A stretch of DNA of 32,000 nt, taken from assembly GCF_009734345.1 (NCBI RefSeq), contig NZ_CP032551.1, forward strand, positions 780,001 to 812,000, in the 5' to 3' direction. Under the pieces are notes generated by a model that did no database searches, was not told where the DNA came from, and was given only the letters and a program-made list of their open reading frames with translations. Below, piece after piece: positions 1 to 32,000 of this stretch. Positions within the stretch are counted from its first letter, which is position 1. Each line of letters begins with the position of its first letter. The stretch is from Pseudidiomarina andamanensis (GTDB lineage Bacteria > Pseudomonadota > Gammaproteobacteria > Enterobacterales > Alteromonadaceae). Position numbers and translations under genes: made by a program.

Positions 1-473
1 CCCCTGATATGCGCTGAGAAATTGCAGGTATCTGAAGCGATGCCCGGATAGGGCATTCGACCATCGTTCTCGAATCCATCAACAGGGTTTCGCAGGTGGG
101 TAGTTCGGGTGTTCGTATGCCGGATAATAAAATCCGATCCATCTGCAAATCCGGGGGTTGAACGAGCATATGCCCCGACCGTTGCCTTAAACAATAACTG
201 GTCTGGACGATAAGAAGCTTCTGCCTTGGCTCTTGGGACGACGCAAACCGTCAAGGTGCTTGCCTCGACCTGCTTGATAATTTCCGGGAAATCTATACCG
301 AGAACCGTATTCAGATCGTTGATCGCGTATCTGATATTTTGTTGGCTCCAATTGTGATGGGGATCATTCTTGAGTTTGTACAGGAAATCCGGATTTCCTG
401 GTTGACCCGCTCCATGAAAGTCGGCATGAAAATAGCCTGGCACATTTCGGTTCAAGAACTGGTTTGCTTCCAT
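1..473 (-). CDS. Hypothetical protein, N-terminal 157 codons only (runs off left edge); possibly phosphoribosyltransferase-like
   Basis: My own translation of the minus strand from ATG 473-471 stays open to position 3 (MEANQFLNRNVPGYFHADFHGAG...TVCVVPRAKAEASYRPDQLLF...FIIRHTNTRTTHLRN...PYPGIASDTCNF). It is absent from the ORF track because no stop lies in the window. It starts 11 nt after the HAD gene stop, so the two are probably co-transcribed. The PRTase idea rests only on remembered resemblance of the VPRAK / RHT..TTHL pattern; the diagnostic PRPP loop would lie off-window. Confidence 0.55.
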   Translation of the reverse strand, partial: MEANQFLNRNVPGYFHADFHGAGQPGNPDFLYKLKNDPHHNWSQQNIRYAINDLNTVLGIDFPEIIKQVEASTLTVCVVPRAKAEASYRPDQLLFKATVGAYARSTPGFADGSDFIIRHTNTRTTHLRNPVDGFENDGRMPYPGIASDTCNFSAHIR

Positions 474-484
474 TATGAATTTGT

Positions 485-1102
485 TCATCTTGTAATCCTG
501 CGTACATCTATTATCTGATCAATTCCAATGCCGCAAGCAATAGCTGACTCAATGGCCTTTTCATCATTCTCAAACACCAACATGGACATGCTTCCTTTCG
601 GAAGTTCAGCCATCAATTGCACGTACTTATCTCTTTGAGATTCAGCGTCTCTATAGATCTTCCGTGTGAACTTCTCGATAAGTCCGTGATGGTTGAGTAA
701 CATTTCCGCTCGACATCTGCGACTATTTGTGGCCAAAACAACTTCTTTCTCTTGGACGCGTGCAACTATTTCAATTAGTCGCGGGATGGCCTTTGTTTCT
801 GAAAGATATTTATGATATGAGCGCTCTTTAAGTAAGGCAATCTCTTCAATTTGTTTGTCAGTGATGCCCGGAATAATTTCTTCAAGTACTTCTCGCGTTA
901 TTCTGGTGCCCGGAGTGAAATCAATTTCTATTTGTGTAGATAGAACGAACATCACAGCATCTTTATACGCCAAAAAGTTGGCGTGATCGGAATCCACCAA
1001 GGTTCCGTCCAAATCAAATACGATAACTTCCGCTCGCTCAGCTTTGGCCAGCCATTCTTCACGTGCTTGATTTCCGTCAACCATGCTCCGCCTCATTCGC
1101 AT
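485..1102 (-). CDS. HAD-superfamily hydrolase (phosphatase-type, subfamily IA-like)
   Basis: 205-aa ORF with HAD motif I VIVFDLDGTLVDSD, motif II LATNS, a later Lys and the acidic motif FENDEKAI. The real start may be ATG 1084 (GAGG 6 nt upstream), because the first ATG (1102-1100) lies inside the attC R' core GTTATGC. Confidence 0.8.
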   Translation of the reverse strand: MRMRRSMVDGNQAREEWLAKAERAEVIVFDLDGTLVDSDHANFLAYKDAVMFVLSTQIEIDFTPGTRITREVLEEIIPGITDKQIEEIALLKERSYHKYLSETKAIPRLIEIVARVQEKEVVLATNSRRCRAEMLLNHHGLIEKFTRKIYRDAESQRDKYVQLMAELPKGSMSMLVFENDEKAIESAIACGIGIDQIIDVRRITR

Positions 1103-1200
1103 AACGCCGTTGTAACCGGCAAAAAATTGTTGGCTAAAATGTGAAGCGAAGCGTAACAGCCAACAAGTTTTTTGTCCGCGTTGACAACTTTGTTAGGCTC
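1099..1200 (-). mobile_element. Integron attC recombination site (102 nt)
   Basis: The minus strand reads GAGCCTAAC-AAA-GTTGTCAAC-GCGGAC-AAAAAAC-TTGTTGGCT-(22 nt loop)-AGCCAACAA-TTTTTT-GCCG-GTTACAAC-GGC-GTTATGC. R'' is GCCTAAC (RYYYAAC). R' is GTTATGC (one off GTTRRRY). The L box has one extra base in L'', a spacer is unpaired, and a long stem carries a second bulge. The site begins at the stop codon of the upstream gene. Confidence 0.8.
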
Positions 1201-2179
1201 TACATTTCGTATAAGCTCAAACCCATTGAAGCACCTATAGCGTACCAAACTCTCTGCCAGAGAACACGCTCAAGGTCATAACCAATGAATGATGTTTCCT
1301 CATTACCATGCCTAAGTAATTTCCCATTGGACAAGTATTTGAAATTAAAGGTTCCCAGTTGCTTATCACTTAGCTGTTCAGGAAGGACAGCACGAAGAGG
1401 TTTAAGATAAACAGGATCATCAGCAACTAAAATAAACTCATCAAATAAGTGCGAAAAACTTTCCATATGGTTACCTAACTCGAGTGTATACCATTCTTCA
1501 GAAACGGTATTTATCCTAATTTCACCTTTTTCATAATCCTTCGTTGAACCGTCAAGATGCTTTATCTCATGCCCATCTTCTGGTGGGTGGAAGACAAACG
1601 CAGTGATAAATGATTTTTCATGAAGCCACTCTATGGCATGAGGGATAAATTCATCAATTTCAACAGGCTTTAATAATCGATTTGGATGAAGCTCTTTAAA
1701 GAAACGTAAGGCCTTAGCTGTTTCTCTATAAAGAAAAGGATAGTCGATGTACATTACACGGTACTTAGCTGGTGCTCTTTGCATTCGTTCTTTGTATATT
1801 TCTCTAACTTCAGCAACGCATGATTTAGGGTTTCGGTTTATCTCTCGCCCTGTGAACCTTATAACGGCGTATCCAGCTCTTGAAAGGTAACGCTGCCGTA
1901 TGGCGTCTTTTTCTAACTGCTCTTTCGTTGAATGATAGTCATGCCCATCTAACTCAACTATTAGTCGAGCATCTTTCAATATAAAATCAACACGGAATCG
2001 CCCATGTTTCTCTTGGTCTCCGAACCAATGTTCACTTTCAATTGCACTTGCTAAGTCATCCAGCTCTTTACTAAATTCCTTCTCAATATATGACTGCCCT
2101 CTGTCTCTATACCAACTTGGAGGAGACTTAGGTTGACCTGGATACTTCATTGCTACCTCTATTTATGAGTTGAGCCTAA
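1105..2179 (-). mobile_element. Integron-type gene cassette carrying the DUF559-nuclease fusion gene
   Basis: The cassette 5' end GTTAGGCTC (2180->2172, minus strand) is the exact complement of GAGCCTAAC at the start of its own attC (1200->1192). This is expected for G|TT crossover insertion of a circular cassette. It holds a single ORF with a 29-nt leader and is AT-rich relative to core genes. Confidence 0.7.
1200..2150 (-). CDS. DUF559 / Vsr-like (PD-(D/E)XK type) endonuclease domain fused to an unassigned ~190-aa C-terminal domain
   Basis: 316-aa ORF. The N-terminal ~115 aa carry the DUF559 pattern RFRVDFIL..ARLIVELDGHDYH....EKDAIRQRYLSRAGYAVIRFTGREI. I recognise no family for residues ~125-316. 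Confidence 0.75.
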   Translation of the reverse strand: MKYPGQPKSPPSWYRDRGQSYIEKEFSKELDDLASAIESEHWFGDQEKHGRFRVDFILKDARLIVELDGHDYHSTKEQLEKDAIRQRYLSRAGYAVIRFTGREINRNPKSCVAEVREIYKERMQRAPAKYRVMYIDYPFLYRETAKALRFFKELHPNRLLKPVEIDEFIPHAIEWLHEKSFITAFVFHPPEDGHEIKHLDGSTKDYEKGEIRINTVSEEWYTLELGNHMESFSHLFDEFILVADDPVYLKPLRAVLPEQLSDKQLGTFNFKYLSNGKLLRHGNEETSFIGYDLERVLWQRVWYAIGASMGLSLYEM

Positions 2180-2622
2180 CATTTGTATATCGTGCGTGCG
2201 CATTTAGAAACTCGTTTAACTAACCGTTTTCGTTTCTTAACTTACTGATCCAGCAGGTATGTCTGACTTGAAAGGTTGCGAGTTGGCAAAGGCAATTTGA
2301 GCATGCTCAGTTACACTCTACCAATCGCACAATATCCAACTTTTATTTTTTGTTATGTAATTGACAGTAAACGACTTAAATAAACAACACAACAGCAATA
2401 CGCGCAATATTGCCGAAGTGAATGTGCCGTACATCGCTGGCGACACCATCACTTACTAATAACGCGACGGCTAGTCACTAGTTGCAGTAACCTGAAAGTC
2501 AAAAGGTCCGCTGTTCGCTCATTGCAGACCATTTATCAATCGTTTTAGCGATATTGTCCACATTGCCCTTGGCGCCGAATACTGACGCTCAACAAGGACG
2601 CACTCTACAAAATGAATGTGGC

Positions 2623-2850
2623 TTAATACACAATACCATTACTGCCATTTTGACACTTTTGGCACTTACGATGAAAAACATCGGTGCCATTTGCCCCATA
2701 AATATGGCCACATCCATCCTCCAAACATTCAAGCTTGTAAGCAATAGCATTGTGATCTGTGCCTTGAACTCCCCGAGTACCATGATTCTTTTGATTATTT
2801 CGGTTTATATAACCAATCTGCGTGCTTGTTGCTGTTCCGTTCTTCCACAT
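2623..2850 (-). CDS. Small four-cysteine zinc-ribbon protein (75 aa), function unknown
   Basis: A strong SD AAGGAG (2863->2858) lies 7 nt before ATG 2850. The Cys pairs CLEDGC and CQKC are typical of a zinc ribbon. Plus-strand ORF 2554-2943 is its low-complexity shadow. Confidence 0.6.
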   Translation of the reverse strand: MWKNGTATSTQIGYINRNNQKNHGTRGVQGTDHNAIAYKLECLEDGCGHIYGANGTDVFHRKCQKCQNGSNGIVY

Positions 2851-2875
2851 TGTTCGGCTCCTTATAAGATCATAA

Positions 2876-2892
2876 GCTCGAAACTTTCGAGC
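2876..2892. promoter_or_regulatory. Perfect palindrome GCTCGAAA-C-TTTCGAGC upstream of the zinc-ribbon gene (operator or hairpin)
   Basis: 8-bp arms seen directly. Its right half is part of an 11-bp direct repeat TTTCGAGCATT (2885-2895 and 2981-2991). Confidence 0.3.
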
Positions 2893-3044
2893 ATTAAACG
2901 CAAGCTTGATTCTAAGTCCATAACATCTAAAGAAACCAGATGAACATTATCTATTAGTAGTTTGCGTGTTGACGATACGTTTTCGAGCATTGCTTCTTCT
3001 AGGGCAGCTATTAATTGGCAAAAAGTCCCTATGCCTAGACGATC

Positions 3045-3467
3045 TTAGGTCCGCTCCTCGCTCATGCCGGTCAACGCATACATCACTGTCTCAATTTGTG
3101 CCCCATTCACCATATCGTCACCAAAGCTTGCACATAGCGCTTGGTCAAGTGCGGCCTCCATGACCATACCCTGTTGAATATGCTGTAGTACTTTTGCTGC
3201 AATTTCCTCATACTCATCTTGGCAATTGTTTTCTTTGCAGTACGTGTTCATCGGGTCAGTCTCAAATAGCGCGGCATTAATGGTCTCAACGCACATGCGC
3301 TGTAATTGACGCGATGGACGCGATCCGGTGTAGCCACGTTTATCAAGCTCGGCATGTAATGCATCAAATCGTGATTGACGGCTCTGCATTGCCGCAGAGT
3401 CTGCACACGGCAGTGTATGCAAGCGCATGAGTTGATGAATAATTTGGCAAATGGACGATGCGGTCAT
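3045..3467 (-). CDS. Hypothetical protein (140 aa)
   Basis: Long ORF with core-like composition, divergent from the cupin gene. No family recognised. Start uncertain (Met1, Met14 or Met27). Confidence 0.5.
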   Translation of the reverse strand: MTASSICQIIHQLMRLHTLPCADSAAMQSRQSRFDALHAELDKRGYTGSRPSRQLQRMCVETINAALFETDPMNTYCKENNCQDEYEEIAAKVLQHIQQGMVMEAALDQALCASFGDDMVNGAQIETVMYALTGMSEERT

Positions 3468-3612
3468 TACTTCTCTTTTTATTAATTATTTTTTAATATT
3501 TTTACAACATCAGAACTATACAGGATGTCAGCGACAGAACGTGTCGTGTATCTTCAAATTCGAGTTATTATTTCATTCCAAAGCAATTTCACAGTTCAAC
3601 AGGTACGAAAAC

Positions 3613-4068
3613 ATGCTATTGAAGAAGTCAGATATCGACGCGATGCCAGGTGAGCATAAAATCCACTTTCTCAATCCGAATGCACAACGACTGAATAAAT
3701 CGCTTGGCGATGCTGCAGGAATGAAGTCGCTCGGTATTCATTTAATTACGATACAACCTGGGCACGACTCCACTGAGCATCACTTTCATCATTTCGAAGA
3801 AGAAGCGATTTACGTGCTGTCAGGAGAAGGAATTGTGACCATTGGCCAACAACAGCATGCGATTGGCGCCGGCGACTTTATTGGTTGCCCGATTGATCAT
3901 GTACCGCATTCAATGCATGCAACAGGCTCTGAACCGCTACAGTGCTTAGTGGTTGGCAACAGGCTACAAGCTGATGTTAGCGACTATCCGAATGCCGGGA
4001 AGCGCCTCTATCGCTATCTGAGTGCGTGGGATTTGGTTGATATTAGCGACGCGACGAACGTCAAATAA
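3613..4068 (+). CDS. Cupin-domain protein
   Basis: Cupin motifs GHDSTEHHFHHFEEEAIYVLSGEG...IGAGDF...PHSM. I chose the internal ATG 3613 (MLLKKSDID) because the 54-codon upstream extension is AT-rich, low-complexity and overlaps the divergent gene. Confidence 0.75.
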   Translation: MLLKKSDIDAMPGEHKIHFLNPNAQRLNKSLGDAAGMKSLGIHLITIQPGHDSTEHHFHHFEEEAIYVLSGEGIVTIGQQQHAIGAGDFIGCPIDHVPHSMHATGSEPLQCLVVGNRLQADVSDYPNAGKRLYRYLSAWDLVDISDATNVK

Positions 4069-4100
4069 GAGGGGTGCAGTCCAAGGACTGCCCCCCTCTT
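4069..4100. repeat. GC-rich palindromic repeat, copy 1 (likely bidirectional terminator)
   Basis: GAGGGGTGCAGTCC-AA-GGACTGCCCCCCTC with an A-rich left flank and T-rich right flank. It lies exactly between the convergent cupin and usp stops. Confidence 0.7.
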
Positions 4101-4958
4101 TTACCTAAGTACGAGGGTTGAGGTGCGGCTCTCTTTCAGCATGGCCATGGTGGTACTACCTACCAAGAATTGGCGAATGCGCGAGTGGCCGAATGCGCCC
4201 ATGACCATGAGGTCAATGTCATGTTCGGTTTGATACTGGTGCAAGGTGGCTTCCACGTCGCCGGCACGCAGCGCGACGTGCACTTCGTGACCGCCTTCAA
4301 TCAGAACCTTTTCCGCCCACTTGAGTTTTTCCCAGTTGTTCGCGGTGTCAGCATCAACCATCACCACATGCATCGGCATGCCGTTAAACAATGGGCTTTG
4401 CGCGAGCATTTCAACACCCTTCTCAGTGGTTTTACTGCCATCGAAAGCGAGCATGGCCGAGCGCGGCTCGTTGAACGTGTCTGGTGTTAATAATAGCGGG
4501 CGATGAACCGTGCGAATCACGGTTTCCAACTGGCTTCCTACTTGATGCAGCTGATTCGCCGATGCTTCGCCATGCAGACCTAACACTGCAAGACGCACAT
4601 CACCTTCTAGTGCTAATAAATTTTCGGCAAGCTCGCCGTGGCGCTGACGCTGTGTCACGTCGCTCACACCAAGCTTCTTCAATTTCTCATCAGCGAGTTG
4701 CAACAACACATGACCGTGCTCCAACGCTACCTTGGCGCGCTGGGCATCCAATTCAGCAAGTTGCTCAAGCAAATGTTCACGCGTACCCAAACCAATATTA
4801 CCGGAAAGCTCGGTTTCCGCCTGCGATTTCAGCTCATCTAAAACATGTAATAACATCACTGGCGCAGCCAATTGCTTCGCCGCCCATGCGGAATATTCGC
4901 ACACGGCTGTGTTGCGCGAAGCGCCATCAATACAGCTAACTACGTAAGACATAATCAT
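4101..4958 (-). CDS. Universal stress protein, tandem USP domains
   Basis: 285 aa forming two USP-like halves (...LLHVLD...; ...MVMGAFGHSRIRQFLVGSTT..., the ATP-binding G-2x-G-9x-G(S/T)-like motif). Adjacent to a SulP transporter. Confidence 0.75.
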   Translation of the reverse strand: MIMSYVVSCIDGASRNTAVCEYSAWAAKQLAAPVMLLHVLDELKSQAETELSGNIGLGTREHLLEQLAELDAQRAKVALEHGHVLLQLADEKLKKLGVSDVTQRQRHGELAENLLALEGDVRLAVLGLHGEASANQLHQVGSQLETVIRTVHRPLLLTPDTFNEPRSAMLAFDGSKTTEKGVEMLAQSPLFNGMPMHVVMVDADTANNWEKLKWAEKVLIEGGHEVHVALRAGDVEATLHQYQTEHDIDLMVMGAFGHSRIRQFLVGSTTMAMLKESRTSTLVLR

Positions 4959-4969
4959 CCCTTATTATT

Positions 4970-6469
4970 CTAATGGCCGCCCATAATGCTGTCGGCAGCG
5001 TCGGGTTTATCGTGAACACCAAAACGGTCGACGATGGTCGCGCTGGCTTCGTTGAGCCCCTGCACCTCGACTTCAGCGCCCTCGCGACGGAATTTGAGCA
5101 CAACTTTATCAAGCGCTCCTACCGCAGTGATGTCCCAAAAATGTGCTTTCGTGAGGTCAATAATGACCTTATCCAGCGCTTCTTTAAAGTCGAACGAGTC
5201 AATAAACTTATCAGCAGAAGAGAAAAATACCTGACCGATCACCTGATAACGGCGTTCGCTGCCTGATTCATCAATCGTTGATGTCACACTCATAAAGTGG
5301 CCAATTTTGTTCGCGAAGAACATGGCAGCAAGTAATACACCCACGCCAACGCCAATCGCTAAGTTGTGAGTTGCCACAACAACCACGACGGTGGTGACCA
5401 TTACAATGTTGGTCGATAGCGGGTGTTTCTTAAGGTTACGAATGGAATCCCAACTAAAGGTACCAATGGAGACCATGATCATCACAGCAACCAGCGCTGC
5501 CATAGGTATTTGCTTGAGCCATTCGTCCAGCACAAGAATCAAGACCATCAGGAAAATACCAGCCGTTAACGTCGACAAGCGGGTGCGACCGCCTGATTTC
5601 ACGTTAATCACCGACTGACCAATCATCGCACAGCCAGCCATACCGCCCATCAAACCAGCACCGATGTTGGCGATACCCTGTCCTTTACACTCACGGTTTT
5701 TGTCACTTGGTGTATCGGTTAAGTCATCAACGATGGTCGCTGTCATCAGTGATTCGAGCAAACCAACCACAGCCAAACCAGCAGAGTACGGGAAGATAAT
5801 GGCTAAGGTTTCAAGGTTCAGCGGCACGTCAGGCCATAGGAAAATTGGCAAGGTATCCGGTAGCTGGCCCATATCACCAACGGTACGAATGTCGATATTC
5901 CAGAAAATCGCCACAATCGTTAGCGAAATAATGCACACCAACGGCGACGGCAACATCTTGCCGATGACAGGCACGTACGGGAATAGGTAAATAATGCCCA
6001 GCCCTGCCGCAGTCATAGCGTACACATGCCAAGTGACGTTCGTAAGCTCAGGTAGTTGCGCCATAAAAATCAAAATAGCGAGCGCATTAACGAAGCCTGT
6101 TACCACCGAGCGCGACACAAACCGCATCAACGAGCCCAATTTTAAGTACCCTGCCCCAATTTGCAGCACACCGGTTAATAATGTGGCTGCCAATAAATAC
6201 TCAAGGCCATGGTCGCGCACTAAGGTGACCATCAACAACGCCATTGCACCGGTTGCGGCTGAAATCATGCCAGGACGACCACCAGTAAACGCAATGATCA
6301 CGGCAATACAGAACGAAGCATAAAGCCCTATTTTCGGATCAACGCCGGCGATAATCGAGAAGGCTATCGCCTCAGGAATAAGAGCAAGGGCTACGACAAT
6401 ACCCGCGAGCAGATCGCCACGGATATTCGAAAACCACTGGTTCTGAATGGTTTTGAACATGTGATTCAA
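4970..6469 (-). CDS. SulP-family anion transporter with C-terminal STAS domain
   Basis: 499 aa, polytopic, with an N-terminus typical of SulP ([25 protein letters not shown]). The C-terminal soluble part is STAS-like ([15 protein letters not shown]...). Start at 6469 or 6460. Confidence 0.85.
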
Positions 6470-6510
6470 CTTTTAATTGCGTAATAAAGGCGCGCATTAT
6501 ACATATTCGT

Positions 6511-6538
6511 TTGACTTTATGCGAAATAGGCGTAGAGT
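6511..6538 (+). promoter_or_regulatory. Putative sigma70 promoter of the cold-shock gene
   Basis: TTGACT (6511-6516), a 16-nt spacer, then TAGAGT (6533-6538). This would give a ~155-nt leader, similar in length to the known cspA 5' UTR. Confidence 0.4.
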
Positions 6539-6699
6539 GGGCGGCGTTGGTTAGAAACAGCAAGTTAAATCTCCTCTACGTCGCATTATTAGCATTATTC
6601 TTCGTCCTGTAGTTTTAAATTTCCTTTTTTTACCCCGCATGACTCTGTCAGTGGTTTTCGCCATGGCAGCTAAATTTTTAAATTTTCAGGATTAATATT

Positions 6700-6909
6700 A
6701 TGTCTAATACAGTAACTGGCGTTGTAAAATGGTTTAACGAAGCAAAAGGTTTTGGTTTTATTGAGCAACAAGGTGGCGCAGACGTATTTGCTCACTTTAG
6801 CGCAATTGCTAGCACCGGTTTCAAAACCTTAGCCGAAGGCCAACGTGTATCGTTCTCGATCACTCAAGGTCCTAAAGGCCCACAAGCTGAAAACATCGTT
6901 GCCGTTTAA
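6700..6909 (+). CDS. Cold-shock protein, CspA family
   Basis: 69 aa with RNP motifs KGFGFI and VFAHFS; near-canonical Csp sequence. Confidence 0.95.
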
Positions 6910-6934
6910 TCGCCGATAGTTTTGCTTGATAATG

Positions 6935-6961
6935 AGGAGCTCTTTTGAGCTCCTTTTTTTA
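6935..6961 (+). terminator. Rho-independent terminator of the csp gene
   Basis: GGAGCTC-TTTT-GAGCTCC followed by a T8 run. Confidence 0.8.
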
Positions 6962-7025
6962 TGCCTTGAATTTGCTTCTGTTCAATCTCATATTTGAGTT
7001 AATACCGCTTTAAATAGAGGTTTTT

Positions 7026-7457
7026 ATGTCTGACAATATCATCGTGGCATGCCCCAGTTGCCACAAGAAGAATCGTGTCGCTACCGATAAACCGCGGAGT
7101 GAAGCGAAATGTGGTACGTGTAAAGCGCCTCTTTTTACTGGAAAAGCGTTTGCTGTTAACGCCGATGAATTTCGCTTGCATCGCGACAGCGATTTACCCT
7201 TGGTGGTGGATTTTTGGGCGAGTTGGTGCGGGCCATGTAAGCAATTTGCGCCGATATTCGAACAGGTTGCGCAGCAATATGCTGAGAAAGCTCGCTTCGT
7301 GAAGGTTAGTACCGAAACTGAGCCTCATTTGGCTCAGCACTTTATGATTCGGAGTATTCCGACATTAATGGTGGTTAAAAACGGACAAGAAGTTGCGCGC
7401 CAAGCCGGGGCGATGGGCCCGGCGCAATTGGTGCAGTGGCTGAATCAACACCTTTAA
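7026..7457 (+). CDS. trxC: Thioredoxin 2 (zinc-finger thioredoxin)
   Basis: N-terminal CPSC...CGTC zinc-binding extension plus the WCGPC active site. Collinear with my recollection of E. coli TrxC (FWA.WCGPC..FAPIFE.VA..., IRSIPT). Confidence 0.9.
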   Translation: MSDNIIVACPSCHKKNRVATDKPRSEAKCGTCKAPLFTGKAFAVNADEFRLHRDSDLPLVVDFWASWCGPCKQFAPIFEQVAQQYAEKARFVKVSTETEPHLAQHFMIRSIPTLMVVKNGQEVARQAGAMGPAQLVQWLNQHL

Positions 7458-7460
7458 AAG

Positions 7461-7498
7461 CGTTAGTCGTTAATCGTTATTCGTCCTTGGTTATTCAT
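7461..7498. repeat. CGTTANT heptad-repeat element, single arm
   Basis: CGTTAGT CGTTAAT CGTTATT CGTCCTT GGTTATTC, closely similar to the left arm of the element at 18979-19052. It overlaps the stop codon of the DCC gene. Confidence 0.6.
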
Positions 7499-7940
7499 CA
7501 AGAGAACACTGTAAGCAGCGTTCCTTACCGGTGATTAACTTCGAAATGCCATTACGATTGCGGGCAAAGAACAAATAGCCTTTGTCCGCAAACCATTTCA
7601 CAATAGGCCAGCGCAGCATTGCCGTCATCCAGCCGCGCCCAACGGCGGACCACGCTGCATGGGTCACATCTAAGCCATAAATCATGTCACCATTTGCCTT
7701 TTGACCATGCAAGATGCGGTTGGCTTCGGCCACATCAATATGCGGATAGCGCTCAGCAAAATCAACTTCCCAAATATTCTCAAACTTAAGTTGCTGCCGT
7801 TTATCCTTCGCTTTTAAATGCTTCATCTCTTTCACGCACAGCGGACATCCGCCATCGTAAAAAAGAATAAGTTGTGTCGCCACGAGCACCTCTTTGCGTC
7901 GTTGATTTATTATCAAAGTATACGTTATTTCCGTCCCCAC
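7491..7940 (-). CDS. Thiol-disulfide oxidoreductase, DCC family (DUF393)
   Basis: LILFYDGGCPLCVKEM matches the DCC-family CxxC signature; 149 aa. Confidence 0.8.
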   Translation of the reverse strand: MGTEITYTLIINQRRKEVLVATQLILFYDGGCPLCVKEMKHLKAKDKRQQLKFENIWEVDFAERYPHIDVAEANRILHGQKANGDMIYGLDVTHAAWSAVGRGWMTAMLRWPIVKWFADKGYLFFARNRNGISKLITGKERCLQCSLDE

Positions 7941-7953
7941 CGATCACTGCAAA

Positions 7954-7985
7954 GGAGGGGTGCAGTCCAAGGACTGCACCCCTCC
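7954..7985. repeat. GC-rich palindromic repeat, copy 2
   Basis: GGAGGGGTGCAGTCC-AA-GGACTGCACCCCTCC, perfect 15-nt arms, downstream of the OmpW-family gene. Confidence 0.75.
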
Positions 7986-8008
7986 TCTTTCGTCACTATT
8001 TTCTAAGC

Positions 8009-8707
8009 TTAGAAGGTGTAGCGCACACCCACCATCGCCACAGTTGGGTCAATTTCAACTGCAACACGTTCAATCGTTGTGCCATTCAAACGAACGTCGG
8101 CATCGGTGTCGATGTCCATTTTCGATACCATCACATGCACGCCCAACTCGTCCGTTAACTTCCAGTTCAGGCCCGCTTGTAGCGCGTAACCGAAGCTGTC
8201 TGACAGTGCCAAGTCGACATGGTCACCAGCAGTTGCAACACCTAGTGCACCAAGAGTAGTAACCAGTTCATTCGAAACCTTATCTTCAAAGAACGTGGTG
8301 TAGTTCAAGCCGAATCCAACGAACGGCTTCACATTGCCTGAACCGATATCAAAGTGATACTGCGCTAACAACGTCGGCGGTAAATGTTTGGTTTCACCAA
8401 TCTTCATGCCAGCTAACACCCCAGTACCATGAATTTCGTGGGTAAATGGTGTTGCTGCGACTAATTCTAACGTCCAATTGTTCGTCATTTTGTAGTCGAT
8501 GGTAATGCCAAGTTGCGTATTATTATCGACCGTTACGCCGGTGCTTCCGTTTTCAAACCCTGCGATAGATTCAACCACTGGAAGGTTCGAGCTACTATCA
8601 CTTGGCATAACGCCAATGGCGCCAACATTAACGCTAAACGTATCAGCGTACGCCGGTGCTGCGCCAATAATGGCGACTAAACTACAAACTAATAATGACT
8701 TTTTCAT
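8009..8707 (-). CDS. ompW: OmpW-family outer membrane protein
   Basis: Signal peptide ending AYA, alternating beta-strand pattern and C-terminal ...VGVRYTF. The length (232 aa) and motifs fit OmpW/AlkL. Confidence 0.75.
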   Translation of the reverse strand: MKKSLLVCSLVAIIGAAPAYADTFSVNVGAIGVMPSDSSSNLPVVESIAGFENGSTGVTVDNNTQLGITIDYKMTNNWTLELVAATPFTHEIHGTGVLAGMKIGETKHLPPTLLAQYHFDIGSGNVKPFVGFGLNYTTFFEDKVSNELVTTLGALGVATAGDHVDLALSDSFGYALQAGLNWKLTDELGVHVMVSKMDIDTDADVRLNGTTIERVAVEIDPTVAMVGVRYTF

Positions 8708-8820
8708 ACAGCTCTCCTTAGTAATTTCCGCACATTTTATAGGGTCACTCCTTGAATAAATTGATCCCGATCAATAAACGTAACCACAAGAAAAACAGGG
8801 GTATTTTAGAGGGCTGGCAA

Positions 8821-8836
8821 TACCACCAAGGTGGTA
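8821..8836. repeat. Small palindrome TACCACC-AA-GGTGGTA next to repeat copy 3
   Basis: Seen directly. It shares the CCAAGG centre of the main repeat family. Confidence 0.4.
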
Positions 8837-8839
8837 CGA

Positions 8840-8871
8840 GGAGGGGTGCAGTCCTAGGACTGCACCCCTCC
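8840..8871. repeat. GC-rich palindromic repeat, copy 3 (centre CCTAGG)
   Basis: GGAGGGGTGCAGTCC-TA-GGACTGCACCCCTCC, lying in a divergent intergenic region. In this copy it cannot simply be a terminator. Confidence 0.75.
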
Positions 8872-8912
8872 TTTCTCTATAATCAATGGAACCAAACAAG
8901 AGGAAATGCGAA

Positions 8913-9164
8913 ATGAAACTGACTGTCGATATCAGCAAATATCCGTTAGCTGAGAATTACAAAGACCCAATTCGCGAGTTTATTGATGAATTGGAAAAAC
9001 ACCCTAACATTCACATCATCACCAATACGCTCAGCACGCAGGTGTTTGGTGATTACGATGACGTGATGGAAGCCATACAGGCTTGTATTAAATGGTCATT
9101 CAATAAATACGGCAAAGTCGTATTCGTATGTAAGTTCCTTCACGGCGATCTTCGCCCAGAATAA
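8913..9164 (+). CDS. YkoF/MTH1187-like small ligand-binding protein (single domain)
   Basis: 83 aa starting MKLTVDISKYPLAENY...VMEAIQACI...VVFVCKFLHG, which resembles the YkoF/DUF77 pattern. ATG 8913 was chosen because GAGGAA lies ~8 nt upstream. Confidence 0.5.
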   Translation: MKLTVDISKYPLAENYKDPIREFIDELEKHPNIHIITNTLSTQVFGDYDDVMEAIQACIKWSFNKYGKVVFVCKFLHGDLRPE

Positions 9165-9195
9165 GAGACGTGCAGTCCAAGGACTGCACCCCACC
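9165..9195. repeat. GC-rich palindromic repeat, copy 4 (left arm degenerate)
   Basis: GAGACGTGCAGTCC-AA-GGACTGCACCCCACC, immediately after the stop codon. Confidence 0.65.
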
Positions 9196-9297
9196 TTTCT
9201 CAATCACAATATCTTACAAATCAGTCTATTGCCTAGACGTCGTATCCCCACATAAACTGCAATCGAAGCTCCCCAAAATGACAACAAGGAAAATCTC

Positions 9298-9921
9298 GTG
9301 AATAAATGGACAAAATGCGCGTTAGCAGTCGCCTTAGCTACCTCATCAACCTTGGCTTTTGCTCAAACAGCAAGTTCGCCGAGTTTTGATTTTATCAGTG
9401 GCGGTTATTTAAGTGCTGATTATGAGGATGAATCAGTCAACGGTTTCACTGCTTCATTCAGCCAATCTTTCGGAAACGATTGGTTCGTTACCGCTGATTA
9501 CATGACAGCATCTGAAGATTATGAAGAAGCATTAATGGATGACATTATTTATCGTGCTAAAGCTGAGATTTCGCGCTTGTACGGAAACGTGGGTTATAAA
9601 TTTTATAACGAGGGTAATACCACAGCTTATGTTTCTGGTGGTCTCGCGTGGGTTGAAGCCGTTATCAAAACCGATACATTCGGAGATTTCGGTGCTGATG
9701 AGACAGGCTGGAACCTAAAGGTTGGTGTTCGTAATCGCTTTACTGATTCGCTCGAGGTCGACGCCAGTATTCGCCACTACGATGTTGGCAACCTTGACAG
9801 TCAGGAAATCAGCGTAGCCGGACGTTACTTCATCAATTCAAATGTCAGCGTTGGTCTTGGTTACAGCATTGTTAGTAGCGAAGAGAATCATACTTTCTTA
9901 ACTGCTTCATATCATTGGTAA
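9298..9921 (+). CDS. Outer-membrane beta-barrel protein (OMP_b-brl type)
   Basis: GTG start and signal peptide MNKWTKCALAVALATSSTLAFAQ. It has amphipathic strand periodicity and an aromatic C-terminus ...TASYHW. Confidence 0.65.
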   Translation: MNKWTKCALAVALATSSTLAFAQTASSPSFDFISGGYLSADYEDESVNGFTASFSQSFGNDWFVTADYMTASEDYEEALMDDIIYRAKAEISRLYGNVGYKFYNEGNTTAYVSGGLAWVEAVIKTDTFGDFGADETGWNLKVGVRNRFTDSLEVDASIRHYDVGNLDSQEISVAGRYFINSNVSVGLGYSIVSSEENHTFLTASYHW

Positions 9922-9925
9922 AAAT

Positions 9926-9956
9926 AAGGGTGCAGTCCAAGGACTGCACCCCACCT
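9926..9956. repeat. GC-rich palindromic repeat, copy 5
   Basis: AAGGGTGCAGTCC-AA-GGACTGCACCCCACC, directly downstream of the OMP gene. Confidence 0.65.
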
Positions 9957-10005
9957 CTGCCGCATGTTAAACTGGGTGCATTGACTCAACAACAAGGTTG
10001 AAAAC

Positions 10006-11448
10006 ATGCCTTTTAGTCCACTTCCTTTTAACCCAGAACACAGCTACCAAGATTTATCTGACCAGTTATTCGCACCATGCGAAGCAACGCCAGTGCGCGC
10101 GCCGCAGTGGATAGCGTTTAACGAAGACTTGGCAGAACAGTTGCAGATTCCACAAGAACTATGGGCAACGGACGAAGGTTTGCAGGTATTTTCGGGTAAC
10201 CAAACACCTGAATGGGCAACACCGGCAGCTCTTGCTTACGCTGGGCATCAATTTGCCAATTTTGTACCACAGCTTGGCGATGGTCGAGCACTGTTACTCA
10301 CAGAAGTACTCGACAAGCACAATCAGCGCTTCGACATTCAGCTCAAAGGTTCAGGCCGCACGCCATATTCACGCGGCGGTGACGGTCGCTCGCCTATTGG
10401 CCCAGTACTCCGTGAATACCTAGTCAGCGAAGCCATGCACAAACTCAATGTGCCGACCACACGGGCATTAGCTGCGGTGGCAACCGGTGAATGGGTGCAA
10501 CGCGAAACCGCGCAGCCCGGCGCCATTCTCACGCGCGTTGCTAAAAGTCATCTAAGAGTTGGCACCGCGCAGTATGTGTTGCATCTACGAGATTACAACC
10601 TGCTCAAGCGCTTCGCCGATTACGTCATTGACCGTCATTATCCTGAACTCAACAATAGCGAAGCGCCCTACCTTGCCTTACTGGAGAGCGTTCAGCTCCG
10701 ACAAGCACAGCTCATCGCCAAATGGATGAGCCTTGGTTTCATTCATGGCGTGATGAACACCGACAATATGACCCTTAGCGGCGAAACCATTGATTATGGC
10801 CCATGTGCGTTCATGGAAGCCTATGAACCCGCCACCAAATTCAGTTTTATTGACAAGCGCGGACGCTACGCCTATCAAAACCAACCTGCGATTGGCTTGT
10901 GGAATATCGCTCGATTTGCCGAAACATTACTGCCGCTCATAGATGACGATCCTGACAAAGCGGTCGCGCAAGCTACCACGACCATTGAAACTTTCCAAGC
11001 GACCTACGAAGACTTTTATTGGAAAGAAATGAGTCGCAAGATCGGCGTTAGCGACATCAATACCGCAAAACCACTTATCGAACGCTATTTAAACCTCATG
11101 CAAGCGCAGCAAATCGACTTCACTCAAGCGTTCCGCTTTTTAGGTGACCAAACGCCAGAGCGCGCGCAACGCCTATTCGAAAATAGCGATTCATGGCAAC
11201 TTTGGTTCAACGACTGGCAAGAGGCGACTGATAACAGTCAACTTCATCAAGTGAACCCAGCATATATTCCGCGTAATCACTTAATCGAACAAGCCATTCA
11301 AACGGCTACGAATCACGGCGATTTAACTATTTTTAACCGTTTGCAAACCATGCTTGCTCGCCCTTTTATCGAACGCGACGAATTCAATGATTGGTTTGAA
11401 CCGGCGAAATCTGAGGAGCGAATTACGCAAACCTTCTGTGGTACTTGA
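10006..11448 (+). CDS. selO: Protein adenylyltransferase (AMPylase) SelO/YdiU
   Basis: 480 aa with SelO pseudokinase-fold hallmarks: GDGRALLL, QLKGSGRTPYSRGGDGR, REYLVSEAMH.L.VPTTRALA, HGVMNTDNM...ETIDYGP. Confidence 0.9.
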   Translation: MPFSPLPFNPEHSYQDLSDQLFAPCEATPVRAPQWIAFNEDLAEQLQIPQELWATDEGLQVFSGNQTPEWATPAALAYAGHQFANFVPQLGDGRALLLTEVLDKHNQRFDIQLKGSGRTPYSRGGDGRSPIGPVLREYLVSEAMHKLNVPTTRALAAVATGEWVQRETAQPGAILTRVAKSHLRVGTAQYVLHLRDYNLLKRFADYVIDRHYPELNNSEAPYLALLESVQLRQAQLIAKWMSLGFIHGVMNTDNMTLSGETIDYGPCAFMEAYEPATKFSFIDKRGRYAYQNQPAIGLWNIARFAETLLPLIDDDPDKAVAQATTTIETFQATYEDFYWKEMSRKIGVSDINTAKPLIERYLNLMQAQQIDFTQAFRFLGDQTPERAQRLFENSDSWQLWFNDWQEATDNSQLHQVNPAYIPRNHLIEQAIQTATNHGDLTIFNRLQTMLARPFIERDEFNDWFEPAKSEERITQTFCGT

Positions 11449-11552
11449 CGTAAAGCCTAAAATACAAATTGTTACGCTCAATATTGGCAAATTTGTGACG
11501 AATTCAATATGCTAACCAAAGGAATAAAAACTACGATTAAGGACGTTAAACC

Positions 11553-11921
11553 ATGTCAGATTTTAACCACGAAACATCATCAATTAATAATATTGCCGCG
11601 CAACAATTAGCGGCCAACAAACAATACACGCAAATTATTTACATATTACAGTTGGTGTCATTGATATTCGGTATTACGTCTATTATTGGCGTAGTGATGA
11701 ACTACGTGAAGTTAAGTGAAGTACGCGGCACATTTCTGGAATCACACTTCCGCTGGCAAATCCGTACGTTTTGGTTCGTTTTACTGTGGACGGTTATAGG
11801 CGGAATTCTAACGATGGTGGGAATTGGAGTATTGATACTTCTGGCAGTTGCCGTTTGGTACATCTATCGCGCGGTTAAAGGCTTAAATGCTTTGAGTACA
11901 AATCGACCGATGTATATATAA
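11553..11921 (+). CDS. Small integral membrane protein (DUF4870-like)
   Basis: 122 aa with 3 predicted TM helices. The motif SHFRWQIRTFWF is as I remember for the DUF4870 family. Confidence 0.6.
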   Translation: MSDFNHETSSINNIAAQQLAANKQYTQIIYILQLVSLIFGITSIIGVVMNYVKLSEVRGTFLESHFRWQIRTFWFVLLWTVIGGILTMVGIGVLILLAVAVWYIYRAVKGLNALSTNRPMYI

Positions 11922-11928
11922 CTCGGAG

Positions 11929-11959
11929 AAAACGAAGTGCAGATCAATCCTGCACTTCG
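11929..11959 (-). terminator. Rho-independent terminator of ychJ (hairpin overlaps its last codons)
   Basis: The 10-bp stem CGAAGTGCAG / CTGCACTTCG (loop ATCAATC) is followed on the minus strand by TTTTCTCC. Confidence 0.6.
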
Positions 11960-12327
11960 CCCTCTAAGTAATACCAGCGCCCGTCTTCACGCACAAAATG
12001 TGACTGCTCTTCCATCACGCCAATGTCGTCGTCGATTTGAAAATAAGCTTTGAAGTGCACGTAGCCCCGATTGCCGTGGGTACCGGTGGCAATCAGCTGT
12101 AGCTGCAACCATTGCGGGTTGTCATCTAACGAGAAATTCTTAGGTAAGGTGCTTGGATGCCAGCTTGTGGCAACATAATCAGCTAACCCTCGTGCATAGG
12201 CACTATAACGCGAACGCATCAGCTCTTCAGGTGTGCGCGGCAGCGCTTTCCTCAAATGAAAAGGCTCGCAACATTTGGCGTATTTCCCGCCACCGCACGG
12301 GCATTTTTTACCGAGTGGTTTATTCAT
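11944..12327 (-). CDS. ychJ: YchJ-family protein (UPF0225, SEC-C motif)
   Basis: From ATG 12327: [23 protein letters not shown]...[10 protein letters not shown]..., matching the YchJ N-terminal SEC-C-like motif and core. This start overlaps the rluF stop (ATGAATAA), which suggests coupling. The upstream 49 codons of the track ORF are antisense to nothing meaningful and overlap rluF. Confidence 0.8.
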
Positions 12328-13273
12328 ATGGCCACCCCTTCTTGCGCGTACGATTTTCTTTCGATGGTTTTTGCTCTGAACGCTTAGGACCGTTCCTCTT
12401 CGCTCGATCAGCCGATTCAGAACGAGTTCCAGCACCAGAGCGTTGTCTGCGATCCTCACGGCGCTGGCCACCACTCGCGCCCGGTGGCCGTTGTGGTTTG
12501 GGTCGACGACTCTTATGCCCTTCAGGCGCTAAGCCACTAGAATGTTCAATTGAAGCCATGAGTTCGCCGAGTTCGCGCTCGGTTAAATTACGCCATTGCC
12601 CAACCTGCAAAGCACCAAGGCGAATATTCATGATGCGTGTGCGTTCAAGCTTGCGAACTTCATAGCCAAAGTGCTCACACATGCGGCGAATCTGACGGTT
12701 CATGCCTTCAATGAGCGTTAAACGAAAAACAAATGTCGATAACTGCTCTACTTTGCAACGTTTCGTCATGGTGCCAAGAATCGGTACGCCATTCGCCATA
12801 CCGCGAATAAAATCAGGTGTAATTGGACGGTGAACGGTGACCACGTATTCTTTTTCGTGTTTATTACCAGCACGTAAGATCTTATTAACCAAATCACCAT
12901 TGCTGGTTAGAAAAATCAGACCTTGTGAATCTTTATCTAAGCGACCAATCGGGAAAATTCGTTCTTTGTGGCCAACAAACTTCTGAATGTTGTTTCGCTC
13001 AGCTGAGTCTGTTGTACTCACCACACCAACTGGTTTGTTAAGCGCAATAAATACAAACTTTTCTTTATTCTGTGCCGCCACTAAGCGTCCATTGACGCGA
13101 ACTTCATCGCCTGCACCAACTTTATCGCCAACCACCGCTTTGCGGCCATTCAGAGTAACCTGTCCTTGTTCAATGAATCGATCCGCTTCACGACGCGAAC
13201 ACATGCCGCTTTCGCTTATGAATTTGTTTAGGCGAACGGCTTCACGCTGTTTAGTGGATTGGTTTGGCTGCAT
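12320..13273 (-). CDS. rluF: 23S rRNA pseudouridine synthase F
   Basis: An S4 domain ([27 protein letters not shown]) plus the catalytic [12 protein letters not shown]. It is collinear with E. coli RluF as I recall it, including the basic C-terminal tail. Confidence 0.9.
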
Positions 13274-13380
13274 GGCTTTACAATTACCTTGATCGACTGA
13301 ATTTACCCGCGCAGTTTATCAGATTGTCAGCATAAGCATGAAACAAAAGACGACATTGCCTGCTAGCACTTTAACCCTAA

Positions 13381-13398
13381 TGGTGTATATTTACACCA
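13381..13398. promoter_or_regulatory. Inverted repeat TGGTGTA-TATT-TACACCA, likely ParD operator / parDE promoter
   Basis: A perfect 7-bp IR 29 nt upstream of the parD ATG. It overlaps a TATATT -10-like hexamer. Confidence 0.45.
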
Positions 13399-13426
13399 GC
13401 AACAATATTAAAGTGAGCCCTTAAAA

Positions 13427-13657
13427 ATGACCCGACAAAGCATTACGTTAACTGAAAAAAACGATCAGTGGCTACGCGAACACGTTGATATAACAGGCGA
13501 ATACGCTAGTAAGAGTGAATTAATTAACGATTTAATTCGTCGTGCGCGTCGTTCTGAAGCAATTAATTATAAACTTCAACAAGCCGAAACAAGCGGATTT
13601 ACAGATCAATCGGCAGATGAAATTTTAACCGAATTTAAGCAGGCACTGAGAAAATAA
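13427..13657 (+). CDS. parD: Type II antitoxin, ParD family (RHH)
   Basis: 76 aa starting MTRQSITLTEKNDQWLREHV..GEYASKSELINDLIRR, which is ParD/COG3609-like. It lies 3 nt upstream of the toxin gene. Confidence 0.85.
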   Translation: MTRQSITLTEKNDQWLREHVDITGEYASKSELINDLIRRARRSEAINYKLQQAETSGFTDQSADEILTEFKQALRK

Positions 13658-13660
13658 CGG

Positions 13661-13963
13661 GTGGCTTCATACAAGCTATCCAATGCGGCTAAGGAAGATC
13701 TGCGGCGAATATACGCGTACGGCCTAGCAACTTTCGGTGAACAAGCTGCCGATGATTATTTCTATAAATTTTTCGAGACCTTCGAACGTATCGCTGAGAA
13801 CCCTTTTCAGTTACCGGCTGTTTATGACGTTCGTCAGGGTTATCGGCGCGGCGTATGTGGTGTTGATAGCATCTATTATCGCATTAACGAATCGATAGAT
13901 AATATATCAGTAGTAGAAATCATCGCCATCCTTGGCGGTCAAGATTTAGAATCTTGGCTCTAG
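13661..13963 (+). CDS. parE: Type II toxin, ParE/RelE family
   Basis: 100 aa with a GTG start. The pattern YKLSNAAKEDLRRIYAYG...ENPF...GYRRGVCGVDSIYYRI...VVEIIAILG is typical ParE. Confidence 0.85.
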   Translation: MASYKLSNAAKEDLRRIYAYGLATFGEQAADDYFYKFFETFERIAENPFQLPAVYDVRQGYRRGVCGVDSIYYRINESIDNISVVEIIAILGGQDLESWL

Positions 13964-15156
13964 TCTTGTGGTACGCGTACCCAACCTTCCATGAGTACAC
14001 GGGCACTGCGGCTCATAATCGCCTTTGTGACCGTCCATACACCGTTCACTTGCTTGGCTTCGGCACCAACACGCAAGGTGCCTGACGGATGACCAAAGAC
14101 CACTTGGTTACGATCACCACCACCAGCAGCTAAATTGACCAAAGTGCCAGGTACCGCTGCGGCGGTAGCGATTGCGACTGCTGCTGTACCCATCATGGCA
14201 TGGTGTAATTTGCCCATCGACATGGCCCGAACTAGCACGTCGATATCACCTGCATTGATGGCTTTACCACTTGATGACACGTAATCAGCCGGTGGTGCAA
14301 CAAACGCAATCTTCGGTGTGTGCTGGCGTGACGCCGCTTCTTCAATGGATGAAATTAAACCCATTTTCAATGCGCCGTGTGCGCGCAACGTTTCAAACTT
14401 CATTAGTGCGTCGGCGTTTTCGTTGATAGCGCCCTGAAGCTCTGTGCCGGTGTAGCCAATATCGGCTGCATTCACAAAAATAGTCGGAATGCCGGCATCA
14501 ATGAAAGTCGCTTGCAACTTACCAAAACCAGGTACTTCAAATTCATCAACGACGTTACCGGTTGGGAACATAGAGCTGCCCTTTCCGCTCACATCAGCGT
14601 CTTCATCTGAAGCTGGGTCCATAAACTCAACCTGTACTTCGGCTGCTGGGAAGGTCACTCCGTCCAGTTCAAAGTCACCAGTTTCTTGCACTTCACCGTT
14701 CGTGATCGGCACATGCGCAATAATGGTTTTCTGAATATTCGCTTGCCAGATACGCACCACACAGGTGCCGTTTTCCGGAATGCGAGAAGCATCAACTAAC
14801 CCATTGCTGATAGCAAACGAGCCAACCGCTGCAGTTAAGTTCCCGCAGTTACCGCTCCAATCAATAAATGGTTTATCAATCGACACTTGGCCAAATAAAT
14901 AATCCACATCGTGGTCGGCACGTGAACTGCGCGACAAAATCACCGTTTTACTGGTGCTTGACGTTGCGCCGCCCATACCGTCAGTGTGTTTGCCATAAGG
15001 ATCTGGGCTACCAATGACGCGTAGTAACAGTTTATCGCGCGCAGGCCCCGGTGTTTGTGCCGCTTGCGGTAAGTCATCAAGTTTAAAAAACACCCCTTTC
15101 GAGGTGCCGCCACGCATATACGTGGCGGCAATTTTCAGTTGTGGAGGGAAAACCAT
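13960..15156 (-). CDS. prpF: 2-methylaconitate cis-trans isomerase
   Basis: 398 aa with N-terminus IAATYMRGGTSKGVFF typical of PrpF. It sits directly downstream of acnD. Confidence 0.9.
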   Translation of the reverse strand: MVFPPQLKIAATYMRGGTSKGVFFKLDDLPQAAQTPGPARDKLLLRVIGSPDPYGKHTDGMGGATSSTSKTVILSRSSRADHDVDYLFGQVSIDKPFIDWSGNCGNLTAAVGSFAISNGLVDASRIPENGTCVVRIWQANIQKTIIAHVPITNGEVQETGDFELDGVTFPAAEVQVEFMDPASDEDADVSGKGSSMFPTGNVVDEFEVPGFGKLQATFIDAGIPTIFVNAADIGYTGTELQGAINENADALMKFETLRAHGALKMGLISSIEEAASRQHTPKIAFVAPPADYVSSSGKAINAGDIDVLVRAMSMGKLHHAMMGTAAVAIATAAAVPGTLVNLAAGGGDRNQVVFGHPSGTLRVGAEAKQVNGVWTVTKAIMSRSARVLMEGWVRVPQD

Positions 15157-15161
15157 GGCGA

Positions 15162-17756
15162 TTACACCTCACCCGCTAAGAAATCTTGTGCGAAACGTTG
15201 TAGCACGCCACCAGCCGAATAGATTGACACTTCTTCGGCGGTATCCAAGCGACACTTGGTTGGTACTTTGACGGTTTCACCGTTGGCGCGATGAATCACC
15301 AATGTCATCTCTGTACCTGGCTTCACATCGCCTTCAACATCAAAGGTTTCCGTACCATCAATGTTCAAGGTTTTACGCGTGGTGCCCGCCTCAAATTCAA
15401 GCGGTAATACGCCCATACCAATCAGGTTGGTGCGATGAATACGCTCGAAGCCTTCGGCAACAATACATTCAACGCCAGCTAAGCGTACGCCTTTCGCAGC
15501 CCAATCACGTGACGAACCTTGGCCGTAATCAGCTCCCGCTACAATAATCAACGGTTGCTTGCGTTCCATGTAGGTTTCAATAGCTTCCCACATGCGCATC
15601 ACTTTGCCTTCTGGTTCAACACGAGCTAACGAACCTTGAATCACTTCCCCGTTATCATTCAACACCATTTCGTTGAACAGTTTCGGGTTAGCGAAGGTTG
15701 CACGCTGTGCCGTTAGGTGGTCACCGCGGTGTGTGGCATAACTGTTGAAATCTTCTTCAGGTAAGCCCATTTTCGCAAGGTATTCGCCAGCGGCGCTATC
15801 GGCCAGAATCGCATTCGATGGCGACAAGTGATCGGTAGTGATGTTGTCACCAAGCACCGCTAACGGGCGCAGATCTTTCAAGCTATTTGCGGAAGCAAAT
15901 GAGCCTTCCCAGTATGGCGGACGACGAATGTAAGTACTTTGCGGACGCCAGTTGTAAAGCGGATCGGTTTTTTCACCGTAATCCACATCAATGCTAAACA
16001 TTGGGTCATACACTGTGCGGAACTGCTCAGGTTTCACCGCTTGTTTCACAATCGCGTCTATCTCTTCATCACTTGGCCAGATGTCTTTTAAGGTGACTGG
16101 ATTACCTTCGTGATCAAAGCCCAGTACATCTTTTTCGATATCGAAGCGAATGGTACCCGCAATGGCATAAGCGACAACTAATGGTGGTGATGCCAAAAAT
16201 GCTTGCTTCGCATACGGATGAATACGACCATCGAAGTTACGGTTACCCGAAAGCACCGCCGTTGAGAATAAGTCACGCTCGATAATTTCTTTTTGAATTT
16301 TTGGATCTAACGCGCCACTCATGCCGTTACAGGTGGTACATGCGAAACCAACCACACCAAACCCTAAATTCTCAAGCTCCGGCAGTAAGTTTGCATCTTC
16401 AAGGTACATTTTTACCGTTTTCGAGCCCGGTGCCAACGAGGTTTTCACCCATGGCTTACGGGTTAAACCGAGTTTATTTGCGTTACGCGCAATCAAGCCT
16501 GCCGCAATCATGTTGCGCGGATTACTGGTATTGGTACAACTGGTAATCGCCGCGATGATCACCGCACCATCCGGCATGAGACCGTTCTCTGGTTGTTCAA
16601 TATGCTTCGCAATGCCACGCGAACTCAGTTCAGCAGCTGGCAATAACGCATGCGGATTTGAAGGCCCAGCTAAGTTGCGTTCAACTTTTGACAAATCAAA
16701 CGTCAACACGCGCTCATATTCAGCACCTTTCATGCTGTCAGCCCATAACCCTGTGTGCTTCGCGAATTTTTCCACCAACTCCACTTGCTTGTCGTCGCGA
16801 CCAGTGAGCTTCAAGTAATCTGTAGTTTGCGAGTCAATATAGAACATCGCCGCAGTTGCACCATATTCTGGTGTCATGTTTGAAATGGTTGCACGGTCAC
16901 CGACTGACAGGGCATCAGCGCCTTCCCCGTAAAATTCCAAATAAGCACCAACCACACGCTCTTTACGCAAGAAGTGTGTGATAGCAAGTACCAAGTCAGT
17001 TCCGGTGATACCTGGCTTCAACTTGCCAGTTAATTCAACACCGATAATATCTGGTAGGCGCATGTATGAAGCTCGACCTAGCATCACGCTTTCAGCTTCT
17101 AAGCCACCAACACCGACCGAGATAACACCTAATGCATCAACCATTGGGGTGTGACTGTCAGTACCTACACAGGTATCTGGGAATGCCACGTTGTCGCGTA
17201 CCTGCACCACCGGCGACATTTTCTCAAGGTTGATTTGGTGCATGATGCCGTTACCCGGCGGAATCACATCCACGTTTTTGAACGCAGTTTTTGTCCAATT
17301 GATGAAATGGAAACGGTCGTCGTTACGACGATCTTCTATGTCACGGTTTTTCTCAAAAGCGTCTTTCTCAAATCCCGCATGCTCAACTGCCAACGAGTGA
17401 TCGACAATTAGCTGTGTTGGAACGACTGGGTTTACTTTTGCCGGGTCGCCACCTTTGGCCGCAATGGCATCACGCAAGCCAGCCAAGTCAACTAACGCAG
17501 TTTGGCCAAGGATATCGTGGCAAACCACGCGCGCTGGATACCATGGAAAATCTAAGTCACGTTTGCGCTCAACAATTTGCGTTAAACAGGCTGTTAAATC
17601 TTCCGGATTACAGCGACGCACTAACTGTTCAGCTAAAATTTTTGAGGTGTATGGCAGGCCGTCATATGCGCCTGGCTTTATCGCTTCTACCGCGGCACGT
17701 GTATCGTAATACTGTAACGTGGTGCCCGGGAGCGGTTTACGAAATTCGGTATTCAT
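15162..17756 (-). CDS. acnD: Fe-S dependent 2-methylcitrate dehydratase (aconitase family AcnD)
   Basis: An 864-aa aconitase-family protein (Fe-S ligand cysteines in ITSCTNTSN and ACTTCNG). It lies between prpC and prpF, the defining AcnD context. Confidence 0.9.
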   Translation of the reverse strand: MNTEFRKPLPGTTLQYYDTRAAVEAIKPGAYDGLPYTSKILAEQLVRRCNPEDLTACLTQIVERKRDLDFPWYPARVVCHDILGQTALVDLAGLRDAIAAKGGDPAKVNPVVPTQLIVDHSLAVEHAGFEKDAFEKNRDIEDRRNDDRFHFINWTKTAFKNVDVIPPGNGIMHQINLEKMSPVVQVRDNVAFPDTCVGTDSHTPMVDALGVISVGVGGLEAESVMLGRASYMRLPDIIGVELTGKLKPGITGTDLVLAITHFLRKERVVGAYLEFYGEGADALSVGDRATISNMTPEYGATAAMFYIDSQTTDYLKLTGRDDKQVELVEKFAKHTGLWADSMKGAEYERVLTFDLSKVERNLAGPSNPHALLPAAELSSRGIAKHIEQPENGLMPDGAVIIAAITSCTNTSNPRNMIAAGLIARNANKLGLTRKPWVKTSLAPGSKTVKMYLEDANLLPELENLGFGVVGFACTTCNGMSGALDPKIQKEIIERDLFSTAVLSGNRNFDGRIHPYAKQAFLASPPLVVAYAIAGTIRFDIEKDVLGFDHEGNPVTLKDIWPSDEEIDAIVKQAVKPEQFRTVYDPMFSIDVDYGEKTDPLYNWRPQSTYIRRPPYWEGSFASANSLKDLRPLAVLGDNITTDHLSPSNAILADSAAGEYLAKMGLPEEDFNSYATHRGDHLTAQRATFANPKLFNEMVLNDNGEVIQGSLARVEPEGKVMRMWEAIETYMERKQPLIIVAGADYGQGSSRDWAAKGVRLAGVECIVAEGFERIHRTNLIGMGVLPLEFEAGTTRKTLNIDGTETFDVEGDVKPGTEMTLVIHRANGETVKVPTKCRLDTAEEVSIYSAGGVLQRFAQDFLAGEV

Positions 17757-17798
17757 GGCTATGCCCCTTCATTAACATCAGTGTTTCTATCGGAAAGC

Positions 17799-17823
17799 CA
17801 AAAAGAGGCACCGAAGTGCCTCT
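17799..17823 (-). terminator. Stable hairpin + T-run between prpC and acnD (intra-operon attenuator or mRNA stabiliser)
   Basis: The minus strand reads AGAGGCAC-TTCG-GTGCCTCT followed by TTTTTGG. It has an 8-bp GC-rich stem with a C(UUCG)G tetraloop. Confidence 0.5.
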
Positions 17824-17834
17824 CTTTCATCTGC

Positions 17835-18959
17835 TTAGCGGTCTTCCAAAGCAGGTACTGGACGCGGCGCTGGCCCCGTGTAATCCGCACTTGGGCGAAT
17901 GATACGGTTATTCGCGCGCTGCTCTTTCACGTGCGCAGTCCAACCTGTGACACGCGACATCACGAAAATTGGCGTGAATAACTTGGTCGGAATGCCCATG
18001 TAGTGATAAGCAGATGCATGGAAGAAGTCAGCGTTCGGGAATAATTTCTTCTCGCGCCACATCACTTCTTCACAACGCACAGAAACATCATACAAACGGC
18101 TGTCACCGAACTCTTGAGACAGCTTCTCAGACCATTCTTTGATGATATCGTTGCGTGGGTCAAACTCGCGGTAAATGGCATGACCGAAGCCCATGATCTT
18201 CTCTTTACGCTCAAGCATACCCATCAAAGTCTTCTCAGCATCGTCAGCGTCTTTCATGTTCTCAATCAGTTCCATCGCCGCTTCGTTTGCACCACCGTGC
18301 AATGGCCCACGCAATGAGCCAATCGCGCCGGTTACGCACGAGAAGATGTCTGATAAGGTTGACGCACAAACGCGTGCTGTAAAGGTTGATGCATTAAACT
18401 CGTGCTCTGCGTAGAGAATCAACGAGGTATTCATCACATCTGTATGTAGCTTCGATGGCGCTTTGTCGTGCAACAAATGCAAGAAATGCGCGCCAATTGA
18501 ATCATCGTCAGTTTGCGTTTCAATGCGCTTGCCTTCATGGCTAAAGCGATACCAGTACAGCAAAATACTTGGGAAAGCTGCCAACATGCGCTCAATTTTT
18601 GCGTCCGCTTGGCTGAAATCATCTTCTGGCTCAATGTTGCCCAAGAACGAACAACCGGTACGCATCACATCCATTGGGTGCGCATCAGCTGGAATGCGCT
18701 CAAGCACATCTTTTAATTCTTGTGGCAGGCCACGCTGCTTCTTCAGGCGCGCTTTATACTCAGCCAGTTGCTCTTTGGTTGGCAACTCGCCCTGTGACAG
18801 CAAGTAAGCCACTTCTTCGAAGCTCACTTTGTCCGCTAATTCTTTAATGTCATAACCGTAATAGGTTAAGCCTGAACCGCTTTTACCAACGGTACATAAT
18901 GCTGTTTCACCGGCTACTTGGCCGCGCAAACCCGCGCCTGTCAATTTCTTATCAACCAT
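17835..18959 (-). CDS. prpC: 2-methylcitrate synthase
   Basis: 374-aa citrate-synthase family protein (GFGHAIYR, catalytic His/Asp context) in the prp operon. Confidence 0.9.
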   Translation of the reverse strand: MVDKKLTGAGLRGQVAGETALCTVGKSGSGLTYYGYDIKELADKVSFEEVAYLLSQGELPTKEQLAEYKARLKKQRGLPQELKDVLERIPADAHPMDVMRTGCSFLGNIEPEDDFSQADAKIERMLAAFPSILLYWYRFSHEGKRIETQTDDDSIGAHFLHLLHDKAPSKLHTDVMNTSLILYAEHEFNASTFTARVCASTLSDIFSCVTGAIGSLRGPLHGGANEAAMELIENMKDADDAEKTLMGMLERKEKIMGFGHAIYREFDPRNDIIKEWSEKLSQEFGDSRLYDVSVRCEEVMWREKKLFPNADFFHASAYHYMGIPTKLFTPIFVMSRVTGWTAHVKEQRANNRIIRPSADYTGPAPRPVPALEDR

Positions 18960-18978
18960 CTCTAACTCCTTATATAAA

Positions 18979-19052
18979 CCGTTAATCGTTAGTCGTTACT
19001 CGTTATTCGTGGTTATCTTTTTCGATTAACCAATAACGAATAACGAACAACG
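18979..19052. repeat. CGTTANT heptad-repeat element forming a long imperfect hairpin (prpB-prpC intergenic)
   Basis: The left arm is CGTTAAT CGTTAGT CGTTACT CGTTATT CGTGGTTATC. The right arm is GATTAACC AATAACG AATAACG AACAACG. A T-run follows on the plus strand (19053-19066). Confidence 0.65.
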
Positions 19053-19056
19053 TTTT

Positions 19057-19935
19057 TTATTTTTTGAATAACTGATCGAGTTTGTCTTCAAATGCGTGAT
19101 AGTTCAGGAAGTCATACAACTCCGCACGCGTCTGCATGTTATCGACAACATCTTTCTGATGACCGTTCGCCAAAATGCTCTCATAAACGTTGAGTGCCGC
19201 CTTGTTCATGGCGCGGAAGGCGCTTAACGGATATAACACGAGCTCAATACCAACTTCGGCTAACTCGTCTTTGCTGAATAATGGCGTTGCACCGAATTCG
19301 GTGATATTTGCAAGTACTGGCACATTTAATGCCTTGGTGAACGCTTGATAGTGTTCTAGAGTATGAACCGCTTCAGCAAAGATAGCGTCAGCACCAGCTT
19401 CAACACAGGCTTGTGCACGCTCAATAGCGGCATCCAACCCTTCTTGCTGGAACGCGTCGGTGCGCGCCATAATGAAAAACTGATCATCAATACGTGCATC
19501 CACGGCTGCTTTCACGCGATCAACCATTTCGGCTTGCGATACAATTTCTTTGTTCGGGCGATGACCACAACGCTTCTGAGCGACTTGGTCTTCAATATGG
19601 AAGCCTGCAGCGCCAGCGCGCGTCATTTCTTTAACGGTACGGGCAATGTTGAATGCTCCGCCCCAACCGGTATCCGCGTCCACTAACAATGGCACATCAG
19701 TCGCGCCAGTAATGCGACGAATATCTTCACATACATCATTTAACGAGGTCATGCCTAAATCAGGCAAACCAAACGACGCGTTGGCAACACCGGCACCTGA
19801 CAAGTATAGCGCTTGGTGCCCTACACGCTCAGCCATCATTGCCGTATAAGCGTTAATGGTGCCGACAATTTGCAGTGGCTTATTGTCAGCAATAGCTTTG
19901 CGGAATTTTGCACCCGCACTGTGAACTTGTGTCAT
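19057..19935 (-). CDS. prpB: 2-methylisocitrate lyase
   Basis: 292-aa PEP-mutase/isocitrate-lyase superfamily protein (KRCGH motif: [15 protein letters not shown]) in the prp operon. Confidence 0.9.
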
Positions 19936-19936
19936 G

Positions 19937-20638
19937 TTACTTCCCCAATTGTTGCAGTTTTAATTCGATATTACCGCGTGATGCGGCAATGTGGCGGCGC
20001 ATCAAAAGATCCGCCAATTCGCCATCGCGATTCGCAATAGCATTAATAATCGCTTTGTGTTCATCAAATGCGCGCGACACACGCGGCCCATTCATACCAA
20101 GCTGAACACGGTACATGCGTACGAGAAAATAAAGCTCATCGCACAGCATATTAATCAAATATGGGTTTTTACTACCTATGATAATTCGATAATGAAAGTC
20201 TAAATCACCAGCTTCTTGATAATAGCTTTCGCCTTCACGCACACGCTGAGAGTTTAAATGTTGGTCTAGCAGGCCACGTAGCTGTTCAATTTCCTGCTCA
20301 TCCATATTCTCTGCGGCAAGCCGGCAGGCTAATCCTTCAAGCTCTTCACGAATTTGATAAAGTGCACGAAGCCCCTCGGTTGACAACTTCACGACCCGTG
20401 CGCCAGCATTCGGTATTCGCTCAATGAGATGGCAGCGCTCAAGACGCGCCATGGCTTCGCGCAGCGGCGCTCGACTAACGTTGAATTTACGTGCCAGTTC
20501 AGGTTCGCTAATCTTACTCCCAGATGCTATTTCACCCTCCACTATCGTCCGCTGCATCTCTAGCAGCAGTCGATCAGATGAAGTGACGGGAGACCGCCAT
20601 AATGGGCTTTGAGGTGAATTAGTCATGATTGTCGACAT
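19937..20638 (-). CDS. GntR-family (FadR/FCD subfamily) transcriptional regulator of the methylcitrate operon
   Basis: N-terminal wHTH ([25 protein letters not shown]) plus a C-terminal FCD-like helical domain. Its stop lies 1 nt from the prpB start. Start at 20638 or 20626. Confidence 0.85.
20628..20638. promoter_or_regulatory. Putative GntR operator 2 (ATTGTCGACAT) overlapping the regulator start codon
   Basis: Palindromic core TGTCGACA. This is the second copy of the motif found at 20701-20712. Confidence 0.45.
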
Positions 20639-20656
20639 ATTTTGTGAATTAATCGA

Positions 20657-20685
20657 ATTGTACGCTCATTTTGATTCAATTCCAA
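20657..20685 (-). promoter_or_regulatory. Putative sigma70 promoter of the prp operon
   Basis: Minus strand TTGGAA (20685->20680), a 17-nt spacer, then TACAAT (20662->20657). It is flanked by the two TGTCGACA palindromes. Confidence 0.4.
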
Positions 20686-20700
20686 GTATACCCATCATTC

Positions 20701-20712
20701 ATTGTCGACAAT
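20701..20712. promoter_or_regulatory. Putative GntR operator 1 (perfect palindrome ATTGTCGACAAT)
   Basis: A 12-bp perfect palindrome of the GT-N-AC type bound by GntR/FadR regulators. It lies 15 bp upstream of the -35 element. Confidence 0.5.
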
Positions 20713-20808
20713 TTATTTATTTAAACTGTCTACGGAATTTTCCCGTACTATGTTGATATACCAGGTCAACCTCACGAAAAACTACAATAAAAGAGCACCG
20801 ACAATTTT

Positions 20809-21307
20809 ATGGAACTATTTTTCGACTTAGGACAAGCTACTCAGCCTCTAATAATCGGGCATCTTAACTGGCCGTTGGTACTGTTATCTTATGCAATCGC
20901 TCTGCTCGGTGCTTACACCTCACTGTTAACGCTGACTCGAGCCAGCTCCTACAAGCAACCTCGGTTTCGCCACATTTGGTTGGGGGTGAGTGCCGTAATA
21001 GCTGGTCTGGCGGTGTGGAGCATGCATTTTATTGGCATGTTGGCGTTCGAAATACCCCCTCAGATTTCACACCAAGTTGGCTTAACGCTAATCTCTGTCA
21101 TACCTGCAATTCTTGCGAATTGGTTTGCCCTAAAAACACAAGTGGCTCACAAAGCGCCTTTATGCACAAGCAAAGTCACAGAAAGAAGCGCGTTCAATCA
21201 TACACAACCTTGCTACGCGCGACAGCTTAACTGGCTTGGCGAATCGCCAAATGCTGATTGAACATTTAGAGAAGATAAATAACGCAACACATGCACTAGC
21301 GATCTAG
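20809..21307 (+). pseudogene. Remnant of an MHYT-GGDEF-EAL signalling gene (truncated MHYT domain, frameshift, GGDEF core deleted)
   Basis: Frame 1 encodes 3 TM helices with WSMHFIGML (MHYT motif) and then degenerates. Frame 2 from 21134 reads KRLYAQAKSQKEARSIIHNLATRDSLTGLANRQMLIEHLEKINNATHALAI*. That is a linker plus only the first ~25 aa of a GGDEF domain, with its stop at 21305-21307. Confidence 0.6.
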
Positions 21308-21308
21308 C

Positions 21309-22103
21309 ATGGCGGAACAAGCCAAACAGCGCGCGAAACTTGAGAAAGATTTACGCAGTGCCTTATCAAAGAATGAACTGCAATTATTTTTGCAACCGCA
21401 AGTGGATATCGATGCGCAAGTGGTTGGTGCGGAAGCTTTACTGCGCTGGTATCACCCAGAACAAGGATGGATTTCACCGGCAGAATTCATTCCTATTGCC
21501 GAAGAGTCTGGACTCATTATTGAAATTGGCGACTGGATTATCGAACAGTCCTGCGAAATTTTGAGGAGCTGGAGTCTTGGCGCTGATACGGCATCACTAA
21601 CGCTTGCAATCAACGTGAGTGGTCGACAATTTCAGCAACCTGACTTTGTCGACAAACTTTGCAATGCAATACAGCGTTATGGCATCAATGCACAGAATCT
21701 AAAGCTTGAAATAACCGAGAGCCTCATGCTGCACGATATTGAAATTGTGGCTACGAAAATGCACGAGCTCACTGAAGTTGGTGTGCAGTTCGCCATTGAC
21801 GATTTCGGTACGGGATACTCTTCTCTTTTGTATCTAGCTGAATTGCCGTTTGAAACGTTGAAGATAGACGTTCAGTTCGTGCGCGAAATGTTACATCAGA
21901 AGTCAACGGCATCGATTGTTCAAGCAATCATTCAATTGGCTAAGAGTTTAAATCTTTCGGTAATTGCCGAAGGTGTTGAAGAGCCGGAGCAGCGTCAGTT
22001 TTTGATGCAGTTAGGATGCCATACCTACCAAGGTTATTTATTCGGACGCCCTGTGGCTGTTGATGAATTCAACCAAACCATACGAGTTATTAAAACACCG
22101 TAA
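21309..22103 (+). CDS. EAL-domain c-di-GMP phosphodiesterase (surviving 3' part of the decayed gene; possibly expressed alone)
   Basis: 264 aa with all EAL catalytic motifs present: QPQVD, EALLRW, INVS, EITES, DDFGTGYSSL, KIDVQF, AEGVE, YQGYLFGRP. No convincing SD lies before ATG 21309. Confidence 0.6.
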   Translation: MAEQAKQRAKLEKDLRSALSKNELQLFLQPQVDIDAQVVGAEALLRWYHPEQGWISPAEFIPIAEESGLIIEIGDWIIEQSCEILRSWSLGADTASLTLAINVSGRQFQQPDFVDKLCNAIQRYGINAQNLKLEITESLMLHDIEIVATKMHELTEVGVQFAIDDFGTGYSSLLYLAELPFETLKIDVQFVREMLHQKSTASIVQAIIQLAKSLNLSVIAEGVEEPEQRQFLMQLGCHTYQGYLFGRPVAVDEFNQTIRVIKTP

Positions 22104-22404
22104 CTTTTAATTGGTGCTGTTTATCGTACTGCACCATGTACCCCACCGAACGCATCACATCAGTACTGGTATAGGCATCGTTTAACTCTAACTTTGCCGA
22201 ACACAAGACTTCGCCTGTTGCAAAATTTGTTCGTAGTGTGTTGATTCCAATAAGCTTGATCTCAACATGGCTAGGTAGTTGCGTAGCTATAGATTGACGC
22301 ACTTCACGCTTGGCTTGCGCAGCATCACATGAAGGGCTCAGCTCGCTACAGCTTATCAAAAAACAACAACTAACACTGATGATCACAAAATAAATTGTGC
22401 GCAA
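22090..22404 (-). CDS. Small lipoprotein, function unknown
   Basis: 104 aa with a signal peptide and lipobox FLISC. Its 3' end overlaps the EAL gene by 14 nt (convergent). Confidence 0.55.
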   Translation of the reverse strand: MRTIYFVIISVSCCFLISCSELSPSCDAAQAKREVRQSIATQLPSHVEIKLIGINTLRTNFATGEVLCSAKLELNDAYTSTDVMRSVGYMVQYDKQHQLKVTVF

Positions 22405-22506
22405 GCTTACTCCTCACACCACAGCTTGGATAAAAGGAATCCTTTCCTGACCACCTATCCCTGAAGTATCTACCGGGAGATAGATAACATTTTATAAACA
22501 CTTTAA

Positions 22507-22527
22507 TATGTAAATTGACTTTACATA
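22507..22527. promoter_or_regulatory. Perfect inverted repeat TATGTAAA-TTGAC-TTTACATA
   Basis: 8-bp arms seen directly, located between the MscS stop and the lipoprotein gene start. It may be an operator or a weak AT-rich hairpin. Confidence 0.3.
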
Positions 22528-22600
22528 GATTAGAAAGCTCTGGAGCGAAAGGCAATATAACATTCGCTAGTAAGCGTGTTTTATCTGATGAAATTAAAGG

Positions 22601-23485
22601 TTACTGTTCAGTCAATTCAGATTTGGTTTGCTTGGTAATCGGCGTGAAGTCATTGTGCTGGAACACGTCGTTAAGTATCGATTGCTCCATAAAACTCCGC
22701 ATTCCTGATTTACATGGAAAACGGACAATCAGATGAATTTCCCCGGCGGCCGGTACCGAGATTGTTACCCGAGGGTCAGCAGATGGAACGTCGATACCAC
22801 GGTGGTCACTCATGCGCTGCATGTAACGGCGCGCTTGTTCGACGTAATCGGCACAGTGCCGGTTCGCTGACTCTAATAACGCTGATTGCGCTGCGTGCCA
22901 GTTGTCTTCTCGTTTAAACGGTACGGTAAACACATGAAGTACAAAGTCGTGTGTATAGCTTTCATTCACAACTGGTTCAGACACAAATAACGAGTTTGGA
23001 ATGGCGATCATGCGACCAGTACGTTGGTGAGAAAACTTCCCGGGTCCTACCTCTAAAATTGTGGTGGTTAAAAGATTTTGGTCTATCACATCACCACGGA
23101 AGTCCTTAATTTGAATACGGTCACCAATACTAAACGCACTGCCGCCAGATTTAACTAAGCTGCCAGTTAAACACATGATGAGTTCTTTAGTTGCAACCAC
23201 AAATGCTACGGCAATCGCTACAATACCTAACGCTAATGTGCGTAGCTCTTCAGCCCAAATCAGCATTAACCCGACGACCATCAACAACAGCAACACATTG
23301 CGTGTTTGCACAAACCAACGACGGCGTAAATCAGTGGAGCGAACGCTCTTGCGGATAAATTTTGACAAAATGGCGCGGATAATCACAATCGCAGTCACAA
23401 GAATTAGTGTCGCGATAACGGGACGTAGTAATTGCTCCGAAAATTGAAACTCATTAAACAAATTTGTCAGTGTATCCGTATACAT
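22601..23485 (-). CDS. Mechanosensitive ion channel, MscS family (small variant)
   Basis: 294 aa with 3 N-terminal TM helices followed by the MscS beta-domain signature FSIGDRIQIKDFRGDVIDQNLLTTTILE. Confidence 0.8.
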   Translation of the reverse strand: MYTDTLTNLFNEFQFSEQLLRPVIATLILVTAIVIIRAILSKFIRKSVRSTDLRRRWFVQTRNVLLLLMVVGLMLIWAEELRTLALGIVAIAVAFVVATKELIMCLTGSLVKSGGSAFSIGDRIQIKDFRGDVIDQNLLTTTILEVGPGKFSHQRTGRMIAIPNSLFVSEPVVNESYTHDFVLHVFTVPFKREDNWHAAQSALLESANRHCADYVEQARRYMQRMSDHRGIDVPSADPRVTISVPAAGEIHLIVRFPCKSGMRSFMEQSILNDVFQHNDFTPITKQTKSELTEQ

Positions 23486-23612
23486 GATTGGCCTAGCAGG
23501 TTTTGATTTTTATGACGATTATCTTACACCAGTTTGGTAAATATTCCGTCAGTCTCTCGAGTAAAAATGACGTATATGCTATCTTTTATAGCTCAACAAG
23601 AGGAGTAACTGT

Positions 23613-24197
23613 ATGTCTATTAAAAATTTTTTGTTAACCGGGCTTTGTTCGGTGGCATTCTTCACCGTCAGTGCACAGGCGGATACTTGGCAACTCGATA
23701 GCGAGAACTCAGTACTCAATTTTGTTTCGGTAAAGAATAACCATATCGCTGAAATTCATCGCTTTACCGAATTGCAAGGAACTTGGGAAGACAACCAGGT
23801 AAACATTGAAATTCCAGTAGTGAGCTTGGATACTCAAATTCCAATTCGTAACGAGCGGATGCTTGAGCACCTATTTCAGTCAACTGAATATTCTGTTGCT
23901 ACCGCTACAGCGAAATTAGAGGACGACGTATTATTAGCAATGCCCGTCGGCGAGACTATTCCGTTAGTTGTTGAAACTCAGGTTTATATTGCTGGTGAGT
24001 CAGAGAGCGTCAGTAGTTATTTGCAGGTCACTCGTTTGACAGAAGATCGTTTCTTGGCAACCACGACTCAACCTATCATCATTGATACGAAAGCTTTCAA
24101 GCTTGTTGCTGGCATCGATAAACTTCGTGAAATTGCCGGTCTTTCACGTATTGACTACAGCGTACCAGTAACGTTTAGCGTGCAGTTTACACGTTAA
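23613..24197 (+). CDS. YceI-like periplasmic (polyisoprenoid-binding) protein
   Basis: A signal peptide ending AQA, then TWQLDSENSVLNFVSVK, typical of the YceI domain start. Confidence 0.7.
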   Translation: MSIKNFLLTGLCSVAFFTVSAQADTWQLDSENSVLNFVSVKNNHIAEIHRFTELQGTWEDNQVNIEIPVVSLDTQIPIRNERMLEHLFQSTEYSVATATAKLEDDVLLAMPVGETIPLVVETQVYIAGESESVSSYLQVTRLTEDRFLATTTQPIIIDTKAFKLVAGIDKLREIAGLSRIDYSVPVTFSVQFTR

Positions 24198-24649
24198 TGG
24201 TAAGTAATATTCGTTCTGCCACAGCAGCAGATATAGACCAACTCGTAGCCCTCGAATTCGGCACTTATGCTGATGAGGGCTATCCTGCCCCCCTGTTTTA
24301 TCAAGCACTAGCGCAATGGTCACCATGGCTATTCATAGCCGAGCGAGATAACGCAGTTGTTGGTTATGTTCTTGCTGCCCCTGGTAGCGGAAGCTCCCTG
24401 TGGATCATGTCACTATTAGTGGCTAACTCTGCGCGTGGAGAAGGGATTGGACGGCAACTCATGCAGACTCTATTAGCGCAAGTGCATACGCAGCCCAATC
24501 CGTTCTCGAAAATTGCATTGACAGTGTCGCCTAATAATTTTGGTGCGATTCATTTGTACCGTCAATTAGGGTTCAAAGATATTGAACAAATTGATAACTT
24601 TATGGGGCCTAACCAACACCGCTTACTCATGCACTACAATGCCTGTTGA
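24197..24649 (+). CDS. GNAT-family N-acetyltransferase (RimI-like)
   Basis: Acetyl-CoA motif A RGEGIGRQLMQ. 150 aa. Its ATG overlaps the yceI-like stop (TAATG). Confidence 0.8.
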   Translation: MVSNIRSATAADIDQLVALEFGTYADEGYPAPLFYQALAQWSPWLFIAERDNAVVGYVLAAPGSGSSLWIMSLLVANSARGEGIGRQLMQTLLAQVHTQPNPFSKIALTVSPNNFGAIHLYRQLGFKDIEQIDNFMGPNQHRLLMHYNAC

Positions 24650-24713
24650 CGGTGCAATAAAAACTCTCATATAGTGACTTCATAATAATTAATAAAGTAA
24701 GGCACGAAGTCTC

Positions 24714-27700
24714 TTGTCGAAAATACGGATCAACCCTTTTGTTGTTTCGGCAACACTATTCACAACACTAGTTGCAACCTTCACCATAGGTGCGCTCGGT
24801 ATTGTCATGAACGCAATAGTCGAGCCACAGAGTTTGTTCGAGCGTATGCTATCGAACAATTCATCGCTGATTTGCATCGCTATTAGTGTGGCCACCGCCG
24901 GCTTATTATTTAAATACCGCTTTTTTCAATGGCTTGGCAGCGGTGTCATTATTGTTGCAGCACTACATAGTTTATTAGTGAACACCAGCTTGCATGATAT
25001 CTTATTCATGCCATGGTTGGCGGAATATGAAGCCGCGCTTTACCCGCCGATGATTCTGTTGTTTATTGTGCTGGGCGTGATGTTGGCAATGAATCCGAAA
25101 CACCCTATCCAACGCATTTGGATGCGGGTTACATCTGCCCTAGTCACCCTCGCCGCAATAATTATGCTGGTTATACACATTAACCCGAATGGGTTTATGT
25201 TGCTTGGTCCGCACCCAGATATCACGAGCGTCGCTGCAGTATTGCTTCTCCTTTTAGGTGTTAGCTACAGTTTGCTCTCACAACAAGAGCGATTTGTTTC
25301 AGTGTTACCAAGCAAACAAGCCATGACGATTGGCTTTATTGCGGTATGCCTTACAAGTGCTGCTTGGTATTTTATGGGTTACTCCAGCCTCAAAGAAATT
25401 CAACAGCAAGCCGAAAGAGAAGTAGAGCGACTAGCTAATGCTCGTAGCACCATGGCTATGGTCAATATTCAATTGATGCGGCGCATGACTGAGCGCTGGG
25501 AACTAGCTGCAGCAAACAACTTCGAGTTCGATCGGCGTTCAGACGTTCAAGCTTATCTACGTGATATTCCTCATCTATTGAGTTTATCGGCACTTGATAC
25601 AAGTAAACAAACATTATGGACAGAAGACAGACCAGATAGCCACATACCAAGTTTAGAAGTGATGGCTATGCCACAAGTACAAAACTGGTTAGTACAGCAT
25701 CATATCGACATCAATTTTATCATTCCTGAGCTGCAATTTATGCAGTCTGAAACACCCGCCGTTGCCGTGATGATATTGCCAATTGCTGATGTCGTTGATG
25801 ATATGCGTTATTTGCTCGCGGTATTTAACCTCAATCAAATGATGAACCCGGCGACGCGTTTAACTAATGACAAAATAAAGGTTTACACCAGACTCTCAGA
25901 ACAAGCTGAGCGAAGCTTTGAGGATGATAAACCCACGCATGCTAATGAATTGGCATTGGCATCGGCTATTTTAACTATCCCTCACGGCCCTGAGCTTGAG
26001 TTAAATGCCACGCTTTATAATTTTGAAGAACTCTCCTATTCGGGCAATTTGCGTACGGCAATTGTATCGTTGGGGCTCTTATTTAGTTTGGCATTCGTGT
26101 TGATGTTTGAACAAAACCGAGAACTACGGCACCACAGCCATAAAGTAGCGCTAACGCAAAGACGTTTGCGTAAACAACGTCAAGAGTTATCAATAAACGA
26201 GCAACGCTATCGAAGCTTATTTAGTCAGCACCCCGATCCTGTTTTTTCGCTTGACTGCAACGGCAAGTTTACCCATGTAAACGATGCTTTTTGTGAACAA
26301 GTTGAAGTTGATCGCGAGCAACTACTAGATATGCATTTTCAAGAATTTTTAGATGATGGTGAGTTTGCTCGAATCCTTCCGATATTTACTGGAATTATTC
26401 AAACGGGACAGAGTCAGCGCTATGAAGCCGAGGTGATCACCTATCGCACGAAGAGTATCAAAATATTTGATATAACAAACCTCCCCATCATCATTGGTGG
26501 TGACGTATTAGGTACGTTTGGAATTGGTCGCGATATCACCCAAATTAAAGAACAAGAAGAGCAACTCAGTTATCAAGCACGTCATGACAACCTAACTGGG
26601 CTATCCAATCGCGCTGCATTTGAGAGCGACTTAACCCAGTTAATTCAGCAACAGCAAACTGCGCCATCAGAGCAATTGTTGGCAGTATTGTTTATTGATA
26701 TTGATGGATTTAAACCGGTGAATGATAGTCTCGGTTTGCGCGTTGGTGACGAAATTTTGCAGCAGGTTGCTGCTCGGCTGCAAAAGCATATTAAGCAGCC
26801 AGATATTCTTGCTCGCTTTAGTGGTGACGAATTTGTCATGGCTACAAATCGCTGTGAATCCATACCGCAACTTGAAGAACTCGTCGCGCATGTGTTGGAT
26901 TTTATTGATGAGCCTTACACAGTCGGCAACCAAAAGATCTATCTGACGGCAAGCATCGGGGTCACCATTTATAAGCCGACCAACAAAGATGCCATGAGTT
27001 TGATTCAGCAAGCTGACGTTGCCATGGCGCAAGCGAAACAACAAGGCCGAAATCATTGGCAATTCTACACGCAGCAACGTCAATCGATGTCAGCTTCGGA
27101 TATTATTTTACGTAGCCAGTTGCAGCAGGCCATCGATAATGAATCGTTAAAGCTTTTCTATCAACCAATTATTGATTTTACTTCCGGTAAAATTGTTTCG
27201 GTTGAGGCGCTCATGCGCTGGTCTCTAGAGGACAGTACGGCCATTTCGCCGGTTGAATTTATCCCGCTCGCCGAAGCAACAGGGCAAATTATTCCTGCCG
27301 GAGCATGGGCACTTAAACAAGCCTGTACCGATATGAAGAAGTTGCACGCGGCTGGCATACAGCGTGTCGCTGTGAACTTATCGGCGTTGCAATTCCATCG
27401 TGCTAATTTTTTTGAACAAATTGAGCAAGTTCTCAATGAAACACAGACGCCGCCCGACCACCTCGAGCTCGAGCTAACCGAGAGTATTTTGATGGAAAAT
27501 ACTAATAACGCCATCAGTGTACTTCAACGTCTTCGCGAGCGAGGCATTCGTGTCGCCATTGATGACTTTGGCACGGGCTTTTCGGGCTTAAGTTATTTGA
27601 AGACCTTACCGGTCACTAAATTGAAGATTGATCGTGCGTTTATTAAGGAACTCGAGCACTCTTCGAGTGATCAAGCCATCACGCAAGGCATTATTAATAT

Positions 27701-27866
27701 GGCTCAACAGGTTGGGCTTGAGGTGATTGCTGAAGGTGTTGAAACGACCGACCAAATTACATTGCTGAAGAAATTCGGCTGTGGCTATGGGCAAGGGTTT
27801 TACTTTGCTCGCCCAATGCCACTTGCCGATTTACTTATCTTTCTACAAAACAGCGACCTGATTTAA
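24714..27866 (+). CDS. Membrane sensor protein: multi-TM N-terminus, extracytoplasmic domain, PAS, GGDEF (SGDEF variant) and EAL domains
   Basis: 1050-aa ORF. The GGDEF-domain start is HDNLTGLSNR, with LFIDIDGFKPVND and ARFSGDEF. EAL motifs EALMRW, NLS, ELTES, DDFGTGFSGLSYL, KIDRAF, AEGVET and GQGFYFARP are present. The start is uncertain (TTG 24714 with a weak SD; the first ATG is at 24807). Confidence 0.85.
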   Translation: MSKIRINPFVVSATLFTTLVATFTIGALGIVMNAIVEPQSLFERMLSNNSSLICIAISVATAGLLFKYRFFQWLGSGVIIVAALHSLLVNTSLHDILFMPWLAEYEAALYPPMILLFIVLGVMLAMNPKHPIQRIWMRVTSALVTLAAIIMLVIHINPNGFMLLGPHPDITSVAAVLLLLLGVSYSLLSQQERFVSVLPSKQAMTIGFIAVCLTSAAWYFMGYSSLKEIQQQAEREVERLANARSTMAMVNIQLMRRMTERWELAAANNFEFDRRSDVQAYLRDIPHLLSLSALDTSKQTLWTEDRPDSHIPSLEVMAMPQVQNWLVQHHIDINFIIPELQFMQSETPAVAVMILPIADVVDDMRYLLAVFNLNQMMNPATRLTNDKIKVYTRLSEQAERSFEDDKPTHANELALASAILTIPHGPELELNATLYNFEELSYSGNLRTAIVSLGLLFSLAFVLMFEQNRELRHHSHKVALTQRRLRKQRQELSINEQRYRSLFSQHPDPVFSLDCNGKFTHVNDAFCEQVEVDREQLLDMHFQEFLDDGEFARILPIFTGIIQTGQSQRYEAEVITYRTKSIKIFDITNLPIIIGGDVLGTFGIGRDITQIKEQEEQLSYQARHDNLTGLSNRAAFESDLTQLIQQQQTAPSEQLLAVLFIDIDGFKPVNDSLGLRVGDEILQQVAARLQKHIKQPDILARFSGDEFVMATNRCESIPQLEELVAHVLDFIDEPYTVGNQKIYLTASIGVTIYKPTNKDAMSLIQQADVAMAQAKQQGRNHWQFYTQQRQSMSASDIILRSQLQQAIDNESLKLFYQPIIDFTSGKIVSVEALMRWSLEDSTAISPVEFIPLAEATGQIIPAGAWALKQACTDMKKLHAAGIQRVAVNLSALQFHRANFFEQIEQVLNETQTPPDHLELELTESILMENTNNAISVLQRLRERGIRVAIDDFGTGFSGLSYLKTLPVTKLKIDRAFIKELEHSSSDQAITQGIINMAQQVGLEVIAEGVETTDQITLLKKFGCGYGQGFYFARPMPLADLLIFLQNSDLI

Positions 27867-27870
27867 TTCC

Positions 27871-29898
27871 TTATTTCAGGTCATCGTCATGTTGTTCGAG
27901 ATCCCAAGGTAAACTCGCTGGCGAAATATGCATAAACTGCAAATAGTTCTCGAACTGGTTAATCACATCGTTAATGATGTCGTTCGGTTCATAGCCATAA
28001 AGATCATACGCTTGACCACCTTGGCGTAAGAATACCTCTGCACGATAGTACTCGGTTTCACGTTTGTCACGCTTGTCGGTCATCGCAAATTGCGGTCGCT
28101 GATACGCTCGCATCCGTACTTCATAGCTGAATTCTACTTCGTCTTGTCGACGAATCGTTAGAATGGCTCGAACATGTTCTGCATCAAATGCTGCTTCGGT
28201 TTCCCATTCTTTGCTACCAAGCTCTTTAGCGACATCGCCTAGGCATTCCATCACCGTATGCTCAACAAATTCACGTACTTCCGTTTGACGCGGGAAATCC
28301 ACAACGCCGGCAAGGCGCTTCTTCCAATACGTAGGGCCGGCATGAACGCCTCGACGGTGCGTACGCATGGCTGTTTTCAAACTCGCATACTGGTGTCCTT
28401 CAATTACCAGCGCTCGCCACATGCCAAATGCGGCGATAAGAATGATCACTGCGAACGGCAGTGCACTCGCAATCGATGCGGTTTGTAACGCCCCTAGTCC
28501 ACCGGCCAAGAGCAATACGCCAGCGACGACACCTTCCGCACTAGCCCAAAATACACGTTGCCACACAGGCGTTTCGGCAATACCGCCCGATGCTAACGAA
28601 TCGATGACCAATGAACCTGAGTCAGACGACGTAACGAAGAAGGTGACAATCAATATCACGGTCGCGAATGACAAAATATTCGTCCACGGTAGACGTTCAT
28701 ACAGTTTAAACAAAGCAATCGCTTCGTCATTTTTTACTTCGGTGATAAGCGTGGTGTAACCTTCATTCATGATCATATTCAGCGCTGTATCCCCAAACAC
28801 GCTGAACCAGAAAAACGTAAACATCGTTGGTACAAACATGACACCAAATACAAACTGACGAATGGTGCGACCACGACTAATTTTTGCAATAAAGAGCCCG
28901 ACAAAGGGTGCCCATGCAATTGTCCAGCCGAAGATAAATAAGGTCCAATTGCCAATCCAATCACTGCGCGAATACGCTTGGAGATTAAAGGTACGCTCGA
29001 CAATGTTGTTCAAATAAGAACCAGTATTTTGCAGGTAGGTTTCTAAGATATGAACCGTTGGGCCAGCAAAAAACACGAACAAGAGAATAAATAGAACCAG
29101 TACCATATTCACATAAGACAGGCGCTTCACCCCTTTATCGAGGCCGGCAACCACCGACATAATCGCGAACACCGTAATCACCGCAATGGCAATTAATTGC
29201 ACCGTGGTACTAATTGGAATATCTGGCCACAAATAATTTAAACCTGCGTTGATTTGAATCACTGATAAACCAAGCGTTGTGGCGATACCGAACATCGTCC
29301 CTAAAATGGCAAACGTATCCACTGCATGCCCGGCAGGACCATGAATCTTTTCACCGATCATTGGGTAGAGTGTTGAGCGCATCGACAATGGCAAACCATG
29401 TCGGAACGAGAAGTACGCTAAAACAAGACCGACAAGGCCGTAAATAGCCCAGATATGAAAGCCCCAATGGAAATAGGCAATTTGCATTGCCTGCTTCGCA
29501 GAATCGACCGTTTGCGCAGCGCCAACCGGAGGGCTAGCGTAATGCAATACAGGCTCCGCTACACCAAAGAATAACAAAGCAATACCGTAACCAGCGGAAA
29601 ATAACATCGCAAACCAAGCTGGGAAACTATATTCGGGTTCGGCATGATCGGGGCCTAATTTAATTCGTCCCCACTTAGAAATAGCAACTACCACAATAAA
29701 AACGAGAAAGATGGCAACTGCCAACATGTAGAACCAGCCAAAATCCTTGGTGATCCATGCTAAGACATCACTAAATAGTTCTCCGGCAAGCTCCGGACTA
29801 CTCAAAGTTCCAATAACCAACAACGCAATCACTGCAACGGCTGGTATAAAAACCGGCACTAATATTGCGGAGTTCCATTTCGCCTTTGTGTTCGACAT
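27871..29898 (-). CDS. BCCT-family transporter (BetT-like choline/betaine transporter with long C-terminal domain)
   Basis: 675 aa with the BCCT signature region WTLFIFGWTIAWAPFVGLFIAKISRGRTIRQF and 12 TM-like segments. Confidence 0.85.
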   Translation of the reverse strand: MSNTKAKWNSAILVPVFIPAVAVIALLVIGTLSSPELAGELFSDVLAWITKDFGWFYMLAVAIFLVFIVVVAISKWGRIKLGPDHAEPEYSFPAWFAMLFSAGYGIALLFFGVAEPVLHYASPPVGAAQTVDSAKQAMQIAYFHWGFHIWAIYGLVGLVLAYFSFRHGLPLSMRSTLYPMIGEKIHGPAGHAVDTFAILGTMFGIATTLGLSVIQINAGLNYLWPDIPISTTVQLIAIAVITVFAIMSVVAGLDKGVKRLSYVNMVLVLFILLFVFFAGPTVHILETYLQNTGSYLNNIVERTFNLQAYSRSDWIGNWTLFIFGWTIAWAPFVGLFIAKISRGRTIRQFVFGVMFVPTMFTFFWFSVFGDTALNMIMNEGYTTLITEVKNDEAIALFKLYERLPWTNILSFATVILIVTFFVTSSDSGSLVIDSLASGGIAETPVWQRVFWASAEGVVAGVLLLAGGLGALQTASIASALPFAVIILIAAFGMWRALVIEGHQYASLKTAMRTHRRGVHAGPTYWKKRLAGVVDFPRQTEVREFVEHTVMECLGDVAKELGSKEWETEAAFDAEHVRAILTIRRQDEVEFSYEVRMRAYQRPQFAMTDKRDKRETEYYRAEVFLRQGGQAYDLYGYEPNDIINDVINQFENYLQFMHISPASLPWDLEQHDDDLK

Positions 29899-29984
29899 GC
29901 GTACTCTCTCCTTTTGCTTTAGTTATTTAACCCTATGCGGTAAGAGGAAAAATTTCAAATTTGCCACAACTCTGATAGCCTAAT

Positions 29985-31373
29985 TTGAAACTATCTGGAG
30001 CACTTCTAACTATGTTTCATCGTATTGCTGGTCCTGCCGCCGCTGTTATCTCTTATTTTATGGCTCACTATATTTTCAATATGCCAACTGCAGCTGCGTG
30101 GACGCTAGCAACGACGGTTTGGGTTGCTTGGTGGTGGATTACCGAAACCATCTCGCTACCAGCCACTTCCTTATTACCTTTTGTGCTTTTACCTCTAGGC
30201 GGTATCGCCAGTGTTAACGAAGTCTCGGCAGCGCTTGGTAACCCAATTATTTTGTTATTTATGGCGGCATTCATGCTCGCCAAAGCCGTTGAGTTATGCG
30301 GCGTACATAAGCGAATTGCTTTGAATTTAGTTCGTAAACTTGGCAATAGTAGCGCCCGCCGAATGATCTTTGCCTTTATGATAGCTACTGCGTTTTTATC
30401 GATGTGGATCTCAAATACGGCAGCAGTACTTGCTTTATTACCGGTTGCATTAGCGCTCGCTGATGCTAGTCCGGATCACAAATTTCAACGCGCCCTACTA
30501 CTCGGGCTGGCTTACTCAGCGTCGGTTGGAGGTATTGCGACACTGATTGGAACCCCACCTAATTTAATTTTTGCATCGGTGTACGAGAGTTATACCGGCA
30601 CCAGCTTTGGCTTCATGCGCTGGATGCAAATTGGTCTTCCGCTGGTCATTGTTGGTATTCCAGTGATGGCGTGGTGGCTTACTCGAGGTTTAACCTCTGA
30701 AACTCATTTAGAAATAGCAGAAAGCGGATCGGTTCGCAGTGCTGAAAAACGTGTCCTGCTAATATTTGGCGCCGTCATTGTGTTGTGGATGACCCGCACA
30801 GCGCCATTCGGGGGCTGGTCGGGGGCTTTGGGGCTTGGCACCATAGGTGATGCCACCGTCGCATTCATGGGCGTACTTGCACTATTTATTTGGCACGATA
30901 AAGATGGCATTCCATTATTGGAGTGGCGCGACGCAGTGGCTATTCCATGGGGTATTTTGCTGTTGTTCGCTGGTGGTATCGCCCTGGCGCAAGGTTTCGT
31001 CAGTAGCGGTTTAAGTCAAATTATCGGCCATGGTTTGGTTGGTCTAGCTGGCTTGCCGACATGGCTTTTGGTATTCCTGTTAGCTATTTCGGTTAGCCTA
31101 TTGACTGAAGTGACTTCAAATACCGCCACAGCAACACTACTTATGCCGGTATTAGCGGCAGCTGCCGGTGCACTTGAATTGCCACCAGAACTACTCATGA
31201 TCCCTGCCGCTATAGCATGTAGTTGTGCGTTTTGTCTGCCTGTGGCAACGCCGCCCAACTCAATTGTGTTCGCCTCAGAACGCCTCACCATTAAAATGAT
31301 GGTGCGCGAAGGCATGGTATTGAACGTGATCATGGCGGCACTCACCGCCGCCATTGTGATGGTATTTGTGTAA
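29985..31373 (+). CDS. DASS/SLC13-family anion:sodium symporter
   Basis: 462 aa, polytopic. The SNTA hairpin motifs (WISNTAAVLALLP and EVTSNTATATLLMP) are typical of DASS transporters. Start at TTG 29985 or ATG 30012. Confidence 0.75.
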   Translation: MKLSGALLTMFHRIAGPAAAVISYFMAHYIFNMPTAAAWTLATTVWVAWWWITETISLPATSLLPFVLLPLGGIASVNEVSAALGNPIILLFMAAFMLAKAVELCGVHKRIALNLVRKLGNSSARRMIFAFMIATAFLSMWISNTAAVLALLPVALALADASPDHKFQRALLLGLAYSASVGGIATLIGTPPNLIFASVYESYTGTSFGFMRWMQIGLPLVIVGIPVMAWWLTRGLTSETHLEIAESGSVRSAEKRVLLIFGAVIVLWMTRTAPFGGWSGALGLGTIGDATVAFMGVLALFIWHDKDGIPLLEWRDAVAIPWGILLLFAGGIALAQGFVSSGLSQIIGHGLVGLAGLPTWLLVFLLAISVSLLTEVTSNTATATLLMPVLAAAAGALELPPELLMIPAAIACSCAFCLPVATPPNSIVFASERLTIKMMVREGMVLNVIMAALTAAIVMVFV

Positions 31374-31392
31374 CGAGAATTGCTGACTCAAA

Positions 31393-32000
31393 TTAAAAGT
31401 GAATCACGCCCATGTAGTCAGCAATATTGACATCATACGATGTGGTTTGCTTGAGAAAATCTGACATCGCTTCCAACGAATCTGGTTCGCCGTGAACTAA
31501 ATGCACCTGCAAATCTGGCGGCAACGGTGAGCTATGCAGCCAATCACCAATTTCTTGATAGTCGGCGTGGCCCGATAAGCCATCGAGACGGCGAATACGC
31601 GCTTTCACCGGCAACCACTCGCCATGTACTTTGATGCGCTCAACGCCCTGCTCCATTTTCGCGCCTCGGGTTCCCCCAGCTTGGTGTCCAGAAAACAGGA
31701 CGGTTGCACGATGGTCACCTAACCAGTGCTTAAAATGATGCAATATTCGACCACCAGTGGCCATGCCACTGCCAGCAATAATGATATGTGGGCCATGTTG
31801 CTTGGCAATTGCTTTTGAATCTTCCACATGTGGCGTGTAAATCACCTGCTGCTCCGCAGCTTGGCATTGCTCAGCGCTGAGTCTATGAAATTGATGATAG
31901 TCGCCATAAATATCTGAGGCTTTAATTGCCATTGGGCTATCAAGGAAAATGGGCATGCGCGGTATTTTTCGCTGGGCCATTAATGTCACTAACATGTGTT
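31393..32000 (-). CDS. MBL-fold beta-CASP hydrolase, C-terminal part (N-terminus beyond right edge)
   Basis: beta-CASP motifs are visible (IIIAGSGMATGGRILHH, LSGHAD, VHLVHGEP). The frame is still open at the window end. Confidence 0.75.
   Translation of the reverse strand, partial: HMLVTLMAQRKIPRMPIFLDSPMAIKASDIYGDYHQFHRLSAEQCQAAEQQVIYTPHVEDSKAIAKQHGPHIIIAGSGMATGGRILHHFKHWLGDHRATVLFSGHQAGGTRGAKMEQGVERIKVHGEWLPVKARIRRLDGLSGHADYQEIGDWLHSSPLPPDLQVHLVHGEPDSLEAMSDFLKQTTSYDVNIADYMGVIHF

Follow-up and report, generated by a model that had tools for sequence, protein, structure and literature searches.

CALINs are integron cassette arrays without a nearby integrase gene. They are abundant, and 95% of them have no intI remnant nearby (PMC4889954). 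Loss of the integrase is an accepted origin of such arrays (PMC4889954), and integrases have also been described to insert cassettes at 5'-GWT-3' sites (attG) genome-wide, which gives rise to SALINs and small CALINs (bioRxiv 10.1101/2022.09.11.507474). 

We analyzed 32,000 nucleotides of Pseudidiomarina andamanensis (contig NZ_CP032551.1, positions 780,001 to 812,000; this whole stretch is called the window). An earlier note, made from the sequence of the window, had described its left end as an integron-type cassette array. We consider it likely, with a probability of roughly 0.8, that the left end is the head of a short chromosomal array without an integrase, in which a non-coding leader serves as an attI-type site and the cassettes were inserted by an IntI integrase acting in trans or since lost. 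The attC site and the cassette array belong to an already known kind, and the integrase-less leader with its attI-like behavior may be a new variant. A literature search on integrons in Idiomarina and Pseudidiomarina returned nothing relevant.

The attC site of cassette 1

Read along the minus strand, the array runs from the leader through cassette 1 with attC1, cassette 2 with attC2 and cassette 3 with attC3 to a terminal sequence. The features in the window, with the evidence used for each, are as follows.

1..1104, minus strand: first part of cassette 2, cut by the left window edge (Pfam, PADLOC, contig extension L002)
1-488, minus strand: ShosT of cassette 2, N-terminal 162 aa in the window (Pfam, PADLOC)
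485-1084, minus strand: HAD hydrolase of cassette 2 (Pfam)
1099..1198, minus strand: attC1, the attC site of cassette 1, 100 nt (sequence, folds, covariance model R1)
1105..2179, minus strand: recombining unit of cassette 1, which opens with the TT behind the leader's G (2180) and closes with the G of R' (1105)
1200..2150, minus strand: gene of cassette 1, encoding a 316-aa protein (Pfam matches, homologues)
2178..2530, minus strand: non-coding leader, attI-like array head, about 350 nt, ending ...ATATACAAATG|TT
2531..4065, no strand assigned: remaining part of the variable island, on the upstream side of the leader (L002 compared with L005 by blastn, junction alignment, Pfam)
2623-2850, minus strand: 75-aa ORF in the variable island
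3045-3467, minus strand: 140-aa ORF in the variable island
3613-4068, plus strand: cupin gene in the variable island (Pfam)

The earlier note had placed an attC site at the minus-strand 3' end of the 316-aa gene, and the sequence there is as it was quoted. The TAG stop codon of the gene (1202-1200) is followed by the R'' box GCCTAAC (1198-1192), an AAA spacer, a stem closed by a 22-nt loop, a GGC spacer that leaves AAA unpaired, and the R' box GTTATGC (1105-1099). R'' fits RYYYAAC, R' departs from GTTRRRY at one base, the site has the invariant AAC...GTT, and the length of 100 nt lies within the 57-141 nt range of attC hairpins (PMC5371416). The 15-nt arms of the stem (1121-1135 and 1158-1172) are 93% complementary, and the interrupted stem amounts to 26 bp. 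Two bulged bases had been counted; there are four. Of these, 4/4 lie on the R''/L'' arm, and three of them fall in bulge columns of the attC family alignment. The confinement of the bulges to this arm marks the bottom strand as the recombinogenic one. Folding of both strands, which the note had proposed as a check, agreed with this: the bottom (+) strand folded at -23.7 kcal/mol (z = -4.7; 0/200 shuffles as stable) and the top strand at -21.3 kcal/mol (z = -3.2), a difference of 2.4 kcal/mol in favor of the bottom strand.

A covariance model (R1) was trained on 20 attC sites, all from other loci, which showed 84% pairing and compensatory changes in 19/23 pairs, a level that none of 500 shuffles reached. 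R1 matched attC1 over its full length with 49.8 bits and an E-value of 9e-10, this being a rough E-value from a model built for this analysis rather than that of IntegronFinder. Elsewhere in the 32-kb window R1 found no match below E=1. As a positive control, R1 was applied to three V. parahaemolyticus superintegron loci that had not been used for its training, where it detected about 60 attC sites in one orientation, downstream of IntI. The R'/R'' boxes of attC1 and of attC2 (see below) each deviate from GTTRRRY/RYYYAAC by one base; a strict search with this consensus missed both sites, and a relaxed attC scan returned them as its two best candidates. At gathering thresholds a search against Rfam left the window without a match, and near the locus it gave just noise-level matches with E-values up to 10.

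As another identity of the hairpin (1099-1198) we weighed an intrinsic terminator or REP-like palindrome, the 9-nt complement at 2180 described below then being coincidental. The hairpin lies directly 3' of a stop codon, the region is rich in inverted repeats of 9-13 nt, and genuine REP-like palindromes follow other genes in the Pseudidiomarina genome. Against this, no T-run follows the stem and a terminator scan did not call it, the bulges sit on one arm only, the attC model matches over the full length, the site family recurs behind unrelated genes with compensatory changes, and R'' of related cassettes is complementary to their own boundary (48/62, see below). This reading is effectively refuted, and attC1 is almost certainly a genuine attC site in a CALIN-type cassette array.

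Cassette 1 and its crossover point

The 316-aa protein carries an N-terminal DUF559/MTES_1575 restriction-endonuclease-like domain (Pfam) and an uncharacterized C-terminal half. It has 242 homologues with 65-99% identity, distributed over many genera. The sequence GTTAGGCTC occupies 2180-2172, 21 nt ahead of the ATG at 2150, and its 9-nt inverted complementarity to the start of the attC site had been taken as the mark of cassette insertion. The complement is present, but the 2180/1200 match (9-13 nt) ranks 14th among 67 inverted pairs in 4 kb and, taken alone, is no better than chance. It gains significance because its position is that of a cassette boundary: in 48/62 related cassettes R'' is complementary without a mismatch to the 5' boundary of its own cassette, and in 10/62 to the next boundary. 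In cassette 1, the 5' boundary GTTAGGC (2180-2174) complements the cassette's own R'' at 7/7 positions, or 12/13 when extended, whereas the downstream R' GTTATGC complements it at 6/7, with one mismatch. GTTAGGC at 2180-2174 is a real crossover point, as had been proposed.

A copy of cassette 1 with 99% nucleotide identity was found in a Pseudoalteromonas-labelled genome (L113), where homology begins at the same predicted GTT boundary and stops inside R''. The copy is isolated and follows ...AAGCTG|TT. In three V. parahaemolyticus strains, the superintegrons hold homologues of the DUF559 gene that are flanked by attC sites and differ in their place in the array, and one homologue sits in a Shewanella CALIN. 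Cassette 1 is a discrete unit that recurs in other arrays and genomes.

The remaining cassettes and the island

The array continues beyond the left edge of the window, as the earlier note had expected. In cassette 2 the HAD gene precedes ShosT, its stop codon overlapping the ShosT start, and in the contig extension (L002) the remainder of ShosT is followed by ShosA and then attC2. PADLOC matched ShosA at 7.8e-49 and the adjacent ShosT at a weak 2.8e-7, and the ShosA gene matched Pfam DNA_processg_A at 9e-37. Judged from these matches, cassette 2 is predicted to carry a Shosta anti-phage system. The attC2 site (72 nt, 78.5 bits with R1; L002 12228-12299) lies 2.3 kb past the left window edge, and 2.3 kb from attC1. 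Cassette 3 consists of a 262-aa gene and a decayed attC3, which lies 0.85 kb further on and has no proper R', this box being mutated to GTCAACG. About 2 kb beyond the window, the array closes with a conserved end, GT(T/C)AACGTCCGCTCCTGGCAC..GC.GAC, which about 20 arrays share. This end, the conserved 350-nt head and the three-gene Shosta unit had escaped the earlier note.

For intI, Pfam was run on all large ORFs, and tblastn with IntI1 and an IntI profile were applied to the window and L002. These searches detected no intI in the 30 kb upstream and the 7 kb downstream of the array, so that the CALIN label, which had been suggested together with the lack of intI on the expected side, is right. 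With attC1 and attC2 on one strand and no more than 4 kb apart, the array has the two attC sites that a CALIN requires at minimum, and it is a CALIN. No intI adjoins the array head as in a complete integron, either in the window and L002 or at the 33 leader copies described below. A sedentary chromosomal integron (more than 10-20 cassettes, homogeneous species-specific attC sites) was considered and rejected, as the array has three cassettes and its attC1 and attC2, of 100 and 72 nt, have little sequence in common.

The left 3 kb of the window is more AT-rich than its neighbors (GC 0.40-0.42 versus 0.45-0.53), in accordance with the composition that had been pointed out. The presence/absence polymorphism that the note had proposed looking for was observed, both in the boundary of the L113 copy at the predicted GTT and in the sister species P. 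tainanensis (L005), which lacks the entire 6.4-kb island (blastn of L002 against L005 and junction alignment). The island part upstream of the leader (2531..4065) contains no attC sites by attC scans and the R1 model.

The leader at the head of the array

The leader ends at the crossover point between 2180 and 2179. It is 88% identical to a P. donghaiensis segment (L004 15467-15812), with homology ending at GTT. It occurs in 29/30 metagenome loci, and across dozens of marine contigs the arrays that it heads differ in their cassettes. Among 33 leader copies, 28 are full-length, and in these the homology always ends at ...CAAATG|TT and is followed by 26 distinct first cassettes. Leaders that are 95-100% identical precede unrelated first cassettes in 13/15 pairs. 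In the leader loci, 64 of 65 attC matches lie downstream of a leader copy and share its orientation. The leader resembles attI in being a double-stranded array-head site where different cassettes join at one G|TT. It is without the adjacent intI and Pc promoter of attI, no recognizable sigma-70 promoter was called in it, and its sequence does not resemble the attI region of V. parahaemolyticus. Some copies lie inside arrays or occur twice per contig, which is unlike a classical attI. An empty unit would read leader...CAAATGTTAACGTCCGC.

Several other identities of the leader were tried and rejected. An attC or other single-stranded DNA hairpin was ruled out (z = +1.2), and a structured RNA was rejected with a RNAalifold covariation term of only -0.32 and compensatory changes in 4/73 pairs. 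A 44-aa ORF is present, but the leader shows no codon periodicity and its indels are not multiples of three. The 5' palindrome is 73% paired and shows no covariation. The 3' end (TGCGCA...TATACA...ATGTTA), judged by eye, is not dif-like, its arms being 3 nt wider apart than those of dif. We found no conserved protein gene neighboring the leader copies and no leader in viral contigs or plasmids.

Insertion at an arbitrary secondary site (attG, 5'-GWT-3') would leave the sequence upstream of the boundary without any dedicated role. Integrases do insert genome-wide at such sites, and the isolated L113 copy of cassette 1 stands behind a G|TT with no leader. In the window, however, insertion took place at the final base of a conserved 350-nt element of which there are 33 copies, and at least 26 different cassettes follow exactly one G|TT, which a random GWT site would not yield. 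We regard off-target insertion as very improbable for this array.

A once-complete chromosomal integron might instead have lost intI, with the leader as a leftover of attI and promoter and the cassettes now static. The lack of a nearby intI and the decay of attC3 fit such a relic, and integrase loss is an accepted route to a CALIN. The 5' edge of the leader, however, is the same in about 28 copies despite unrelated upstream flanks, which argues against it because independent deletions would not all end at one base. Neither intI nor a remnant of it was detected in the leader or its flanks by tblastn and profile searches (0/12 loci whose upstream sequence extends for 4.7 kb or more). Moreover, the different first cassettes behind identical leaders argue for recent turnover. 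A static relic is therefore unlikely.

The whole unit of leader, cassettes and right end could also be a non-autonomous mobile element moved by another recombinase, in which case IntI chemistry would not have placed the leader. Near-identical leaders with differing flanks on both sides, sometimes two per contig in direct or divergent orientation, fit such movement, and a similar GTCCGCT...AGCGGAC palindrome is found at both ends. The candidate mover is a small (about 190-aa) tyrosine recombinase beside three leader copies; these PF00589-only recombinases adjoin the leader or lie 2.6 kb from it (L096, L088, L092). They occur, however, in just 3 of about 30 loci and belong to two families that are 30% identical to each other. 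The 5' palindrome, apart from lacking covariation, has a poorly conserved outer arm, no target duplication was seen, and the cassettes bear the canonical IntI signature. We judge this explanation to be quite unlikely. We lean towards the leader being a working attI-type platform that is served in trans.

Discussion

In the reading we prefer, each cassette would have entered as a circle through a tyrosine recombinase of the IntI type. This enzyme would cut attC in its folded bottom strand and the leader at its terminal, double-stranded G|TT. Insertion at this G|TT would make the leader an attI-type site. The integrase may have acted in trans, encoded elsewhere in the genome or present transiently, or may since have been lost. 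Several results speak against this reading: the searches found no integrase near the array, nor in some 210 kb of metagenome loci that carry the leader; the boxes of attC1 and attC2 are not fully consensus and attC3 has no proper R'; and the leader lacks a called promoter and any resemblance to the Vibrio attI region, and its copies inside arrays or twice per contig are unlike a classical attI.

The locus is a CALIN with a defined head and a defined tail. Both recur in dozens of contexts with differing cargo, and near-identical heads are followed by unrelated first cassettes, which suggests platforms that are dedicated to integration and function with no integrase beside them. Our literature search found no description of a recurrent head or a conserved tail of CALINs, and to our knowledge neither a recurrent 350-nt head nor a tail of about 30 nt has been described for them. 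As a tentative extension, Idiomarinaceae, and possibly other Alteromonadales, might possess a "distributed integron", in which several integrase-less platforms per genome are served by one integrase in trans. Each platform would comprise the leader of about 350 nt with its attI-type G|TT and the conserved right end of about 30 nt, would gather its own short array, defence systems included, and may itself be mobile. If true, this arrangement would provide a concrete origin for many CALINs; should the leader be a mere relic, the locus would be an ordinary CALIN, although a well-documented one.

The HAD-ShosT-ShosA unit and the widely travelled DUF559 nuclease-like gene join the defence-type functions carried as integron cassettes. 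Shosta (ShosT/ShosA), with the alias PsyrTA toxin-antitoxin, is an anti-phage system reportedly described by Millman et al. and Rousset et al. in 2022. As in that system, genes for a PRTase-like ShosT and a DprA-like ShosA are adjacent in cassette 2, the predicted Shosta unit; unlike in it, a HAD-family hydrolase gene comes first and the match to ShosT is weak.

The V. parahaemolyticus superintegron (L116-L118) resembles the leader-headed arrays in having a non-coding region of 200-350 nt that ends at G|TT, cassettes in one orientation, between-strain homology that stops at GTT, and a DUF559 homologue among its cassettes. It differs in its divergent intI beside a single attI, its tens of cassettes and its homogeneous attC sites of about 126 nt, whereas the leader-headed arrays have no intI, 1-6 cassettes and in some cases several leaders per contig. 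The attG/SALIN system (Loot et al., bioRxiv 10.1101/2022.09.11.507474) shares with our locus the cassettes outside a classical integron, the crossover at G|TT and, in the reading we prefer, an integrase in trans; attG sites are short scattered GWT motifs, whereas here one long, specific and conserved site is reused. Like the CALINs described in 2016 (PMC4889954), the array has two or more attC sites in one orientation that are no further than 4 kb apart, no nearby intI, few cassettes, heterogeneous attC sites and non-resistance cargo. CALINs, however, are defined by attC alone, whereas the array in Pseudidiomarina has in addition a recurrent 350-nt head and a conserved tail of about 30 nt.

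attC site and cassette boundaries

The sequence downstream of the TAG stop codon (1202-1200, minus strand) of the 316-aa ORF, the gene of cassette 1, was identical to that read in the earlier note as an attC site:

1198-1099, minus strand: attC1, GCCTAAC-AAA-GTTGT[C]AAC[G]CGG[A]CAAAAAA[C]TTGTTGGCT-(22 nt)-AGCCAACAATTTTTTGCCGGTTACAAC-GGC-GTTATGC

A search of Rfam gave no match, and since Rfam holds no attC family, a covariance model (R1, distinct from that of IntegronFinder) was built in this analysis. Its training set comprised 20 attC sites drawn from metagenome arrays, from P. donghaiensis, and from an Atopomonas array adjacent to a true IntI homologue, all at other loci; the two attC sites of the window's array and their closest twins were excluded. 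The attC structure was paired in 84% of cells of the training alignment, with compensatory changes in 19 of 23 pairs. None of 500 shuffles matched this pairing support, and shifted partner columns gave only about 30% pairing. As a positive control, R1 detected about 60 co-oriented attC sites of ~126 nt, downstream of a 320-aa IntI, in three V. parahaemolyticus superintegron loci outside the training set. With filters off, R1 matched 1099-1198 on the minus strand over the full model length (49.8 bits, E 9e-10, E-values being rough), bearing out the proposed site, with no second match at E < 1 over the 32-kb window.

The inner arms of attC1, 15 nt each, were 93% complementary in an inverted-pair scan. 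Folded as ssDNA, the plus strand (bottom strand with respect to the cassette 1 gene) reached -23.7 kcal/mol (z = -4.7; 0 of 200 shuffles equal), and the top strand -21.3 kcal/mol (z = -3.2). The bulged bases all lay on the R''/L'' arm, where the earlier note had placed them, though the fold contained four instead of two. attC1 shows every defining attC trait (unpaired central spacer, extrahelical bases, variable terminal structure, a total length within 57-141 nt, and a bottom strand of greater stability; PMC5371416). Its sole deviation, T as the fifth base of R' (GTTATGC), is the reason a strict regular expression missed it. The left 3 kb of the window was AT-richer, as had been noted, with a GC content of 0.40-0.42 versus 0.45-0.53 in neighboring sequence.

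The cassette 1 boundary (GTTAGGCTC at 2180-2172, 21 nt ahead of the ATG at 2150) matched the start of attC1 in inverted orientation, at 12 of 13 nt when extended. By itself this match was unremarkable, given 67 inverted pairs in 4 kb; it carries weight because of its position at the cassette's own 5' end. The three cassettes read as follows:

Cassette 1: 5' boundary GTTAGGC, own R'' GCCTAAC (exact complement)
Cassette 2: 5' boundary GTTATGC, own R'' GCATAAC (exact complement)
Cassette 3: 5' boundary GTTATGC, own R'' GCATAAC (exact complement)

The R'' of cassette 1 had one mismatch to the R' after it (GTTATGC). Among all 62 cassettes delimited by R1 matches in related arrays, R'' was complementary at 7/7 positions to its own boundary in 48, and to the next boundary in only 10; the own boundary fitted better than the next in 47 and worse in 3. 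The earlier reading of the cassette 1 boundary as an insertion signature was upheld by the same rule in those 48 of 62 cassettes, and own-boundary complementarity is the predicted footprint of circular cassettes inserted by G|TT crossover.

The array beyond the window and the integrase search

The array had been expected to continue past the left edge, and it did so in L002, 20.6 kb of a 1.78-Mb contig (GCA_054779515.1) obtained via an exact-protein match, where window position x is 11085 - x:

485-1084, minus strand: HAD gene, cassette 2
1-488, minus strand: first 162 codons of ShosT, cassette 2
L002 12228-12299: attC2, 72 nt, GCATAAC-AAG-...-GGC-GTTATGC (fold -21.3 kcal/mol, R1 78.5 bits)
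L002, between attC2 and decayed attC3: cassette 3 gene, 262 aa
L002 13196-13226: array tail

Three genes were tightly packed downstream of attC1 without an intervening attC; they encode a HAD hydrolase of 199 aa and proteins of 207 aa and 324 aa, the last of them DprA-like. PADLOC identified the 207-aa protein as ShosT (2.8e-7) and the 324-aa protein as ShosA (7.8e-49), a pair forming a putative Shosta defence system. attC3 retains R'' GCATAAC and the inner stem (R1: 19.1 bits, model positions 21-61), its R' having mutated to GTCAACG. Cassette 2 extends from window 1-1084 (minus strand) into L002 10001-12211 and encodes PRTase-like ShosT and DprA-like ShosA together with a hydrolase of the HAD family, whose gene is an extra member of this Shosta cassette and ends in a stop codon overlapping the start of ShosT (ATGA).

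Integrases were sought with Pfam on all sizeable ORFs of the window and L002, with tblastn using IntI1, and with a three-sequence IntI profile. The IntI1 query was effective: it matched IntI homologues in two other loci, L068 (60% identity) and L016 (57%). The three methods detected neither an integrase nor a remnant over 30 kb on the expected side, where the earlier note had also seen none, or over 7.4 kb on the other. The remaining window genes belong to core metabolism (the prp/acnD cluster, transporters, and c-di-GMP enzymes). Because no integrase lies nearby, the array is a CALIN by the IntegronFinder definition (PMC4889954), as had been suggested. The left end of the window is a canonical attC site with a true cassette boundary in a CALIN-type array, an already known type of element.

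Of the 80 loci gathered through a photolyase homologue, two encoded a true IntI homologue no more than 10 kb from photolyase: L068 8887-9849 (Burkholderiales MAG), directly upstream of it, and L016 2175-3116 (Atopomonas hussainii). The photolyase neighborhood may be a recurrent integron site, or this may be coincidence.

The island and cassette 1 in other genomes

The photolyase gene adjoining the array assigns the source genome to Pseudidiomarina, with 92% identity to its P. donghaiensis counterpart and 88% to the one in P. tainanensis. The latter species lacks the 6.4 kb (L002 7020-13431; window 1-4065 and its continuation beyond the left edge) that separate Usp from photolyase in the source; there the two genes lie side by side. 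Several genes are followed by a ~35-nt palindromic REP-like repeat (...GGCAGTCCTTGGACTGC...), which also occurs in P. tainanensis, and one copy sits at the left edge of the variable island:

Window about 4063-4102, 7951-7992, 8838-8877, 9162-9201: REP-like repeats
L002 6983-7022, 3093-3134, 2208-2247, 1884-1923: REP-like repeats

The cassette 1 protein had 242 homologues of the same length (65-99% identity) in Vibrio, Shewanella, Pseudoalteromonas, Citrobacter, Pseudomonas, Xanthomonas, Sphingomonas, and other genera. In three V. parahaemolyticus strains the homologue was flanked by attC sites at differing superintegron positions, and in Shewanella oncorhynchi it headed a two-attC CALIN whose first attC was 90% identical to attC2. 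A copy with 99% nucleotide identity lies between cvfB and pyrF in a genome labelled Pseudoalteromonas haloplanktis (L113 9970-10958). It has neither the attC hairpin nor the leader, the array head directly upstream of cassette 1 in the source. Its homology runs from the GTT of GTTAGGC, giving the presence/absence polymorphism that the earlier note had proposed to look for at 2179/2180, to inside R'' (GAGCCTAA|), suggesting that excision or insertion took an unusual course at this box.

The leader

The leader (350 nt, window 2178-2530, minus strand) was 88% identical to a stretch of P. donghaiensis; homology ends at GTT, and a different cassette follows there, with three or more homogeneous attC sites of ~115 nt after it. 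A leader 19-mer search matched 30 metagenome contigs, 29 of which carry the leader, giving 33 full or partial copies when second copies on a contig are included. All copies end ...ATATACAAATG|TT and are followed by total divergence: 28 full copies had 26 distinct continuations, and 13 of 15 leader pairs at 95-100% identity preceded unrelated first cassettes. Downstream of a leader copy and co-oriented with it were 64 of 65 attC matches in these loci, the exception marking the end of an array abutting the next leader.

About 20 arrays share a tail, the last R' GTTAACG and then TCCGCTCCTGGCAC..GCGGAC, past which comes a divergent flank or the start of the next leader. Contigs with two leader copies had them direct (L086, L099) or divergent (L087, L101).

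The array-terminal sequence (GTTAACGTCCGC..TGGCAC..GA), intact or decayed, precedes about a third of leader copies, directly so at L086 2777-2815, L091 6682-6720, and L099 2152-2190, with degenerate forms before about 7 further copies; array tail and leader may therefore form one unit. A GTCCGCT...AGCGGAC palindrome is common to the array tail and the leader. Upstream of the S. oncorhynchi homologue (L114 9940-9975), AAACGCGCATGCACACTAATAAAATGTAGGC resembles the final 30 nt of the leader (AAATGCGCACGCACGATATACAAATGTTAGGC), so diverged leader relatives may exist outside Idiomarinaceae. A 19-nt direct repeat (17/19 identical) joins the leader 5' end (window 2504-2522, ATGAGCGAACAGCGGACCT) and the last codons of a 140-aa ORF (3047-3065, ATGAGCGAGGAGCGGACCT), with a 75-aa ORF segment between.

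Coding sequence was rejected for the leader, which has no codon periodicity and has indels that are not multiples of three. It gave no ssDNA hairpin on folding, no RNA fold with covariation support in the alignment, no Rfam match, no sigma-70 promoter call, and no similarity to the Vibrio attI region. No protein gene was conserved beside it, and IntI was absent from all 12 loci having at least 4.7 kb of upstream sequence. In its 5' third (window 2393-2415, minus strand), a terminator-like hairpin leading into a T-rich run (CGGCAATATTGCGCGTATTGCTG TTGTGTTGTT) is conserved across copies.

Tyrosine recombinases of ~190 aa, with the PF00589 catalytic domain only, were encoded near the leader in 3 of about 30 loci. 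The gene at L096 5758-6381 (plus strand) is divergent and 18 nt from the leader 5' end, as intI would be; those at L088 5119-5772 (plus strand) and L092 8667-9227 (minus strand) are co-oriented and 2.6 kb upstream. They form two families with 30% mutual identity.

Discussion

The best-supported explanation, to which we give a probability of roughly 60%, is that the leader serves as a platform for cassette integration by an IntI acting in trans; we infer this integrase with the source genome read to 10 kb from the locus. Its rivals are that the leader is left over from an integron since lost, that it is a non-autonomous element mobilised by a different recombinase, and that cassettes were inserted at random secondary sites. 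Conservation of the array head and tail without an integrase looks like a new form of integron organisation, worth testing by experiment. The last G|TT of the leader is like attI: a single double-stranded site has received many different cassettes, all in one orientation. To our knowledge, the leader differs from any described attI in three ways: no integrase adjoins it, both its edges are sharp and conserved, and it recurs within genomes.

Follow-up and report, generated by a model that had tools for sequence, protein, structure and literature searches.

The question raised by this locus is whether a single chromosomal gene of the marine bacterium Pseudidiomarina andamanensis, encoded on the reverse strand at 1200..2150 of the 32,000-nucleotide stretch analysed here (hereafter the window), could by itself constitute a defence or toxin module, as an initial annotation had proposed for what it read as a cassette-borne DUF559/Vsr-like nuclease fused to an unassigned domain. 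The ORF opens with an ATG, closes with a stop codon at 1200..1202 and codes for 316 amino acids. It is a real gene: its 246 homologues, with identities of 60-99%, have a nearly fixed length (exactly 316 residues in 99 of the best 120 of the 246); copies with 100% identity are present at the loci L041 (GCA_054779515.1) and L042.

The Vsr-like nuclease domain

The protein comprises a nuclease domain spanning residues ~20-125 (1776..2093, reverse strand), preceded by a conserved N-terminal tail of 19 residues (PPSWYRDRG), and a C-terminal α/β domain spanning residues 127-316 (1203..1772, reverse strand). The DUF559 signature noted earlier in the N-terminal part is borne out by above-cutoff matches to both Pfam DUF559 (PF04480; residues 43-117, i.e., 1800..2024; E=8.6e-14, 51.8 bits against a cutoff of 20.6) and MTES_1575 (PF18741; 47.6 bits against a cutoff of 38.2). 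The nearest PDB sequence to the protein is 3HRL, an 'endonuclease-like protein' (E=4e-7), and the nearest fold to the nuclease domain in Foldseek is the Vsr-like catalytic domain of I-Bth0305I (3r3p, probability 1.00). The putative catalytic residues are E23, D55, E66, D68, H70/H73, and D82; the set including H70 is kept in 142-150 of 150 homologous sequences, and where the earlier reading had allowed that the nuclease residues might be non-conserved among homologues, the opposite was found, with E23, D55, E66, D68, H73, and D82 each kept in 148-150 of the 150. These six residues occur in the same order as the catalytic residues of Vsr and I-Bth0305I (PMC3239194); the putative mapping of E23, D55, H70/H73, and D82 to Vsr E25, D51, H64/H69, and D97 follows motif order and that publication. 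We infer endonuclease activity for this domain, which is assigned as a Vsr-like nuclease and has an intact active site.

The protein shares its N-terminal ~105 residues and the composite acidic/histidine active site with the DUF559/Vsr-like family (PF04480, PF18741, 3HRL, PRK09767). Typical DUF559 members are either stand-alone proteins of ~105-120 residues or carry the domain at the C-terminus of large helicases, whereas here it carries the N-terminal tail and lies N-terminal to a 190-residue domain. The initial description of DUF559 proteins as normally stand-alone and ~120 residues long was too narrow, because weak local matches to Hhe, ProA, and PDC-S37 (E=5e-4 to 0.05, residues ~63-127; PADLOC and NCBIfam) show that large defence proteins of the helicase type also use DUF559/MTES_1575 as their nuclease module. 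These have the nuclease module in common with the 316-residue protein but are ATPase/helicase proteins of 1,500-1,900 residues, whereas it has no NTPase domain. Within PADLOC, the nuclease module yields weak local matches to PDC-S37, Hhe, and DpdF alone, with no full-length match to any system model of PADLOC-DB v2.0.0.

The C-terminal domain and its possible identity

The fusion of the nuclease to an unassignable region of ~190 residues likewise stands: residues 127-316 match nothing in Pfam, NCBIfam, PADLOC, PDB sequences, or BFVD, a diverse profile of the domain retrieves nothing from the PDB, and a search of 5.8 billion proteins returns the same family alone, which amounts to just 37 clusters among 1.84 billion representatives. 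The AF2 model depicts a confidently folded α/β domain (pLDDT 93.4), for which Foldseek recovers no significant match (TM-scores <0.4). Near-invariant in the 150 sequences are D136, D244, D245, K277, R280, N283, T286, W298, and Q299. Proteins carry the domain by itself, joined to DUF559, or joined to another PD-(D/E)xK-like head, and its distant relatives (20-34% identity in this region) still carry DUF559 at their N-terminus, which argues that the fusion is old.

One alternative is that the C-terminal domain, instead of being a sensor, is a metal-dependent RNase that has diverged strongly from the PIN/NYN-like (Zc3h12a/LabA-type) group, such that the protein would hold two nucleases and attack both DNA and RNA; this would alter the mechanism, though not necessarily the biological role. 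The motif order resembles that of Regnase-1 ('IDxxF' in β1 vs 'IDGSN', 'ADDxxY' vs 'YDDRF', and 'N(D/E)xT' vs 'SNDT'), D136, D244, and D245 are invariant, and two distant members show weak Pfam NYN matches at the ADD motif (E=0.035 and 0.17); PIN-like folds also appear among the low-ranking Foldseek matches (2qip, T5 exonuclease, and SSU-processome chain SL). However, those structural matches are non-significant, the top 50 include neither Regnase-1 nor KHNYN although the PDB has structures for both, and none of 26 close members matches NYN. Aligned by hhalign to Regnase-1 alone and to a Zc3h12a profile built from 24 sequences, the family profile reaches probabilities of just 0.2%, 0.6%, and 1.5%. 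The PIN/NYN identification, which had arisen from the motif likeness and the two weak Pfam matches, was hence set aside as unlikely, the hhalign result being non-significant. A bolder reading, slightly less likely than not, is that the domain is a new enzymatic or ligand-sensing module with its own invariant D/DD/N-x-T/K/R pocket, which together with the Vsr-like nuclease would form a new one-protein immune system carried by integrons across at least three phyla.

Cassette structure, insertion context and spread of the family

The gene is the only one in a cassette of 1075 bp (1105..2179, reverse strand) situated between the region of a 75-residue ORF and an operon with a HAD hydrolase gene. 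Its 5' boundary is the core site GTTAGGC (2174..2180, reverse strand; crossover G2180|T2179), which precedes the ATG by 30 nt, and its typical attC of 100 nt (1099..1198, reverse strand) consists of an R'' core GCCTAAC (1198..1192; consensus RYYYAAC) one nucleotide after the stop codon, an imperfect palindrome, and an R' core GTTATGC (1105..1099) that departs once from GTTRRRY. The attC bottom strand is predicted to fold into a hairpin of -23.9 kcal/mol, compared to -12.6±2.5 for shuffled versions (z=-4.6; none of 200 shuffles did as well), and the 3' arm of this hairpin carries three single-base bulges. The HAD and ShosT-like genes overlap, and no attC lies between them. At strict settings our regex-plus-folding attC scanner found the 1198..1099 site alone; because it missed known Vibrio arrays its negatives are weak and weak sites are possible, while relaxed settings produced many coding-region false positives. 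In most cassette copies from other taxa, each with its own attC, the core-to-ATG spacing is 29-32 nt.

The claim of a complete one-gene cassette is thus upheld by the core site, the attC, and the single ORF, but its placement in a chromosomal integron is not. The window contains neither an integron integrase nor a cassette array, with no tyrosine recombinase among its larger ORFs, and the flanking genes are an operon and housekeeping genes; hence, this copy appears to be a lone (SALIN-type) cassette outside any integron. SALINs at attG sites (10.1101/2022.09.11.507474) are likewise solitary in the genome, and the putative insertion triplet GTT fits their GWT motif, which is contained in the ancestral site, reconstructed as ...AAATG|TTATGC... 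Insertion at this non-canonical GTT (attG-type) site was probably the work of an integron integrase; neither the empty site predicted from it, ...GATATACAAATG|TTATGCGAATGAGG..., nor the upstream flank gave any match in two metagenome scans. The cassette lies in a low-GC island and points in the same direction as the genes immediately downstream of it, those for a HAD hydrolase (485..1084, reverse strand), a ShosT-like protein (488..1 and beyond the window edge, reverse strand; ShosT E=2.8e-7), and, just past the window start, ShosA (E=7.8e-49), which together form a Shosta-like defence operon. Exact-sequence look-ups of the 205-residue HAD ORF call, the 75- and 140-residue neighbours, P0163, and P0170 retrieved no record. 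No sigma-70-like promoter occurs in the stretch from a terminator-like hairpin (2415..2393) to the ATG, and therefore the window copy may be silent.

Comparison of closely related copies delimits the mobile unit. Identity with the copies at two other loci, L001 and L002, starts at the core site GTTAGGC. L002, from P. amylolytica, shares 1102..2194 including an identical attC, with unrelated flanks. L001 is a 99% identical copy between the core genes cvfB and pyrF, where the shared DNA stops exactly within the R'' core; Rfam scans of the L001 junction and the window flanks found nothing, so that neither a group II intron nor any other RNA accounts for this truncated attC. In V. parahaemolyticus the same protein occurs at different positions in four superintegron arrays adjoining IntI. 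The gene is mobile between contexts, as evinced by these varied array positions and by the identical cassette in the different P. amylolytica flanks.

The family is found in Proteobacteria, Cyanobacteria, and Balneola, where it occupies superintegron and other arrays, a plasmid, prophage hotspots, defence islands lacking attC, and the position of a lone cassette; among 39 species-representative loci, 10 of the 33 full-length copies have both cassette cores. The neighbourhood survey that the initial annotation had called for recovered, beyond the superintegron arrays, several associations with known anti-phage systems, viz., Hachiman HamA and a helicase adjacent to the gene with RES and AAA_21 nearby, an adjoining type VIII retron and AbiE, PD-Lambda-1 within a 186-like prophage, and HerA. 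In a P2-like contig the gene has gpP and gpQ as its neighbours, a position corresponding to the cos-proximal defence hotspot of P2 (PMC9122126). Beside these systems and in the P2-like hotspots the gene has no attC. The association is not universal: among 10 unselected neighbours from 10 other non-cassette loci, one is a PADLOC defence protein and the remainder include an integrase, a multicopper oxidase, DnaE2, DUF6119, an EEP-family protein, and uncharacterised proteins. There is no full-length match in 50,697 phage records, two in 2.9 million viral contigs, and no homologue by blastn in 5,426 complete E. coli genomes, the gene being accessory, patchy, and non-core. Literature searches found no paper on the family. 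A type VI secretion effector/immunity reading, prompted by a Tdi1-like cassette downstream of the L002 copy, was rejected because the Tdi1-like gene forms a distinct cassette, delimited by a boundary of its own, and occurs neither in the window nor at the other loci. Defence islands also house toxins, anti-defence genes, and other cargo.

Proposed function and competing explanations

The best explanation, which we hold with middling confidence, is that the gene codes for a one-protein endonuclease directed against phages or MGEs, in which the new C-terminal domain would serve to sense or select the target. Of the two options originally offered, defence is the one that draws real but indirect support, from the superintegron arrays, the defence neighbours, the P2 hotspot, and the Shosta-like operon, while nothing points to a secreted or toxin-antitoxin-type toxin. 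We infer an anti-phage role because relatives occur in integrons, in prophage hotspots, and beside known anti-phage systems. In this scheme, the gene would travel as a promoterless integron cassette, and the N-terminal Vsr-like domain would act as the effector, nicking or cutting DNA with an active site of the composite 'EDxHD' type, in which the acidic residues and histidines are predicted to bind Mg2+. The C-terminal domain, which belongs to a small family of its own and has a near-invariant acidic and polar pocket (D136, D244-D245, N283, T286, K277, and R280), would allow the lone nuclease to spare the host by recognising either a feature of foreign DNA, such as base modification or an intermediate of replication or packaging, or else an infection signal that unlocks the nuclease.

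An improbable alternative is that the protein has a non-defence accessory role, as a Vsr-like repair or nicking enzyme, or that the cassette is a silent passenger in this genome. Vsr is a repair enzyme, DUF559 proteins are uncharacterised, several homologue neighbourhoods are unrelated to defence, and the window copy has no recognisable promoter; further, many cassettes in integron arrays are not expressed. Against this, no cytosine methyltransferase partner occurs at any locus examined, the gene is accessory and patchily distributed, being absent from the 5,426 E. coli genomes, and defence neighbours recur in unrelated taxa. Moreover, the intact ORF and the nearly invariant catalytic residues of the 150 sequences argue for selection on the activity.

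A selfish nuclease gene, which as a homing endonuclease standing free or as an element of the addiction type would spread or persist without benefit to the host, is suggested by the closest structural counterpart of the nuclease domain, which is a homing endonuclease, by the cvfB-pyrF copy with its shared DNA ending in the R'' core, and by the very high sequence conservation across phyla, which implies frequent horizontal transfer; yet it is highly unlikely, as the flanks differ at nearly every locus, leaving no conserved homing target, the mobility is explained by attC and IntI, Pfam detects no NUMOD or other homing-type DNA-binding domain, the gene lies within neither an intron nor an intein (with an empty Rfam scan), and the family is essentially missing from phage genomes, where such genes thrive. 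I-Bth0305I itself (3r3p; PMC3239194) likewise combines a Vsr-type active site with a separate specificity domain, but it has N-terminal NUMOD DNA-binding repeats and comes from a phage group I intron, neither of which applies to the 316-residue protein, and spread of the latter by attC recombination contrasts with homing in the EDxHD homing endonucleases.

Returning to the proposed anti-phage endonuclease, integron cassettes are documented to carry defence genes (10.1101/2024.07.02.601719), and the phage-resistance integron cassettes (BRiCs) described in that work are likewise compact single-gene cassettes with a functional-looking attC in chromosomal integrons; text searches of the literature did not find the present family among the described BRiCs. 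Should the protein protect against phages, it would be a very compact (~1 kb, one gene) and unusually widespread addition to the catalogue of defence systems, and a function would be gained for a domain family absent from the descriptions in all databases. It would also offer a view of one defence cassette caught at every stage of its life, namely in arrays, on a plasmid, in prophage hotspots, in attC-less islands, and alone beside a defence operon. For the way in which a lone Vsr-like nuclease may discriminate foreign DNA, the type IV enzymes PvuRts1I and AbaSI (PMC4081097) provide a model by likeness of mechanism alone: they have the same layout of an N-terminal Vsr-like domain and a C-terminal recognition domain in ~300 residues with no methyltransferase, whereas their C-terminal domain is an SRA-like β-barrel in place of the three-layer α/β fold seen here, and their structures gave no PDB sequence or Foldseek match to the 316-residue protein. 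By the same analogy, the joining of a Vsr-type nuclease to a new domain for specificity or control could make the protein a useful reagent, comparable to the use of PvuRts1I and AbaSI for modified cytosines.

Domain composition of the nuclease family

The ORF of 316 codons with an ATG start at 1200..2150 on the (-) strand has 246 relatives in a search of 5.8 billion proteins, and 99 of the 120 best of these are exactly 316 aa long (identity range 60-99%); this number of relatives and their near-fixed length establish it as a real gene. The named sources include Pseudoalteromonas, Shewanella, Vibrio, Citrobacter, Oligella, Pseudomonas, Xanthomonas, Sphingomonas, Trinickia, and Methylobacter, to which a one-genome-per-species scan adds Marinobacter, Nitrosomonas, Variovorax, Balneola, and the cyanobacteria Oscillatoria, Leptolyngbya, and Crocosphaera. 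No member was found in 5,426 complete E. coli genomes and no full-length match in 50,697 phage records, and just two matches, both prophage-like, were recovered among 2.9 million viral contigs.

The N-terminal DUF559/Vsr-like domain recognized in the initial annotation is confirmed by Pfam DUF559 (E=8.6e-14) and MTES_1575 at residues 43-117, both exceeding the curated cutoffs, and by two structures: 3HRL, a 104-aa 'endonuclease-like protein', is the single solved structure matched in sequence by the family profile (E=4e-7), and the AlphaFold model of the nuclease part matches 3r3p, the Vsr-like catalytic domain of I-Bth0305I (a homing endonuclease), with a Foldseek probability of 1.00. The active site of Vsr comprises E25, D51, H64, H69, and D97, and a further acidic residue characterizes the I-Bth0305I homing-endonuclease family (PMC3239194). 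The putative equivalents here, mapped by motif order and not by superposition, are E23, D55, H70/H73, D82, and E66/D68; since these are kept in 142-150 of the 150 aligned family members, we take the nuclease domain to be catalytically competent.

The remainder of the protein, residues 127-316, had earlier been described as assignable to no family; indeed, queries with the single sequence, with each member in turn, and with a profile gave zero matches in Pfam, NCBIfam, PADLOC, or PDB sequences. The structural comparison proposed for this half (AlphaFold and Foldseek) yields a confident fold devoid of a known match: modelled alone, it reaches a pLDDT of 93.4 and a pTM of 0.89 as a domain of alternating β and α elements into which two β-hairpins are inserted, and Foldseek against PDB and BFVD returned a best E no lower than 5e-3 and TM-scores <0.4, to a mix of Rossmann-like, HAD, glycosyltransferase, and FEN/PIN-like folds. 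An HMM of the domain recovered only 37 clusters from 1.84 billion cluster representatives. Its distant relatives, at 17-34% identity, form three groups, namely proteins with DUF559 again N-terminal to the domain, stand-alone versions of ~170-200 aa, and two proteins whose N-terminal head is another one, which in one case weakly matches the PD-(D/E)xK family PDDEXK_5 (E=0.011).

D136 and D245 are invariant across all these relatives, the distant ones included, and D136, D244, D245, K277, R280, N283, T286, W298, and Q299 are kept in 147-150 of 150 sequences; such near-invariance indicates, from conservation, that the domain has a strongly constrained site of its own. One lead, short of an assignment, is that it constitutes a second, PIN-like nuclease of the Zc3h12a/NYN type: the order of its motifs IDxxF, ADDxxY, and N(D/E)xT is that of the catalytic motifs in these RNases, and two distant members show weak Pfam NYN matches, but hhalign, with a Regnase-1 probe sequence verified against 3V32, returned probabilities of 0.2%, 0.6%, and 1.5%, and so lent no support to this identity. 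Separately, the metagenome contig carrying P0153, a stand-alone homolog of the domain, displays an array of small co-directional ORFs (L055:700-5500) separated by the repeated palindrome TTATAGACAAYATTGTCTATAAG, possibly a cassette-like array of an AT-rich organism in which the recombination site is unusual.

Cassette anatomy and copies in other genomes

On the (-) strand, a core site GTTAGGC (2180..2174) marks the 5′ end of the cassette, followed, after a spacer of 23 nt that includes a GAGG ribosome-binding site, by the ATG at 2150. One base past the stop codon (1202..1200) lies the R'' site GCCTAAC (1198..1192), after which begins an imperfect palindrome terminated by the R' site GTTATGC (1105..1099). 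The bottom strand is predicted to form a long hairpin with three single-base bulges (-23.9 kcal/mol versus -12.6±2.5 in shuffles), and this succession of R'', palindrome, and R' with a bulged hairpin is, by sequence, the anatomy of an attC site. The cassette recurs, attC included, at 97.7% identity in Pseudoalteromonas amylolytica JW1 with unrelated DNA on either side; together with the core sites and the bulged hairpin, this upholds the earlier identification of a one-gene integron cassette. Cassette copies with their own, differing attC sites are found in Oscillatoria, Marinobacter, Vibrio algivorus, Neptunicella, Spongiibacter, Leptolyngbya, and Balneola; in these, a GTTRRRY core precedes the ATG by 20-32 nt (mostly 29-32), and R'' immediately follows the stop. 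Across 33 species-representative full-length copies, both cores are present in 10, the upstream core only in six, and neither in 17.

The P. amylolytica cassette lies directly after ffh and is followed downstream by a run of same-strand small ORFs (Tdi1-like immunity protein, P-loop kinases, DUF4019, GNATs), and the 6 kb upstream contain no integrase; this stretch (L002:6953-12948) looks like a CALIN-type array. A 99% identical copy lies between cvfB and pyrF in P. haloplanktis GCA_031158615.1 (L001:9970-10958), where the shared DNA spans the upstream core (T+GTTAGGC) to GCCTAA| inside R'' only, without an attC beyond. The junction in Leptolyngbya PCC 6406, GCCTAA|TCGGG, is the same, and the breakpoint in both is the AA|C cleavage position of the core site.

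Neighborhoods of homologs and proposed function

V. parahaemolyticus encodes an identical protein at four different superintegron-array positions, and in three of the four strains the 8 kb of flanking sequence examined include IntI; the Aliivibrio wodanis copy is on a 92-kb plasmid among small cassette-like genes. Other copies are without attC sites. That of P. syringae directly follows a Hachiman-like pair of HamA and a DEAD helicase and has RES and AAA_21 genes nearby; those of P. aeruginosa and two further Pseudomonas species adjoin a type VIII retron (RT_VIII E=5e-121, DUF626_VIII E=5e-114), with AbiEi/AbiEii at 5 kb, and the constancy of this neighbor across the three species (L027, L031, L044-L047) suggests a shared mobile defense island. 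In Citrobacter freundii and a viral contig, the gene is part of a 186-like prophage, flanked by its integrase on one side and PD-Lambda-1/CI on the other; in P. typographi, it adjoins a HerA-type defense ATPase (E=5e-168). On a P2-like viral contig, it directly follows the terminase and portal genes, a position that by gene order is the cos-proximal P2 hotspot, which contains anti-phage systems (PMC9122126). The suggested survey of homologous neighborhoods thus uncovered both defense systems and cassette arrays, but in an unselected control, of one immediate neighbor from each of ten further non-cassette loci, just one was a PADLOC defense protein (the HerA of P. typographi) and one a phage-type integrase, the others being unrelated or unknown.

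As to function, all of which we infer, we rate a host-side role in defense as about evenly poised, on the grounds that the nuclease is intact, patchy in distribution, horizontally mobile, found in integrons and prophage hotspots, repeatedly beside defense systems, and rare in lytic phages; any specific trigger would be far less probable. A lone nuclease without a methyltransferase must have a means to spare its host. The best precedent for such a layout is PvuRts1I/AbaSI (PMC4081097), in which a C-terminal reader of modified bases directs the Vsr-like cleavage domain at the N-terminus; the SRA-like domain of those enzymes is absent from the present protein, so the analogy is purely mechanistic. 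Given this need and this precedent, we propose that the C-terminal domain might recognize a feature of foreign nucleic acid or, alternatively, sense infection and license the nuclease.

Among the rivals to a defense role, the gene could be a silent passenger, for which speaks that a recognizable promoter was not found for the window copy, or act in repair, against which stands the lack of a methyltransferase partner. A selfish homing or addiction element is disfavored by the absence of a conserved target or a homing-type DNA-binding domain, and by the rarity of the family in phages.

No PADLOC model covers the window protein, a full-text literature search for DUF559 or MTES_1575 with integrons or defense found no study of the family, and the integron-defense literature checked does not mention it. 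The vehicle (defense cassette, SALIN) and the effector (Vsr-like nuclease) are of known kinds; what is so far undescribed is the C-terminal domain and its fusion with a Vsr-like nuclease.

The cassette in its local setting

Of the integron setting initially envisaged, the cassette stands but an integron at this locus does not: the window encodes no integrase, the genes of the downstream operon overlap with no attC between them, and the rest is housekeeping (methylcitrate cycle, SulP, Usp, thioredoxin, OmpW, SelO, transporters, and c-di-GMP enzymes). By these features, the cassette is a solitary one fitting the SALIN class, which Loot and colleagues (10.1101/2022.09.11.507474) described, showing that an integrase mediates insertion at attG sites in the genome that carry a GWT motif. 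The flanks joined at the crossover read ...AAATG|TTATGC..., GTT included, which fits, without proving, insertion by an integrase at an attG-type site; a search for an empty insertion site found none.

The operon directly downstream and co-oriented (-) occupies 1..1084 and continues past the window start, as seen in contig BAAGYC010000001.1 of GCA_054779515.1 (L041:6001-8211), which is 100% identical to the window over 7 kb. Besides a HAD hydrolase, it encodes a PRTase resembling ShosT (PADLOC E=2.8e-7) and a protein resembling ShosA/DprA (E=7.8e-49), and by these matches is a Shosta-like defense operon with an additional HAD gene. Read as the longest ORF, the HAD gene would start at ATG 1102, within the attC R' core (1099..1105); its true start is likely the ATG 1084 of the record, preceded by GAGG, which places the cassette end ~20 nt upstream of the start codon, and the cassette may disturb or supply HAD transcription.

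The GC content of ~250-3500 is 38-43% versus 49-54% in the adjacent SulP/Usp genes (4000..6500). Besides the operon and the cassette, this low-GC stretch, probably one acquired island, takes in two small orphan ORFs with no family match, both annotated as genes in the NCBI record: one of 75 aa (2623..2850, (-)), whose ribosome-binding site is good and whose paired cysteines (…CLEDGCGH…HRKCQKCQ…) may belong to a zinc ribbon, and an adjoining one of 140 aa (3045..3467, (-)).
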